Shown here piece by piece: positions 1 through 64,000 of a DNA stretch of 64,000 bases (positions are counted from its first letter, which is position 1; every line of letters starts with the position of its first letter). The translations under genes were made by a program, and so were the position numbers. The notes beneath the pieces were generated by a model that was given only the letters and a program-made list of their open reading frames with translations, had not been told where the DNA came from and did not search any database. The stretch lies in NCBI RefSeq assembly GCF_003790525.1, contig NZ_CP033636.1; one strand, written 5' to 3'. Source of the DNA: Escherichia coli (GTDB lineage: Bacteria; Pseudomonadota; Gammaproteobacteria; Enterobacterales; Enterobacteriaceae).

Positions 1-168
1 AATGCCGTTTTGCGCAAAATGGCATCTTTATCTTCAGATTCTGTTCATGCAATTCGACAGCGCTTGCAGCTTGCCGTAGAAGGCAAAGCTGAATTGTCCC
101 TCAAGGATGTGGGAGAGCTTCTGCTGGCAACAAAGTATCTGATGTTGTCCACTGAAGAGGGAGAGTAA
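1..168 (+). CDS. 3-prime end of a CDS that starts upstream of the window; hypothetical protein
   Basis: Open frame from window edge to TAA at 166-168; next gene starts 5 nt downstream (coupled arrangement). Confidence 0.35.
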   Translation, partial: NAVLRKMASLSSDSVHAIRQRLQLAVEGKAELSLKDVGELLLATKYLMLSTEEGE

Positions 169-172
169 GCCT

Positions 173-664
173 GTGACCACTCTCGTATTTGAAATGGCGG
201 ATATTAATAAACTGATCGAAGAAATTCGCACCGCAAAAACGTTTTCGGTCACCGCAGATCAGATCTATGACCCGGCATGCTATCCGGGGGGAGCCCTCCT
301 TAACGCTGAGGGACAGACTGAAGAAGAGGCGCGTAAAGCTGGTAGGGTTTTCTTTCCCTCATCCTCAAAAATTGCCAGCACACATCTGGTGCCAAAAGTG
401 CTTCTCGCGCACAGTCATGGTGTATACCTGATCACTAATGCTGAGCTTGAGGGCTCTCCCGCATCCCGCGATACTGTGGCTTACGCCCAGGGGATGAATC
501 CAAAACTGGATGAGGACTGGGATTACGCTTGTGATGCCGCTTTGGGTGGGTCTGATTGTAGCTATACCATTCCCGTTGAGTGGCTGGAGTTAGCGGTAGA
601 GCAGGGTTTTCAGGAGTTTCGACTTCGAATGAGTGAAACCAAGATCAAACTTGTCACTAAATAG
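173..664 (+). CDS. hypothetical protein (163 aa), GTG start
   Basis: ORF track; GAGGGAGAG purine-rich stretch just upstream; no recognisable family. Confidence 0.45.
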   Translation: MTTLVFEMADINKLIEEIRTAKTFSVTADQIYDPACYPGGALLNAEGQTEEEARKAGRVFFPSSSKIASTHLVPKVLLAHSHGVYLITNAELEGSPASRDTVAYAQGMNPKLDEDWDYACDAALGGSDCSYTIPVEWLELAVEQGFQEFRLRMSETKIKLVTK

Positions 665-743
665 TATGTCCTTGCTGTTGCCAGTCAAACATTGTCCGCC
701 AGTCGAGCTGCTGGCGGATTGTTTTATATAAGGAGGGGAAGGT

Positions 744-1037
744 ATGTCAGGTTTAAGCAGTTCCGCCCAGAAGCTTACAATGGCACAGATTTACGTGTTA
801 CGACGGATGGCATCCGGCACGGTCTATGATATCTCTGGCAATTTCAGACGGGCCAGAGAACGGCGTACGTTTATGGGGAATCCTGATGATGTGACGTGCA
901 GGAGCTCTCCGGTCCTGTTCCGGCTCGGCCTCGTGGAGTTATGCCAGCCAGCAAGCCATCTGGAGCCAGGTTTATACTATCGGCTCAAGTTGAGCTCCTC
1001 AGGGCATGAGGCTCTCAAGGCGAACGCACACCTCTAA
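744..1037 (+). CDS. hypothetical protein (97 aa)
   Basis: ORF track; strong RBS AAGGAGGGGAAGG immediately upstream of ATG. Confidence 0.5.
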   Translation: MSGLSSSAQKLTMAQIYVLRRMASGTVYDISGNFRRARERRTFMGNPDDVTCRSSPVLFRLGLVELCQPASHLEPGLYYRLKLSSSGHEALKANAHL

Positions 1038-1216
1038 CATTTGAGATAGTTCGTTCGCAGCCAGGAAAGTAACTTTCACCTCAAGTGTGACCCTTACTAC
1101 CTCATTTATGAGTAAACCCCCCCTCTGATATGTCGAAAATGCTCATTTATACGAAAATAGTTTCTCTTCAGGTGTGATGTAATTACTGAGAATTCTCCCT
1201 GAATGGAAGGCAACCG

Positions 1217-1420
1217 ATGAAAATGTTTTTTACCCCTTATGTTCGTATCGTTTTCTATTTTTGCGCATTGATTTTTATTGTTTACAGTTTCAGTGATTTT
1301 TTCCAGGGCGTCCCTGACAGCACCTTCTTCAGTGCGGTCATCATGCTACTTGTTATCGGAACCATTGTTGCCCGGCATCTGGATCGCAAAAAATCTCTCA
1401 AAAATACTTCACAGATTTAA
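1217..1420 (+). CDS. small hydrophobic membrane protein (67 aa)
   Basis: ORF track; two hydrophobic stretches; GGAAGG upstream of ATG. Confidence 0.4.
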   Translation: MKMFFTPYVRIVFYFCALIFIVYSFSDFFQGVPDSTFFSAVIMLLVIGTIVARHLDRKKSLKNTSQI

Positions 1421-1474
1421 GTTTCAACTCAGGCCACTCTCGGGTGGCTTTTATAATTTAATAAGGACCGGTTC

Positions 1475-1699
1475 ATGCATAACCACGAAATTCAGACCAT
1501 TGCTATATTTAGTGCCCAGTATAAAAACATCGAAGATGCTGAAAATGCAGGTGCTTTATATTCTGTAGATATTGAATATCCGATGACACTAAATGATTTA
1601 TCGCGGCTTTGCGACTCTATTGCCGAAGCAGTAGGTGTGCCTGGCGGCGTCAAATACCAGTTCGTGTCCCAGCCGGAAGCGCATGAAACCAGCTTCTGA
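1475..1699 (+). CDS. hypothetical protein (74 aa)
   Basis: ORF track; AAGGA upstream of ATG. Confidence 0.35.
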   Translation: MHNHEIQTIAIFSAQYKNIEDAENAGALYSVDIEYPMTLNDLSRLCDSIAEAVGVPGGVKYQFVSQPEAHETSF

Positions 1700-2161
1700 T
1701 AACCAGTAACCAAACTGCCTAAAAGCAGGTGCAAAGCCATGAAACAAACAAAGTCTTCTATGTCACGTATTGTGCAGCTGTACGACGGGAGCCGATACGG
1801 AAACTGCGAGCAGGCTGATAACGAAGGAGAGCTTTTTACGGTGGTGTTGAATAAGCCTTCGCAGATCGATGACATCCGTAAAATCGTAGACACAACCGCC
1901 GAAGTACTTGGCAAAGCTTTGCCAGTACTCCTCTTATAAAGCTTACATCCGTGAAGGATAATTACGGTCTTACTACTTTCAGTTTTTCATTCCAGTGCCG
2001 TCCATTTTAATTTATCGATTTTAAGCGGTCGGCGCTATTTCATCGTTTCTTTTCCGACTGTAATTCCTTATATATAGGAATATTTCAAAGAATTTTTCTC
2101 AGGTTATTTGTGGCGGGATGCCAGTTGTTATAATGATTCCACATAATCTGGAGAGTTAATC

Positions 2162-2473
2162 ATGATCACATCTCTAATGAATTTCCGCGATTTAACCGGA
2201 GAGGCAGTCATCCAGGCGCGGCAATGCGTTATTAATGCGGAGATCGAAGCGGCCCGGGAAAAGGTAATTCATGCTCGTTCGTTATTCGAAGCGGGTATAC
2301 ATAATGTTGTAAACGGTAGTTCTGGCATTAAGGCTGCGGCAGCACATTTTCTGGTGATAAAACGTTTACAGACTGACACTCGGTATCTGGATGCGGTTAT
2401 CACTGATAACCTTTGCATGTTTTCTCCTGAGGGTTATCTGTATCTGTTTATGCAACAGCGTTATATGCGATAA
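2162..2473 (+). CDS. hypothetical protein (103 aa)
   Basis: ORF track; GGAGAG RBS 7 nt upstream. Confidence 0.4.
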   Translation: MITSLMNFRDLTGEAVIQARQCVINAEIEAAREKVIHARSLFEAGIHNVVNGSSGIKAAAAHFLVIKRLQTDTRYLDAVITDNLCMFSPEGYLYLFMQQRYMR

Positions 2474-2847
2474 AACAATGTGTTAGGGAAGTATCTTGCC
2501 ATTAAAAATATTAAAAAGGTGACTTGATGAAACCATTTGGACTTGCCGGAAAACCCCGGCCCGAACCTTGCGGCTGCTGCTGGTATACCCGTGAGGACTG
2601 CCCTTACGTCAGCGCAAAATAGATCTATCGCCGCAGGCAGCGCAAGGCAGAACGCCAGCGTCAGCGCAGCACCATTGTGATGGCCGTTTCTGAATTTCGC
2701 TGACTTCTTCTGGAAATATCATTTTTTCTCCAGAAGAATTTTAAAATAAAGGGAAATCTCTTCACGGGTATCTGATGTTTATTGTTTATGGTAAATTGCG
2801 CCACATTAATTTTTGTGGCGCAGTTCGTGTTGGCTTAAGGATATAAT

Positions 2848-3129
2848 ATGAAAATCAGCCAGCTGGAATCCGGGATGCAGGTTTGGTCTGTAACCCGTAC
2901 CAAAATGGGAAATACCACCATTACAACGGTCATTGTCCACCCCGTTGTCATTATAGAAATTCATGATAATCATGTGATTGCTCGCTGGAACGGCAATGCA
3001 CCACGTCGTTTTGGAGAAACGGCTATCAGGGGCTGGAAGAAGGAGAAGCCCCTGCTTGTCCGTGAACCTTTCGGAAATGCTCGCCTGGCCACCCGGGCTG
3101 AAAAAGCCGCTATGCAGGAAAAAGAGTAA
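2848..3129 (+). CDS. hypothetical protein (93 aa)
   Basis: ORF track; AAGGA RBS; inverted repeat CTTCTGGA-N14-TCCAGAAG lies upstream at about 2706-2737. Confidence 0.4.
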   Translation: MKISQLESGMQVWSVTRTKMGNTTITTVIVHPVVIIEIHDNHVIARWNGNAPRRFGETAIRGWKKEKPLLVREPFGNARLATRAEKAAMQEKE

Positions 3130-3344
3130 TACCCCTTTTAGCATCCACAATTTCAACGTCCATCTGCCTTTAACCTTGCCTGTTAATAACGGAATCCTTT
3201 CTGACTGGCCGGATCCCACGCATAACCTGAACTGTTGGCTAACCGTCTTACAGCCAAATTCCCTCCTTTATCTGGCAGGAGTGCGTCCGTGAGCTCTGTA
3301 TGATCTACGTGTTTGTTCAGTAGAGCACATAACAGGAGTGGGGT

Positions 3345-3950
3345 ATGACTGAATTAAATAAAAGCCCGTCCGGTTTTTCCGGAGCTGATGTCAGTAAAGA
3401 ACAGGCTGCCATAAGGGCACTTGTAGAAAGAGTAGTGACCAACTATCGCAGCCGGACAGCACCTGATCGGGTTCAAAAGGCTTCGGTAGCGTTTAATGGG
3501 GGATTAATCCTGACCCTGATGCTGGCCTTGTCGCTATTGGGCTACCTTGTGGCGGAATTGTTCAGGGGGTATGTTGCGGATAGTTCACCCTATGTGCCTG
3601 GTCTAAGTTATTCGCAATTTTCGATGCTGATGATCGTTGAGCTGTGTCTATGCTTTCTCGCATGGTTTTTGGTTGTCACAGGGGACTATCCCCGGCCGTG
3701 GATATTTCAGGTAGTCCCGATGGAGCAGTACTGGTTCTTTGACGAAGTGGATGACGACGATCTTGCCCGGCTTTCCTGTAACCCTTACATCAAGCGCTGG
3801 CTACTTGATGAAATGTCCGGTATTCATCGACTGACCTACACGAGGCTGCATGATCGACTGGAGCGCATCTGTAATATTCCATCCCATCTCGAATACAGCC
3901 GTATTCAGGCACATAAGCTTTCCCTAATCAACGGAACCAGTGCCTCCTGA
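3345..3950 (+). CDS. hypothetical membrane protein (201 aa)
   Basis: ORF track; AGGAG RBS; two long hydrophobic segments. Confidence 0.45.
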   Translation: MTELNKSPSGFSGADVSKEQAAIRALVERVVTNYRSRTAPDRVQKASVAFNGGLILTLMLALSLLGYLVAELFRGYVADSSPYVPGLSYSQFSMLMIVELCLCFLAWFLVVTGDYPRPWIFQVVPMEQYWFFDEVDDDDLARLSCNPYIKRWLLDEMSGIHRLTYTRLHDRLERICNIPSHLEYSRIQAHKLSLINGTSAS

Positions 3951-4282
3951 TCCTACCATTGCATCCGGAAATTAAACGGGCAGGAACTGCACTGTATGTT
4001 CCGACCAAGCAGCTGCCCGTTACCCTTTTCTTTAGTGTAAAAAGACTGTCTCCGACAACCGGAAGTGACTCATGTCAAATAAATTATAAATCAATGATTT
4101 ATGCAGGCAGGGTGTTTGGCTGATCAGGGCAGAGTGATATAATGACGCTGGTGCTGGAGGCTTTTGCCCCAGCCAGCGGTAACACTGTTTGACTGTGGTA
4201 AAAGCAGAAAGCCCCGAGTAATTTTTCAATTAACCTGTACTGCACCCATTTTGTTGGACGATGAAATGGAATAGCCCCTGAT

Positions 4283-4804
4283 ATGTCAAAGCCAAAATAC
4301 CCTTTTGAAAAGCGCCTTGAAGTCGTGAATCACTACTTCACTACTGATGATGGTTACAGGATCATCTCGGCACGTTTTGGTGTCCCCCGAACCCAGGTCA
4401 GGACATGGGTTGCCCTCTATGAAAAACATGGAGAAAAAGGTTTAATTCCCAAACCTAAAGGTGTTAGTGCTGATCCTGAGTTGCGTATTAAGGTCGTGAA
4501 AGCGGTGATCGAGCAGCACATGTCCCTTAATCAGGCTGCTGCTCACTTTATGCTTGCTGGTAGTGGTTCTGTAGCCAGGTGGCTGAAGGTTTATGAAGAG
4601 CGCGGAGAAGCTGGTTTACGCGCGCTCAAGATTGGCACCAAAAGAAACATTGCAATATCAGTTGATCCAGAAAAAGCGGCATCAGCATTGGAGCTGTCAA
4701 AAGACCGACGCATTGAGGATCTTGAAAGGCAAGTTCGATTTCTTGAAACGCGGCTTGTGTATCTAAAAAAGCTGAAAGCCTTAGCTCATCCCACGAAAAA
4801 GTGA
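4283..4804 (+). CDS. insJ: IS150 transposase OrfA (InsJ, 173 aa)
   Basis: Protein MSKPKYPFEKRLEVVNHYF... recognised as IS150 OrfA; A AAA AAG slippery motif at about 4765-4771. Confidence 0.85.
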   Translation: MSKPKYPFEKRLEVVNHYFTTDDGYRIISARFGVPRTQVRTWVALYEKHGEKGLIPKPKGVSADPELRIKVVKAVIEQHMSLNQAAAHFMLAGSGSVARWLKVYEERGEAGLRALKIGTKRNIAISVDPEKAASALELSKDRRIEDLERQVRFLETRLVYLKKLKALAHPTKK

Positions 4805-5652
4805 AAGTACTCAACGAGCTAAGGCAGTTTTATCCTCTTGATGAGCTTCTCAGGGCTGCGGAGATACCGCGCAGTACGTTTTATTACCATCTAAAGGCTC
4901 TCAGCAAGCCTGACAAGTATGCGGACGTTAAAAAGCGTATTGGTGAGATTTATCATGAGAATAGAGGCCGATACGGATACCGTAGGGTAACGCTGTCTCT
5001 TCATCGAGAAGGGAAACAGATTAACCATAAAGCTGTTCAGCGCCTGATGGGAATCCTCTCACTGAAGGCAGCGATTAAGGTCAAGCGATACCGCTCTTAC
5101 AGAGGAGAGGTAGGGCAAACCGCCCCCAATGTTCTCCAAAGAGATTTCAAGGCTACGCGGCCAAACGAGAAGTGGGTTACCGATGTTACTGAATTTGCAG
5201 TCAATGGGCGCAAGCTGTATTTGTCTCCAGTAATAGATCTCTTCAACAACGAAGTTATTTCTTACAGCCTTTCGGAAAGACCAGTGATGAACATGGTCGA
5301 GAATATGCTCGATCAGGCATTCAAAAAGCTTAATCCTCACGAGCATCCTGTTCTGCACTCTGACCAGGGATGGCAGTATCGTATGAGAAGATATCAAAAT
5401 ATCCTTAAAGAACATGGTATTAAACAAAGCATGTCCAGAAAAGGCAATTGTCTGGATAATGCTGTGGTGGAGTGTTTCTTTGGAACCTTAAAGTCGGAGT
5501 GTTTTTATCTTGATGAGTTCAGTAATATAAGCGAGCTGAAGGATGCTGTTACGGAATATATTGAATACTACAACAGCAGAAGAATTAGCCTGAAATTAAA
5601 AGGTCTGACTCCAATTGAATATCGGAATCAGACCTATATGCCTCGTGTTTAA
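4801..5652 (+). CDS. insK: IS150 transposase OrfB (InsK, 283 aa), expressed as OrfAB fusion by -1 frameshift
   Basis: Overlaps insJ stop by 4 nt; integrase-core sequence recognised as IS150 OrfB. Confidence 0.85.
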
Positions 5653-5693
5653 CTGTCCAACTTTCTGGGGTCAGTACAACCCGAGGCCCCTGT

Positions 5694-5909
5694 ATGCTAG
5701 TCACACACAGCGTAGCCTCTTGCCTGCTTAAATGCAAGGAGAAGAAGGCCATGAAAATGCCGAACCAACCCATTGTTTTGTGCATATTAATAGTTTGTTT
5801 AACGCTGTTGATATTCACCTGGCTCACACGAAACTCGCTTTGCGAGTTGCGGATGAAAGACGGAACAAGGGAGGTATTTGCTATCCTGGCCTACGAATCC
5901 GGTAAGTAG
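5694..5909 (+). CDS. mok: Mok (modulator of killing) frame, N-terminal in-frame extension of hok
   Basis: 71-aa ORF whose last 52 aa are the Hok peptide; KCKEKKAMK junction resembles R1 Mok/Hok arrangement. Confidence 0.6.
5751..5909 (+). CDS. hok: Hok/Gef-family type I toxin (52 aa)
   Basis: [52 protein letters not shown] matches Hok family signature (LTR..LCE....G..EV.....YE). Confidence 0.8.
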
Positions 5910-5916
5910 CTGACAA

Positions 5917-5941
5917 AGAGGGGGGCAACCCCCCTCTTTTC
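5917..5941 (+). terminator. rho-independent terminator hairpin after hok
   Basis: AGAGGGGGGC-AA-CCCCCCTCT followed by TTTT. Confidence 0.6.
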
Positions 5942-5977
5942 AGGGTGTGGATTAGTATGCCATCGGCACCTTTTGAA

Positions 5978-6014
5978 AGGGTTCCTCTAAAGCGGAGGAA
6001 CCCTTTTTTCTTTT
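5978..6014. terminator. second hairpin with U-tract (tandem or bidirectional terminator)
   Basis: AGGGTTCCTC-TAAAGCG-GAGGAACCCT followed by TTTTTTCTTTT. Confidence 0.5.
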
Positions 6015-6327
6015 AGTGAAAAGATTGTGGTTAGTAACGTTATGCAGGGTAAGCGTTCATATCAGCGGGCCACCAGCCATCTTTCATTCCCATCATGAAA
6101 TTGCGGTTCATTGTGCCCACAAACACTCAGCTGGGCACCGTTCCGCTTCATGCAGGTCCGGTGCATCTTCATTTTCAGACGCTAAGCTGATCGGGGTGCA
6201 TCGTGGAGCAGTGATGCCAGAGGGAGAAATTGCAACCGTGAAATCAAAACTTATCATTCGGCTACCGGGCAGTGGTACTCACCTGGCAGAGCATGTATTT
6301 ATATCCGGGCCTGGCTGATGCAGCCCT

Positions 6328-6546
6328 TCATACCTTCTGCTTCTCAAGGACACGGCGGAGTTTTTTTACCTGGGACGCAGTGGAAAGTGTGCCGGTTCTG
6401 GGATGGCATGCGCTTGCCTTTTCATCAGGTTTAAGCTCATAGGCTAATGCCAGATCGTTCAGAGCCGCCTCAGCTTTCAGCAGGGCCTCAATGGCCGTGT
6501 TCAGGTATACAGTTCGGCTCTCATGGTTCATCAGTATTGTCCTCAC
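6328..6546 (-). CDS. hypothetical protein (72 aa)
   Basis: ORF track; last gene of a leftward four-gene cluster. Confidence 0.35.
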   Translation of the reverse strand: MRTILMNHESRTVYLNTAIEALLKAEAALNDLALAYELKPDEKASACHPRTGTLSTASQVKKLRRVLEKQKV

Positions 6547-6576
6547 AAGGGTAAAATGACAGGCGATACCTGCCGT

Positions 6577-6933
6577 TTACCCTTTGTCTCCGTTAAGAAT
6601 GGCATTACGGCAGGCTTCCCAGATAACCTGGGCATTAGCATCACACTCCACGAACCCGCCGCACTGATCGTATATCACCTGGTATACCTCTGGGGGAATC
6701 TTCCCAGGCGCAACCGGAGTTGAGCGTTTGCCTTTATGAATCTCATCTGCGGTATCACAGACAGCGTCGAGATGCCGCGACATCCACTCAGATAATTTCA
6801 GACCCTCTCGATTTGCCTGTTTTACATAGCGAACCTTTCTGGAAACCGTAGATCGCATCTGAATCTGTGTCACAGCTGGCACATCTTCTTTCATGGCATT
6901 CTGTAATGCAGCTTTGGGCTTTTTCATGTTCAT
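6577..6933 (-). CDS. hypothetical protein (118 aa)
   Basis: ORF track. Confidence 0.4.
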   Translation of the reverse strand: MNMKKPKAALQNAMKEDVPAVTQIQMRSTVSRKVRYVKQANREGLKLSEWMSRHLDAVCDTADEIHKGKRSTPVAPGKIPPEVYQVIYDQCGGFVECDANAQVIWEACRNAILNGDKG

Positions 6934-6986
6934 GGTTGCTTTAAATTATTCTGGAGTTCGTCTGTTATAAATGCTGCCGTGATCTG

Positions 6987-7589
6987 TCAGCGTCGCTTAA
7001 ATAGTTTATCGCCTTCCGCCAGTTCGCCGTTGAGCTGTTCAATCACACTCCAGATGAGCCGATCATCCGGCGTTGAGCCTGCACACTCTTTCACGACCGC
7101 CACGGGTCTAAATTCTTCAGGGTCTGCCTGCCCGGAGGTGAAGAGCCTGCTCTCAACCCAGTGGGCCCCCTCTGTGCAGCAGTGGCAACTGGTTTCAGGT
7201 GGTTCATCCAGACCGTCCACTCCACAGGCTGAGCAGGTGAACAGTTTGCGAGACCCACCAGCCAGTGGCGTATCGCAAGCTGCTGGAAGTGCGCCAGCAT
7301 TGCGCCAGTAAAGCACATGATTTGAATCGTAGCAGTGTCCATGAAGCAGAAGCGAAACGCCGCAACTGCGAGTTTCAATGGCTTTGCCTGTGCCAAGGTA
7401 TTGCCCGATTTCGTCCCATACGTCCACTAAGGTGTCAGGCAGCGGACGCGTAACAGGGAACTTAGCGCAGTCGTCCGGGGTGCCTTTAATGCAGCAGAGG
7501 GCCGAATACGCAAGCTCCTGCATTTCGTAGGAGTACTGACCACATACCACGCGTTCCAGTTTGTCGATTAGTTGTTCTTTATTCATCAT
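6987..7589 (-). CDS. hypothetical Cys-rich protein (200 aa)
   Basis: ORF track; multiple Cys pairs (C..C, CHCC). Confidence 0.45.
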   Translation of the reverse strand: MMNKEQLIDKLERVVCGQYSYEMQELAYSALCCIKGTPDDCAKFPVTRPLPDTLVDVWDEIGQYLGTGKAIETRSCGVSLLLHGHCYDSNHVLYWRNAGALPAACDTPLAGGSRKLFTCSACGVDGLDEPPETSCHCCTEGAHWVESRLFTSGQADPEEFRPVAVVKECAGSTPDDRLIWSVIEQLNGELAEGDKLFKRR

Positions 7590-7685
7590 ACTTAGCCTTA
7601 TTAAACAAATTCATTACACCACTGGCACCATCTGGGCAGGAGCAGACTGCGGCCCGGTAGTAGAGCCGCAGGGGGTGTCGCTGGA

Positions 7686-8630
7686 CTAACAGGCGCTCAG
7701 TGAGTCCCGCACTTCCTCATGACTGGTCATATTCAGAAGAAGCTTTCCAGGGCAGCGTGGTTCCGCCTGTGAACGGGTGACGTCTTCATTGAGTGCCTGG
7801 ATATGAGCAGATTCAACGGTCCTACGCTGTACGACATGGTTGCTAAGGTTGAATTCGCACTGGAGCCTTCTGGCATCAGAATCCGCGTTCATTGCAATGC
7901 GTTCATCAAAGCGGCGGTTCATTCGCAGAGCCTCTTCGTGAGCTGCATCAACAAGGGTGCGTCTGGTGACATAGTCGTTACCAGCAAAAAACGATAGCTG
8001 AGCGTGTTCCGAAGAGTAGTCGGAGCTTCCCTTACAACGGGCAATCGCGGCTTCAGAGTGCAGGATTAATGAACTCAACCGTGAACAGACGTCATTGATG
8101 GTGCCTGTTTTCAGACAGTCGTGGATAAGTGTCCAGGCGGAAATGCTCAGCGGGCGGCTGGTGGTCACATAGGGATTGTAATGATCAACCGTTACGATTG
8201 TACGCAGTGAATGAAGCGATTCGGACTGCGTACGTAAGTCACGGCGAACAGTAGATGCCACCGAGGCAACATCTTTACATTCTTTGTCGGACATCGAGTC
8301 CAGTACGCGGATCTCCACCTCTGCCGCCTTTGAGGCGATATGCGCACTAATCTCCCCCTTAAGACGTTTGTAGTCAGCCTTGAAGCTTCCCACGCTGTCA
8401 ATATCGATCCAGTAACCACAGCTGTAACCAGCATTACCAAACTCGTCATCTTTCTCATAGTTCGGACAGCCGTCATTGCTCCAGCCAGCTTTTTCCAGCA
8501 GCTCGTCAATAGCGACCAGCTCAGCCATTGGTGCATGTTCGATAATGAAATAATGGACACGGCCCCAGGCATATGCGCGTGAACGGCCATCAACAGAAGT
8601 ATCAGAAGTCGTCTGACGGGAAAGTTTCAT
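7686..8630 (-). CDS. hypothetical protein (314 aa)
   Basis: ORF track; first gene of the leftward cluster. Confidence 0.45.
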   Translation of the reverse strand: MKLSRQTTSDTSVDGRSRAYAWGRVHYFIIEHAPMAELVAIDELLEKAGWSNDGCPNYEKDDEFGNAGYSCGYWIDIDSVGSFKADYKRLKGEISAHIASKAAEVEIRVLDSMSDKECKDVASVASTVRRDLRTQSESLHSLRTIVTVDHYNPYVTTSRPLSISAWTLIHDCLKTGTINDVCSRLSSLILHSEAAIARCKGSSDYSSEHAQLSFFAGNDYVTRRTLVDAAHEEALRMNRRFDERIAMNADSDARRLQCEFNLSNHVVQRRTVESAHIQALNEDVTRSQAEPRCPGKLLLNMTSHEEVRDSLSAC

Positions 8631-9139
8631 GAGGTACTCCAGTTCTGCCCGGTACCGCCGGGGCGGTGGTGCGAAAGCCGCACCATGAATGACACTATGA
8701 TCCTCCTGACTTCTATTGTCAATACAATTGAAGCGGCGTTTTATTTATTCATTATTTGGACCCGGCTCGTACGGAACGACCGTCGGGACTTGCCGATCTT
8801 TCTACGGTGAGCAGGGGAAGGGAACATCCCAACGCTTGTTTCCAGATGTGCAGCCTGGGAGGGCGCAGAATGCCTGACAGAATCATCGTGCAGCGGTGGC
8901 GAAAGACCCGACAAACGGGAAAAGCATCCTTTTATTCCAAATCCAACCTCAGCTTTTAATTACGCCAGTACGTTTCCTAAACATGCCAAATCGGTCTCTT
9001 ATACGCCCGGATGGGCCCGATGAAAACGATAAAATGAGAAAAAGAACCCGACACATCGCTGCTCTCTGGGAAAGCCGGTCAGCAGATGGAGCGCCAGAAA
9101 CTAAATCCGCTGGTTTTAATAATGATTGAGGAGAACAAG

Positions 9140-9316
9140 ATGAAAGATAACAAGACACGTCCTGTAGACTCGTATGCTCATGCTGATTTCATGGAGTCCG
9201 TCTTCAGCAACCTCAGGGCTTTCTGTGATGCGGAATGCCAGCGGCTAACTGCCGGTTATCCCCCAACTGTCAAACCAGAACAGCAAAGCACTGACGGCCA
9301 GCTGTCGGCGGCATAA
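9140..9316 (+). CDS. small hypothetical protein (58 aa)
   Basis: ATG preceded by GAGGAG RBS; longer track ORF 9086..9316 probably starts here. Confidence 0.3.
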   Translation: MKDNKTRPVDSYAHADFMESVFSNLRAFCDAECQRLTAGYPPTVKPEQQSTDGQLSAA

Positions 9317-9503
9317 AGCATTACCTGCCAGTTCGTTCAAATTTCTGCTTCCTTAAGCCCGGGCCAAAAGCCCGGCTCAATCCAAAAACTGAACGTACCA
9401 GTTTACCTCTATATCTCCTGAATCCCCTGCGACTTACAAGAGACCCGCACCGGTTTAGCCATTCCTGTCCTGCCACTCTCCCATCACTGGCCCAGACAAC
9501 CGG

Positions 9504-9516
9504 AAAAGTAACTTTT
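9504..9516. promoter_or_regulatory. palindromic motif AAAAGTAACTTTT (candidate operator) upstream of ParB-like gene
   Basis: One of 13 dispersed copies of AAAGTWACTTT; about 215 bp upstream of the ParB-like start. Confidence 0.4.
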
Positions 9517-9629
9517 CTCTCTGAGTCACCTTCTGAACCAGTTATTTTGCTTAAACGTAAAAACGGCCCACTGTTGTGAAGATTTAAAACGGACGGATCG
9601 AGTAGTATTGCCTCAGGAAAATTTTTAAA

Positions 9630-9642
9630 AAAAGTTACTTTT
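9630..9642. promoter_or_regulatory. palindromic motif AAAAGTTACTTTT (candidate operator) upstream of ParB-like gene
   Basis: Second copy, about 90 bp upstream of the ParB-like start. Confidence 0.4.
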
Positions 9643-9731
9643 TCTTCTCCGCAACCTATTAGGAAAAATGTCGAACCTGGTATTGTTGTGTTGTAGCGCA
9701 GTTAAACAACCAACCAAAAAAGAGAACAAAA

Positions 9732-19208: not shown

Positions 19209-20307
19209 TGCTTTCCCTCCATTCACGAAAAAGAGCTAGCCTCTGATCGTGATTGCAATAGTTGTTACGCCACATCGTCGGGATACCCAGGAGCCAGTGG
19301 TACTGTTTAGGTATGATTTGGTCGATGAGGCTTAACTCCGCCAGTTCTTTATGCTCTGCGCTTTTCCACTCGATCTGTCCCACATCAGGAACAAATACAG
19401 CGGTCCTTACTTTTGCGGCCTGGCGGGAAAATTCTATAAAGTTGATGCCCCACGGCGTCCAGTATCTGTACTGCTCGTTTAGGCCGATGTTAAACACCGG
19501 CAGAGAAAGAGTTGAGTCGGCAAAAGCCGAAATCACATTTTTGCAGACTCTTGGACTATCTATTTTTTCCTGTTCGGTTTTGAGATGAGTCAGCAGTGCA
19601 CGGTCAATAATGCTGTTAAAGGTGTTTGTATAAAGGCCATTAGGGTCAGGAAGCCGATCTATGGCAGTAATGATTTTAAATTTTAACCGAGAAAGAAAGG
19701 GAGAGTCCTCAATAGTAACTATATGACTATGTGTTGTTTCTGGATGAATCTGGGGTTTGATGCGCTGTACTTGTTTAAAAGAGACACTACCTGGCAAATT
19801 AATGAATGCGCCCACCGTGCGTGTCAAATCGACGAAATAAGGCAAAAGATAACAACCAAGCATACGGGCATTCTTCTTTACAAGATCACACCGTTCGTCA
19901 TTGTTATCGAAAGAAATACGGAAACTAACGAATTTACGTTCAGGACCTTCGCTGGTGGTCAGCGATTGAATCCATTCATGGCATGAACCTTGTGGTACCG
20001 ACCAGTAGCTGGTTTCACGGTCCCCAAAGGGATCAGTCGTGATCAACTCTCCCTTTAAAAGGAAAAGCTCAGACAGGGTATTTGCCATGGAGAATAGGGA
20101 ATCGATATCGTTGCTCTGACAAAATTTTCCCAAATGATGAAACGCGTTTTTTTCTATCTTAGTTAGCCGATCTCGAACTTCCTGAGAATCTGCGTACTTT
20201 AAACCCAAAGACTGAAAGCGCCTTTTTACGAGCGAGCGACATTTGCTGACTTTTAGTGCAGAGCTTAAAATTTGCTGGCGCGTCAGGACAATTTTTTCAT
20301 CCATCAA
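19195..20307 (-). CDS. hypothetical transfer-operon protein (370 aa)
   Basis: ORF track; overlaps traG stop by 4 nt, so cotranscribed with relaxase and coupling protein. Confidence 0.45.
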   Translation of the reverse strand: MMDEKIVLTRQQILSSALKVSKCRSLVKRRFQSLGLKYADSQEVRDRLTKIEKNAFHHLGKFCQSNDIDSLFSMANTLSELFLLKGELITTDPFGDRETSYWSVPQGSCHEWIQSLTTSEGPERKFVSFRISFDNNDERCDLVKKNARMLGCYLLPYFVDLTRTVGAFINLPGSVSFKQVQRIKPQIHPETTHSHIVTIEDSPFLSRLKFKIITAIDRLPDPNGLYTNTFNSIIDRALLTHLKTEQEKIDSPRVCKNVISAFADSTLSLPVFNIGLNEQYRYWTPWGINFIEFSRQAAKVRTAVFVPDVGQIEWKSAEHKELAELSLIDQIIPKQYHWLLGIPTMWRNNYCNHDQRLALFREWRESNGCG

Positions 20308-22388
20308 TGAAACTTCCTTAGAAATTTATTAAGATTTTTGATATCGAGATTTTGACGCAAAGTAACTTTTCCGGCCTTCTTGAAAAGCATTTCCGACAGA
20401 GTTGTGTTTGGCTTCATTTGTTTCTCAGCAACAGCAATAGGGATTTGGCCTACAACCTTCCTGCCATCTTGAAGCCTGGCAACTATGTGAAACATAGGGA
20501 CCTGACCCAAGAGATCCTTTGGAATACTCTCTTCTAAAGTTGTCTGCTTTCTTTCTGAGATTGAACCTGAGAAGTTATTATGCGGCAAAGATGTTTCTGA
20601 ACCGGTCGTATAAGTGACCATATTTGTGCTTATCGCACTCTTACCAAAGTTCTCTACAACAAGCGTCTGAGTAGGAGTATCGTTGACTCGCAAGCTTATA
20701 TAATTGTTGCAGAGCCCCGTAATTCGATTGGCAGTTTCAACACTTGCCGCAGCAATAAAGTCGGAGATGGTTTGGGTGCAAATAAACAGTGCAATTTTCG
20801 CTGCACGACCCTGCGCCAGAAGGTTAATCATAGGGTTGTTAATGGCTGAGTGTGCCTCATCAACAAAAATACTTATCCTGGAATTAGCTGACATATCACC
20901 ATCCTGAGCGTTGTAGCGACTACCGGCACAGGAGGTCAGATCTGACATTATTAATTGAGAAATAGCAGCTGCTGTATCGGGGTTTGAAAGGCCATCAAGC
21001 GAAATGTATAGCACCCCGCCAGTGCTGAACATCCCTTCGCTTGTTACAATTTCTCTTGATGATACTGAGTTCGGGTTAGGAGATAAAAGCTCATTTAAAG
21101 GTTTTTCAATGAGCATATCGAAAACAGGCATAATACCTGCGGTCATTTTAGCCATATGCTCTGGGTCGGACATTGAGTAATCAATAAGCTGGGAAACAGT
21201 ATCTAACCAGTCTATTTGTTCGGACCCCTCGTAATTCATGAAATGAGCCGTAAACCATTCAGCGAGACGCTTGAAACGTACCGGCAAGGTTTCGTTAGCG
21301 ACGTACTTAACTTTTTCGGTCCAGACATCGTAACCATAATATCTCGCGTAACATGACTCCATTACCTTGACTGTAAGATTCACAATAGACATGTGGCTTT
21401 TCATGTTCTTGTGAATCAGATAAATAGAAGGCTTTTTCTCTATGTAAGAAAGCCCGGAAATCACATTGGAAACGAGAGCCTTGGCATACTGAACGAATGG
21501 GTTAACCTCACCGGGAACTGTCACCAAGCTCAAAAGACGAGATGTTAGGTCAGAAACATTAGTATAGGTGTTGCAGACATCAATACAGACCGAAGATGCT
21601 GGCTGGCCAGGATGAAATTTATAGAAAGGAAGACCGAGGGTCTTAGCCTCTTCCATTAGAGATTCTCGCCACTCTGCATCGTTCTTTGGATCTATGACAA
21701 CAACAACATGACCAAGATGAAGCATGCTAATGCTTAGTAAACGCTGTAGCACCGTTTTCCCGGTACCCACGTTTCCGGTTATCAGAGTATGACCAAACCA
21801 ATTGTCTTCAGTTACAAATATGGGTTCCCTACGTTCCACAGCAAAAATTGCATTGCTGCCGCCCATCTTACGAGCCATTGCGTCAAAATGTCTCTTAATT
21901 GGGTTGAAGACGAATGGCAACTCGATCTCACGTTTATCACTGGAGAGGTTAGCTATTTGATATGCCCGATCCGCATGTTCCGGGCCCCACTCAAACCCAT
22001 CACAAAAATAGGACTTTCGCTCGGGTATATCCTTATTTTTATTTTGATAATCCTGAACCAGTTGACGATACTTTCGCTCATTGGAGAAAAAGTTACTTTT
22101 GTTAATTACACGCAGTGAATCAAGACTAACGAACATGAAATGTCGCTTGAATACACGCCAATGAGCCATCAAGAATGGCGCTGCTGTTTTGCAACGATAA
22201 AGGCACAGCAAAAAAAGCAATATTGAGGTGAACAGAACTATTGGGGCGATGTCCAGTCCGTCTGAAGAAAGTCCCATATAAAGCATAGAAACCGAACAAA
22301 TCAAAAGTATTGAGGCACTACGATACTCAAGAATAGGCCGATAAAAATTCTCTTGTGCATGGAGGTTAGTCCTCTTCGAATCTGACAT
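20304..22388 (-). CDS. traG: type IV coupling protein (TraG/TraD/VirD4 family), IncHI TraG-like (694 aa)
   Basis: Two N-terminal TM helices, Walker A ITGNVGTGKT, Walker B-like ISIFVDEAHS; directly downstream of relaxase. Confidence 0.65.
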   Translation of the reverse strand: MSDSKRTNLHAQENFYRPILEYRSASILLICSVSMLYMGLSSDGLDIAPIVLFTSILLFLLCLYRCKTAAPFLMAHWRVFKRHFMFVSLDSLRVINKSNFFSNERKYRQLVQDYQNKNKDIPERKSYFCDGFEWGPEHADRAYQIANLSSDKREIELPFVFNPIKRHFDAMARKMGGSNAIFAVERREPIFVTEDNWFGHTLITGNVGTGKTVLQRLLSISMLHLGHVVVVIDPKNDAEWRESLMEEAKTLGLPFYKFHPGQPASSVCIDVCNTYTNVSDLTSRLLSLVTVPGEVNPFVQYAKALVSNVISGLSYIEKKPSIYLIHKNMKSHMSIVNLTVKVMESCYARYYGYDVWTEKVKYVANETLPVRFKRLAEWFTAHFMNYEGSEQIDWLDTVSQLIDYSMSDPEHMAKMTAGIMPVFDMLIEKPLNELLSPNPNSVSSREIVTSEGMFSTGGVLYISLDGLSNPDTAAAISQLIMSDLTSCAGSRYNAQDGDMSANSRISIFVDEAHSAINNPMINLLAQGRAAKIALFICTQTISDFIAAASVETANRITGLCNNYISLRVNDTPTQTLVVENFGKSAISTNMVTYTTGSETSLPHNNFSGSISERKQTTLEESIPKDLLGQVPMFHIVARLQDGRKVVGQIPIAVAEKQMKPNTTLSEMLFKKAGKVTLRQNLDIKNLNKFLRKFH

Positions 22389-25300
22389 TATAGGTTCCCA
22401 GCCTCTTTCAGGTTATTGATAATTCGTTCAATGTCCACTTTCGCCCGGTCTGATGCGGCCAGCAAAGTAGGCATGTTAAATGCATGGCATTTTGTATTGA
22501 TCACAGCACCAGAATTAACGAGGTACTGAGGAAGCTTATTGAAAAGATCTTGAGCCTCTAACTGCGACCCAAATTTTTCCACGCAAGATTGGGTCAGATA
22601 GAGAGTATTAGGAGTACTTACCATAAATCTGTTTTTGCGCTTTCTTTTAAACGCCACCTCCATTTTGGACAGAATTTGATGCAGTACTGACGCAATTTCT
22701 ACAAATTCAAGCTCTGTAACGTCACCTTCGCTTATAAGCGAGAATTCACCATTTTGGTCTGATTCAGTAGTTGCAAAGACTTTACTGTTCAGATTGTGAC
22801 CAGAAACAGGTGATGCTGGTTTTTGTACTTCTGCTTTGTCCGATGATTTATTCCGGTTGCGCTTGGGATTTTGTTTTTCTACCGGTGCTGTTGGGGCGAA
22901 CAGTCTGGCCAGTGCTGGCGAAAGATGATGCCCCTTAGCGTCTGTGGGCGCATGCTCTCCATTTGATTCTTCAAGTACAGGAGGTAAGGCGGGCTCTTCA
23001 CTTGCCATCACACTGGTTGCGGCTGCTTCGGTCTGGGAATACACAACTTCAGCTGGTGGTGGGCAGTTACCCTCAGTATCTGGTTCTGAGTTTTCTTGTC
23101 CTACAGAAACATCCATAGAGCGTTCAATCGTACCCTGGGGATCAGCGTTCTGTTCTCGGTTAAGTTCTGGTAATTCTGACGGCTCGGGGAGAAGCTTTTC
23201 ATTATGGACCGAAGAGCTTGTTGCACAACTACCGACTTCTGGCCGAGAAACACTAAGCTGTGTGAAATCGGTATAATCAATGATCTCATGCTCTTCATCT
23301 TCTTCCTCAAAAAGATGTTGATAATGTTCATATTCCACAGCCTCAGTTTTCAGCGGACCAGTCGCGGATGCACTATCGGTTCCATGATATTCCACGTCGC
23401 CAGAATGTTCTTCGACTGCATTTACACGTGGGGGAGGCAGCTCAAGCGTTTGCTTTGGACGTGGGGCAGAGTTTTCAACAGAAGACTCATCATTAATCAC
23501 TAATGCCTGATACATAGAAGTATTGAAAAGTGACTTTAAAGTTGTTGGCCTTCTTGGCTCATGATAGGTGAGCTGGAACCCGGCGCAGTTATCGCCGAGC
23601 TGGACTAAACGCAGATCGTCAATGTCCCTTACTATCCACATTCCATCGAGAGAGCCTTCTCTGAATGTCAGTTGGAAATAGGGCTCTTCACTAAATGCTT
23701 TTTCATCTAATCCCGGCAGCAATGCCATAGTGGCATCTATGTTGAGGTAGGGGACAGCATCTACACACACTATATAGTCATTGGAAAGTGGAGCGCTTAA
23801 AAGGAGTTCATGAAGTTGGTTGACCAGGACATGGGATTCCGTGTCCTTTGCCGATTCATCTTCACTTTCTTCTATATCAGGAATGACAGGATCAGCTGCT
23901 TCCTCACCCTCAGATTTAACTATCTGCGTGTCATTATCAATTTCATTATCACTTTCGGCTTTCTTCTCAAAATCGTCGGATGAGCCTTCATTTTTCTTAG
24001 AATGTATATCAACATCAATAGAGGCAGTGGAGCGGCCTAAATCATTAACCTTAAGAACAGCCGTCTCAACAGTATCAGTAATTTTAGTTATAGCGTCCCG
24101 ACCGGGCACTGGTCTTCTGTATTCAGTAACTGTTTTTTGCTCGTCAATGTAAATAAAGTCTTTATTGGCATTAACGCTAAAAAGACCCGGCACTGAGTCA
24201 GGGATTTTATAGGAATCAAAGATTAAACCAATCCACCTTAGCTTAAGAAGGTTATAGAATTCTAGTTTCCCTATCCCATTTCTAAAGATGTTTGATATTT
24301 CGTTTTCCGAATAGATACCCGGAATGAAGTAGTGAACGACACGCTCATCATCATAGGGCTCGACGTAACCACGTTGAACTAGGGATTCTACCAATACCGT
24401 CTTACCAGCCTCTCCCTGAGGGAAGTTATATTTATGTAATTCGAAATCATTGAGAACAAAATCAAGGAATGCGTTCTCGTTAAGGTATACCTCACCATTT
24501 ACGATAATGATGTGCATAGGCTTAGCATTGTAATTGTTGATATTGATACTGGTAAAGTTGTGCTTGATGGTACTAATGGCCCTTGCTGCTGCATCATTAG
24601 AACGCAGACCCATGATAGGGTCACGTAAAACATTAAGGTCTGTACCAGTAGAATAGAAATCAGCGGTCCTCACGCATTTAGACAAAAAGTCATTCCCATC
24701 AGTATAAACGTTTAGGGCGGTGATCATTTTTGAATAAACACGTTCTTTATTTACCCGATCCAAAAATGCAAGACATACCGGGTTTAGGATTCGCTCAAGG
24801 AAAACGCTGGACCAGATATTATGTTGATTATGAATACGCTTTCGCCAGTGGATTTCGTATTCAACCACGTCATTTTCACGTGCCCAGTCAAGAAGACTTT
24901 GTGAGCTTGGCGTCCAAATGATCGGACTAGCTAAATTCAGGCTTACAATATCGAGATCGTAAACCTTTCCGGCATCATGGACTAAACCACAGATAAACGC
25001 AGCATAGAGATATACTTTTCTACGGACTACTTCTTCATCTTGATATCCGATTGGTCTCAGTTCTGAGTGATGCGCATTTTTTAAAGAGAGTATGGCCACT
25101 TCCAGGCTGTGAGAAAGTAACCCACCAATACCATTATGATGATGATTTTCGGAAGCTGGCAAAAGATGTATCCAGCGAACATATTCAACCAAGGGCTTTA
25201 ATACTAAATTAGTAAATGTATATGCATCGTCCCTGATGTCGCTATCGCTGATAGCTAACATCATTGAAATTGAGTGCAGCTTTTCCCGATACAGAGACAG

Positions 25301-25540
25301 GATTGACTGTTCATTAAATGTCTGTATGCCCGTCGGACGAGTTGGATACTCGATGAATTTCAGGACTTCTGGATTTGGATGATCAGGAACAGTGTACTTC
25401 TGATCTCCTAGAATCTGCGCAAAAGGAGAGAGGCTTGATATATCCTCAATCATTACAGAGGTTGCATCATTCTCCTGAGATGAGAATATCCCCAAAATCC
25501 GTTTAATACATAAATACAGCGCCCTGAAATTCATCATCAT
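22388..25540 (-). CDS. traI: MOBH-type conjugative relaxase, IncHI TraI-like (1050 aa)
   Basis: HD-hydrolase-like metal-binding motifs (HHHNGIGGLLSHSLEV, GLVHDAGKVYD) typical of MOBH relaxases; long acidic low-complexity C-terminal half. Confidence 0.6.
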   Translation of the reverse strand: MMMNFRALYLCIKRILGIFSSQENDATSVMIEDISSLSPFAQILGDQKYTVPDHPNPEVLKFIEYPTRPTGIQTFNEQSILSLYREKLHSISMMLAISDSDIRDDAYTFTNLVLKPLVEYVRWIHLLPASENHHHNGIGGLLSHSLEVAILSLKNAHHSELRPIGYQDEEVVRRKVYLYAAFICGLVHDAGKVYDLDIVSLNLASPIIWTPSSQSLLDWARENDVVEYEIHWRKRIHNQHNIWSSVFLERILNPVCLAFLDRVNKERVYSKMITALNVYTDGNDFLSKCVRTADFYSTGTDLNVLRDPIMGLRSNDAAARAISTIKHNFTSININNYNAKPMHIIIVNGEVYLNENAFLDFVLNDFELHKYNFPQGEAGKTVLVESLVQRGYVEPYDDERVVHYFIPGIYSENEISNIFRNGIGKLEFYNLLKLRWIGLIFDSYKIPDSVPGLFSVNANKDFIYIDEQKTVTEYRRPVPGRDAITKITDTVETAVLKVNDLGRSTASIDVDIHSKKNEGSSDDFEKKAESDNEIDNDTQIVKSEGEEAADPVIPDIEESEDESAKDTESHVLVNQLHELLLSAPLSNDYIVCVDAVPYLNIDATMALLPGLDEKAFSEEPYFQLTFREGSLDGMWIVRDIDDLRLVQLGDNCAGFQLTYHEPRRPTTLKSLFNTSMYQALVINDESSVENSAPRPKQTLELPPPRVNAVEEHSGDVEYHGTDSASATGPLKTEAVEYEHYQHLFEEEDEEHEIIDYTDFTQLSVSRPEVGSCATSSSVHNEKLLPEPSELPELNREQNADPQGTIERSMDVSVGQENSEPDTEGNCPPPAEVVYSQTEAAATSVMASEEPALPPVLEESNGEHAPTDAKGHHLSPALARLFAPTAPVEKQNPKRNRNKSSDKAEVQKPASPVSGHNLNSKVFATTESDQNGEFSLISEGDVTELEFVEIASVLHQILSKMEVAFKRKRKNRFMVSTPNTLYLTQSCVEKFGSQLEAQDLFNKLPQYLVNSGAVINTKCHAFNMPTLLAASDRAKVDIERIINNLKEAGNL

Positions 25541-25543
25541 ACC

Positions 25544-26281
25544 TTATCGACGTTTGCCTGACAGTTCGGCTGCAATGTATGCCTGCACACTTTTATATTG
25601 CATTACTTTGGTGATGAACTCTGCTGGACTGTATGGCCCATCCTTACGGCGAGAAACATTCAGAGTCTTTTTCACATTCTCAACATATAAATTAATACTC
25701 TTTATAATGTTGTGAGACATAACCGGATAGTCGCTTACAGCCAGTAAACCCAATGAGTTGTACTCATACATTGTGTTCATGAGCTGGTTCATCTCGAAGA
25801 TGTACTTGTAAAACCTCATGGTGTTGTGGTTATTGAAGTTGAGTTGTACTGGTTCAAAACTGAAAGGTACAAACTGAGTTGATGACATGAATGAGTCATT
25901 CTTGTCGAACTCAATTGACTTAATATAAGCAACAAGATTTTCTTTCATCTTATTGTTTTCTTCATGCAGCTCGTTGAACCAATCCTGAATAGCCTGAACA
26001 AGGTCAGGATGTTTAACTGCATCAACCGTTTTAAAGAGAGAGGAAATAGCGATACTCACATCATCAAAACCTCTGATGACTGCTCCATTTCTGGCAGTTA
26101 AAAACCGGTTAAAATCTGGGGTGCCGGGGTTAATAATAACTTTGGCCATACCCTGGTGCTCTGGTCTACGTTGAGTAGAAGTTTGAGCGTTTACGCCTTG
26201 CTTTTTATTTGAACCTTTTACCATTACATCTTTTGGTTCAATGTTAATACGCTCATTGTCCGTGATAATTGCGTCGGTCAT
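25544..26281 (-). CDS. hypothetical relaxosome-operon protein (245 aa)
   Basis: ORF track; GGTGG RBS; 4-nt gap to traI. Confidence 0.4.
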   Translation of the reverse strand: MTDAIITDNERINIEPKDVMVKGSNKKQGVNAQTSTQRRPEHQGMAKVIINPGTPDFNRFLTARNGAVIRGFDDVSIAISSLFKTVDAVKHPDLVQAIQDWFNELHEENNKMKENLVAYIKSIEFDKNDSFMSSTQFVPFSFEPVQLNFNNHNTMRFYKYIFEMNQLMNTMYEYNSLGLLAVSDYPVMSHNIIKSINLYVENVKKTLNVSRRKDGPYSPAEFITKVMQYKSVQAYIAAELSGKRR

Positions 26282-26763
26282 TGTGCCACCTTAGTTTTTG
26301 AGTATTGACGGATTTTTCGTCCAAGTTCGATATATGCTGAATGATAGAGCTCAAGCATTTCTCTGTAAGGCTCCAGCAATGCTTCCGTTTCAGAAATCAT
26401 TTCGTATTCCCAGCTGGCATGGTTTACAAAACAGTTCTTAGAATATTTTCCACTTTTCATTGGTTGCACCCGTTTTGACATGTGACTAGGCGCTCTTGTT
26501 TTATAAGGGCTGAACTGATGCCAAGTGATCGTTACTTTTCTGGCATTACCAATTAGCTCAACTTTTGGTGCGTAAGAACCCAGATACTCCCTCTTTGGAA
26601 CTTTGCTATGTCGGGTAAGGTTAATCTCTTGGTGGTTTCGTTCCTTCCACTTGATCCAGTATTTTGTAATGAGATCTTCAGCCTCAACACGCAAACCTTC
26701 AATCTGAGCACGTAAATTTTTACGTGTTAGCTCTATAGAACTTATAAGATTCGAATTACTCAT
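26278..26763 (-). CDS. hypothetical protein, possible relaxosome accessory factor (TraH-like), about 161 aa
   Basis: Start reassigned to ATG preceded by AGGAGG (track ORF extends to 26817); first gene leftward of the oriT-like region. Confidence 0.4.
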   Translation of the reverse strand: MSNSNLISSIELTRKNLRAQIEGLRVEAEDLITKYWIKWKERNHQEINLTRHSKVPKREYLGSYAPKVELIGNARKVTITWHQFSPYKTRAPSHMSKRVQPMKSGKYSKNCFVNHASWEYEMISETEALLEPYREMLELYHSAYIELGRKIRQYSKTKVAQ

Positions 26764-27030
26764 GACGCCTCCTGATGTGAAATTACTATACCGGAGGAAA
26801 TTTCCGTTTTTTTTCACGAACAGAAGATTTTTGAATGCTCTTTGATGAGGGAATTGAACAGATGTAATGCACTCGCTGTTTCCCCCATTCGGGAGGGGCC
26901 TTCAGAAACAGTAACAGCGAGTTTAGCCTCACTTCCATCGCTACCCTCTAAAGTTACTTTTGAGGGAATGACCATTGTGGATTATTGCTTTTGATAATGT
27001 GCATTGCTCTATTAAAGTTATACATATATC

Positions 27031-27194
27031 TAGTGCCACTTTTCCAAAAAAAATGACCCTATGGAACTTTGTCCATAGTGACACTTTTATAAAAAGTGAC
27101 CCTATGACGACATTACATAGGGTCACTTTTCAAACATAAGTGACCCTATGTGAGGTATTCATAGGGTCACTTTTCTTTGTTTAGTGATCCTATG
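27031..27194. promoter_or_regulatory. oriT-like region: array of three inverted-repeat pairs plus extra half-sites, consensus half-site CATAGGGTCACTTTT
   Basis: AATGACCCTATGG-N8-CCATAGTGACAC; AAAAGTGACCCTATG-N9-CATAGGGTCACTTTTC; ATAAGTGACCCTATG-N7-CATAGGGTCACTTTTC; lies between divergent transfer operons. Confidence 0.55.
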
Positions 27195-27521
27195 TAAGCA
27201 TGAGGTTGATGAAAAGTAAAAATGTCAGTTTATGACGGTCAGTGAAAGACGTCGTTATTCTAATCCAACGTTGGGAGGGGCTGGATTTAGGTTTTTTTTT
27301 AATCGCTTCACATTTCGTTAGCATGCGAAGAAATTTTGATAAAATTCTGGTCAGTTTGGTTAAAAAGTGTTACAAGTAAGCGGTGTGGTTGAAGGGATAG
27401 ATTTAAGGCTTATTCAAGCCTTAAGAAAATACTAAAAGTTACTTTTCACCCTACCGAACACCTAACAAAAAATCCATGTTGAAGATTTGAACAATTGTAA
27501 TGGCGCAAGGACAATCAGCAC

Positions 27522-28322
27522 ATGTCAGAATCTGATAATTTAACTCGTAGCTTACTCGGTAAACTTTTCCGCACTGAGATTTCGCTTATTCGTAGTTACC
27601 GTGCATTTTTAATGTTATTGCCTGTGCATGGATCTTCTGCATATCAAACTGGGACTCCTCTTCTCCAGCGTCGCCTATTTGGGAAAGGATTTAGTACAGC
27701 CGCTGATTTAGCTTTTGAAGTGGAAACACGTCCAGGTAGTTTTTTGGTTCCGCGTACACTCGGAAAGGAAATTACATGGGAGAGGTTTTTTTCTGCGGTC
27801 TTGGACGGTGATTCCAATGTAATTCGTGAATATGATACAAATGATATTGACTATGGTATTTACGATGCCGGTGAAAAAGTGACTTTTCTGAATGGTACAG
27901 TGGATATCTATAATCCCAAGAAGATTCATGAGTTGCGTTCTAAATGTGTTGATATACAGAATGACTACTTTATGCAGGTGTTCTTTATCTCAATGCTCGC
28001 ACCAGAGTTTGTAAGTGTTTTCTTTGGTTTAAAACCAACTACAGCTGATGCTATTAAAGACATTGGTTATTCATCGTTAAAAACAATTAACGATGTCGTT
28101 CTTTTCCCACGTACAATTGCTTTCTCACAAGGGCATATTGAAGAGAGTGTTTCACTTAAAACGAAAGTTTTTGCCTGGGCTTATGAATTGTCTGCTGACA
28201 TCCGGTTAGGAAAAGTTAGTGATGATTTGATGGAACTATTACGTTATGACACTATGTTCACCAGTCACCGTCAGGATGTGTTCAACACTTTAACAAATAA
28301 AGTTATGTTAAAGGATTATTAA
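27522..28322 (+). CDS. hypothetical protein (266 aa), possible transfer regulator (TrhR-like?)
   Basis: ORF track; first gene rightward of oriT-like region; identity not verifiable from sequence alone. Confidence 0.4.
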   Translation: MSESDNLTRSLLGKLFRTEISLIRSYRAFLMLLPVHGSSAYQTGTPLLQRRLFGKGFSTAADLAFEVETRPGSFLVPRTLGKEITWERFFSAVLDGDSNVIREYDTNDIDYGIYDAGEKVTFLNGTVDIYNPKKIHELRSKCVDIQNDYFMQVFFISMLAPEFVSVFFGLKPTTADAIKDIGYSSLKTINDVVLFPRTIAFSQGHIEESVSLKTKVFAWAYELSADIRLGKVSDDLMELLRYDTMFTSHRQDVFNTLTNKVMLKDY

Positions 28323-28323
28323 T

Positions 28324-28836
28324 ATGGCAAAGGTCGATCAAACAAAAGCTAATGCTCTATTGCGAGCAGCAAGGACTATGTCGCTTGGGGCAAATAAAAA
28401 TACAATACGAATTTTGTACGGTAATCATGTTGCTGAAAATATCGATTTTGAGCCTGGTGCAAAAACAAAACTCAAAAAAGGTATCCGGGGCTGGAGCAAA
28501 CGCACAGATAACCGCCGAGCTTTTTCTGCTGTTATTGATGTCGCAGTTAACTATTTTGGTTTTGATCCAATAAATCCGGAAGCGAGTTTTCGGCAAATTG
28601 ACTTCAACCGAATAATGAGTGTCCTTCATAATCTGGGATACTTTGTATGCGCACCGGAAGTTAATAAAATAATAGAAATCCTTACTTCTATGAAAGAAAT
28701 TGAAGAACTAGGTGCCTGCGAAAAATGTAAACGCCCATACATTGTGCCAGTGACAAATGATGCTTATTGTCCACGTTGCAGATTATCTTCAACTGCTTCA
28801 GCCATAGAGAGGTATTCTCAAGAAGAATTAGATTAA
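28324..28836 (+). CDS. hypothetical protein with C-terminal Cys4 zinc-ribbon-like motif (170 aa), possible TrhY-like
   Basis: CEKCKRPY...CPRCRL; start 2 nt after upstream stop. Confidence 0.4.
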   Translation: MAKVDQTKANALLRAARTMSLGANKNTIRILYGNHVAENIDFEPGAKTKLKKGIRGWSKRTDNRRAFSAVIDVAVNYFGFDPINPEASFRQIDFNRIMSVLHNLGYFVCAPEVNKIIEILTSMKEIEELGACEKCKRPYIVPVTNDAYCPRCRLSSTASAIERYSQEELD

Positions 28837-29429
28837 ATTTAAAAAAGATATCGCGAAACTTGCCTTGTCTGAATCTAAATATTGACTTAAGTCAAATTCT
28901 GTTGTTTGCTTTACAATCAAATATTAGTTACAACTTAAATATTAACTCTTGACAAGTAAAGATATAATTTGATTTTTCTTTATACAGTCTTTCTTCGTTC
29001 CAAAAAATGTTCACCTTTTTTTCTGTTGAAAACGTAAAACTACTTAGGTTCTCTAAAACCTTCTATGCATGACGACTTCTTAATCGCTTTCAATTAATAT
29101 ATTTTATATTCTTGCCTAAGTTCGCTTCTTTGATCCTTAGCTATTCCTTCTTTGAAATATAGAAACAGCGTTACTGGTGATGATTTTTTTCAGCTCTTAA
29201 TACACCTGTTTTCAAAGCAATATTTGCTTTTAGATATTCGATAAAACCATGTTTTTGTTACACCGGATTTTTCACAATGTGCAAGATGGATGATCTTTCC
29301 ATCACCGAGACTATCTTCTTAGTCAGCACTCCTTTTCCGTCCTTTTCAACATAAAAACGACCATGCTATACGAGCTCTAACCTTTTTTTTGTATGCCATC
29401 ATAACCGCATCAGAAAAGGAGAACGGTCT

Positions 29430-30476
29430 ATGACTCGTATTGCATTAGCGCCTTCAAAGATGGTTTTGCTTATGTCTTTGGTAATTACTGGTGCCCACGC
29501 CAGCCCTGAGCAACCCCTAATAAAAGATACGCCCTTTGTATCAGGCCAGGCTTATAAGAAGGGTTTCTTCTGGTATGACGATCCTGCTAAAAAAAGCGAA
29601 GCTGAAGAAGAAAAGGTTTTGCCACCAACCGGTGCTGCTAGCTCGCCTTCAAAAGAGGAAAAGGTAGATTTAAATTCAAAATGGCTAAAAGAGAATATGC
29701 CTCGACTGTTAACGCAGGCAATGGATAACCCTACCGCAGAAAATCTATCACGTTATTACACGGCGCAAAGGTTAATGCTGGATATCAGTACGCGTTTTTC
29801 TGACAAATCAAAAGATTATTTTCTTAAAAACCCGATGATGTCTGAAAAACGCAGGCAACCAGTGGAAAAGGTGGCACTGGATGCTCACCGCACTGTTGTT
29901 GAAAAAAATCAGCAAACGGTAATGAAAGATATCTTTACTAAGTCAGGTTTATTTTTCTTTTTCCAGAGTACTTGCCAGTTTTGCCACGAAGAGAGCCAAA
30001 TACTTCAATTTATGCAGAACTATTATTCGGTAGATATTCTTCCAATCAGTATGGATGGAAGGCCATTGCATAATGGCCTTTTTCAGGATTTTAACATCCC
30101 CAATGCACAAATTATTGATCAATTTAAAATTCGAGAGGTACCTACAATTTTCCTGGTTTCAAAGGATGGGACATCAGCTCAGCGCATTAGTGAAGGCATG
30201 ATCTCCGCTGATGAATTAAAGAACACTATTATACTTGCCGCGAAGGGCATGAATCTGATCGATGACGCTTCGTTTCAGTCAACTCTAGATATTAAAAGGC
30301 AATATACCATCGGTGATGATGGCGTTATTACCGTTAATAAATCCGAAATGGAATCAGACCCATTCTTACTTCAAAAAATAATGGACCAAAAACTCGAAGG
30401 CTATGACATGCCTACGGCCGATCCGGTCAATTATCTCAATGCTGGCGGCAGTTTTGGAGGCACTTATGCGCAGTAA
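29430..30476 (+). CDS. trhF: TraF/TrbB-family thioredoxin-like conjugal transfer protein with CxxC motif (TrhF-like, 348 aa)
   Basis: Signal peptide; GLFFFFQSTCQFCHEE...VPTIFLV resembles F-plasmid TraF/TrbB thioredoxin fold. Confidence 0.55.
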   Translation: MTRIALAPSKMVLLMSLVITGAHASPEQPLIKDTPFVSGQAYKKGFFWYDDPAKKSEAEEEKVLPPTGAASSPSKEEKVDLNSKWLKENMPRLLTQAMDNPTAENLSRYYTAQRLMLDISTRFSDKSKDYFLKNPMMSEKRRQPVEKVALDAHRTVVEKNQQTVMKDIFTKSGLFFFFQSTCQFCHEESQILQFMQNYYSVDILPISMDGRPLHNGLFQDFNIPNAQIIDQFKIREVPTIFLVSKDGTSAQRISEGMISADELKNTIILAAKGMNLIDDASFQSTLDIKRQYTIGDDGVITVNKSEMESDPFLLQKIMDQKLEGYDMPTADPVNYLNAGGSFGGTYAQ

Positions 30477-31881
30477 TGCCGTTTTCAACTTCAAAAAGTT
30501 ACTTTTGTCTCTTTCTGTTTGTGCTGCAATTTTAGCCCCGACTGCAAATGCAGACAACGCAATGCGTAACATTTTCAATGGCATGATGACGTCTACCAGC
30601 CCGGCCACCTTTTCCACAGCAACCCGTACAGGCATAGTTGGCGGGTCAATGTCTTACCGAACAACAAACGTTAATACCAACCTTGTTTCCATGTCGTTTC
30701 CAAAAGCTTCTGTCGGTTGTAATGGTATTGACGTTTTTCTTGGGTCCTTCAGCATGATCAACGGGGACCAGCTTGTGCAGGTGGCCCGTGGTATTGCCCA
30801 GGGTGCGGCTATCTATGCTTTTAACGTTGCTGTTTCAGCTATTTGTGCTGACTGTGCTGCAACGATTAATGACATCCAAAACAAACTGCAAGCGCTAAAT
30901 AAATTTGCGAAAGATTCATGCAATGCAACTTACTCTTTCCTTTCTGAAAACGTGGGTACGCCAAGCCAGTTCGCTAACTCAGTTAGCTCTGGACCAGCCT
31001 CAATTCTGGGATCGATTAATGGTCTCATTCCTGATTTTGGCTCATCGATGACAAAGTCACCTGAAGCTGTCACTTCTCAGGTTAAAGCAAAGGATCCCGA
31101 AGAGTTCGCTGAAAAATTCAGTGGTAACCTCTTCTATATGTCGTTCATGGATATTGATAAGGGAACAATGAACATCGGAGGGGTAACGGAGTTATCCGGT
31201 TATAAATTGGCAGAACAACTTATGTCTCTCGTGGGTACTGTCATTATCAACTGGGATAGCAAAGGCGAAAAAGCGGGAATGGAAGTCCGCCCGTCTACCA
31301 TGACTGTCACGGATTACATCATGGGGCCACCAGCTGGCGGATCAATTAAAATGCTCAAGTGTTCTCCGGCACCAGATCCATCATCCCCACGAAAGGCTCA
31401 GTGCCTTGTCATGTCAGAAGTTAATGACGGTGGTTTTAAGGGATTGAAGGATACCATTTCTGATCTTCTTTTAAACGTACAGAAAAAAATCATCAACGAC
31501 GTTCGTGTTTCAGATGATGAATTACGCATTATCTCCTATATCGGCATCCCGACCATTATCGACTCTTTGCAAACATTCGAAGCACCGGAAGGGTACGCAT
31601 ACATTCAGGACATAAGCACTATTGCTGCGACGAGCCTCGTAATCAACATGTTGCGCCAGGTTGAGGCCAAAATTTCAACCATGAGCATACCGAGTGAGTC
31701 GCTGTCGGGTAAAAGGGATGATCTCAACCGATTAACAGACAATCTCTCAAAACAGGTTAAAGCCGCCTATGAGCTATCGCACAGCCAGGTCGGTACCAGC
31801 TCGGACGTCATTTCAACCTGGGATAACCGTCGCCTGCAACGGAAGGCTTTCACTGAAAGTATTCGTGGCACACGTAACTGA
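30466..31881 (+). CDS. trhH: F-type TraH-like pilus assembly protein (TrhH-like, about 471 aa)
   Basis: Start reassigned to ATG at 30466 giving signal peptide MRSNAVFNFKKLLLSLSVCAAILAPTANA; overlaps trhF stop; stop TGA is the first 3 nt of the IS629-like element. Confidence 0.55.
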   Translation: MRSNAVFNFKKLLLSLSVCAAILAPTANADNAMRNIFNGMMTSTSPATFSTATRTGIVGGSMSYRTTNVNTNLVSMSFPKASVGCNGIDVFLGSFSMINGDQLVQVARGIAQGAAIYAFNVAVSAICADCAATINDIQNKLQALNKFAKDSCNATYSFLSENVGTPSQFANSVSSGPASILGSINGLIPDFGSSMTKSPEAVTSQVKAKDPEEFAEKFSGNLFYMSFMDIDKGTMNIGGVTELSGYKLAEQLMSLVGTVIINWDSKGEKAGMEVRPSTMTVTDYIMGPPAGGSIKMLKCSPAPDPSSPRKAQCLVMSEVNDGGFKGLKDTISDLLLNVQKKIINDVRVSDDELRIISYIGIPTIIDSLQTFEAPEGYAYIQDISTIAATSLVINMLRQVEAKISTMSIPSESLSGKRDDLNRLTDNLSKQVKAAYELSHSQVGTSSDVISTWDNRRLQRKAFTESIRGTRN

Positions 31882-31932
31882 ACCGCCCCGGGAATCCTGG
31901 AGACTAAACTTCCTGAGAAAGAGGTAAACAGG

Positions 31933-32259
31933 ATGACTAAAAATACTCGTTTTTCCCCCGAAGTCCGTCAACGGGCAGTCCGTATGGTTCTGGAAAGTCA
32001 GGATGAATATGACTCACAGTGGGCGGCAATTTGTTCCATTGCCCCAAAGATTGGCTGTACGCCGGAGACTCTGCGTGTCTGGGTTCGCCAGCATGAGCGG
32101 GATACCGGGGGCGGTGATGGTGGGCTCACCAGCGCTGAACGTCAGCGTCTGAAAGAGCTGGAACGTGAAAATCGTGAACTGCGCCGCAGTAACGATATCC
32201 TTCGCCAGGCTTCCGCTTATTTTGCGAAGGCGGAGTTCGACCGCCTCTGGAAAAAATGA
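31933..32259 (+). CDS. IS629-like transposase OrfA
   Basis: [23 protein letters not shown]... HTH/leucine-zipper OrfA of IS3 family. Confidence 0.8.
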
Positions 32260-33146
32260 TGCCACTGCTGGATAAGCTGCGTGAGCAGTACGGGGTCGGA
32301 CCGGTATGCAGCGAACTGCATATTGCCCCGTCAACGTATTACCATTGTCAGCAACAGCGACATCATCCGGATAAACGCAGTGCCCGTGCGCAGCACGATG
32401 ACTGGCTGAAGAGAGAGATACAGCGCGTATACGATGAAAATCATCAGGTGTACGGTGTGCGTAAAGTCTGGCGTCAGTTGTTACGGGAAGGAATCAGGGT
32501 GGCCAGATGTACAGTGGCGCGCCTCATGGCGGTTATGGGACTTGCCGGTGTTCTCCGGGGTAAAAAGGTCCGTACGACCATCAGCCGGAAAGCCGTTGCC
32601 GCAGGCGACCGCGTAAACCGTCAGTTCGTGGCAGAACGACCTGACCAGCTGTGGGTGGCTGATTTTACTTACGTCAGCACATGGCGGGGCTTCGTCTATG
32701 TGGCGTTCATCATTGATGTGTTTGCCGGATACATCGTGGGGTGGCGGGTCTCATCGTCCATGGAAACGACATTCGTGCTGGATGCACTGGAGCAGGCGTT
32801 ATGGGCCCGTCGACCGTCCGGCACGGTCCATCACAGTGATAAAGGTTCTCAGTATGTATCGCTGGCCTACACACAGCGGCTTAAGGAAGCCGGATTACTG
32901 GCATCAACAGGAAGTACAGGCGACTCGTATGACAACGCGATGGCGGAGAGCATCAATGGTCTTTACAAAGCGGAGGTAATACACCGTAAGAGCTGGAAAA
33001 ACCGTGCAGAAGTGGAACTGGCCACACTCACGTGGGTGGACTGGTATAACAATCGACGATTGCTGGAAAGGCTGGGCCATACTCCTCCGGCAGAAGCAGA
33101 AAAAGCTTATTATGCTTCCATCGGAAACGATGATCTGGCAGCCTGA
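32256..33146 (+). CDS. IS629-like transposase OrfB (DDE integrase core)
   Basis: Overlaps orfA by 4 nt; DDE-type catalytic core sequence. Confidence 0.8.
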
Positions 33147-33202
33147 GTTCACAGATAAAACACTCTCCAGGAAACCCGGGGCGGTTCAAACTGAGGTCTG
33201 AC

Positions 33203-36200
33203 ATGGATTACAACATATATACCCTGGGTGATATTGATTTTGTCTGGTCGGCTTTTACCGGTATTGCCCTAATCTTTTCTCAATATACTGGTGTAAAAGA
33301 GTTCCTGACCACGGCCGCCGTTGTAGCAGGTGTGAGCCTATTCTATAAAACGTGGCTATGGCTTCAGGCTCCGACCAAAAATGAATTACCGTTTTTCTCC
33401 TGGTTTTTGGGGTTGATCCTTTTCATGATGGCAATGGTTCGAGTGGATGTAACTATTGAATCTGTAAAGTCGGGAGAGGTCAGAAACGTCGACGGAATTC
33501 CAATTTTTATTGCTGCGATGGCCACCGTCACCACTAACTTAAGCCAGGGTTTGCTGAAGGATTATAAAACTGCGTTTGATCCGCTTTCTCCGGTGGACCT
33601 GTCTGCAACAACTCTGGACGATGACATCACCCTCGGTCCGATGATCCGATTCGTGAAGTTTTTGCAATGGGGCGGCGATAGCCAGGGCTACTGTTCTGCA
33701 TTTCCTGAACCGGCCAGCGGGCTAGGGCCAATGAACGTATGTGCTACCGTTCAGTCTCTTGCATACAACTGCCTGAAGGCTACCCAAAACTCAAGCGCAA
33801 ATATTGCCGGTAAAGAAACTATTTTTAACGATATTTTCTCAGCTAATCTGGCAGATAGCATGGACCGGATTAATCAGGCGATGAAAGGCGCACTGAAGAA
33901 TGCCTCTGCCAGTATTGTTGGCGCTAACGGTTCAAAATCTGGTACGTGTGATGAGGTCTGGTCAACTGTGAAACAGGTTACCAGTACAGCTGAAGCTCGC
34001 CAGACTATTTCCCTTATAGGACAGACAAACGGCATCCTTACTCCAGACGAAGCAAATGGTGCACCTACCGGCGCAAGTTTTACTGATGTTATGGCGTCAG
34101 CAAATGGTATGTACGGTAAGGCTATTGGTTCGTATGACGCCACCCTGAACCTGTTCATAATGAATGAGCTCAGAAATGGCGCAAGCAAATATAAGACCCC
34201 ACTCAGTCTGGCTTCCGATATGCAGTTGTTTGAGGCTTCTCTGAAGCGAACCAACACAATGGCTTCACAGGGCCAGTTGTGGTTACAACTGTCTGGAGCA
34301 GCAATCGCATTCCTTGAGATGTTTGCTTACATGGTTGCTCCATTTGCTTTGCTTATGCTGCTGGCGTTAGGTGGTAATGGTGTTGCCGCTGCGGCGAAAT
34401 ATTTGCAACTTATTCTCTTCGTGAATATGTGGCCGCTTACGGCAGTAATGGTCAACGCGTATGTGAAGAAAGTCGCGACGGCCGATCTGGATACCTGGAG
34501 CACCCTCAACAGCCAGAATAATGCCGTCACGTGGATGGGGCTCCCAGGGCTTGCGGAAACATACAGTTCATACCTGTCTGTTGCTTCCGCGCTTTATGCT
34601 CTGATTCCGGTACTCACATTATTCCTGATGACACAGTCGATTCACCCGATGATGAATGCGGTTAAGGGAGTGACCCCCGATGCGCCGGTGGATACTGGTC
34701 ATGTAACGCCCAAAGTATGGGATGGCCCTAACAGCGGTAAATCTTCATTTGGTGACGTGACACGAACCGCCTTGACCAGTACCGGTCAGGGATACAGCGA
34801 TGGCGGCGCAGTTGATTCAAGTAATTTCCGTCTTGGAATGTGGAATGCTGGTTCAAGTATCGCTAACAGCCAGGGGCAAGGATCAGCTGTAACCTCATCA
34901 GTTATGAGTGCGGCAAGTAATTCATTCCAGGCTGGTTACAGTCAGATGAGTGAAATTGGAAGGTCAGGACAGTCGAGCCAGCAGTTCTCAACCAACCTGC
35001 AAACAATGAAGCAGATCTCGGATAAGATTGGTGCCTCTGTAGCAGAAGGTATTGCAACGAAACATGGGGTGAGTGCGTCTCAGATGGCCAGCATTGCTTC
35101 AAATGTTATTCTAAACGCTGGGCTTAATGGAGGTGCTGGAACTGGCAACGGAGCCGGGCTGAAAGCAGCTGTAGCAGGGCAATTGAGTAGCGGCGCATCT
35201 AAGACCAATACAGGCAGTGACTCGCTTTCAAATGACCTTTCAAAAGCAATCACGAATCAGCTTAGCCAGGATTCTGCTTTGACTGACCAGTTCAGTAAAG
35301 CGGCGTCTCAGGTAAGCAGCGATCAGATATCCAATACTAATGCGTTTAAAGAAGCATCGTCGAAAATGAACCAGGCGACACAGACGATGGCGCAAAACAT
35401 TTCTACATCGGTATCGACTAACGCCAGCTCCAATAGTGGAATGAGCCTTGATTCTAAACAAAGCATTAACCTGGACAGGTTCTCCGATTCTATTCGCAAC
35501 AAAAACTTCAGTGATGATGATGTAAGGAATTTTGCTCGTAAGAATGGGCTGGATGAGAATGCGTTTATGGAGAAATTCAACTCCTATAACGATACCTTCA
35601 AGGCCAGTAATCAGCTTGGTTCGCAGCTTCAACGTACTGACGCGCTTGTGGCTGCAACACGAGATTTCAGTGAGCAAAAAATTGCGATTGATACCGCCCG
35701 GGGAGAGACGGCCGAAAGTAATAAACAGGATCTCCGTGAAACCTCCAGCCTGCTTAAAAGTCTGGTTTCCGACTTCGGTGGTAATGCACAGCAGCTGCTA
35801 CCTATCACCAATCAGCTCGACAGAATTTCAGGCGAAGGGTCAGGAATTAATACTATCACTCAGGCACAGGATAGAACTCCTGACAGCGTAAATACGTCTG
35901 GCGTGATGAGTGCGTCACGCGTAGGGGAACTGGGTGGAAGTGTTGATTCGCAGGCTAAACTCGGTCTTTCCTCCAACGCTCAGGACGCGACTCAGCGTGT
36001 CCCTGGAAAAAGTGAAGCTGGCTTTACTCCGTATAACCTTGATAACGCGGGCAAAGGCGATATTCAGGGAATACATAACAACAACGTGGGCCGCACTTAT
36101 TCTGATGAAGAAAGGAATGTGCTCAATTCTCTCAAAACGAATGGCCCTGTACTGAATAATCAGGGTGTAGAGAAAGTCGTCAATTCAGGTCAGGATGTCA

Positions 36201-37156
36201 GAAATGCAGAAGGCACATTTAACGATCTGGAAAAGGCTACCGGAGGTCGGGTGGTTGGTGATGGAATGGATCAACGAGCCACTGCTTTGAACAGTATGTA
36301 TCAGAGCGGTCAAGTTCGTGGCTTATCTAATAACACTGATAACTACTTTAGTCGTGTTGCCAACAACCCGAACTTAAGCCGGGACGATAAGCGAGCTGAA
36401 TTGGCACAGCAAGCTGTCTTTACCTATGGTGCCAGCACCATGGCTACCGGTGCCGAAAGAGAGCAGCTCAAAGCGGATACCCAGAAGATCCTTAATGAAC
36501 TGGGTAACTATAACGTTAACTGGAGTATGAATGACGTTCAGAGCATCCATAGCAGTTTCAACACTCATAACAGAGCTGATGGTTCACTTGAGTCAGTCGT
36601 ACGGGCAAACCTAGGAGAGGGTGGGTCGGGCGGTGGTCTCGTTGGTAACCGCACTCAGACCGTCACAGATCGCTTGGTTGGGGAAAAGATAGAGGCCAAC
36701 ACTGAGCGGGGCGCGATTTCTGGTGCGCTACTCGGGGGCCAGCAATTTGTTTCGGATACGCTAACCAGCGTTGGGGCGAAACCGGTAAATGAGATGCTTA
36801 CGGGAGCGGGCATCCTTCAAACCCAGACATCGATAGCAAATGATGCCTCTAACCCTGCAAATATGCCTGATTCTCTCCAGGGTAAAGTCCTTAATCACAT
36901 GCAGATGTCTGATGGCGTCGCAGCTGTAAGTGACCGGTATCAGAGTATTAGCAGCGACGGCGTTTCGACTTATGCGAATGCAGCGCAGAACTCTGAAAGG
37001 GCTATCCGGCAGCAATTGACGGATGACCCACGCTTTGGGCCTCAGAAAGCAGATGAATTCATTCAGTACATGAAGTCAGAGCTGAGCAACACAAATGAGC
37101 CTTACCAGTCACGTGTCGATAAAGCGGATCAGTGGCTTAATGAAAATAAAAGGTAG
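33203..37156 (+). CDS. trhG: F-type TraG-like mating-pair stabilisation protein (TrhG-like, 1317 aa)
   Basis: N-terminal polytopic membrane domain resembling F TraG, long Ser/Gly/Asn/Gln-rich periplasmic C-terminal region. Confidence 0.55.
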   Translation: MDYNIYTLGDIDFVWSAFTGIALIFSQYTGVKEFLTTAAVVAGVSLFYKTWLWLQAPTKNELPFFSWFLGLILFMMAMVRVDVTIESVKSGEVRNVDGIPIFIAAMATVTTNLSQGLLKDYKTAFDPLSPVDLSATTLDDDITLGPMIRFVKFLQWGGDSQGYCSAFPEPASGLGPMNVCATVQSLAYNCLKATQNSSANIAGKETIFNDIFSANLADSMDRINQAMKGALKNASASIVGANGSKSGTCDEVWSTVKQVTSTAEARQTISLIGQTNGILTPDEANGAPTGASFTDVMASANGMYGKAIGSYDATLNLFIMNELRNGASKYKTPLSLASDMQLFEASLKRTNTMASQGQLWLQLSGAAIAFLEMFAYMVAPFALLMLLALGGNGVAAAAKYLQLILFVNMWPLTAVMVNAYVKKVATADLDTWSTLNSQNNAVTWMGLPGLAETYSSYLSVASALYALIPVLTLFLMTQSIHPMMNAVKGVTPDAPVDTGHVTPKVWDGPNSGKSSFGDVTRTALTSTGQGYSDGGAVDSSNFRLGMWNAGSSIANSQGQGSAVTSSVMSAASNSFQAGYSQMSEIGRSGQSSQQFSTNLQTMKQISDKIGASVAEGIATKHGVSASQMASIASNVILNAGLNGGAGTGNGAGLKAAVAGQLSSGASKTNTGSDSLSNDLSKAITNQLSQDSALTDQFSKAASQVSSDQISNTNAFKEASSKMNQATQTMAQNISTSVSTNASSNSGMSLDSKQSINLDRFSDSIRNKNFSDDDVRNFARKNGLDENAFMEKFNSYNDTFKASNQLGSQLQRTDALVAATRDFSEQKIAIDTARGETAESNKQDLRETSSLLKSLVSDFGGNAQQLLPITNQLDRISGEGSGINTITQAQDRTPDSVNTSGVMSASRVGELGGSVDSQAKLGLSSNAQDATQRVPGKSEAGFTPYNLDNAGKGDIQGIHNNNVGRTYSDEERNVLNSLKTNGPVLNNQGVEKVVNSGQDVRNAEGTFNDLEKATGGRVVGDGMDQRATALNSMYQSGQVRGLSNNTDNYFSRVANNPNLSRDDKRAELAQQAVFTYGASTMATGAEREQLKADTQKILNELGNYNVNWSMNDVQSIHSSFNTHNRADGSLESVVRANLGEGGSGGGLVGNRTQTVTDRLVGEKIEANTERGAISGALLGGQQFVSDTLTSVGAKPVNEMLTGAGILQTQTSIANDASNPANMPDSLQGKVLNHMQMSDGVAAVSDRYQSISSDGVSTYANAAQNSERAIRQQLTDDPRFGPQKADEFIQYMKSELSNTNEPYQSRVDKADQWLNENKR

Positions 37157-37220
37157 GTGAGTTTCAAATATAACCTAATGAAAATTAAACGTATTTACTA
37201 AAATATGGTGTTAAACAGTG

Positions 37221-37254
37221 AAGGCCGCAAAGTATAAATTTGCGGCCTTTTTTA
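37221..37254 (+). terminator. rho-independent terminator after trhG
   Basis: AAGGCCGCAAA-GTATAAA-TTTGCGGCCTT followed by TTTTTATT. Confidence 0.65.
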
Positions 37255-37336
37255 TTCATAAACTTAGCTGATTTCTGTACAATCTCGTTCTTTATGTAGT
37301 AGATGTTCCGGCTGAATAGGCACTGAGACACAGGAC

Positions 37337-38626
37337 ATGGCAAACAAAGTAAAAGATATTAACCATCCATCTATTAATGATAGAGAACGTCGTGTCTTGG
37401 AAGAACTAGGTATATGTAATGGTGCACACTTTAATAATTTGCTTAAAATTGCCCGCTATCGTCTCAATGCTGGTTATTCCCATGCTGAAACTGTACTTTC
37501 TTTACGCTGCACAGGCTCATACATTGAGCGTACCGTAATGCATGCCCCCAAAAATACCCGTAAAAAACTACGTGAACACCTACAAAAATTTGCTCTAGAG
37601 ACAGAGCAGAATAGCGAAACCGTTTATTCTAATTACAATACTCAGCTCCGTGTAATTCGAGAAAAAAAACAAAAAGAACATTTGATGGCCAAGCGTAAGG
37701 AGTACATTCGCGTTCGGCTAGAATCTTGTAAAACAAGGGGGGAGCGGTTGATGGCGTTCGGTCTAATTGACACTATCGATCCCGAATATATACAGGAACT
37801 GGAAGACCATCTGGCTAAGGTTAGTCATCGTAAGATGTTGGAGGATAATGACCGAAAGGTAAAAGAACGCAATAGACTGTTGAGTGAAATGAAAAAAAAT
37901 TCAGCCCGTCTCACCGAACGAATAATCCTGTCGGAAAAAGAGGAACCAGATGAAGAAGCCTCTCTTCCAATACTGGTACGTAGATATATTCCCGGCGGAC
38001 GTGCCGCAGAGTTCGCTATTTATGCACGTTCAAACGCTACATTACCTCCACTAGAGATCATTGAGGGTTTTCTAGGGTATCCAGTTGGTGGCCGCGAAAG
38101 ATCGCAGGAAGATCAGCCTAAATCTCCACCGGCCGCGATTATGGTCGCTATGAAGACTGATGGTATAGAAGAAAAGGAGCTTCAGCCGAATATTCCTGAT
38201 GAAACTACTGTACCGGGTAAGCGTAAGGGTAGTAAGACAACTGTCGAGACACGACCAGATCAGGCCTCATTTGCAGAAGCCGTCCGCAACAACTGTTATG
38301 ACCAATGTGTGATTACAGGCTCTAGACTGCGCCAGCGCACTGAGGCTGCTCATCTGATGGAGCATCGTAACGGAGGAGTAGACCATTATACAAATGGGTT
38401 GCTCTTACGCCATGATATACACGATCTTTTCGACGCAAACATGATTGCCATTCATCCGGTGACGTTGGAGGTTAACATTCTCGCTGAAGCTTTGGCGGTA
38501 GATCATGATTTAGCGGCATATCAAGGAGAGTTTATTAAGCCGCTGCGTAAACCCATCAATACTGAATTCCTAAAGCACCGTTGGCAGGTTTTTCAGCACC
38601 GGAACCAAACTGAGCAGCAAGCTTAA
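37337..38626 (+). CDS. HNH endonuclease domain protein with coiled-coil-like N-terminal region (429 aa)
   Basis: C-terminal CYDQCVITG...AAHLMEHRNGGVDHYTNGLLLRHDIHDLFD HNH-like motif; monocistronic with own upstream TACAAT -10-like hexamer. Confidence 0.5.
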   Translation: MANKVKDINHPSINDRERRVLEELGICNGAHFNNLLKIARYRLNAGYSHAETVLSLRCTGSYIERTVMHAPKNTRKKLREHLQKFALETEQNSETVYSNYNTQLRVIREKKQKEHLMAKRKEYIRVRLESCKTRGERLMAFGLIDTIDPEYIQELEDHLAKVSHRKMLEDNDRKVKERNRLLSEMKKNSARLTERIILSEKEEPDEEASLPILVRRYIPGGRAAEFAIYARSNATLPPLEIIEGFLGYPVGGRERSQEDQPKSPPAAIMVAMKTDGIEEKELQPNIPDETTVPGKRKGSKTTVETRPDQASFAEAVRNNCYDQCVITGSRLRQRTEAAHLMEHRNGGVDHYTNGLLLRHDIHDLFDANMIAIHPVTLEVNILAEALAVDHDLAAYQGEFIKPLRKPINTEFLKHRWQVFQHRNQTEQQA

Positions 38627-38733
38627 GAGACCGGCATGTTTTCTTCCAACTGTGCAATGCTTTGACCCGGGGCAGAAATGGAGAAGCATAGAACTGATAA
38701 TGCGGGCATGCTCTCCGTAAAAGTTACTTTAAT

Positions 38734-39300
38734 TCAGGAAGCCCAACGTTTCATAAGCAGATGATACCTGGTGTTAAGAGCTGCAAGATCAGATTCGGTG
38801 AGGCCGGTGTAATAATTGGTTTTTTGCAAATGTGGATAACCGACCGGGAATAATGATTCGTCGTCATCAAGGCAGATAAATGCTTTAACTCGATGTGAAA
38901 ATACAAAGTCCTCACACTCAGCAGCCCGCACACCTGACTGATTAGGTTTTAAATATACCGAATCGGTAGCACCTATGACTTTGTCTCTATAAGGTAGCCG
39001 GAAAAGAGATTTCAGGTAAGTTATACTGGCACATTCACGCCACGAACTGGAGATGACAATCACCATGGAAGGGCATTTATCCAGTAATTTTTCCACCAAT
39101 GGCATTCGCTCAAAGGTTTCATTTTTGCACCTGTGACAAACCCCATCGAAATCTAAGAAAAGCACGACATGCGAATCAGGGAGAGGGCCCCATAAACCAG
39201 CTGTTGTTTCTTCAGGAACACATACTTCTTCATGAAGAGGGCTTTTCTGCATCAAGAAAGAAGAGAGAATCTTAAATATATTTCTTGCAGAAAAAGACAA
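38734..39300 (-). CDS. HAD-like hydrolase-fold protein (188 aa)
   Basis: VVLFLDFDGVCH matches HAD motif I (DxDG[TV]); downstream of transglycosylase gene. Confidence 0.4.
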   Translation of the reverse strand: MSFSARNIFKILSSFLMQKSPLHEEVCVPEETTAGLWGPLPDSHVVLFLDFDGVCHRCKNETFERMPLVEKLLDKCPSMVIVISSSWRECASITYLKSLFRLPYRDKVIGATDSVYLKPNQSGVRAAECEDFVFSHRVKAFICLDDDESLFPVGYPHLQKTNYYTGLTESDLAALNTRYHLLMKRWAS

Positions 39301-39382
39301 TTTATTACCCCTGAGTCTATGCGAATTTTTTGCGGGGGGGTACCCAAGCTACTCGATGATCTTCTGTAATATCAGGTTGAAT

Positions 39383-39922
39383 TTATTTAACAACAGGAGT
39401 CGGGTTTTGCTCCGGGACATTTTTAGCTATATGGCCATTGTATCGAGGAGGTTGTTGGGTCCATTGATAAAGCTCACCCATCCCGTTACGCTGCTGGATC
39501 CGGCGATTGTACTTTACCATGAAGTTAAATATGTACTTTGCACGTACCTTTGGGGTTTTGCTGTTGTAATCTGCAATCCCTTCAAACACATTGCCCTTGC
39601 GATCAACAATTTTTCTGTAGAGCCACCATGTTCCAACCCAGAAACTAGCGCAAGCATCGTAAGCCAGAACCCGCCACGTTACAGTCGGGAAATGCTTTTT
39701 TATTTCAGGCAGATTGGATGAGTTGATCTGCATCGGGCCAATATCATAAGTGCCGTTAGTATTCCTGCTGAAAGTACCAACCTTACCGCCTTCATTGTCA
39801 AACAACGTAAAAACCAGTTCGGCATCAATTCCGAAGAAGCGGGCGGCATCCGTAATGCACTGAGTGTAAATCTCATCAGGAACGGGAATAGGTTTCACAT
39901 CATCTGCTGGTGGTGTAAACAC
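39383..39922 (-). CDS. lytic transglycosylase (SLT domain), conjugation-associated peptidoglycan hydrolase
   Basis: YDIGPMQINSSN motif typical of SLT-domain proteins; GTG start with GGAG RBS. Confidence 0.6.
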   Translation of the reverse strand: MFTPPADDVKPIPVPDEIYTQCITDAARFFGIDAELVFTLFDNEGGKVGTFSRNTNGTYDIGPMQINSSNLPEIKKHFPTVTWRVLAYDACASFWVGTWWLYRKIVDRKGNVFEGIADYNSKTPKVRAKYIFNFMVKYNRRIQQRNGMGELYQWTQQPPRYNGHIAKNVPEQNPTPVVK

Positions 39923-40069
39923 AACGATTTCTCCACTGAATCTACGTTTTATCTATTCTCCCATATATCTATCGACTTTCTTTCGGCTTTACCCGTTGAT
40001 TTAAGCGTTTAAGCAAAATTCTGGAATTTTTGGGCGTGATAATATTAGTGCTCGATTCAAGGAGCATAA

Positions 40070-40819
40070 ATGAAAAAAATTATTAAGGCATCGGTATTAC
40101 TTCTTTCATTAAGTACCGCCTTCACGATGAATGCCGAGCCGGTTAATACAATGGTACTGCCAGATGCAGCCCGGGATAAGCTCAAAGCCATTGGGCTTTC
40201 AATCGAGCACGTCGAACCCTCGCCAGTAAAAGATATTTTTACGGTGATTTCCAGGGAGGGGGTAAGTTACGTGAGCAAAGACGGAGATTACATTTTTACC
40301 GGAAGCTTATTCCACGTGAAAGGTAAAGATGTGGTAAACACCACTGAGCAGGCCATTTTAATGGGCGTCCGGGAATTCGCATCCAAAACAAAATCCATCG
40401 ACTACAAATCACCAAACGAAAAATACCGGCTTGCTATCTTTACCGATATAACCTGTGGATACTGCCAAAAACTGCATCATGATCTGAAGTCTTATCTTGA
40501 TGCCGGTATTTCGATTAAGTTTCTTGCATTCCCACGTGCAGGACTGAACTCGGTAGTAGCCGGGAACATGGCCAAAATCTGGTGTTCAGCAAAGCCAAAC
40601 GAAGCTCTGGATGCAGCGATGAATCCGGTTTCAACTATCCCGGAAGGACGTCCTGATGAGGCTTGCTTAAACATTATCAAATCGCATTTCCAGGTGGCCT
40701 CAACAATCCCGCTGCAAGGTACTCCTACCATGGTGACACTAAGCGGCAAACCGCAGTTATTTACGGGGTGGCTGAGCCCGGAAAACCTGGTGACCCAAAT
40801 GGGCGCTGCGCAAAAGTAA
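40070..40819 (+). CDS. dsbC: DsbC-like periplasmic thiol:disulfide interchange protein (249 aa)
   Basis: Signal peptide; active site CGYC in thioredoxin-like context; stop codon embedded in AAAAGTAACTTTT motif. Confidence 0.65.
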   Translation: MKKIIKASVLLLSLSTAFTMNAEPVNTMVLPDAARDKLKAIGLSIEHVEPSPVKDIFTVISREGVSYVSKDGDYIFTGSLFHVKGKDVVNTTEQAILMGVREFASKTKSIDYKSPNEKYRLAIFTDITCGYCQKLHHDLKSYLDAGISIKFLAFPRAGLNSVVAGNMAKIWCSAKPNEALDAAMNPVSTIPEGRPDEACLNIIKSHFQVASTIPLQGTPTMVTLSGKPQLFTGWLSPENLVTQMGAAQK

Positions 40820-40843
40820 CTTTTCCGACTGTAAGAGGTGTGT

Positions 40844-41236
40844 ATGAAATCTACTTTACTGAGTACGTTAATGCTGGTTGCTGTAGGTGTACAGCCCGTT
40901 TTCGCTGCACAATGTCAGTACGGAGCCTGTGGAACGGAAAACGATCCAGGAATCGTATTTCTGATGTCATCGGTACAAATGGATCAAGGTGAACAACTAA
41001 AGGAACTCTCTGGTGTTGCGACCACAGGTGACACCATCTCTAAAAAGATGGAAAGCTACCTGGGAAATAAAAAGCTCAAGGTAAACACCGACAGTACCCG
41101 CAAGGGGCCGGGTAATACCACCATCAGGCCTACAGATGAGCTCGCCCCAACGAGGCAACTAAAAGTTATCCGGCCCGAACTGGTAAAAAATCCCGATTCG
41201 CAGCTCGTGGTAGCTTTCAATGAGCGCCTGGCCTGA
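40844..41236 (+). CDS. small secreted protein (about 130 aa)
   Basis: Start moved to ATG with AGAGGTG RBS; signal peptide MKSTLLSTLMLVAVGVQPVFA. Confidence 0.4.
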   Translation: MKSTLLSTLMLVAVGVQPVFAAQCQYGACGTENDPGIVFLMSSVQMDQGEQLKELSGVATTGDTISKKMESYLGNKKLKVNTDSTRKGPGNTTIRPTDELAPTRQLKVIRPELVKNPDSQLVVAFNERLA

Positions 41237-41269
41237 TTTATTGACTGAGAGCGTCCAGAAGGAAAAAAG

Positions 41270-41692
41270 ATGTCGATACTCAGTAACTTCGTCATCAGGG
41301 CAACGGGGATACCTGACAAAAAGTATCTCCGGGATCCCGTAATAAAACGTTGTTATGAACGTCTGAGTCGTAGGGTGCCTGCTCTAATGACGGGTTGGCT
41401 TCTGTGCATTCTGGGTTCAGGGTATGTCAGTATGGCACTGGAACAGCCTGATAGCACTGTGTTACTCAGTCTGCTGCTGTTGTATGTTATGTCAGGCATT
41501 TTACTGATGCAGTTCCAGTATATGTATTCAGAGCGAAGCATAGGCTACAAGTTCTACCTGGAAGTGCTTATGAATGCAGCCGCCAGTACTCAACATAAAG
41601 AACAGTTACAGTATCTAATCATTAATAAGCCCAATTCCATCACGATGGGCGATCTTTACCGACTTTATGATTTTAATGGGGGAGGGCGATAG
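41270..41692 (+). CDS. hypothetical membrane protein (140 aa)
   Basis: ORF track; two hydrophobic helices. Confidence 0.4.
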   Translation: MSILSNFVIRATGIPDKKYLRDPVIKRCYERLSRRVPALMTGWLLCILGSGYVSMALEQPDSTVLLSLLLLYVMSGILLMQFQYMYSERSIGYKFYLEVLMNAAASTQHKEQLQYLIINKPNSITMGDLYRLYDFNGGGR

Positions 41693-41751
41693 CCACGTTT
41701 ATGTGCGTGTCCAAAAGTCACTTTTGAACATTCTCTTCCCGCCGTCTGCTT

Positions 41752-42363
41752 TCAGTTCCAGGGGATCACTGCAACATAATTTCCGGAACGCAGCGGCGCA
41801 TCAAATTTATCAGTAAAGGCGTCGATCATTGCTGAATAAGCAATGCTGTCTGACGGCACAGGTGCATTGCTTTGCATACTCACTTTCAGAACCTGCTTTG
41901 CTCCTTTCGCTGACGGGTATACCTCGACATCCAGCTGTCGCATATAGTGCATCTGCGACATCGTCTCAGTGCCTATTACCCCATCGACCGGCCTGTAGTC
42001 ATAGTCAGTATGCGATTCGCCATGCTTGTCAGTTCTCGTTGTCTTTTTATCTACAACGTAGCCTGTCACCCCAGTAAGAAGCTGCTCGCTATACTGCATG
42101 TTCTCCTGTGAGCTGCTCATTCGGAACCTGAGCACATAATCTGGCTGGTGAGTGGAAATAATGACTCCTTTTTTTGCTAATCCATCAGCAAAACGGCCTG
42201 AAAACATTCTGGACTGAATACTTTCGTCCGGAGGGACTATCTGAAACCTTTTATTTGTAACAGGACGAGGCATTAGATCGTACGCATCTACCTGGTTTGC
42301 GAAATGATATCCACAACCACTCAAAAGCATTGCGGTTGTGAGTATAAAGCCCTGCCTAATCAT
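41752..42363 (-). CDS. lipoprotein (203 aa)
   Basis: Signal peptide with lipobox LLSGC. Confidence 0.45.
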   Translation of the reverse strand: MIRQGFILTTAMLLSGCGYHFANQVDAYDLMPRPVTNKRFQIVPPDESIQSRMFSGRFADGLAKKGVIISTHQPDYVLRFRMSSSQENMQYSEQLLTGVTGYVVDKKTTRTDKHGESHTDYDYRPVDGVIGTETMSQMHYMRQLDVEVYPSAKGAKQVLKVSMQSNAPVPSDSIAYSAMIDAFTDKFDAPLRSGNYVAVIPWN

Positions 42364-42469
42364 CCTTTAATCTCCAAAAAGCATTGTTTCACGAATAATT
42401 CCGATTTACCGGGCCAGTATAATCCATCGCAGGTTAATAACTAACAGGCTGAAAAGCATAAAGGTAGCT

Positions 42470-43279
42470 ATGTCTAAAGAATTTTATTTAAAACCGATGG
42501 CCACGATTTTAATTTCTGCGGTAATTGCTACCGCTGCCTCGGCGTTAATCGCGGCAACTTATTTTAAACCGAAGGTGCTCAGTGAGGAAGAAATTGGCAA
42601 AATTGCCGCTACTTACCTGGTAAAAAATCCCCATTATTTAGTGGAAGCAGGTAAGGCGCTGGAAAATCAGAACGTAAGTGCCTCAGTGGAACGAATAATT
42701 CCATATGCGCCAGCTCTGCTGGATACCAAGGAGACGCCAAACATCGGCCCGGATGACGCCGACGTCGCGGTAATCGAGTTCTTCGACTATCAGTGTATTT
42801 ACTGCATGCGGGTTACACCTGTTGTTGAATCGGTAATGAATCAGAGCAAAGATGTAAAATTCTTCTTTAAAGAATTCCCGATTTTTGCCGGTTCAAAACC
42901 TGTATCTGCCATGGGGGCCGCTACGGGTCTGCACGTCTATCAGAATTTCGGTGCTGAAGCCTATCGTAAATACCACAACAACCTGATGGCTGTGGCTCAT
43001 ACCTTCATGACCTCTCAACGCAAATTCGAACTCAGCGACTTTAATACTGTGGTGGATAAGTCAGGGTTTAACAGCACGTTTTCTGACAGGGAAAAAAACC
43101 GATATGAAAACGTGATCTCCGGCAACATGCAGCTGGGCGAAGCGCTTGGGATCACCGGCACACCCGGCTTCATCATTATGAATATGAAAAAGCCGAATGC
43201 GGCGACTACCACATTTATCCCCGGGGCTATGGACGCAGCAACTTTGCAGGGCGCAATCGAAAAAGCTCGCGGGGCCTAA
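42470..43279 (+). CDS. DsbA-like thioredoxin-fold oxidoreductase with CxxC (269 aa)
   Basis: N-terminal hydrophobic segment; FFDYQCIYCMRV active-site context; stop embedded in AAAGTTACTTT motif. Confidence 0.55.
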   Translation: MSKEFYLKPMATILISAVIATAASALIAATYFKPKVLSEEEIGKIAATYLVKNPHYLVEAGKALENQNVSASVERIIPYAPALLDTKETPNIGPDDADVAVIEFFDYQCIYCMRVTPVVESVMNQSKDVKFFFKEFPIFAGSKPVSAMGAATGLHVYQNFGAEAYRKYHNNLMAVAHTFMTSQRKFELSDFNTVVDKSGFNSTFSDREKNRYENVISGNMQLGEALGITGTPGFIIMNMKKPNAATTTFIPGAMDAATLQGAIEKARGA

Positions 43280-43324
43280 AGTTACTTTCACTTTTGATGA
43301 GTACGGCCATGCCGGTCATGGCCG

Positions 43325-44584
43325 CTACGCTTTTACAACGAGTAATTCATCCCAGCGGGTCGTATATCTCGGTGATAGCATGGCCTGTTTCATACGAAAA
43401 TCCTGTTGAATGCCTTCCCCCAGCAAAAACAGAGCTCCGCGCTTTTCTTTATTGAACCGGTCCATAACTTTCATCAGTGCCTGACTGCCAGGCCTGGCCG
43501 GGCGCTCATCAAACAGGCTGAGTTGCTCTGTGCCGTCAGTCATAGCGGAGAGCATTACCCCAGCTTTCGCATACGCTATCCCGGGTTTGTAAATGCGGTT
43601 CAGGATGGTCATGGCTGCATCAACCAGATCGCGGGTGTCCTGTGTAGCGGTAAGCGGCTCGATACCACAATTGCTGTAGCGGTTTTCACCTTGCGCATAA
43701 TTGCTGCTCTGAATGAAGACTGTGATTTGACGGGTCCACGAGCCATCCTTGCGCAGCTGCTCTGCCGCCCGGGCGGTAAAAAATGAAACTGCCTCATGTA
43801 GCTTGCCTATCTCATTAAGGCGCTGACCAAAACTTCTGGAAACGATAATCTGTTGCCGGACAGGAGGGGATTCATGCAGCCGGAAACATGGTTCGCCATG
43901 CAGTTCCCGCCAGGTACGCTCGATTTCAACGCCAAAGCTTTTACGTAAAAAGCGAACGTCGCTATTATAAAAATCACCGGCAGTGATGATCCCGAAAGCC
44001 GACAGGCGTTCACTGATCTTTTGACCAATACCCCATATTTCTCTGGTACTGATAAGGCCCAGGAGCTTCCTGATCCTGGCCTGATCAGTCAAAACTACAA
44101 CCCCGCCTGTAGCTGCCCATCGTTTGCTCGCATAGGTGCATAATTTAGCCAGGGTTTTGGTGCTTGAACACCCCACACCACAGGTAAGGGACAGATTATG
44201 AAGAAGTGTACTTCTGATCAACCGGCCGTAATCTTCATAATCTATTATCTTGTTCATGTTTTTCAATAACATGAAATTTTCATCTATGCTATATCGACTC
44301 GATTGAGGCGCGAAGCTTTCCAGCGTTTCATGGAAGCGATTTGAGTAGTCTTCATACAAAGTAAAGTTAGAGCTCCGGACTTCGATCTGGTGTTGCTGAA
44401 TCAAATCCCTGCACTTAAAAATTGGGGTCCCACGCTTAATACCAACGCTTTTAGCCAGTTTATTCATTGCAATGACGGACGAATCGTTATTGCTGGCTAT
44501 GATGAGCGGCTTTTTTGCCAGCTTGGGATCCATCGCACACTCAAATGCCGCATAGGCCCCGTTAATATCAACGTGCATGTACAT
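43325..44584 (-). CDS. umuC: Y-family DNA polymerase subunit (UmuC/MucB-like, 419 aa)
   Basis: N-terminal DINGAYAAFE and SIDENF motifs correspond to UmuC catalytic Asp/Glu region; overlaps umuD-like stop. Confidence 0.6.
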   Translation of the reverse strand: MYMHVDINGAYAAFECAMDPKLAKKPLIIASNNDSSVIAMNKLAKSVGIKRGTPIFKCRDLIQQHQIEVRSSNFTLYEDYSNRFHETLESFAPQSSRYSIDENFMLLKNMNKIIDYEDYGRLIRSTLLHNLSLTCGVGCSSTKTLAKLCTYASKRWAATGGVVVLTDQARIRKLLGLISTREIWGIGQKISERLSAFGIITAGDFYNSDVRFLRKSFGVEIERTWRELHGEPCFRLHESPPVRQQIIVSRSFGQRLNEIGKLHEAVSFFTARAAEQLRKDGSWTRQITVFIQSSNYAQGENRYSNCGIEPLTATQDTRDLVDAAMTILNRIYKPGIAYAKAGVMLSAMTDGTEQLSLFDERPARPGSQALMKVMDRFNKEKRGALFLLGEGIQQDFRMKQAMLSPRYTTRWDELLVVKA

Positions 44585-45002
44585 GGCTAAACTGATTCAG
44601 TGCAAAGGTGACGACGCCCCATATCTCAAGGGATTCGGGATTTACACGTATCGGCTTATAGGCTGGATTAGAAGGCATCAAAAGCAGCTCAGGATACGTG
44701 TGTAAGATCTTTACCGTGAACTCTCCATCCACCAGCGCAACGACGATAGAGCCGTGTCGTGCCGTTAAAGACCGATCCACAACCAGAATAGCGCCATCAT
44801 TGATACCGGCATTGATCATACTGAGGCCCGCCGCCCTGACAAAGAAGGTTGAGGGGCGGTTACGGACTACATATTCATGCAAATTTAATTCATTATCTTC
44901 ATGCCCGGCGCACGGACTCATCACTCCACAGCTCAGTAAATCACTGAAAAAAGGTGCCATTTCGTAAGGCTTGTTGCTAATGTGCTCAAGGATAACAGAC
45001 AT
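44568..45002 (-). CDS. umuD: UmuD/MucA-like S24 peptidase-fold mutagenesis protein (144 aa)
   Basis: AAGLSMINAGI (Ser nucleophile context) and later Lys; LexA box upstream. Confidence 0.6.
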   Translation of the reverse strand: MSVILEHISNKPYEMAPFFSDLLSCGVMSPCAGHEDNELNLHEYVVRNRPSTFFVRAAGLSMINAGINDGAILVVDRSLTARHGSIVVALVDGEFTVKILHTYPELLLMPSNPAYKPIRVNPESLEIWGVVTFALNQFSHVHAR

Positions 45003-45023
45003 AGCTACACTCGAATTCTCATA

Positions 45024-45039
45024 CTGTATGTATAAACAG
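45024..45039. promoter_or_regulatory. LexA (SOS) box CTGTATGTATAAACAG upstream of umuD-like gene
   Basis: Perfect CTGT-N8-ACAG, 22 bp upstream of the start codon. Confidence 0.7.
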
Positions 45040-45195
45040 TATTGCGAGTTACAGAGAAAAGATCAAATCTCTCCGGTAACGCTATCGAGCCTGACGAAAA
45101 ATTAAGCTTTGTCACAAACACCAAAAACCATCTTTTACCGATAATGGCGAGCTGGCCTACGAAGAAGGTATACAAGCTAGGATGAAAGGATTCTG

Positions 45196-45813
45196 ATGCC
45201 CCTCCCACCAAATTTTTTATCTCCTGAAGACCAGGCTGAGTACGATGCTTATATGTCAAGATTCAGCGAGATAAATCACTATTATGATTATCACACTGTC
45301 CCCGTGATTGACTGGTTCTTTAAACAAGCAACCGAGGCGTTGCATCACGAACTATGGATACCGGCCTGTACGAGCTTCCTGAACGGGATTGAAACATCAC
45401 TCATGGTTACGTTGAAGTCGCTGATGCTGAAACCAACAGTTAACGATCAGCATGCAGCTCCTGAGCTGGTGGACTTGGAGGGTATCTCCGTAATGAGTAA
45501 TGCCTTACTGAGAAAGGCCAAGCAGGAAGGGGTGCCGGTAGAATTACTTTCATTTCCAGCCGAGCAGGATATGTTGGTTAAGGTAGCAGCCGGGAGAACA
45601 CCTGAAGCAGAAATTGTCAGGCTGAGAAACAACCTATGCCATGGCAACATTCTGGAGTTTATCATGTCTGTTGATATCGGTACTTCAGGACCCATACGTA
45701 TTTTTACGCCTGAATGCTGTCGTGAACTGGCGCATGAACTTTCGTCCATTTCCAGGAATTGGGTGGTAGGTTTGCACAAGTACTGGGTCGACAACAATCT
45801 GATTTCCCCCTGA
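45196..45813 (+). CDS. hypothetical protein (205 aa)
   Basis: ORF track. Confidence 0.4.
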   Translation: MPLPPNFLSPEDQAEYDAYMSRFSEINHYYDYHTVPVIDWFFKQATEALHHELWIPACTSFLNGIETSLMVTLKSLMLKPTVNDQHAAPELVDLEGISVMSNALLRKAKQEGVPVELLSFPAEQDMLVKVAAGRTPEAEIVRLRNNLCHGNILEFIMSVDIGTSGPIRIFTPECCRELAHELSSISRNWVVGLHKYWVDNNLISP

Positions 45814-45962
45814 AGCTCCTTGAACCTTGCTTTCAGAAGCCAGGTGTATGAAACCCTATTGGATAATATTTAAAGCCAAAATATGGGGATCTCGTATTCG
45901 GTGACAGGCATGGTATAAATGATGTGTCTGAGCAACCATCATTGATAATCATGGAGTGAGTC

Positions 45963-46319
45963 ATGAAATTAAAATACCTTCTGTTATGTGCAACTCTGTC
46001 TGTCGCCTTTACCTCCTCTGCGGTCCTTGCATCTGAAAACGGGAAAAAACCGATCCCGGGCAAATCAGATGTGATGGTTGCCGATATTTGTTTAAAACCT
46101 GAAATCCAAAGTGAAACCGATTATAAAAAAACGAAAGAACTGGTAAGGACTGAGTTTGAAGAAAACTTGCCTGTTGGATCTAAAATCAAAGAAAAAGACT
46201 TGAATGCCGTAATTGAAGCATTTGCTACTCGTAAAAGGGACACGCCGGAGCGAGCGGACCATTGCCAAGAAAACGTACGTGAAAGATACTGGGAAATGAA
46301 CCCGGTGAAAGATAAATAA
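45963..46319 (+). CDS. small secreted protein (118 aa)
   Basis: Signal peptide MKLKYLLLCATLSVAFTSSAVLA; GGAG RBS. Confidence 0.45.
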   Translation: MKLKYLLLCATLSVAFTSSAVLASENGKKPIPGKSDVMVADICLKPEIQSETDYKKTKELVRTEFEENLPVGSKIKEKDLNAVIEAFATRKRDTPERADHCQENVRERYWEMNPVKDK

Positions 46320-46569
46320 AATACATTCACGTTGTATAATATAGAGGCTTCAATTCTGAAGCCTTTTTTATTTTCAGATTATTTTGATTCTGACAATAAT
46401 GAAATAAAATTGAGCATTATCGCTTAACACTGGATAAGAAAAAGAGCCATCTTTTATATTGGACAGGTTTGAATTTAAGGAATTTTGGATTCACAGTTTT
46501 CTGCGTTATTAGACGGCAAGGGCAATCTGGTATGATTCACCTAACACACGAATCTGGAAGGAAAAGTAT

Positions 46570-46713
46570 ATGGGTGACCTGGTCAGCAAAAATAGCATTG
46601 ACCGTTTAGAGCGATTTCATTCTTTGCTGGCGGGTCAGTACTGGACGTCCACTGACAGCATCCCTGAAGAGGGTATTGTGGCAGGGGATACACTGCTCAT
46701 TACGTCTTTGCGT
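46570..46713 (+). pseudogene. 5-prime fragment (48 codons) of a backbone gene truncated by IS26
   Basis: ATG with GGAAGGAAAAG RBS; frame runs straight into the IS26 left inverted repeat. Confidence 0.4.
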
Positions 46714-47533
46714 GGCACTGTTGCAAATAGTCGGTGGTGATAAACTTATCATCCCCTTTTGCTGATGGAGCTGCACATGAACCCATTCAAAGGCCGGCAT
46801 TTTCAGCGTGACATCATTCTGTGGGCCGTACGCTGGTACTGCAAATACGGCATCAGTTACCGTGAGCTGCAGGAGATGCTGGCTGAACGCGGAGTGAATG
46901 TCGATCACTCCACGATTTACCGCTGGGTTCAGCGTTATGCGCCTGAAATGGAAAAACGGCTGCGCTGGTACTGGCGTAACCCTTCCGATCTTTGCCCGTG
47001 GCACATGGATGAAACCTACGTGAAGGTCAATGGCCGCTGGGCGTATCTGTACCGGGCCGTCGACAGCCGGGGCCGCACTGTCGATTTTTATCTCTCCTCC
47101 CGTCGTAACAGCAAAGCTGCATACCGGTTTCTGGGTAAAATCCTCAACAACGTGAAGAAGTGGCAGATCCCACGATTCATCAACACGGATAAAGCGCCCG
47201 CCTATGGTCGCGCGCTTGCTCTGCTCAAACGCGAAGGCCGGTGCCCGTCTGACGTTGAACACCGACAGATTAAGTACCGGAACAACGTGATTGAATGCGA
47301 TCATGGCAAACTGAAACGGATAATCAACGCCACGCTGGGATTTAAATCCATGAAGACGGCTTACGCCACCATCAAAGGTATTGAGGTGATGCGTGCACTA
47401 CGCAAAGGCCAGGCCTCAGCATTTTATTATGGTGATCCCCTGGGCGAAATGCGCCTGGTAAGCAGAGTTTTTGAAATGTAAGGCCTTTGAATAAGACAAA
47501 AGGCTGCCTCATCGCTAACTTTGCAACAGTGCC
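46714..47533 (+). mobile_element. IS26 (820 bp), no flanking 8-bp target duplication
   Basis: 14-bp terminal repeats GGCACTGTTGCAAA / TTTGCAACAGTGCC; flanks CTTTGCGT versus GGCGAAGC differ. Confidence 0.95.
46777..47481 (+). CDS. tnpA: IS26 transposase Tnp26 (234 aa)
   Basis: MNPFKGRHFQRDIILWAVRWYCKYGISYRELQEM... recognised IS26 transposase. Confidence 0.95.
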   Translation: MNPFKGRHFQRDIILWAVRWYCKYGISYRELQEMLAERGVNVDHSTIYRWVQRYAPEMEKRLRWYWRNPSDLCPWHMDETYVKVNGRWAYLYRAVDSRGRTVDFYLSSRRNSKAAYRFLGKILNNVKKWQIPRFINTDKAPAYGRALALLKREGRCPSDVEHRQIKYRNNVIECDHGKLKRIINATLGFKSMKTAYATIKGIEVMRALRKGQASAFYYGDPLGEMRLVSRVFEM

Positions 47534-47689
47534 GGCGAAGCTTATCAGCGCTTCCAGTTGCGGACGCTTGACATCCTTGCCGGATGCCTTGTCGCTAAAA
47601 GCGCGATCAACCTTGACGCCTTCCAGTTGCCGTTCCGGGTTCTGGTCGAAGGTGCTGACCCTGATATACCCAATGCGCTGTCCAGTCAT
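47534..47689 (-). pseudogene. tnpR: Tn21-family resolvase tnpR, first 52 codons only, truncated by IS26
   Basis: MTGQRIGYIRVSTFDQNPERQLEGVKVDRAFSDKASGKDVKRPQLEALISFA then IS26 end. Confidence 0.85.
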
Positions 47690-47810
47690 GGAATTCCCTG
47701 CAAAATGTCAGGGAAGACTCTATGACCTTCAACGAGATATGTCAATAAATTCAAAATTCAATCCTATCCTGACGCAATTTACACATGGCATCTGACATCA
47801 GGTTAGGGTA
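47690..47810. promoter_or_regulatory. Tn21-type res site region (resolvase binding sites and tnpR promoter)
   Basis: Position between tnpR start and tnpM stop as in Tn21; boundaries approximate. Confidence 0.5.
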
Positions 47811-47814
47811 TGCC

Positions 47815-48165
47815 TCAACCTGACGGCGGCGAATCACAAGCGTCCGGTTTGACGCTGGTTTCGGTCGCAGTGCTGGCCCGCGCCTGGAAGCGCTGATAGC
47901 ACTCCAGCCCGCAGAAATGCTCCACGTACTCGGCCCCTTCCGGCGTGAAGGCGGCATCGAGCGGGATTTCCTTGCAGCACACGCAGCAACTGGTGCTCGG
48001 TTCATTGGCGTTCATGGTGGTGTTCCTCCATTGGTTGACGAAGCCGACGAAGGCCGCCGCCGGCATCGGCCTGGCGAACAGGAAACCCTGCACCGTGTCG
48101 CAACCCGCCTGCCGCAACCACGCAAGGCAGTCGGGTGTTTCCACACCCTCGGCTACCACCTCCAT
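47815..48165 (-). CDS. tnpM: TnpM (EAL-domain C-terminal remnant of urf2M, 116 aa)
   Basis: [33 protein letters not shown]...; start codon abuts integron IRi as in Tn21. Confidence 0.75.
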
Positions 48166-48190
48166 TGTCGTTTTCAGAAGACGGCTGCAC
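48166..48190. repeat. class 1 integron IRi (25-bp inverted repeat at the intI1 end)
   Basis: TGTCGTTTTCAGAAGACGGCTGCAC. Confidence 0.9.
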
Positions 48191-48367
48191 TGAACGTCAG
48201 AAGCCGACTGCACTATAGCAGCGGAGGGGTTGGATCCATCAGGCAACGACGGGCTGCTGCCGGCCATCAGCGGACGCAGGGAGGACTTTCCGCAACCGGC
48301 CGTTCGATGCGGCACCGATGGCCTTCGCGCAGGGGTAGTGAATCCGCCAGGATTGACTTGCGCTGCC

Positions 48368-49381
48368 CTACCTCTCACTAGTGAGGGGCGGCAGCGCATC
48401 AAGCGGTGAGCGCACTCCGGCACCGCCAACTTTCAGCACATGCGTGTAAATCATCGTCGTAGAGACGTCGGAATGGCCGAGCAGATCCTGCACGGTTCGA
48501 ATGTCGTAACCGCTGCGGAGCAAGGCCGTCGCGAACGAGTGGCGGAGGGTGTGCGGTGTGGCGGGCTTCGTGATGCCTGCTTGTTCTACGGCACGTTTGA
48601 AGGCGCGCTGAAAGGTCTGGTCATACATGTGATGGCGACGCACGACACCGCTCCGTGGATCGGTCGAATGCGTGTGCTGCGCAAAAACCCAGAACCACGG
48701 CCAGGAATGCCCGGCGCGCGGATACTTCCGCTCAAGGGCGTCGGGAAGCGCAACGCCGCTGCGGCCCTCGGCCTGGTCCTTCAGCCACCATGCCCGTGCA
48801 CGCGACAGCTGCTCGCGCAGGCTGGGTGCCAAGCTCTCGGGTAACATCAAGGCCCGATCCTTGGAGCCCTTGCCCTCCCGCACGATGATCGTGCCGTGAT
48901 CGAAATCCAGATCCTTGACCCGCAGTTGCAAACCCTCACTGATCCGCATGCCCGTTCCATACAGAAGCTGGGCGAACAAACGATGCTCGCCTTCCAGAAA
49001 ACCGAGGATGCGAACCACTTCATCCGGGGTCAGCACCACCGGCAAGCGCCGCGACGGCCGAGGTCTTCCGATCTCCTGAAGCCAGGGCAGATCCGTGCAC
49101 AGCACCTTGCCGTAGAAGAACAGCAAGGCCGCCAATGCCTGACGATGCGTGGAGACCGAAACCTTGCGCTCGTTCGCCAGCCAGGACAGAAATGCCTCGA
49201 CTTCGCTGCTGCCCAAGGTTGCCGGGTGACGCACACCGTGGAAACGGATGAAGGCACGAACCCAGTGGACATAAGCCTGTTCGGTTCGTAAACTGTAATG
49301 CAAGTAGCGTATGCGCTCACGCAACTGGTCCAGAACCTTGACCGAACGCAGCGGTGGTAACGGCGCAGTGGCGGTTTTCAT
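48368..49381 (-). CDS. intI1: class 1 integron integrase IntI1 (337 aa)
   Basis: [53 protein letters not shown]... recognised IntI1. Confidence 0.95.
49266..49294 (+). promoter_or_regulatory. integron cassette promoter Pc, variant with -35 TGGACA and -10 TAAACT (PcH1-type); P2 lacks GGG insertion
   Basis: TGGACA-N17-TAAACT inside the intI1 5-prime region; downstream TTGTTA-N14-TACAGT has the inactive 14-bp spacing. Confidence 0.7.
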
Positions 49382-49449
49382 GGCTTGTTATGACTGTTTT
49401 TTTGTACAGTCTATGCCTCGAGCATCCAAGCAGCAAGCGCGTTACGCCG

Positions 49450-49520
49450 TGGGTCGATGTTTGATGTTATGGAGCAGCAACGATGTTACGCAGCAGGGCA
49501 GTCGCCCTAAAACAAAGTTG
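49450..49520. other. attI1 recombination site
   Basis: 5-prime conserved segment end ...GCAGCAGGGCAGTCGCCCTAAAACAAAGTT followed by first cassette. Confidence 0.7.
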
Positions 49521-49547
49521 TACGTAGAACTCGAAGGCAATTTAAGT

Positions 49548-50390
49548 ATGAAAGAAAAGGTAGTTGTTGATAAAGCGATTTCACTCTATACCGAATCATT
49601 CGGCGACCCGGCCCATGAACCCATTATTCTGATCATGGGGGCAATGTCGTCTGCGGTGTGGTGGCCTGATGAGTTTTGTTCCCAACTTGCCAAAATGGGT
49701 CGCTATGTGATCCGGTACGACCACCGTGATACCGGGAAATCAACAAGCTATGAGCCAGGTCAGGCTCCATATTCCGTTGAAGAATTAGCAGATGATGTGG
49801 TTCGCGTCATTGATGGTTATGGTCTGGAAGCTGCTCATTTAGTCGGCATGTCTTTGGGGGGATTTCTTTCCCAGCTTGTAGCTCTCAAGTATCCGAAACG
49901 TGTGAAGAGCTTGACGCTGATTGCTTCAGAACGGCTTGCAGATGCAGATCCGGATATGCCCGCTTTTGATCCTGCCATCATTGAGTATCACCAACGGGCG
50001 GAATCGCTGGATTGGTCTGATAGAGATGCTGTCGTCGCGTATCAGGTCGGAGCGTGGCGAATCAACTCAGGTACTGCGCATGCTTTTGACGCTGAGAAGA
50101 TACAAAACATCGCTGAGTTAAATTTTGATCGCACTCCGAATATCCTGACAACATTCAACCACACTACTTTAGGTGGTGGCGAGAGATGGCTCGGGAGATT
50201 AAATGAGATAGCTGTACCAACTTTGATCATTCACGGCACGGAGGATCCTGTACTTCCTTATGTGCATGGGTTGGCACTGAAAGATGCGATTCGTGGTTCA
50301 AAAATGCTGACACTCGAAGGCACGGGACATGAGTTGCATCATGAAGACTGGCCGAGGATTATCCAGGCGATTAAGGGGCAAACGTCATAG
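49548..50390 (+). CDS. estX: EstX (alpha/beta hydrolase, putative esterase) gene cassette
   Basis: [35 protein letters not shown]...; GMSLGG nucleophile elbow; first cassette of sul3-type array. Confidence 0.8.
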
Positions 50391-50485
50391 CTATCGGTTG
50401 CACCGTACAACAAGTTGCTGCACCGGAAAAATTACTCGCTGCGCTCGCAATTTTCCGGTGAGCAAGGCGTTAGCGCCCACAACGC

Positions 50486-51094
50486 ATGTCTCTCGCACTC
50501 TTTGACTTCGATGGCACAATTACCACTCGCGAGACGATGCCGGATTTTGTGCGGCGGTCCGTGAGCCGACGTCGACTGCTTGTGGGACAACTGCTTCTGG
50601 CGCCGCTCGTGCTTGGGTATAAGATTGGGATCTTGTCTGGCACCCTGATCCGTCGCGTCATCGTTCGCTTCGCTTACAGCGGCATCCCGGCCTCGGTCCT
50701 GGAGGCCCAAGGTCGTGACTTCGCTCAGAGCTACCTGCCCAATACCCTCCGCGGCGAGGCAATGCAGCGCATCGCATGGCACAAAGCGCAGGGGCACAAG
50801 GTTGTCGTTGTTTCCGGCGGACTTGAGGCTTACTTGGAGCCGTGGTGCGACTCGCACGGCGTTGAGCTCATCTGTTCTTCCTTGCAACAGTCGGACGGAA
50901 TCCTAACGGGCCGCTATGAAGGGCGGCAGTGCGTCTTGACGGAGAAGGCTCGCTTGGTCCGTGAGCGCTACGACCTGGCGACATATCCGACCATCTACGC
51001 GTACGGAGACACGCCGGAGGACCTGGATATGCTGGCCATTGCTACTAAGCAGTACTATCAGTGGCAAGAGGTTGGCGTCGCAGGTGGGCGCTAA
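50486..51094 (+). CDS. psp: Psp (HAD-family putative phosphoserine phosphatase) gene cassette
   Basis: MSLALFDFDGTITTRE HAD motif I; second cassette. Confidence 0.8.
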   Translation: MSLALFDFDGTITTRETMPDFVRRSVSRRRLLVGQLLLAPLVLGYKIGILSGTLIRRVIVRFAYSGIPASVLEAQGRDFAQSYLPNTLRGEAMQRIAWHKAQGHKVVVVSGGLEAYLEPWCDSHGVELICSSLQQSDGILTGRYEGRQCVLTEKARLVRERYDLATYPTIYAYGDTPEDLDMLAIATKQYYQWQEVGVAGGR

Positions 51095-51151
51095 CAAGTC
51101 ATTCAAGCCGACGCCGCTTCGCGGCGCGGCTTAATTCTGGTGTTAGACATC

Positions 51152-51943
51152 ATGAGGGTAGCGGTGACCATCGAAATTTCGAACCAACTATCAGAGGTGC
51201 TAAGCGTCATTGAGCGCCATCTGGAATCAACGTTGCTGGCCGTGCATTTGTACGGCTCCGCAGTGGATGGCGGCCTGAAGCCATACAGCGATATTGATTT
51301 GTTGGTTACTGTGGCCGTAAAGCTTGATGAAACGACGCGGCGAGCATTGCTCAATGACCTTATGGAGGCTTCGGCTTTCCCTGGCGAGAGCGAGACGCTC
51401 CGCGCTATAGAAGTCACCCTTGTCGTGCATGACGACATCATCCCGTGGCGTTATCCGGCTAAGCGCGAGCTGCAATTTGGAGAATGGCAGCGCAATGACA
51501 TTCTTGCGGGTATCTTCGAGCCAGCCATGATCGACATTGATCTAGCTATCCTGCTTACAAAAGCAAGAGAACATAGCGTTGCCTTGGTAGGTCCGGCAGC
51601 GGAGGAATTCTTTGACCCGGTTCCTGAACAGGATCTATTCGAGGCGCTGAGGGAAACCTTGAAGCTATGGAACTCGCAGCCCGACTGGGCCGGCGATGAG
51701 CGAAATGTAGTGCTTACGTTGTCCCGCATTTGGTACAGCGCAATAACCGGCAAAATCGCGCCGAAGGATGTCGCTGCCGACTGGGCAATAAAACGCCTAC
51801 CTGCCCAGTATCAGCCCGTCTTACTTGAAGCTAAGCAAGCTTATCTGGGACAAAAAGAAGATCACTTGGCCTCACGCGCAGATCACTTGGAAGAATTTAT
51901 TCGCTTTGTGAAAGGCGAGATCATCAAGTCAGTTGGTAAATGA
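51152..51943 (+). CDS. aadA2: aminoglycoside 3''-adenylyltransferase AadA2 (streptomycin/spectinomycin)
   Basis: MRVAVTIEISNQLSEVLSVIERHLESTLLAVHLYGSAVDGGLKP...; followed by about 60-bp attC. Confidence 0.9.
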   Translation: MRVAVTIEISNQLSEVLSVIERHLESTLLAVHLYGSAVDGGLKPYSDIDLLVTVAVKLDETTRRALLNDLMEASAFPGESETLRAIEVTLVVHDDIIPWRYPAKRELQFGEWQRNDILAGIFEPAMIDIDLAILLTKAREHSVALVGPAAEEFFDPVPEQDLFEALRETLKLWNSQPDWAGDERNVVLTLSRIWYSAITGKIAPKDVAADWAIKRLPAQYQPVLLEAKQAYLGQKEDHLASRADHLEEFIRFVKGEIIKSVGK

Positions 51944-52076
51944 TGTCTAACAATTCGTTCAAGCCGACCGCGCTACGCGCGGCGGCTTAACTCCGGCGTT
52001 GGGCGCACAATAAGGCTCCTTGCAGAGTTGCTTGAAAGTTGTTACGATTCAAATTCAATCATGAGATAGTCAGCAG

Positions 52077-52106
52077 ATGAGCACTTCCAAGAACGCAGAC
52101 AAGTAA
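52077..52106 (+). CDS. cmlA leader peptide (MSTSKNADK) of translational attenuator
   Basis: 9-codon ORF about 100 bp upstream of cmlA1 start, as in inducible cmlA. Confidence 0.7.
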   Translation: MSTSKNADK

Positions 52107-52204
52107 GCCGCAGCAACCTTCATTTTTCGGTTGTTGCGGCGTTCTCATGAATCCTTTTGCTCTACGGGAGCGCCGCCAAATCCTTTGTTCAAGGAGATGG
52201 TTTC

Positions 52205-53464
52205 GTGAGCTCAAAAAACTTTAGTTGGCGGTACTCCCTTGCCGCCACGGTGTTGTTGTTATCACCGTTCGATTTATTGGCATCACTCGGCATGGACATG
52301 TACTTGCCAGCAGTGCCGTTTATGCCAAACGCGCTTGGTACGACAGCGAGCACAATTCAGCTTACGCTGACAACGTACTTGGTCATGATTGGTGCCGGTC
52401 AGCTCTTGTTTGGACCGCTATCGGACCGACTGGGGCGCCGCCCCGTTCTACTGGGAGGTGGCCTCGCCTACGTTGTGGCGTCAATGGGCCTCGCTCTTAC
52501 GTCATCGGCTGAAGTCTTTCTGGGGCTTCGGATTCTTCAGGCTTGTGGTGCCTCGGCGTGCCTTGTTTCCACATTTGCAACAGTACGTGACATTTACGCA
52601 GGTCGCGAGGAAAGTAATGTCATTTACGGCATACTCGGATCCATGCTGGCCATGGTCCCGGCGGTAGGCCCATTGCTCGGAGCGCTCGTCGACATGTGGC
52701 TTGGGTGGCGGGCTATCTTTGCGTTTCTAGGTTTGGGCATGATCGCTGCATCTGCAGCAGCGTGGCGATTCTGGCCTGAAACCCGGGTGCAACGAGTTGC
52801 GGGCTTGCAATGGTCGCAGCTGCTACTCCCCGTTAAGTGCCTGAACTTCTGGTTGTACACGTTGTGTTACGCCGCTGGAATGGGTAGCTTCTTCGTCTTT
52901 TTCTCCATTGCGCCCGGACTAATGATGGGCAGGCAAGGTGTGTCTCAGCTTGGCTTCAGCCTGCTGTTCGCCACAGTGGCAATTGCCATGGTGTTTACGG
53001 CTCGTTTTATGGGGCGTGTGATACCCAAGTGGGGCAGCCCAAGTGTCTTGCGAATGGGAATGGGATGCCTGATAGCTGGAGCAGTATTGCTTGCCATCAC
53101 CGAAATATGGGCTTTGCAGTCCGTGTTAGGCTTTATTGCTCCAATGTGGCTAGTGGGTATTGGTGTCGCCACAGCGGTATCTGTGGCGCCCAATGGCGCT
53201 CTTCGAGGATTCGACCATGTTGCTGGAACGGTCACGGCAGTCTACTTCTGCTTGGGCGGTGTACTGCTAGGAAGCATCGGAACGTTGATCATTTCGCTGT
53301 TGCCGCGCAACACGGCTTGGCCGGTTGTCGTGTACTGTTTGACCCTTGCAACAGTCGTGCTCGGTCTGTCTTGTGTTTCCCGAGTGAAGGGCTCTCGCGG
53401 CCAGGGGGAGCATGATGTGGTCGCGCTACAAAGTGCGGAAAGTACATCAAATCCCAATCGTTGA
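52205..53464 (+). CDS. cmlA1: chloramphenicol efflux MFS transporter CmlA1 (419 aa, GTG start)
   Basis: AAGGAG RBS then GTG; VSSKNFSWRYSLAATVLLLSPFDLLASLGMDMYLP... recognised CmlA. Confidence 0.9.
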   Translation: MSSKNFSWRYSLAATVLLLSPFDLLASLGMDMYLPAVPFMPNALGTTASTIQLTLTTYLVMIGAGQLLFGPLSDRLGRRPVLLGGGLAYVVASMGLALTSSAEVFLGLRILQACGASACLVSTFATVRDIYAGREESNVIYGILGSMLAMVPAVGPLLGALVDMWLGWRAIFAFLGLGMIAASAAAWRFWPETRVQRVAGLQWSQLLLPVKCLNFWLYTLCYAAGMGSFFVFFSIAPGLMMGRQGVSQLGFSLLFATVAIAMVFTARFMGRVIPKWGSPSVLRMGMGCLIAGAVLLAITEIWALQSVLGFIAPMWLVGIGVATAVSVAPNGALRGFDHVAGTVTAVYFCLGGVLLGSIGTLIISLLPRNTAWPVVVYCLTLATVVLGLSCVSRVKGSRGQGEHDVVALQSAESTSNPNR

Positions 53465-53556
53465 GAGAATGTGGCAAGCTATCGCCCAACAAATCGCTGC
53501 AGCCGACCCAAAACCGCTACGCGGTTTCGGTCGGCTGAGCTCAGGCGTTAAACATC

Positions 53557-54348
53557 ATGAGGGAAGCGGTGATCGCCGAAGTATCGACTCAACTATCAGA
53601 GGTAGTTGGCGTCATCGAGCGCCATCTCGAACCGACGTTGCTGGCCGTACATTTGTACGGCTCCGCAGTGGATGGCGGCCTGAAGCCACACAGTGATATT
53701 GATTTGCTGGTTACGGTGACCGTAAGGCTTGATGAAACAACGCGGCGAGCTTTGATCAACGACCTTTTGGAAACTTCGGCTTCCCCTGGAGAGAGCGAGA
53801 TTCTCCGCGCTGTAGAAGTCACCATTGTTGTGCACGACGACATCATTCCGTGGCGTTATCCAGCTAAGCGCGAACTGCAATTTGGAGAATGGCAGCGCAA
53901 TGACATTCTTGCAGGTATCTTCGAGCCAGCCACGATCGACATTGATCTGGCTATCTTGCTGACAAAAGCAAGAGAACATAGCGTTGCCTTGGTAGGTCCA
54001 GCGGCGGAGGAACTCTTTGATCCGGTTCCTGAACAGGATCTATTTGAGGCGCTAAATGAAACCTTAACGCTATGGAACTCGCCGCCCGACTGGGCTGGCG
54101 ATGAGCGAAATGTAGTGCTTACGTTGTCCCGCATTTGGTACAGCGCAGTAACCGGCAAAATCGCGCCGAAGGATGTCGCTGCCGACTGGGCAATGGAGCG
54201 CCTGCCGGCCCAGTATCAGCCCGTCATACTTGAAGCTAGACAGGCTTATCTTGGACAAGAAGAAGATCGCTTGGCCTCCCGCGCAGATCAGTTGGAAGAA
54301 TTTGTTCACTACGTGAAAGGCGAGATCACCAAGGTAGTCGGCAAATAA
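53557..54348 (+). CDS. aadA1: aminoglycoside 3''-adenylyltransferase AadA1
   Basis: MREAVIAEVSTQLSEVVGVIERHLEPTLLAVHLYGSAVDGGLKPHSDIDLL... recognised AadA1. Confidence 0.9.
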   Translation: MREAVIAEVSTQLSEVVGVIERHLEPTLLAVHLYGSAVDGGLKPHSDIDLLVTVTVRLDETTRRALINDLLETSASPGESEILRAVEVTIVVHDDIIPWRYPAKRELQFGEWQRNDILAGIFEPATIDIDLAILLTKAREHSVALVGPAAEELFDPVPEQDLFEALNETLTLWNSPPDWAGDERNVVLTLSRIWYSAVTGKIAPKDVAADWAMERLPAQYQPVILEARQAYLGQEEDRLASRADQLEEFVHYVKGEITKVVGK

Positions 54349-54517
54349 TGTCTAACAATTCGTTCAAGCCGACGCCGCTTCGCGGCGCGGCTTAACTCAA
54401 GCGTTAGATGCCAGATTTGGCGTTGCGTATGCTCACAGAAAATCGACAGCCGCAAGACTGTTTTTGGCAACTCATAGCCACCACTATTTATCCTTCATAC
54501 CGTAGAGGAGATTGCAC

Positions 54518-54850
54518 GTGAAGAACTGGCTCTTTCTGGCTATTGCAATATTTGGTGAGGTCGTCGCAACTTCCGCACTGAAGTCCAGCCATGGATTCAC
54601 CAAGTTAGTTCCTTCTGTTGTAGTTGTGGCTGGCTACGGGCTTGCGTTCTATTTCCTCTCTCTCGCACTCAAGTCCATCCCGGTCGGCATTGCTTATGCT
54701 GTTTGGGCTGGCCTCGGCATCGTACTTGTGGCAGCTATCGCTTGGATCTTCCATGGCCAGAAACTAGACTTGTGGGCGTTCGTTGGCATGGGACTTATCG
54801 TTAGTGGCGTCGCCGTTCTAAATCTGCTATCCAAGGTCAGCGCACATTGA
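54518..54850 (+). CDS. qacH: SMR-family quaternary ammonium compound efflux protein QacH (GTG start, about 110 aa)
   Basis: [27 protein letters not shown]...; followed by aadA-type attC; last cassette. Confidence 0.8.
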
Positions 54851-55096
54851 TCGGGCTGGCATCTAACAGTTCATTCAAGCCGACGCCGCTTCGCGGCGCG
54901 GCTTAATTCAGGTGTTAGTCGGACGCCTACGGCGCCGAGGAAAAAAGAAACCAAACCATTCTTGCTGCCAAAGAGAAAAACCCCTTACGGTGGCGTACTG
55001 GGAAAGTGCGTATCTACGACGCCTTGCCGGTCTCAATGTCATGCCGTCCTCTTTCGAAGGCTGCTTGATGCAAACCTCTCAAAAATCTGGCATAAA

Positions 55097-55783
55097 CTAT
55101 CTTGACATATTCCGATTGAACACCTTCCGAATATCAGCGGCTATCAGCGGGATCTCATCTTTTTTCGTGACGTAGGAGTGGGCATTCTGCTGCAGATGAA
55201 ACTGGCAGCGTTGCCACAGAATTCCAGGGAAGACAGCATCGATTGCCGCGCGCAGTCCTGAGTGGTCATCACTGGTGATCATTCGCAGGCCGTGCATCCC
55301 TCGTCGTACGAGACCCTCGAGAAAGGAACGCCAGTTTACCTCTGCCTCACTGTTCGCGACTTCGGCGTCAAGAATATGCCGATTCCCGCTGTAATCAACG
55401 CCAATAGCCACTAGAAGCGCCTGCTTGACCACATGGGAACCGACGCGAACCGATTCATAGGTCGCATCAAGTACCAAGTATTGAATCTGTCCGACAGGCT
55501 GCGCCTTCCAAGACGTAATCTCTTCATCGAGCTCCTTTGCCAGCCTGCTGACCTGGGACGAGCTGACTTCGGTGCCACAAAGAATTTCGACGATATCCGA
55601 GACCCTGCGGGTACTTACTCCTTTGACATACATTTCGGCGATGGCGAGCTTGAGAGCACGCTCACTGCGCATGCCTTTCTCGATGCAGCTGGGATAAAAC
55701 TCCATCCCGCGAACTTGTGGTACTTTCAAGAGGACTTTCCCGGTCGCAAGATTGAATATTGGATTATTTGGATTTACCAACAA
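55097..55783 (-). pseudogene. IS256-family (mutator-type) transposase fragment, IS440-like remnant
   Basis: ...ALKLAIAEMYVKGVSTRRV... mutator-family core; N-terminal region missing; abrupt drop in GC at about 55775. Confidence 0.6.
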
Positions 55784-56029
55784 ACACTACTATTTAGCTA
55801 CGAAAACTCAAGAGAAGTACACAAAACCTTTTGGAAGTGATGGAAGTTTAAGTCCTCTTGATTATAGTGTAGGTATTGGAACAGGTTTAGAATTAGGACA
55901 TTTCCAGTTTATGTTTGGCTATGATTACCCTCTTAGTAACAGTTCGAAAGATCCAGACCTAAGTCAAGTACGCCAACACAACTTCAGAGCAAGTATAGCA
56001 TATTCATTTAGAAAGCTAAAAAAATAAAA

Positions 56030-56821
56030 CTAACCTAGGGCTTTGGATATTTTCAAGGCATCTGATAAAGACTTAACATCATGGGTGCGGAGATAATCTG
56101 CACCTTTTTTGTATGCATACATTTCTGCTGCAAGAGTTGGTGCTAAACGAGATTTCACATCGGTTCCAGTTATTTTACCTAAGAATGATTTCCGTGACAC
56201 TGCAATCATTACTTGCAAATTAAAAGCTTCTTGAATTTCAGGGAAACGCTTCAAAACAAGAATAGATGTTTCTGGATTAGAGCCTAAAAAGAAGCCCATA
56301 CCCGGATCAAGAATAATTCGTTCACGCTTTACACCAGCCTCAACTAAAGCAGCAATTCTTTCTTTAAAAAATTCCATCATGGAAGTAAAAACCTCTTCCG
56401 GATTCGTTTCAACTTTAGTAGCTGCACCAATTCGCTGAACGGAGTGCATCAACACAAGTTTGCAATCTGACTTTGCCAAGCCTGAATAAATCTCAGGATA
56501 AGGAAAACCTTGAATATCATTAATAAAATCAACCTTTTGTTCTATGCAAAAACTCTGAACCTCAGGTTTAAATGTATCAACAGAAATAGAAATGCCTTTT
56601 TCTTTTAAAGCCTTAATGACAGGTTTGAGTCTTTTGATTTCTTCCACAACGCCCACTTCAGTTGTATCAGGATTACTGGAAGCGGCTCCCAAATCAATCA
56701 CATCTGCTCCATCTTCAACCAAATGCAGAGCATGCTCAATTGCCTTATCTGTATCTAAATAAAGTCCTCCATCGGAAAAACTATCGGTGGTTATATTTAC
56801 GATTCCAAAAATCTTGCTCAT
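56030..56821 (-). CDS. sul3: sulfonamide-resistant dihydropteroate synthase Sul3 (263 aa)
   Basis: MSKIFGIVNITTDSFSDGGLYLDTDKAIEHALHLVEDGADVIDLGAASSNPDTTEV... recognised Sul3; AT-rich segment. Confidence 0.9.
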   Translation of the reverse strand: MSKIFGIVNITTDSFSDGGLYLDTDKAIEHALHLVEDGADVIDLGAASSNPDTTEVGVVEEIKRLKPVIKALKEKGISISVDTFKPEVQSFCIEQKVDFINDIQGFPYPEIYSGLAKSDCKLVLMHSVQRIGAATKVETNPEEVFTSMMEFFKERIAALVEAGVKRERIILDPGMGFFLGSNPETSILVLKRFPEIQEAFNLQVMIAVSRKSFLGKITGTDVKSRLAPTLAAEMYAYKKGADYLRTHDVKSLSDALKISKALG

Positions 56822-57289
56822 ATCATTTTGCTTTGATTACAAAAGTAGCATTTATCTTAATTGACTAATTATCACTTACGCAAATTGACACATTTTCCCT
56901 ATCTTTGCAGCCTAATTTTTTTGTTTTAATTCATTATGAAAACTGATAGGAACTGTCATTTCGAGTTTTTCGCGGTTTTGGGTCAAAATTCGGTTTTTTC
57001 CCCGAACTACGACTGTTTTCGCACCCCGAACAACTAATCCAATCAGAATTTTCCGGCAACGCCGACTCCAAGAAGTGTAATTCCAGTCTATTTCTGCCGT
57101 CAACCCCTGATTCGCGTTAATGCGACAAAGCTCAAACACATAACTCCCCCACGAAGCCATATAAACTCCGATTTCGAGGTGTTATCCTGTTCCGCATAAA
57201 CTTCGTTTTTGGGTATTATACCTACACCAAAGCAAGAAGATTATGGGTCCAAACTTCATTTGTATATTTTGCAAACAAATATCTGCCTG

Positions 57290-57535
57290 TCATATCTGTC
57301 GGAGTGTGGTGATACTCCTTTGCATTAAAAATGCGCTGATAAAAGGTAGTTCAGCAAAAGGCGAAACGCCAATAAATATATCTATAACCGGTTTCGCCCG
57401 TTGATTGGGTATCGCCGTGCTTCCGATATGTTCAATGGCTACGGCATGAGAACCGAAAAAATGGAGCAATTTTATTTTCTCTTCTTCAAAATTCTTTGTC
57501 CAATCCGGGTTATATTCCATAATTTCAATTTTCAT
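57290..57535 (-). CDS. small hypothetical protein (81 aa), possibly a gene fragment
   Basis: ORF track only; AT-rich sul3-associated segment. Confidence 0.3.
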   Translation of the reverse strand: MKIEIMEYNPDWTKNFEEEKIKLLHFFGSHAVAIEHIGSTAIPNQRAKPVIDIFIGVSPFAELPFISAFLMQRSITTLRQI

Positions 57536-57572
57536 GATAGTTTCGTCCTTGCCTCAAAAACCATGTTTGGTA

Positions 57573-58436
57573 TTATACTCCATATCTCTCCGGTGCAGGA
57601 ATAGCCTTTTCTGATGCACGGCTAACAGCTTCCCATTCTTCCCAGGTAGCCATCCGTGCTTTTAAGGTATCCATCGCCAAATCGTATACCATGCTGCCAA
57701 GGATAAGCCTCAAAGGCGGATTATTGCTGGCTACTAATTTCATAAGGGCTTCCGCTGCCAAGGAAGGATCACTATCGACCGAATCTTCGGAATACTGTTT
57801 CGCCAGCTCATCGCGCAGTGTACCGTATGAATCTAATGGATTGCTGTAACTCATCGAAGTGTATAAATCTGTCCAATATCCTCCTGGTTCCACCATAGTG
57901 AGTTTCACTCCGAAATGTTCCGCTTCTTTTGCTAAGGCTTCACTCATTCCTTCCAGCGCAAATTTACTTGCACTGTAAATACCAGACATCGGACCCGAGA
58001 TAATAGCGCCAATGCTTGTAATCTGTATGATATGTCCAGAACGCTGCGACCTCAAATAGGGCATCACTGCCTGACAAACCCAAAGAGCTCCAAAAAAGTT
58101 TGTGTCCATTAGTTTCCGAGCATCGGATTCGTTTAGTTCTTCAATCATACCCATAGTCATGATACCCGCATTATTAACAACAATATCAAGCCTACCGAAA
58201 TGTTTAACTGCTGTTTCAACCGTAGAAAAAACAGCCTCCCTATCTGTAACATCGAGGTTTAATGGCAGTAAGCTCTCTTGATATGTTTCTTCTAGCTTCG
58301 CCAAATTATCGATAGTCCTTGCAACTGCAACAACTTTATCCCCGGCTTTCAAGGCGGCGCATGTAAAAGCATAGCCAAGCCCCTTGCTTGCTCCGGTAAT
58401 AAACCATACTCTTTTATTTTCGCTATTAGGTATCAT
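57573..58436 (-). CDS. short-chain dehydrogenase/reductase (SDR) family protein (287 aa)
   Basis: TGASKGLG cofactor motif, NNAG, and S-x(n)-YSASK catalytic motif. Confidence 0.7.
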   Translation of the reverse strand: MIPNSENKRVWFITGASKGLGYAFTCAALKAGDKVVAVARTIDNLAKLEETYQESLLPLNLDVTDREAVFSTVETAVKHFGRLDIVVNNAGIMTMGMIEELNESDARKLMDTNFFGALWVCQAVMPYLRSQRSGHIIQITSIGAIISGPMSGIYSASKFALEGMSEALAKEAEHFGVKLTMVEPGGYWTDLYTSMSYSNPLDSYGTLRDELAKQYSEDSVDSDPSLAAEALMKLVASNNPPLRLILGSMVYDLAMDTLKARMATWEEWEAVSRASEKAIPAPERYGV

Positions 58437-58581
58437 AGATATTCTCCTTTAGGCTATTATAGAAAGATTATTATAAGCGAAATTAATACCGTTAAACGCC
58501 ATGAGCCCGACAATTTTGAGCACTTTGTTTTGTACTCCCAGAAGCTCACCACTACAAATTATCATCAACCCGGTCCTTTTT

Positions 58582-58841
58582 TCAGTCCACTTGCGGTTTC
58601 ATTGTTACTTTGTCATAGCGTCGTGTCAGAATGCGGCAGAGAACAGCGTTTACTATCAACGCAACACCAGACCAGAAAAACCATGTATTAACACCTATAA
58701 CCTCAACAACCGGACCTGCAACAAGTAAGCCTATCGGCATAGAAAGAGTCATGGCGGTCATCAAAAGGGAAAACACCTTGCCCATCATTTCAGGGGCAAT
58801 GCTTTCTTGAACATAAGCCATAACAGGAACATTCATAAATG
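58582..58841 (-). pseudogene. mef(B): 3-prime fragment of macrolide efflux MFS gene mef(B), truncated by IS26
   Basis: MFS C-terminal helices ...AYVQESIAPEMMGKVFSLLMTAMTLSMPIGLLVAGPVVEVIG...; frame runs into IS26 end at 58842. Confidence 0.5.
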
Positions 58842-59661
58842 GGCACTGTTGCAAAGTTAGCGATGAGGCAGCCTTTTGTCTTATTCAAAGGCCTTACATT
58901 TCAAAAACTCTGCTTACCAGGCGCATTTCGCCCAGGGGATCACCATAATAAAATGCTGAGGCCTGGCCTTTGCGTAGTGCACGCATCACCTCAATACCTT
59001 TGATGGTGGCGTAAGCCGTCTTCATGGATTTAAATCCCAGCGTGGCGTTGATTATCCGTTTCAGTTTGCCATGATCGCATTCAATCACGTTGTTCCGGTA
59101 CTTAATCTGTCGGTGTTCAACGTCAGACGGGCACCGGCCTTCGCGTTTGAGCAGAGCAAGCGCGCGACCATAGGCGGGCGCTTTATCCGTGTTGATGAAT
59201 CGTGGGATCTGCCACTTCTTCACGTTGTTGAGGATTTTACCCAGAAACCGGTATGCAGCTTTGCTGTTACGACGGGAGGAGAGATAAAAATCGACAGTGC
59301 GGCCCCGGCTGTCGACGGCCCGGTACAGATACGCCCAGCGGCCATTGACCTTCACGTAGGTTTCATCCATGTGCCACGGGCAAAGATCGGAAGGGTTACG
59401 CCAGTACCAGCGCAGCCGTTTTTCCATTTCAGGCGCATAACGCTGAACCCAGCGGTAAATCGTGGAGTGATCGACATTCACTCCGCGTTCAGCCAGCATC
59501 TCCTGCAGCTCACGGTAACTGATGCCGTATTTGCAGTACCAGCGTACGGCCCACAGAATGATGTCACGCTGAAAATGCCGGCCTTTGAATGGGTTCATGT
59601 GCAGCTCCATCAGCAAAAGGGGATGATAAGTTTATCACCACCGACTATTTGCAACAGTGCC
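58842..59661 (-). mobile_element. IS26 (820 bp), second copy, inverted relative to the first
   Basis: Terminal repeats GGCACTGTTGCAAA / TTTGCAACAGTGCC; internal sequence identical to first copy. Confidence 0.95.
58894..59598 (-). CDS. tnpA: IS26 transposase Tnp26
   Basis: Identical protein to first IS26 copy. Confidence 0.95.
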   Translation of the reverse strand: MNPFKGRHFQRDIILWAVRWYCKYGISYRELQEMLAERGVNVDHSTIYRWVQRYAPEMEKRLRWYWRNPSDLCPWHMDETYVKVNGRWAYLYRAVDSRGRTVDFYLSSRRNSKAAYRFLGKILNNVKKWQIPRFINTDKAPAYGRALALLKREGRCPSDVEHRQIKYRNNVIECDHGKLKRIINATLGFKSMKTAYATIKGIEVMRALRKGQASAFYYGDPLGEMRLVSRVFEM

Positions 59662-60435
59662 CAATACGAATGGCGAAAAGCCGAGCTCATCGGTCAGCTT
59701 CTCAACCTTGGGGTTACCCCCGGCGGTGTGCTGCTGGTCCACAGCTCCTTCCGTAGCGTCCGGCCCCTCGAAGATGGGCCACTTGGACTGATCGAGGCCC
59801 TGCGTGCTGCGCTGGGTCCGGGAGGGACGCTCGTCATGCCCTCGTGGTCAGGTCTGGACGACGAGCCGTTCGATCCTGCCACGTCGCCCGTTACACCGGA
59901 CCTTGGAGTTGTCTCTGACACATTCTGGCGCCTGCCAAATGTAAAGCGCAGCGCCCATCCATTTGCCTTTGCGGCAGCGGGGCCACAGGCAGAGCAGATC
60001 ATCTCTGATCCATTGCCCCTGCCACCTCACTCGCCTGCAAGCCCGGTCGCCCGTGTCCATGAACTCGATGGGCAGGTACTTCTCCTCGGCGTGGGACACG
60101 ATGCCAACACGACGCTGCATCTTGCCGAGTTGATGGCAAAGGTTCCCTATGGGGTGCCGAGACACTGCACCATTCTTCAGGATGGCAAGTTGGTACGCGT
60201 CGATTATCTCGAGAATGACCACTGCTGTGAGCGCTTTGCCTTGGCGGACAGGTGGCTCAAGGAGAAGAGCCTTCAGAAGGAAGGTCCAGTCGGTCATGCC
60301 TTTGCTCGGTTGATCCGCTCCCGCGACATTGTGGCGACAGCCCTGGGTCAACTGGGCCGAGATCCGTTGATCTTCCTGCATCCGCCAGAGGCGGGATGCG
60401 AAGAATGCGATGCCGCTCGCCAGTCGATTGGCTGA
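59662..60435 (+). CDS. aac(3)-IV: aminoglycoside N-acetyltransferase AAC(3)-IV (apramycin/gentamicin); annotated ATG replaced by the IS26 end
   Basis: Begins QYEWRKAELIGQLLNLGVTPGGVLLVHSS... right after IS26 terminal repeat; ends ...CEECDAARQSIG. Confidence 0.85.
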   Translation, partial: QYEWRKAELIGQLLNLGVTPGGVLLVHSSFRSVRPLEDGPLGLIEALRAALGPGGTLVMPSWSGLDDEPFDPATSPVTPDLGVVSDTFWRLPNVKRSAHPFAFAAAGPQAEQIISDPLPLPPHSPASPVARVHELDGQVLLLGVGHDANTTLHLAELMAKVPYGVPRHCTILQDGKLVRVDYLENDHCCERFALADRWLKEKSLQKEGPVGHAFARLIRSRDIVATALGQLGRDPLIFLHPPEAGCEECDAARQSIG

Positions 60436-60663
60436 GCTCATGAGCGGAGAACGAGATGACGTTGGAGGGGCAAGGTCGCGCTGATTGCTGGGGCAACACG
60501 TGGAGCGGATCGGGGATTGTCTTTCTTCAGCTCGCTGATGATATGCTGACGCTCAATGCCGTTTGGCCTCCGACTAACGAAAATCCCGCATTTGGACGGC
60601 TGATCCGATTGGCACGGCGGACGGCGAATGGCGGAGCAGACGCTCGTCCGGGGGCAATGAGAT

Positions 60664-61689
60664 ATGAAAAAGCCTGAACTCACCGCGACGTCTGTCGAGA
60701 AGTTTCTGATCGAAAAGTTCGACAGCGTCTCCGACCTGATGCAGCTCTCGGAGGGCGAAGAATCTCGTGCTTTCAGCTTCGATGTAGGAGGGCGTGGATA
60801 TGTCCTGCGGGTAAATAGCTGCGCCGATGGTTTCTACAAAGATCGTTATGTTTATCGGCACTTTGCATCGGCCGCGCTCCCGATTCCGGAAGTGCTTGAC
60901 ATTGGGGAATTCAGCGAGAGCCTGACCTATTGCATCTCCCGCCGTGCACAGGGTGTCACGTTGCAAGACCTGCCTGAAACCGAACTGCCCGCTGTTCTGC
61001 AGCCGGTCGCGGAGGCCATGGATGCGATCGCTGCGGCCGATCTTAGCCAGACGAGCGGGTTCGGCCCATTCGGACCGCAAGGAATCGGTCAATACACTAC
61101 ATGGCGTGATTTCATATGCGCGATTGCTGATCCCCATGTGTATCACTGGCAAACTGTGATGGACGACACCGTCAGTGCGTCCGTCGCGCAGGCTCTCGAT
61201 GAGCTGATGCTTTGGGCCGAGGACTGCCCCGAAGTCCGGCACCTCGTGCACGCGGATTTCGGCTCCAACAATGTCCTGACGGACAATGGCCGCATAACAG
61301 CGGTCATTGACTGGAGCGAGGCGATGTTCGGGGATTCCCAATACGAGGTCGCCAACATCTTCTTCTGGAGGCCGTGGTTGGCTTGTATGGAGCAGCAGAC
61401 GCGCTACTTCGAGCGGAGGCATCCGGAGCTTGCAGGATCGCCGCGGCTCCGGGCGTATATGCTCCGCATTGGTCTTGACCAACTCTATCAGAGCTTGGTT
61501 GACGGCAATTTCGATGATGCAGCTTGGGCGCAGGGTCGATGCGACGCAATCGTCCGATCCGGAGCCGGGACTGTCGGGCGTACACAAATCGCCCGCAGAA
61601 GCGCGGCCGTCTGGACCGATGGCTGTGTAGAAGTACTCGCCGATAGTGGAAACCGACGCCCCAGCACTCGTCCGAGGGCAAAGGAATAG
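60664..61689 (+). CDS. aph(4)-Ia: hygromycin B phosphotransferase Hph / APH(4)-Ia (341 aa)
   Basis: MKKPELTATSVEKFLIEKFDSVSDLMQLSEGEESRAFSFDVGGRGYVLRVNSCADGFYKDRYVYRHF... recognised Hph. Confidence 0.95.
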   Translation: MKKPELTATSVEKFLIEKFDSVSDLMQLSEGEESRAFSFDVGGRGYVLRVNSCADGFYKDRYVYRHFASAALPIPEVLDIGEFSESLTYCISRRAQGVTLQDLPETELPAVLQPVAEAMDAIAAADLSQTSGFGPFGPQGIGQYTTWRDFICAIADPHVYHWQTVMDDTVSASVAQALDELMLWAEDCPEVRHLVHADFGSNNVLTDNGRITAVIDWSEAMFGDSQYEVANIFFWRPWLACMEQQTRYFERRHPELAGSPRLRAYMLRIGLDQLYQSLVDGNFDDAAWAQGRCDAIVRSGAGTVGRTQIARRSAAVWTDGCVEVLADSGNRRPSTRPRAKE

Positions 61690-61694
61690 AGTAG

Positions 61695-62057
61695 ATGCCG
61701 ACCGAACAAGAGCTGATTTCGAGAACGCCTCAGCCAGCAACTCGCGCGAGCCTAGCAAGGCAAATGCGAGAGAACGGCCTTACGCTTGGTGGCACAGTTC
61801 TCGTCCACAGTTCGCTAAGCTCGCTCGGCTGGGTCGCGGGAGGGCCGGTCGCAGTGATTCAGGCCCTTCTGGATTGTGTTGGTCCCCAGGGCACGATTGT
61901 CATGCCCACGCACTCGGGTGATCTGACTGATCCCGCAGATTGGAGATCGCCGCCCGTGCCTGCCGATTGGGTGCAGATCTTGCGCAACGAGATGCCGGCA
62001 TACGATCCGCAAACCACACCAACTCGGAACATGGGTGCAGTGGCTGAATTGTTCCGG
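61695..62057 (+). pseudogene. 5-prime fragment of an AAC(3)-family acetyltransferase paralogue, truncated by IS6-family element
   Basis: TVLVHSSLSSLGWVAGGPVAVIQALLDCVGPQGTIVMPTHSGDL parallels AAC(3)-IV GVLLVHSSFRSV...GGTLVMPSWSGL; homology ends near the IS inverted repeat. Confidence 0.5.
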
Positions 62058-62946
62058 GCGTGTCGCAAACACTTTTGGAGGCAGCTATCACCCAGCCAAG
62101 GCCGGTATTTTCATGCTTTGTTAACCTTTTGCAGTCCGAAGAGGCGCGCAAGCAAATCATTCTGGTCATTGACGGTCCAGCCGCCTGAAAAGCCAAAGCC
62201 CTTCCGCAGCCACAGCATCGCCTCGAAACCCGCGATGGTTCGCCGCGCCGTGTTAAAGGATTGGAAACCGCCGATCTTCGGCATGTTCTTCTTCACCCGG
62301 AAATGGTCGCTCTCAATCCCCTGCTGGAGATGTTTGGTCACATAATGCACGGGATCGGGATGGAGAAGCCCATCATCAACCGACGTTTTGATCGTTGACG
62401 GGAAGGTGTTGGCCCCGTCCGTCCCAATCCTGTTCGGCGACAACAAGGGTTCATCTTTAAGCATCTTTCGGAAGAACCGCTTGGCAGCGTCGAGATCGCG
62501 CTTAGCGGTCAGCAGGAAATCCACCGGATTGCCATGCTTATCGATGGCTCGGTACAGATAGCGCCATTTGCCGCGGATCTTGACATAGGTCTCATCAATC
62601 CGGACCGAGCCGCAATGGGGTCGACGAAACTGCCGCAGCCGTTTCTCGATGACAGGTGCATAAGCCAATACCCAGCGGTTGATCGTGCTATGATCGACCT
62701 CGAAGCCCCGCTCGCGAAACATCTCTTCCAAGTCACGATAGCTGAGCGGGTAGCGCAAGTACCAGGCAACCGCCTGTACAATCAGCCAGGCCTCGAAATG
62801 CCTGCCCTTGAAATCATCCTTCGACTGGCGCTTCAGCTTTTCGGCAATGGTATTCAAAATCATCGGCTCGCTCCGCAATATCAGGAGCGGCAACTTCTCT
62901 CCCCATGGTCAACATCGAGTTAACCTGAAGAATTTGCGACAAGGCC
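62057..62946 (-). mobile_element. IS6-family insertion sequence distinct from IS26 (possibly ISEc59-like); ends approximate
   Basis: Imperfect terminal inverted repeats GGCGTGTCGCAAAC / ATTTGCGACAAGGCC; internal IS6-type transposase. Confidence 0.6.
62111..62893 (-). CDS. IS6-family transposase (true start probably the internal Met, about 250 aa)
   Basis: FKGRHFEAWLIVQAVAWYLRYPLSYRDLEEMFRERGFEVDHSTINRWV parallels the IS26 Tnp N-terminus; DDE core. Confidence 0.75.
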   Translation of the reverse strand: MPLLILRSEPMILNTIAEKLKRQSKDDFKGRHFEAWLIVQAVAWYLRYPLSYRDLEEMFRERGFEVDHSTINRWVLAYAPVIEKRLRQFRRPHCGSVRIDETYVKIRGKWRYLYRAIDKHGNPVDFLLTAKRDLDAAKRFFRKMLKDEPLLSPNRIGTDGANTFPSTIKTSVDDGLLHPDPVHYVTKHLQQGIESDHFRVKKNMPKIGGFQSFNTARRTIAGFEAMLWLRKGFGFSGGWTVNDQNDLLARLFGLQKVNKA

Positions 62947-64000
62947 ATGCGTTCCGCTCCGGAGATGTCTGGCTTACTAGGTCCCGGCGCTATGGCGATC
63001 TGAAACACGCACTCGTTCCGGCACAATCCATCGCGGAAGGCGGTCGTCTCGCTGTGCCATTGCGGCCGGAGGAATGGCTGGCAGACCGGCAAGCTCGCCT
63101 CGACATGCGGTTGCGCGAGCTTGGCCGTGCCGCTCGCGCAGGCACGATCCCGGGCGGGTCGATTGAAAACGGCGTTCTGCATATCGAGAAACTCGAAGCC
63201 GCCGCGCCGACAGGCGCCGAAGATCTGGTGCTCGATCTCTACAAGCAGATCCCGCCCACGCGCATCACCGATCTCCTGCTGGAGGTGGATGCGGCGACCG
63301 GCTTCACCGAAGCGTTCACCCATCTGCGCACAGGAGCACCCTGCGCTGACCGGATCGGGCTAATGAACGTTATCTTGGCGGAAGGGATCAACCTCGGCTT
63401 GCGCAAAATGGCGGATGCGACAAACACCCACACCTTCTGGGAATTGATCCGCATTGGACGGTGGCATGTCGAGGGCGAAGCCTATGACCGGGCGCTGGCC
63501 ATGGTGGTCGAGGCACAGGCAGCGTTACCCATGGCCCGGTTCTGGGGCATGGGCACGTCGGCTTCGAGCGACGGACAGTTCTTCGTCGCTACAGAGCAAG
63601 GTGAGGCCATGAACCTGGTCAACGCGAAATATGGCAATACCCCGGGCCTGAAAGCCTATAGCCACGTCTCCGACCAATATGCGCCGTTCGCAACCCAGGT
63701 GATTCCTGCAACGGCAAGCGAAGCGCCTTACATCCTCGATGGCCTGCTGATGAACGATGCTGGACGCCATATCCGCGAGCAGTTCACCGACACGGGCGGC
63801 TTCACCGATCACGTCTTTGCCGCATGTGCCATTCTCGGCTACCGGTTCGCTCCGCGCATCCGCGACCTGCCATCCAAACGGCTCTACGCGTTCAATCCGT
63901 CGGCCGCCCCGGCGCACCTGCGAGCGTTGATCGGCGGAAAGGTCAACCAAGCCATGATCGAGCGCAATTGGCCCGACATCCTGCGCATCGCCGCCACCAT
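62947..64000 (+). pseudogene. tnpA: Tn3-family transposase TnpA, internal to C-proximal fragment; 5-prime end removed by IS6-family element, 3-prime end beyond window
   Basis: Frame open to window end; ...WELIRIGRWHVEGEAYDRALAMVVEAQAALPMARFWGMGTSASSDGQFF...FTDTGGFTDHVFAACAILGYRFAPRIRDL... typical Tn3-family TnpA C-terminal region. Confidence 0.7.

Follow-up and report, generated by a model that had tools for sequence, protein, structure and literature searches.

The aac(3)-IV allele in the window, a stretch of 64,000 nucleotides of an Escherichia coli contig (NZ_CP033636.1, assembly GCF_003790525.1), is probably a derivative of the classical IS26::aac(3)-IV junction that has lost 53 bp next to IS26, and its expression is predicted to be strongly reduced, probably to a sub-clinical level. 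The canonical layout places a 50-bp spacer and a GTG start between IS26 and codon 2 of the gene. In the window, IS26 ends at 59661 and the gene goes on from codon 2 with CAA at 59662, in frame, just as the first-pass annotation had reported. Both possible start codons, GTG and an alternative ATG, fall within the missing 53 bp, as do the Shine-Dalgarno sequence, the -10 box and the probable site at which transcription begins.

The junction and its probable progenitor

Structural comparison with plasmid pNDM33-1 (IncHI2) provides the likely origin of the allele. With the 53 bp removed, pNDM33-1 matches the window without a single mismatch for 8.2 kb: 3086 bp left of IS26, the 820 bp of IS26-v1 itself and 4339 bp on the right. 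The progenitor shares with the window the IS and its opposite flank and still has the DNA in between, and the intact spacer in the same IS26 setting is also found in many further plasmids. This identity in all but 53 bp suggests that the allele arose in a single step, by a deletion next to IS26. Both endpoints can be placed without ambiguity, and microhomology is absent at the junction; one endpoint is the exact terminus of the intact IS26, and the loss begins at the progenitor's next base. An 8-bp target-site duplication is not present, as the IS26 flanks TTCATAAATG and CAATACGAAT are unrelated.

The IS26 copy itself is identical to the one at the same site of pNDM33-1, and it faces aac(3)-IV with its left, transposase-proximal end. 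It is 3 nt off standard IS26, and its Tnp26 has G184N. The G184N variant is the more active one, which was counted in favor of a deletion origin.

In the progenitor, IS26 gives the -35 hexamer TTGCAA. The 50-bp spacer gives the extended -10 element TGcTATGAT and the probable transcription start and, for translation, a GGAG Shine-Dalgarno sequence with the GTG start and an optional ATG. The lost DNA reaches from the final base of IS26 through the G of GTG. The probable route is intramolecular replicative transposition of IS26 in cis; insertion of a second IS26, followed by recombination between both copies, would be equivalent and leave an identical product. By chance of frame, the residual reading frame is joined to antisense IS26 sequence.

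The first-pass annotation had described the loss as one of the canonical ATG and the native promoter. The start is gone, but the reference codon that was lost is GTG (PGAP CDS WP_001199192.1), and with it an in-frame ATG 27 nt upstream that gives a 267-aa ORF. The working promoter is gone as well, although the "native" promoter of the 641 plasmid and 196 E. coli records with the canonical junction is in fact the IS26 hybrid promoter, of which only the -10 half is missing in the window. The annotation had also allowed that the native gene might begin at a downstream codon still present here; this was checked, and it does not.

Table 1 Features at and around the IS26–aac(3)-IV junction, in window coordinates
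Feature	Position	Strand	Remarks
Truncated mef(B) remnant	58582-58841	-	Flanks the opposite IS26 end; flank same as in progenitor
IS26, complete, 820 bp, IS26-v1 type	58842-59661	-	Perfect 14-bp inverted repeats GGCACTGTTGCAAA
tnp26 CDS, 234 aa	58894-59598	-	Divergent from aac(3)-IV; same annotated position in CP138816
RNA hairpin GGGG-A-UGAUA / UAUCA-CC-A-CC (predicted)	59619-59642	+	Buries G-run and AUG
In-frame ATG inside IS26	59623-59625	+	Preceded by AAAAGGGG; start used by NCBI and RGI
IS26::aac(3)-IV fusion ORF, 270 codons + stop	59623-60435	+	13-residue IS26-derived leader + Q2-G258
IS26 terminal inverted repeat TTTGCAACAGTGCC (read outward)	59648-59661	+	Final IS base is 59661
Outward -35 hexamer TTGCAA	59649-59654	+	Kept in IS26 repeat; -10 partner gone
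Deletion junction	59661..59662	.	53 bp GTTGATCGTGCTATGATCGACTGATGTCATCAGCGGTGGAGTGCAATGTCGTG of canonical records missing
aac(3)-IVa-derived part, codon 2 to stop	59662-60435	+	100% identity to PDB 6MN3
First internal in-frame start candidate, GTG (V24)	59728-59730	+	Start of strand beta-1 in model, past conserved helix
aph(4)-Ia (hph, hygromycin B phosphotransferase)	60664-61689	+	Downstream of aac(3)-IV, without strong promoter of its own

The predicted fusion protein and its candidate start codon

From 59662 onward, the codons CAA TAC GAA TGG and those that follow specify Q2-G258 of AAC(3)-IVa, with 257/257 residues identical to PDB 6MN3. What the gene lacks is a start codon and expression signals of its own. 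The fusion frame is open back to 58975 with no stop between ATG 59623 and the gene, and this ATG, 13 codons ahead of Q2, is the sole start that retains the whole enzyme. We infer that any full-length active enzyme would have to start there. The in-frame ATG within IS26 had been seen in the first-pass annotation, and it already serves as the annotated start in RGI and in NCBI proteins such as AYW33769.1 (270 aa). The N-terminal extension, given then as 11 residues, needs correction: the leader MISLSPPTICNSA provides 13 residues from antisense IS26 sequence in place of Met1, and the fusion has 270 aa against 258 in the reference, that is, 12 extra residues. The diagnostic tryptic peptide of this leader would be (M)ISLSPPTICNSAQYEWR.

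The protein scores 483.3 bits with the NCBIfam model AAC_3_IV (NF033081), against a curated cut-off of 420, and Antibiotic_NAT (PF02522) covers fusion residues 38-240 (E = 9e-54), the domain beginning at native L26. The AMRFinderPlus hit on CP138816 has the coordinates of the aac(3)-IVa-derived part. In the AlphaFold2 model of the fusion (mean pLDDT 94.3) the leader is a low-confidence coil ahead of helix 19-29. Homologues have variable N-terminal tails, and the fold should tolerate a floppy 13-residue leader.

Predicted expression from the IS26 ATG

The most likely outcome, judging from the predicted signals, is a strongly weakened or silent aac(3)-IV allele. The AAGGGG run at ATG 59623 pairs with the anti-Shine-Dalgarno sequence at -6.6 kcal/mol, with a gap of 0 nt to the ATG. 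The hairpin at 59619-59642 is predicted at -7.7 kcal/mol, with 68% of the ensemble and a z-score of -2.3. A consensus promoter scan gave no plus-strand site, and the best plus-strand site upstream of ATG 59623 reaches 6.6 bits, which is what the best site in shuffled sequence scores at the median. The touching G-run, the hairpin and the absence of an above-chance upstream promoter together predict that aac(3)-IV and hph are expressed at strongly reduced levels. A complete plus-strand promoter inside IS26 or further upstream was also sought by position-weight scan; scores within IS26 were at chance level, and a site of 11.7 bits at 57549, 2 kb upstream, was judged too distant to count on.

A functional fusion is possible, though the predicted signals make it the less probable outcome. 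A cryptic outward promoter, antisense to tnp26 and situated in the left part of IS26, would transcribe across ATG 59623 and lead to clinically relevant apramycin/gentamicin resistance, with hph co-transcribed. The frame is open, the ATG retains the whole enzyme, the leader is disordered in the model, N-terminal extensions are tolerated, and the allele remains unmutated in several hosts. Weak plus-strand candidates for such a promoter are TTGCAG-17-CAGAAT at 59531/59554 (6.6 bits) and TTGATT-16-TGcCATGAT at 59048/59070 (8.7 bits), but these are no better than shuffled sequence. The Shine-Dalgarno-like run, 0 nt from the ATG, lies with it inside the hairpin, and the allele is very rare beside the canonical form. 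Nor did literature searches yield a paper describing a complete promoter that faces outward from IS26, IS26 antisense transcripts, or IS26 in combination with apramycin and hybrid promoters; a review credits IS26 with a -35 box only, unlike IS257 (PMC7986276). The requirement for expression may be low. AAC(3)-IV raises the apramycin MIC to 128 mg/L, compared with 2 without the gene, and it does so even on a pBR322-origin plasmid whose synthetic promoter is very weak (0.009 relative promoter units; PMC7504452). Such a high MIC from so weak a promoter means that little expression may be enough, which counts against a silent allele, and IS26-mediated amplification could offset low expression.

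More doubtful is the general proposition that the left end of IS26 holds an undescribed outward module, composed of a weak promoter antisense to the 5' part of tnp26 and the ATG at IS position 39 from the left end. If this were true, genes fused in frame to the left inverted repeat could be expressed as leader fusions, IS26 could rescue genes beheaded by its own adjacent deletions, and aac(3)-IV and hph would stay active despite the loss of all native signals.

The TTGCAA hexamer and internal starts

The reading that we prefer, strongly reduced expression after loss of the 53 bp, can be set against the one in the first-pass annotation, by which TTGCAA and the new flank form a hybrid promoter and translation starts at the IS26 ATG or at an internal GTG or TTG. 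The hexamer had been correctly placed in the IS26 end: it is present in the adjoining terminal repeat at 59649-59654, and TTGCAA is documented as the IS26-borne outward -35 box of hybrid promoters (PMC7986276, PMC11156391). That these promoters need a -10 box in the flank has been established by 5'RACE, and protein level shifts 4-fold when one base of that box is altered (PMC11156391). The flank provides no -10 hexamer 16-18 nt downstream. All spacings of 15-19 nt after TTGCAA were scanned, and the hexamers found there (ATGGCG, TGGCGA, GGCGAA, GCGAAA and CGAAAA) are not -10-like, and none totals more than -5 bits; the canonical TTGCAA-18-TGcTATGAT scores +11.1 bits. A transcript from TTGCAA would begin near 59684, some 60 nt downstream of ATG 59623, so the -35 box and the IS26 ATG are unable to act together.

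After that transcription start there is no ribosome-binding site with a start, and the first in-frame start is GTG 59728. Before residue 60, the in-frame starts are only GTG 59728 (V24) and ATG 59836, and an in-frame TTG does not exist. GTG 59728 is in frame and precedes the Pfam domain, but a start at V24 would remove the N-terminal helix 7-17, which is kept in 35/35 aligned homologues and lies within the NCBIfam AAC_3_IV model; it also lacks a properly spaced Shine-Dalgarno sequence, the gap being 0 nt. We regard a new hybrid promoter, with either start, as highly improbable.

Occurrence of the deletion junction

The first-pass annotation had proposed a comparison with other IS26–aac(3)-IV junctions, and this comparison places the canonical junction (50 bp + GTG) in 641/651 plasmids and in 196/196 complete E. 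coli records. The deletion junction is found in 2/650 plasmids, CP138816 and CP138824, both complete plasmids of Klebsiella pneumoniae, and in identical form in the draft contig RDDW01000079.1 (2018). About 8 plasmid records have neither the canonical nor the deletion junction. The deletion junction had 0 matches in 5,426 complete E. coli genomes (0/196 of the E. coli records), 0 in GTDB representative genomes and 0 in JGI metagenomes. The fusion protein is present on 8 contigs, whereas the 258-aa form and the 267-aa form each number at least 1000. The deletion allele is rare. Its carriers belong to no fewer than two species and two types of plasmid, IncHI2-like (window) and IncFIB/HI1B (K. 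pneumoniae); a literature search for the carrier strains or accessions gave no paper and no MIC value. The intact persistence of the allele across hosts is compatible with retained function but does not prove it.

An artefact of sequencing or assembly, such as a mis-join at the IS26 repeat, is least probable of all: short-read assemblies are often broken or mis-joined by IS26 repeats, but the junction recurs in the two complete K. pneumoniae plasmids, the 2018 draft contig and 8 contigs overall, and the IS26 copies of the other carriers are 3 SNPs apart from that of the window, so the sequences are independent.

Downstream hph and resistance prediction

The best promoter-like site in the intergenic region before hph scores 8.1 bits with a 19-nt spacer, and transcription of hph is expected, on these predicted signals, to rise or fall with that of aac(3)-IV. 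Among clinical isolates, aac(3)-IV is by far the commonest annotated apramycin-resistance gene, with 1,265 cases compared with 2 each for apmA and npmA (Plattner et al., PMC7504452, Table S1), and apramycin is in clinical development (PMC7504452). The main relevance of the allele is in resistance prediction from genotype. AMRFinderPlus and RGI both call it AAC(3)-IVa at 100% identity, and in NCBI the 270-aa fusion bears the name of a normal AAC(3)-IVa. If the allele is silent or weak, genotype gives false "resistant" calls, and hygromycin B resistance from hph is probably affected likewise. If it is still active, IS26 can supply more than a -35 box.

Comparison with known systems

The classical IS140/IS26::aac(3)-IV hybrid-promoter junction was reportedly described by Brau, Pilz and Piepersberg in 1984 (Mol Gen Genet 193:179). 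IS140 is the former name of IS26. The window allele represents a clean, naturally occurring one-step mutant of that promoter, and its exact progenitor is among the deposited plasmids. It shares with the classical junction (e.g. pTBMCR421, pNDM33-1) the IS26 end, the orientation divergent from tnp26, the TTGCAA hexamer and the aac(3)-IV-hph module ending at an IS6-family element, and the flanks are equal at every base. The classical junction differs by having the 53 bp with TGcTATGAT, transcription start, ATG, Shine-Dalgarno sequence and GTG.

In the IS26/In37 promoter of aac(6')-Ib-cr and blaOXA-1, IS26 also lies directly upstream of an aminoglycoside acetyltransferase operon, with TTGCAA as the outward -35 box, but a CATAAT -10 box follows at 17 nt, the transcription start is mapped by 5'RACE and the start codon is intact (PMC11156391). 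A closer analogy is an isolate in the same study with a deletion across the start codon, which is susceptible (PMC11156391). With respect to the protein, the 258-aa WP_001199192.1 and 267-aa WP_000093041.1 forms likewise represent an N-terminal extension on an identical enzyme, and the 9-residue leader MSSAVECNV(V) leaves MICs unaffected (PMC7504452); the window leader differs in its antisense IS26 origin, and its tolerance is a prediction. The IS6-family elements IS257/IS431 have a complete outward promoter at the left end (PMC7986276), whereas for IS26 none is documented and none above chance is seen here.

The window agrees with IS26-adjacent deletions by intramolecular replicative transposition in having its endpoint at the IS terminus, an intact IS, no target-site duplication and an unchanged opposite flank (PMC7986276). 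The truncation of mef(B) at the opposite end of this IS26 is a further example of IS26-adjacent truncation. The deletion at aac(3)-IV is unusually short at 53 bp and, unlike the others, leaves a coding sequence complete but for its start codon and fused in frame to an ATG of the IS. In these terms, the allele is a further case of a known type of event.

Loss of 53 bp at the IS26–aac(3)-IV junction

The window lacks exactly 53 bp of the canonical junction between IS26 and the apramycin-resistance gene aac(3)-IV. In pTBMCR421, 50 bp, GTTGATCGTGCTATGATCGACTGATGTCATCAGCGGTGGAGTGCAATGTC, lie between this IS26 end and GTG CAA TAC GAA; the RefSeq 258-aa CDS (WP_001199192.1) is annotated from this GTG, and the window is missing the 50 bp together with the GTG. 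With the 53 bp discounted, the window shows no mismatch to the IncHI2 plasmid pNDM33-1 (NZ_MN915011.1) over the 820-bp IS26 together with 3086 bp on its left and 4339 bp on its right. The encoded residues 2-258 are 100% identical to AAC(3)-IVa in PDB 6MN3. The first-pass annotation had described this junction correctly—IS26 end, gene continuing from codon 2, TTGCAA, in-frame ATG within the element—but it took the lost start for an ATG, where the reference start is GTG, and counted an 11-residue extension, where the ATG inside IS26 gives a 13-residue leader (270 vs 258 aa). With the transposase gene tnp26 on the minus strand, the terminal repeat at 59648-59661 is the transposase-proximal (left) end, and tnp26 and aac(3)-IV are divergent.

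Features at and around the junction (window positions)
Feature	Position	Strand	Remark
IS26, complete	58842-59661		820 bp; perfect 14-bp terminal repeats
tnp26	59598 to 58894	-	
In-frame ATG inside IS26	59623-59625	+	directly after AAAAGGGG
TTGCAA, IS26-borne -35 box	59649-59654	+	
aac(3)-IV, codon 2 (CAA TAC GAA TGG...) to stop	59662 to 60435	+	residues 2-258
Second IS26 copy	46714-47533		exact reverse complement of 58842-59661
Sigma-70-like site	57549-57576	+	TTGCCT, 16 nt, TGnTATTAT; 11.7 bits
AAC(3)-family remnant	61695-62072	+	first ~120 codons
Transposase of non-IS26 IS6-family element	62111-62893	-	

The canonical spacer carries an extended -10 box, TGcTATGAT, 18 nt past the IS26 TTGCAA, and this pair scores 11.1 bits (99.999th percentile of the region's sites). 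It also holds a GGAG Shine-Dalgarno sequence 8-9 nt upstream of the GTG, and an in-frame ATG 27 nt upstream of it that opens a 267-aa ORF. The arrangement is close to invariant, being present in 641 of the 651 PLSDB plasmids with this region and in all 196 records from complete E. coli genomes. What the first-pass annotation called the native promoter is itself an IS26 hybrid promoter. Brau et al. 1984, listed among the references of PMC7504452, already refer to this arrangement in their title, 'possible involvement of an IS140 element in its expression'; IS26 is also known as IS140 (PMC7986276). The sequence itself shows that the -10 box, the ribosome-binding site and both start codons are gone.

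In the canonical sequence (pTBMCR421 locus, 3959-3973; deleted in the window), the -10 box TATGAT is followed 7 nt later by the ATG of the 267-aa ORF, at about the expected transcription start, so leaderless translation of this form is conceivable. The 267-aa form might come from a leaderless mRNA and the GTG be used through the GGAG sequence. The two forms give equal MICs (PMC7504452).

Origin and occurrence of the deletion allele

The endpoints of the deletion are unambiguous: IS26 is intact through its last base, and neither microhomology at the endpoints nor a target-site duplication is present. The layout truncated mef(B)-IS26-53 bp-aac(3)-IV-aph(4)-Ia is common to many other plasmids. 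Judged from its sequence, the junction bears the signature of an IS26-mediated adjacent deletion, and we regard a one-step event of this kind as established. A second IS26 insertion followed by recombination of both copies would give the identical product. The element here is IS26-v1, the G184N variant, for which PMC9019673 cites a report of higher activity (Pong et al. 2019). The 3-nt signature of IS26-v1, at standard IS26 positions 459, 613 and 614, yields Tnp26 G184N and is present in each of the window's two IS26 copies.

The deletion junction matches only 2 of 650 plasmids, CP138816 and CP138824, both of K. pneumoniae from patients in Jinhua, China; it was not found in 5,426 complete E. 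coli genomes, nor in GTDB representative genomes or JGI metagenomes. The predicted 270-aa fusion is already in NCBI, both as AYW33769.1 (E. coli plasmid) and under the name 'MULTISPECIES: aminoglycoside N-acetyltransferase AAC(3)-IVa [Enterobacterales]'. It occurs on 8 contigs, among them the draft contig RDDW01000079.1 with the identical junction; for the 258-aa and for the 267-aa form the count is at least 1000 contigs. At the junction, standard IS26 is found in the K. pneumoniae copies and IS26-v1 in the window. The window is therefore a separate record and the junction is no assembly artefact; the IS copy has been replaced, either after the deletion or before it.

Compared with NZ_MN915011.1 and related IncHI2 plasmids, window region 39001-59661 is closely like pNDM33-1, and the window holds a sul3-type class 1 integron region (estX, cmlA1, sul3 and truncated mef(B)). 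Its source appears to be an IncHI2-type multiresistance plasmid. In PLSDB, by contrast, the junction is carried by two IncFIB/IncHI1B plasmids, so the allele has moved between plasmid backbones.

Expression from the altered junction

We infer that the deletion allele is probably strongly weakened or silent. A consensus scan returned no + strand promoter, and read-through from the left of IS26 is unlikely because the genes there lie on the opposite strand. The hygromycin-resistance gene hph downstream lacks a strong promoter (best site 8.1 bits) and would be weakened as well. Within 4.6 kb upstream, the strongest + strand sigma-70-like site is found between the GrpB-family gene and the SDR gene; it faces IS26 and aac(3)-IV from about 2 kb off, and both the SDR gene and the mef(B) remnant are antisense to it.

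A less probable outcome is that the fusion protein still confers resistance, since a very weak promoter suffices: with AAC(3)-IV expressed from 0.009 relative promoter units, the apramycin MIC goes from 2 to 128 mg/L. The fusion protein, if made, should be functional. A different 9-residue leader leaves MICs unaffected (PMC7504452), and close homologues carry N-terminal tails of 7-16 or more residues. The AlphaFold2 model (mean pLDDT 94.3) predicts the leader as a low-confidence coil, followed by a helix at 19-29 that corresponds to native residues 7-17. At the IS26 ATG, the AAGGGG run pairs with the anti-Shine-Dalgarno sequence (-6.6 kcal/mol) at a gap of 0 nt, compared with 8 nt at the canonical GTG; initiation in E. 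coli is very inefficient at spacings below about 4 nt. The G-run and AUG also fall inside a predicted hairpin of -7.7 kcal/mol (68% of the ensemble).

An internal GTG or TTG start had also been proposed. The gene has no in-frame TTG, and the only candidates are GTG 59728 (V24) and ATG 59836. A start at V24 would delete the native helix 7-17, which is kept in 35 of 35 aligned homologues and is spanned by the NCBIfam AAC_3_IV model, from native residue 8. The antisense strand of tnp26 is stop-free in the aac(3)-IV frame (58975-60435, +), so ORF finders list a 454-aa ORF (59071-60435) running from IS26 into the resistance gene. This ORF is very likely an artefact of the frame; any in-frame initiation inside IS26 would nevertheless produce a full-length fusion.

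It is improbable that the left end of IS26 carries a complete cryptic outward promoter-plus-ATG module. The top + strand site upstream of the ATG (TTGCAG 59531, 17 nt, CAGAAT 59554) reaches 6.6 bits, which equals the median of the best scores from shuffled sequence. The hybrid promoter of the first-pass annotation, with TTGCAA as its -35 box, is very improbable, as the hexamers 15-19 nt past it (ATGGCG, TGGCGA, GGCGAA, GCGAAA and CGAAAA) all total -5 bits or lower. Transcription from it would begin near 59684, beyond the ATG, so the -35 box and the ATG, proposed jointly, exclude each other. The IS26/In37 promoter, with a transcription start located by 5'RACE, cannot do without its flanking -10 box and is tunable through it; changing one base of the box altered protein levels 4-fold (PMC11156391).

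A second, different AAC(3)-family gene remnant lies directly 3' of hph, cut by a non-IS26 IS6-family element. Its best NCBIfam matches, AAC_3 and AAC(3)-VIII, are both under cut-off. The remnant belongs with the conserved aac(3)-IV-hph module and may give a clue to the organism from which the module came.

Significance and known parallels

AMRFinderPlus and RGI both call the allele at 100% identity, and its practical interest lies in a probable mismatch of genotype and phenotype. For experiment, it offers the classical hybrid promoter with its -10 half knocked out in one natural step, and the exact progenitor can be had for comparison. Literature searches found no description of this aac(3)-IV allele, though it is present in databases. 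Events of this kind are well known: there are documented cases both of hybrid promoters formed by IS26 and of deletions next to it. On the opposite flank of this same IS26, mef(B) is likewise truncated, and the loss of the start here parallels the case of a susceptible isolate in which the aac(6')-Ib-cr start codon is deleted (PMC11156391).

Follow-up and report, generated by a model that had tools for sequence, protein, structure and literature searches.

What is the short reading frame that follows the hygromycin resistance gene hph in Escherichia coli contig NZ_CP033636.1, and how did it come to lie beside an insertion sequence and a piece of a transposon? We addressed these questions in a 64,000-nt stretch of that contig (the window), whose last part carries the features listed in Table 1. 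As a whole, this region is best explained, and we hold this with high confidence, as the right-hand end of the IS26-aac(3)-IVa-aph(4)-Ia-ISEc59 resistance unit. The module has been named the "IS26-aacC4-aph(4)-Ia-ISEc59 unit" and, followed by a tnpA remnant, is known from multiresistance regions of Enterobacterales and of Proteus/Providencia (PMC8239412, PMC9058013, PMC7457074).

The window shares gene order, insertion sequence and junctions with the published unit at 100% nucleotide identity, and the sole difference is at the left end, the right end being identical. On the left, IS26 is bounded by exact 14-bp terminal repeats, GGCACTGTTGCAAA, at 58842-58855 (+) and 59648-59661 (-), and its transposase is labelled IS26 family in identical records. 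In the junction alignment it lies 53 bp nearer to aac(3)-IVa than in the majority of records, an arrangement found also in the K. pneumoniae plasmids NZ_CP138816 and NZ_CP138824, and for this reason aac(3)-IVa lacks its usual GTG start here. RefSeq already carries the same three features to the right of hph, namely an AAC(3) pseudogene, an IS6 transposase and a Tn3-family pseudogene. The unit is real, ordinary, widespread and known before, and current understanding of it is unchanged by this structure.

Table 1. Positions of the features at the right-hand end of the window
Feature	Position	Strand	Remarks
IS26	58842..59661	-	820 bp; left limit of the unit; given for context
aac(3)-IVa, apramycin/gentamicin acetyltransferase	59662..60435	+	NCBIfam AAC_3_IV 483.6 bits (cut-off 420)
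aph(4)-Ia (hph), hygromycin B phosphotransferase	60664..61689	+	NCBIfam APH_4_Ia 827.5 bits (cut-off 725); full length, 1-341
Antibiotic_NAT (AAC(3)-family) 5' remnant, FrbF/BA2930/YokD type	61695..62055	+	120 codons + 1 base; pseudogene
ISEc59, IS6-family insertion sequence	62056..62946	-	891 bp; terminal inverted repeats 62056-62074 and 62928-62946
ISEc59 transposase gene, intact	62111..62863	-	250 aa; RefSeq protein WP_000602738.1
Tn5393 tnpA, 3' part	62947..64000, runs off the window	+	residue about 463 of 961 onward; frame from 62949

The truncated third gene

A preliminary description of this DNA had placed the start of a gene five nucleotides past the hph stop, and this is where it lies: the TAG at 61687-61689 is followed by the spacer AGTAG (61690-61694) and by an ATG at 61695, with a purine-rich stretch upstream. 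The reading frame (61695-62345) encodes 216 amino acids and runs into the insertion sequence, with a family match confined to its N-terminus. Codons 1-120 (61695-62054) correspond to the N-terminal 40% of the Antibiotic_NAT/AAC(3) family, and the IS boundary falls within codon 121. The similarity to AAC(3) enzymes that had been proposed is significant. Residues 36-122 match positions 1-86 of the 232 in Pfam PF02522 (Antibiotic_NAT; 124.8 bits, cut-off 25, E 5e-36), and residues 16-121 match positions 2-104 of the 262 in NCBIfam AAC_3 (E 3e-21), where the score of 76.1 bits is below the full-length cut-off of 270 because just 40% of the protein is present. The family match ends at residue about 121-122, and the RefSeq label reads 'AAC(3) family N-acetyltransferase, incomplete, missing C-terminus'.

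The complete fold of the family, about 220 residues with a catalytic His/Glu dyad, is absent. In AAC(3)-IVa the catalytic residue is His154, and Glu185/Asp187 bind the substrate (PMC8956665); the equivalent region falls past the truncation. Since the dyad region is lost and only profile positions 1-86 of 232 are covered, this is a gene remnant and not a functional family member. One might argue that the 216-aa read-through product is a functional chimera, or that the remnant is kept for translational coupling or to stabilise hph expression, as hundreds of records have it unchanged and equally far from hph, with its start so close behind the hph stop and a purine-rich stretch before it. We regard this as highly improbable, because the chimera holds 86 of the 232 Pfam profile positions only, without the equivalents of His154 and Glu185/Asp187 (PMC8956665), because its tail is antisense IS sequence, and because variants with frameshifts or other tails, giving products of 142-194 aa, exist. 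Linkage of hph with the IS accounts for the retention of the remnant, and selection is unnecessary. What remains is a dead 5' remnant, at most translated as a chimera that runs antisense into the IS.

To which branch of the family did this gene belong? Among solved structures, the closest to the 120-aa remnant are FrbF of Streptomyces rubellomurinus (58% identity over 107 aa), BA2930 of Bacillus anthracis (50% over 115 aa) and YokD of B. subtilis, with E-values of 4e-37 to 5e-35; of such proteins the remnant keeps the N-terminal ~40% only. These three are Antibiotic_NAT-fold enzymes, reported as a family outgroup without aminoglycoside activity (PMC8956665). In the same search AAC(3)-IVa is matched at just E 9e-11, some 25 orders of magnitude behind. 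The remnant also falls outside the AAC(3)-IV subfamily, scoring 55.7 bits with NCBIfam AAC_3_IV against a cut-off of 420. The gene product had been described as paralleling the AAC(3)-IV N-terminus, as a paralogue; this stands at the level of the family (PF02522), but the relationship goes no closer, the similarity to FrbF, BA2930 and YokD being greater than that to AAC(3)-IVa. Judged from sequence, the remnant is a paralogue of AAC(3)-IV at family level only and no close one.

These comparisons bear on the idea that the third reading frame is a recent tandem duplicate of aac(3)-IV that arose within the unit and was truncated later. Shared membership in PF02522, a pairwise identity of 43% over the N-terminal 75 residues (E 2e-14) and similar G+C contents (0.60 for the remnant, 0.61 for aac(3)-IV) would fit such an origin. 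However, both the closer match to FrbF, BA2930 and YokD and the higher score with the general AAC_3 profile than with AAC_3_IV imply that the divergence from aac(3)-IV is ancient, at the level of family branches, and a recent duplication is therefore very unlikely.

Co-transcription of the remnant with hph is suggested by the 5-nt spacing and by the lack of any plus-strand terminator prediction from the aac(3)-IVa start to 62270, inside the IS. A promoter and terminator scan of 59400-63100 gave nothing exceeding shuffled expectation and is uninformative on the operon claim. No intact copy was found, and we therefore infer rather than observe that the third gene was originally full length and co-transcribed with hph.

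ISEc59 and the join to Tn5393

The element that ends the third gene past codon 120 belongs to the IS6 family and differs from IS26, as had been claimed: the two transposases are 45% identical. Its single DDE transposase matches NCBIfam transpos_IS6 (NF033587) over positions 1-202 of 202 with 252.4 bits against a cut-off of 125, and Pfam DDE_Tnp_IS240 with 183 bits. The terminal repeats are of the GGC...TTGCAAA type and bound a segment of ~0.8-0.9 kb, so that the element shares with IS26 and other IS6 elements both the IS240/IS6-type transposase and the GGC...TGTCGCAAA-type ends. The two ends, GGGCGTGTCGCAAA and GGCCTTGTCGCAAA, lie 891 bp apart and are imperfect, with 12 of the 14 terminal bases matching. 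Relatives on Rhizobium, Agrobacterium and Sinorhizobium plasmids are 82-86% identical at the nucleotide level. The name ISEc59 rests on papers that so label the IS at this position (PMC7457074, PMC8239412, PMC9058013).

Four independent lines of evidence fix the IS boundaries at 62056 and 62946: the inverted repeat itself (62056-62074 against 62928-62946); the divergence past ...AVAELFR of all database proteins that are 100% identical to the remnant; an alignment to an intact Tn5393 tnpA that begins exactly at 62947; and the Rhizobiaceae IS relatives, which align from about 62058 up to 62946. The homology of the third gene had been said to stop near 62057; with the boundary at 62055/62056, this was right to within one base.

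At its other end ISEc59 abuts the 3' 1,535 bp of Tn5393, consisting of tnpA from codon about 463 and the terminal repeat. The window holds the first 1,054 bases of this segment, which show no mismatch to the intact 961-aa tnpA of record L004. The frame runs from 62949 to the window end at 64000; the preliminary description had noted that it is open to that end and has no start. The fragment matches positions 450-807 of the 954 in the NCBIfam Tn3 transposase profile (NF033527; E 3e-123), where truncation of the protein keeps the score at 413 bits, under the cut-off of 500, and it also matches Pfam DDE_Tnp_Tn3, as a fragment of a Tn3-type TnpA would.

The resistance region had been expected to go on past the window, and related records show that it does. 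In these the tnpA remnant ends at the equivalent of 64448 and the Tn5393 terminal inverted repeat at 64481, about 480 bp past the window. The terminal repeat of Tn5393 (81 bp, cited in PMC9019673; 38-bp core GGGG...ACGCTAAG) is seen in related records only, with the core at the equivalent of 64444-64481. The last 81 bp there share 98.8% identity with the repeat next to strB, and two records diverge exactly past 64481, the outer end of the repeat. On pPSR1 of Pseudomonas syringae, Tn5393 (Tn3 family; tnpA-tnpR-strA-strB) carries the same tnpA beside tnpR-strA-strB, and the 5' half of the L004 tnpA, which is missing in the window, is 100% identical to the tnpA of pPSR1. In comparison with Tn5393, only the 3' 1,535 bp survive: the first approximately 462 tnpA codons and everything upstream are replaced by ISEc59, and with the tnpA 5' half, res, tnpR, strA, strB and the other repeat gone, the tnpA remnant is unable to transpose.

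The commonest way in which an IS interrupts a gene is simple insertion, which here would mean that both flanks of ISEc59 come from one continuous gene or region. An 8-bp target-site duplication is expected for a simple insertion, or for a resolved cointegrate at one site. None is present, the left flank being ATTGTTCC and the right flank ATGCGTTC, and a search at both IS ends with shifts of ±4 bp gave only a chance match of 6/8 (GTTCCG), out of register. Moreover, an Antibiotic_NAT gene lies to the left and Tn5393 tnpA from codon about 463 to the right, and intact Tn5393 carries unrelated sequence to the left of the breakpoint. The differing flanks and the comparison with intact Tn5393 refute a simple insertion, to which we assign next to no probability. 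IS6 elements commonly lack the duplication once copies have recombined with one another or a deletion has occurred; its absence concerns the past of this ISEc59 copy, not the membership of the element in the IS6 family. ISEc59 here bridges unrelated DNA without duplication, like other IS6 elements, and the earlier view that it joins two unrelated modules holds.

Distribution of the junctions and a possible history

At least 80% of the segment 59600-64000 is covered by 631 plasmid records, and for the IS with its flanks 728 records reach a coverage of at least 80%, both flanks being spanned in every sampled full-length record. Matches occur in 380 of 5,426 complete E. coli genomes and extend over at least 80% in 173; of the 417 records that match in this search, 415 have an identity of 99% or more. 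ISEc59 is present at a single place in nearly all records listed. Neither a second ISEc59 copy nor a reciprocal junction was found, and none of the sampled records has ISEc59 in another context. In a survey of Salmonella genomes, unrelated isolates had ISEc59 at a constant distance from resistance genes, and one array bears the label 'ISEc59; 368' (PMC7729385). In the window, 366 nt separate hph from the IS.

Misassembly is common in IS-rich multiresistance regions, where repeats may collapse at IS copies, and the junctions could in principle be an artefact of this kind. The probability of this is vanishingly small, given that hundreds of complete plasmids and chromosomes of many genera, sequenced independently, have the same junctions, and that ISEc59, confined to a single site in nearly all of the records listed, has no second copy to cause a collapse.

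With a genuine join, one may propose the following history. A high-G+C donor would have carried aac(3)-IV, hph and then, 5 nt past hph, a third gene encoding an Antibiotic_NAT-fold N-acetyltransferase of the FrbF/BA2930/YokD type. IS6-family elements move via cointegrate formation; inter-copy recombination or deletion may then have left one IS with flanks from different molecules and no 8-bp duplication. With hundreds of plasmids and chromosomes sharing these exact junctions, a single origin of the join is probable, and the remnant/ISEc59 and ISEc59/Tn5393 junctions together would be the clonal signature of that one ancestral event. After the join, the whole block would have been moved passively by IS26 and other elements.

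The remnant as a possible relic of the donor locus

Among 5.8 billion proteins we found no full-length progenitor of the remnant. The 100%-identical matches all break at the same residue and then continue into IS-derived or frameshifted tails, and the next-best relatives are at most 69-72% identical. Nor was a native three-gene cluster found: the contigs of homologues of the remnant (P0014, P0019), of Hph (P0129, P0130) and of AAC(3)-IVa (P0242, P0246) showed no adjacency. An Hph variant of 91% identity (P0127) was considered as a progenitor and rejected; it belongs to the same aac(3)-IV...ISEc59 unit, seen there on short metagenome contigs, and probably represents a frameshifted copy.

Tentatively, and with the odds against it, the 120-codon remnant may be all that is left of the native aac(3)-IV/hph neighbourhood, from a donor that had both genes and a FrbF/YokD-type N-acetyltransferase in one transcription unit. 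Hph has its nearest homologues mostly in Brucella, Ensifer, Mesorhizobium, Bosea and Paenibacillus, and an AAC(3)-IV homologue of 73% identity occurs in Sinorhizobium medicae. Together with the 82-86% identity of ISEc59 to the copies on Rhizobium, Agrobacterium and Sinorhizobium plasmids, these homologues give a weak hint of a donor or intermediate host among the Hyphomicrobiales (rhizobia-like).

The unit makes its hosts resistant to apramycin, gentamicin and hygromycin B and is frequent in livestock-associated Enterobacterales, and exact knowledge of its boundaries helps annotation and the tracking of the module. Our addition is a modest one: by its sequence similarity, the truncated gene sits in the FrbF/YokD-like branch and not in AAC(3)-IV, so that what survives may be a relic of the donor locus and not another gene for resistance. 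If this is true, the remnant could be a probe for the origin of apramycin and hygromycin resistance.

The gene fragment downstream of hph

A gene was expected five nucleotides after hph (aph(4)-Ia), and indeed the stop codon TAG (61687-61689) is followed by the spacer AGTAG and an ATG at 61695, which opens a third ORF (see table). In Pfam and NCBIfam profile searches, family resemblance is confined to the N-terminal part of this ORF, residues 36-122 matching positions 1-86 of 232 of PF02522 (Antibiotic_NAT; E 5e-36) and residues 16-121 matching positions 2-104 of 262 of AAC_3 (E 3e-21). Since the profile matches stop at residues 121-122, the acetyltransferase gene fragment ends at 62055. The remainder of the ORF (62056-62345) is a read-through tail of antisense IS sequence; its length differs between records (products of 142-194 aa), and the tail is therefore not conserved. 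With a 5-nt spacing and no plus-strand terminator predicted before 62270, a position within the IS, co-transcription with hph is plausible. The G+C content is even over aac(3)-IVa, hph and the remnant (0.58-0.61), which fits a single origin of the three.

The preliminary description took the remnant for a truncated AAC(3)-family paralogue whose product parallels the AAC(3)-IV N-terminus. Membership of the AAC(3) family stands, on the strength of the PF02522 match, but close paralogy is ruled out: BLASTP gives 43% identity to AAC(3)-IV over 75 residues, and AAC(3)-IVa structures are matched at E 9e-11, as against E 4e-37 to 5e-35 for the solved structures of FrbF (58% identity over 107 aa), Bacillus anthracis BA2930 (50% over 115 aa) and B. 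subtilis YokD. In a family-wide study, these three proteins form an Antibiotic_NAT-fold outgroup with no aminoglycoside activity (PMC8956665). From this likeness, the enzyme that was lost may have had nothing to do with aminoglycoside resistance. The remnant itself is predicted to be non-functional, because the positions equivalent to the catalytic His154 and the substrate-binding residues 185 and 187 of AAC(3)-IVa (PMC8956665) all fall past the truncation point.

The last 45 or so residues of Hph (codons 297-341; 61552-61686) form a C-terminal tail that extends right to the start of the truncated gene. The nearest homologues of Hph, one of them from Brucella cytisi, lack this tail; they are 297-301 aa long and no more than 55% identical. 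In two metagenome contigs (L011, L012) the aac(3)-IV...ISEc59 unit is again present, here with an Hph variant of 310 aa (91% identity, covering 80% of the query); a frameshift in a copy of the gene, not divergence of a relative, is the probable cause.

Features at the right-hand end of the resistance unit (window positions)
Feature	Position	Strand	Remarks
hph (aph(4)-Ia)	60664-61689	+	
Third ORF	61695-62345	+	216 aa
Acetyltransferase gene fragment	61695-62055	+	120 whole codons and one base
ISEc59	62056-62946		891 bp; inverted repeats and outside alignments at both ends
Terminal inverted repeats of the IS	62056-62074 and 62928-62946		inverted-repeat pairing
IS transposase gene	62111-62863	-	intact, 250 aa
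Tn5393 tnpA fragment	62947-64000	+	starts at about residue 463 of 961

Extent and identity of the insertion sequence

Homology had been placed as ending near 62057, at an IS inverted repeat; we set the boundary at 62055/62056. The outer 14 bases of the IS ends (GGGCGTGTCGCAAA and GGCCTTGTCGCAAA) are of the IS26 type and identical at 12 of 14 positions. All database proteins 100% identical to the remnant diverge past ...AVAELFR, fixing the left end, and the alignment of intact Tn5393 tnpA, starting at exactly 62947, fixes the right. Relatives with 82-86% identity, carried by plasmids of Rhizobium leguminosarum and Agrobacterium vitis, align from about 62058 to 62946. With this external evidence on both ends, the element is delimited as in the table.

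The transposase contains a Pfam DDE_Tnp_IS240 domain and reaches 252 bits with the NCBIfam IS6-family model (cut-off 125). The IS26 transposase (gene at 58894-59598) shares 45% identity with it, so that the IS is, as first read, a different IS6-family element. Its name, ISEc59, is taken from the papers' label for the IS at this position of the module, which is written 'IS26-aac(3)-IVa-aph(4)-Ia-ISEc59-tnpA' (PMC7457074) or 'IS26-aacC4-aph(4)-Ia-ISEc59 unit' (PMC8239412, PMC9058013).

The Tn5393 fragment and the surroundings of the unit

The Tn3-family tnpA is truncated by the IS, as had been proposed: 62947-64000 matches an intact 961-aa transposase gene (WP_001138082.1) on an Escherichia fergusonii plasmid with no mismatch in 1,054 bases. 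The 5' half missing here is, in that plasmid's copy, 100% identical to tnpA of Pseudomonas syringae pPSR1, which lies back to back with tnpR-strA-strB in the Tn5393 arrangement. Projected from related records past 64000, the stop codon lies at 64446-64448 and the terminal repeat ends at 64481 (last 38 bases, other strand: GGGGTCGTTTGCGGGAGGGGGCGGAATCCTACGCTAAG). Over its final 81 bp the sequence has 98.8% identity to the repeat that accompanies strB in thousands of plasmids, in agreement with the 81-bp terminal repeats of Tn5393 (PMC9019673). Two records with different neighbours part exactly past this repeat, which is therefore the true transposon end.

Beyond it, from the equivalent of 64482 onward, many E. 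coli plasmids (8884-9700 in comparison record L002) have A+T-rich DNA (33% G+C) that includes a fragment with the annotation 'phenol hydroxylase subunit', followed by ISAba1, sul2, ISCR2 and floR. A Klebsiella pneumoniae plasmid sharing the window's IS26 junction has kfrB/trbI-type plasmid genes there instead.

At that junction (59661/59662, within 59623-59675), IS26 adjoins CAATACGAATGG of aac(3)-IVa, and 53 bp found in most plasmids, including RefSeq's GTG start codon, are absent. Two K. pneumoniae plasmids of Zhejiang origin lack them as well. Translation from an in-frame ATG within the IS26 terminal repeat region (59623) would lengthen the product by 13 residues (MISLSPPTICNSA); the RGI/CARD gene call in an identical record begins exactly there. 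Another IS26, its terminal repeats exact, is found some 11 kb upstream (46714-47533), and the two copies could define a larger IS26-bounded segment. Upstream of the unit, 39001-59660 is a class 1 integron region with sul3, as in NZ_CP138816, in the order cmlA1, aadA1, sul3, SDR-family gene, mef(B) remnant and IS26. The first 25,000 nt match a large conjugative plasmid backbone (MobH relaxase, TraD), best in Enterobacterales plasmids of 219-274 kb, taken to be of IncHI2 type from their gene content.

Formation, origin and spread of the junction

The IS lies, as suggested, between unrelated modules, with the acetyltransferase gene on its left and the middle of a transposase gene on its right. 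The flanking 8 bp differ (ATTGTTCC vs ATGCGTTC), and no 8-bp target duplication was found at the boundaries or on shifting them. Elements of the IS6 family form cointegrates, and subsequent recombination or deletion between copies leaves one IS bridging unrelated DNA with no duplication. By analogy with the family, the ISEc59 junction would be the trace of such cointegrate formation, followed by inter-copy recombination or deletion. Neither a reciprocal junction nor another copy of ISEc59, from which the route could be rebuilt, was found.

A search of 5.8 billion proteins yielded no full-length third gene, and other matches did not exceed 69-72% identity. Hph has its nearest homologues mostly in Hyphomicrobiales and Paenibacillus; those of AAC(3)-IVa (at most 78% identical) come from scattered taxa, among them Sinorhizobium medicae and Cupriavidus gilardii. 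In the contigs examined, homologues of the remnant, Hph and AAC(3)-IVa were never adjacent. That ISEc59 and Hph lean towards rhizobia is at most a hint of a donor or intermediate host.

The preliminary description is borne out, both in what it observed and in how it read it. The feature is already known and annotated, RefSeq listing here an 'AAC(3) family N-acetyltransferase, incomplete, missing C-terminus', an 'IS6 family transposase' and a 'Tn3 family transposase, incomplete, missing N-terminus'; our refinements are the identities of the IS and the transposon and the family branch of the acetyltransferase. A Salmonella genome survey reports that the distance between ISEc59 and resistance genes is constant in unrelated isolates, and labels one array 'ISEc59; 368' (PMC7729385). 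We read 368 as a distance, which the survey does not say outright; the hph-to-IS gap in the window is 366 nt. At least 80% of 59600-64000 is covered in 631 plasmid records, mainly from Escherichia, Klebsiella, Salmonella, Enterobacter and Citrobacter, those listed being 100% identical. The IS with 50-bp flanks is covered to at least 80% in 728 records; the full-length IS records sampled from across the ranking all include both flanks, and no sampled record has ISEc59 in another context. Among 5,426 complete E. coli genomes, 61600-64000 is matched in 380 (at least 80% covered in 173), and 415 of 417 matching E. coli records are at least 99% identical to it. From its commonness and sameness across records, the join seems to have arisen once, in an ancestor, and to have been carried along passively since then.
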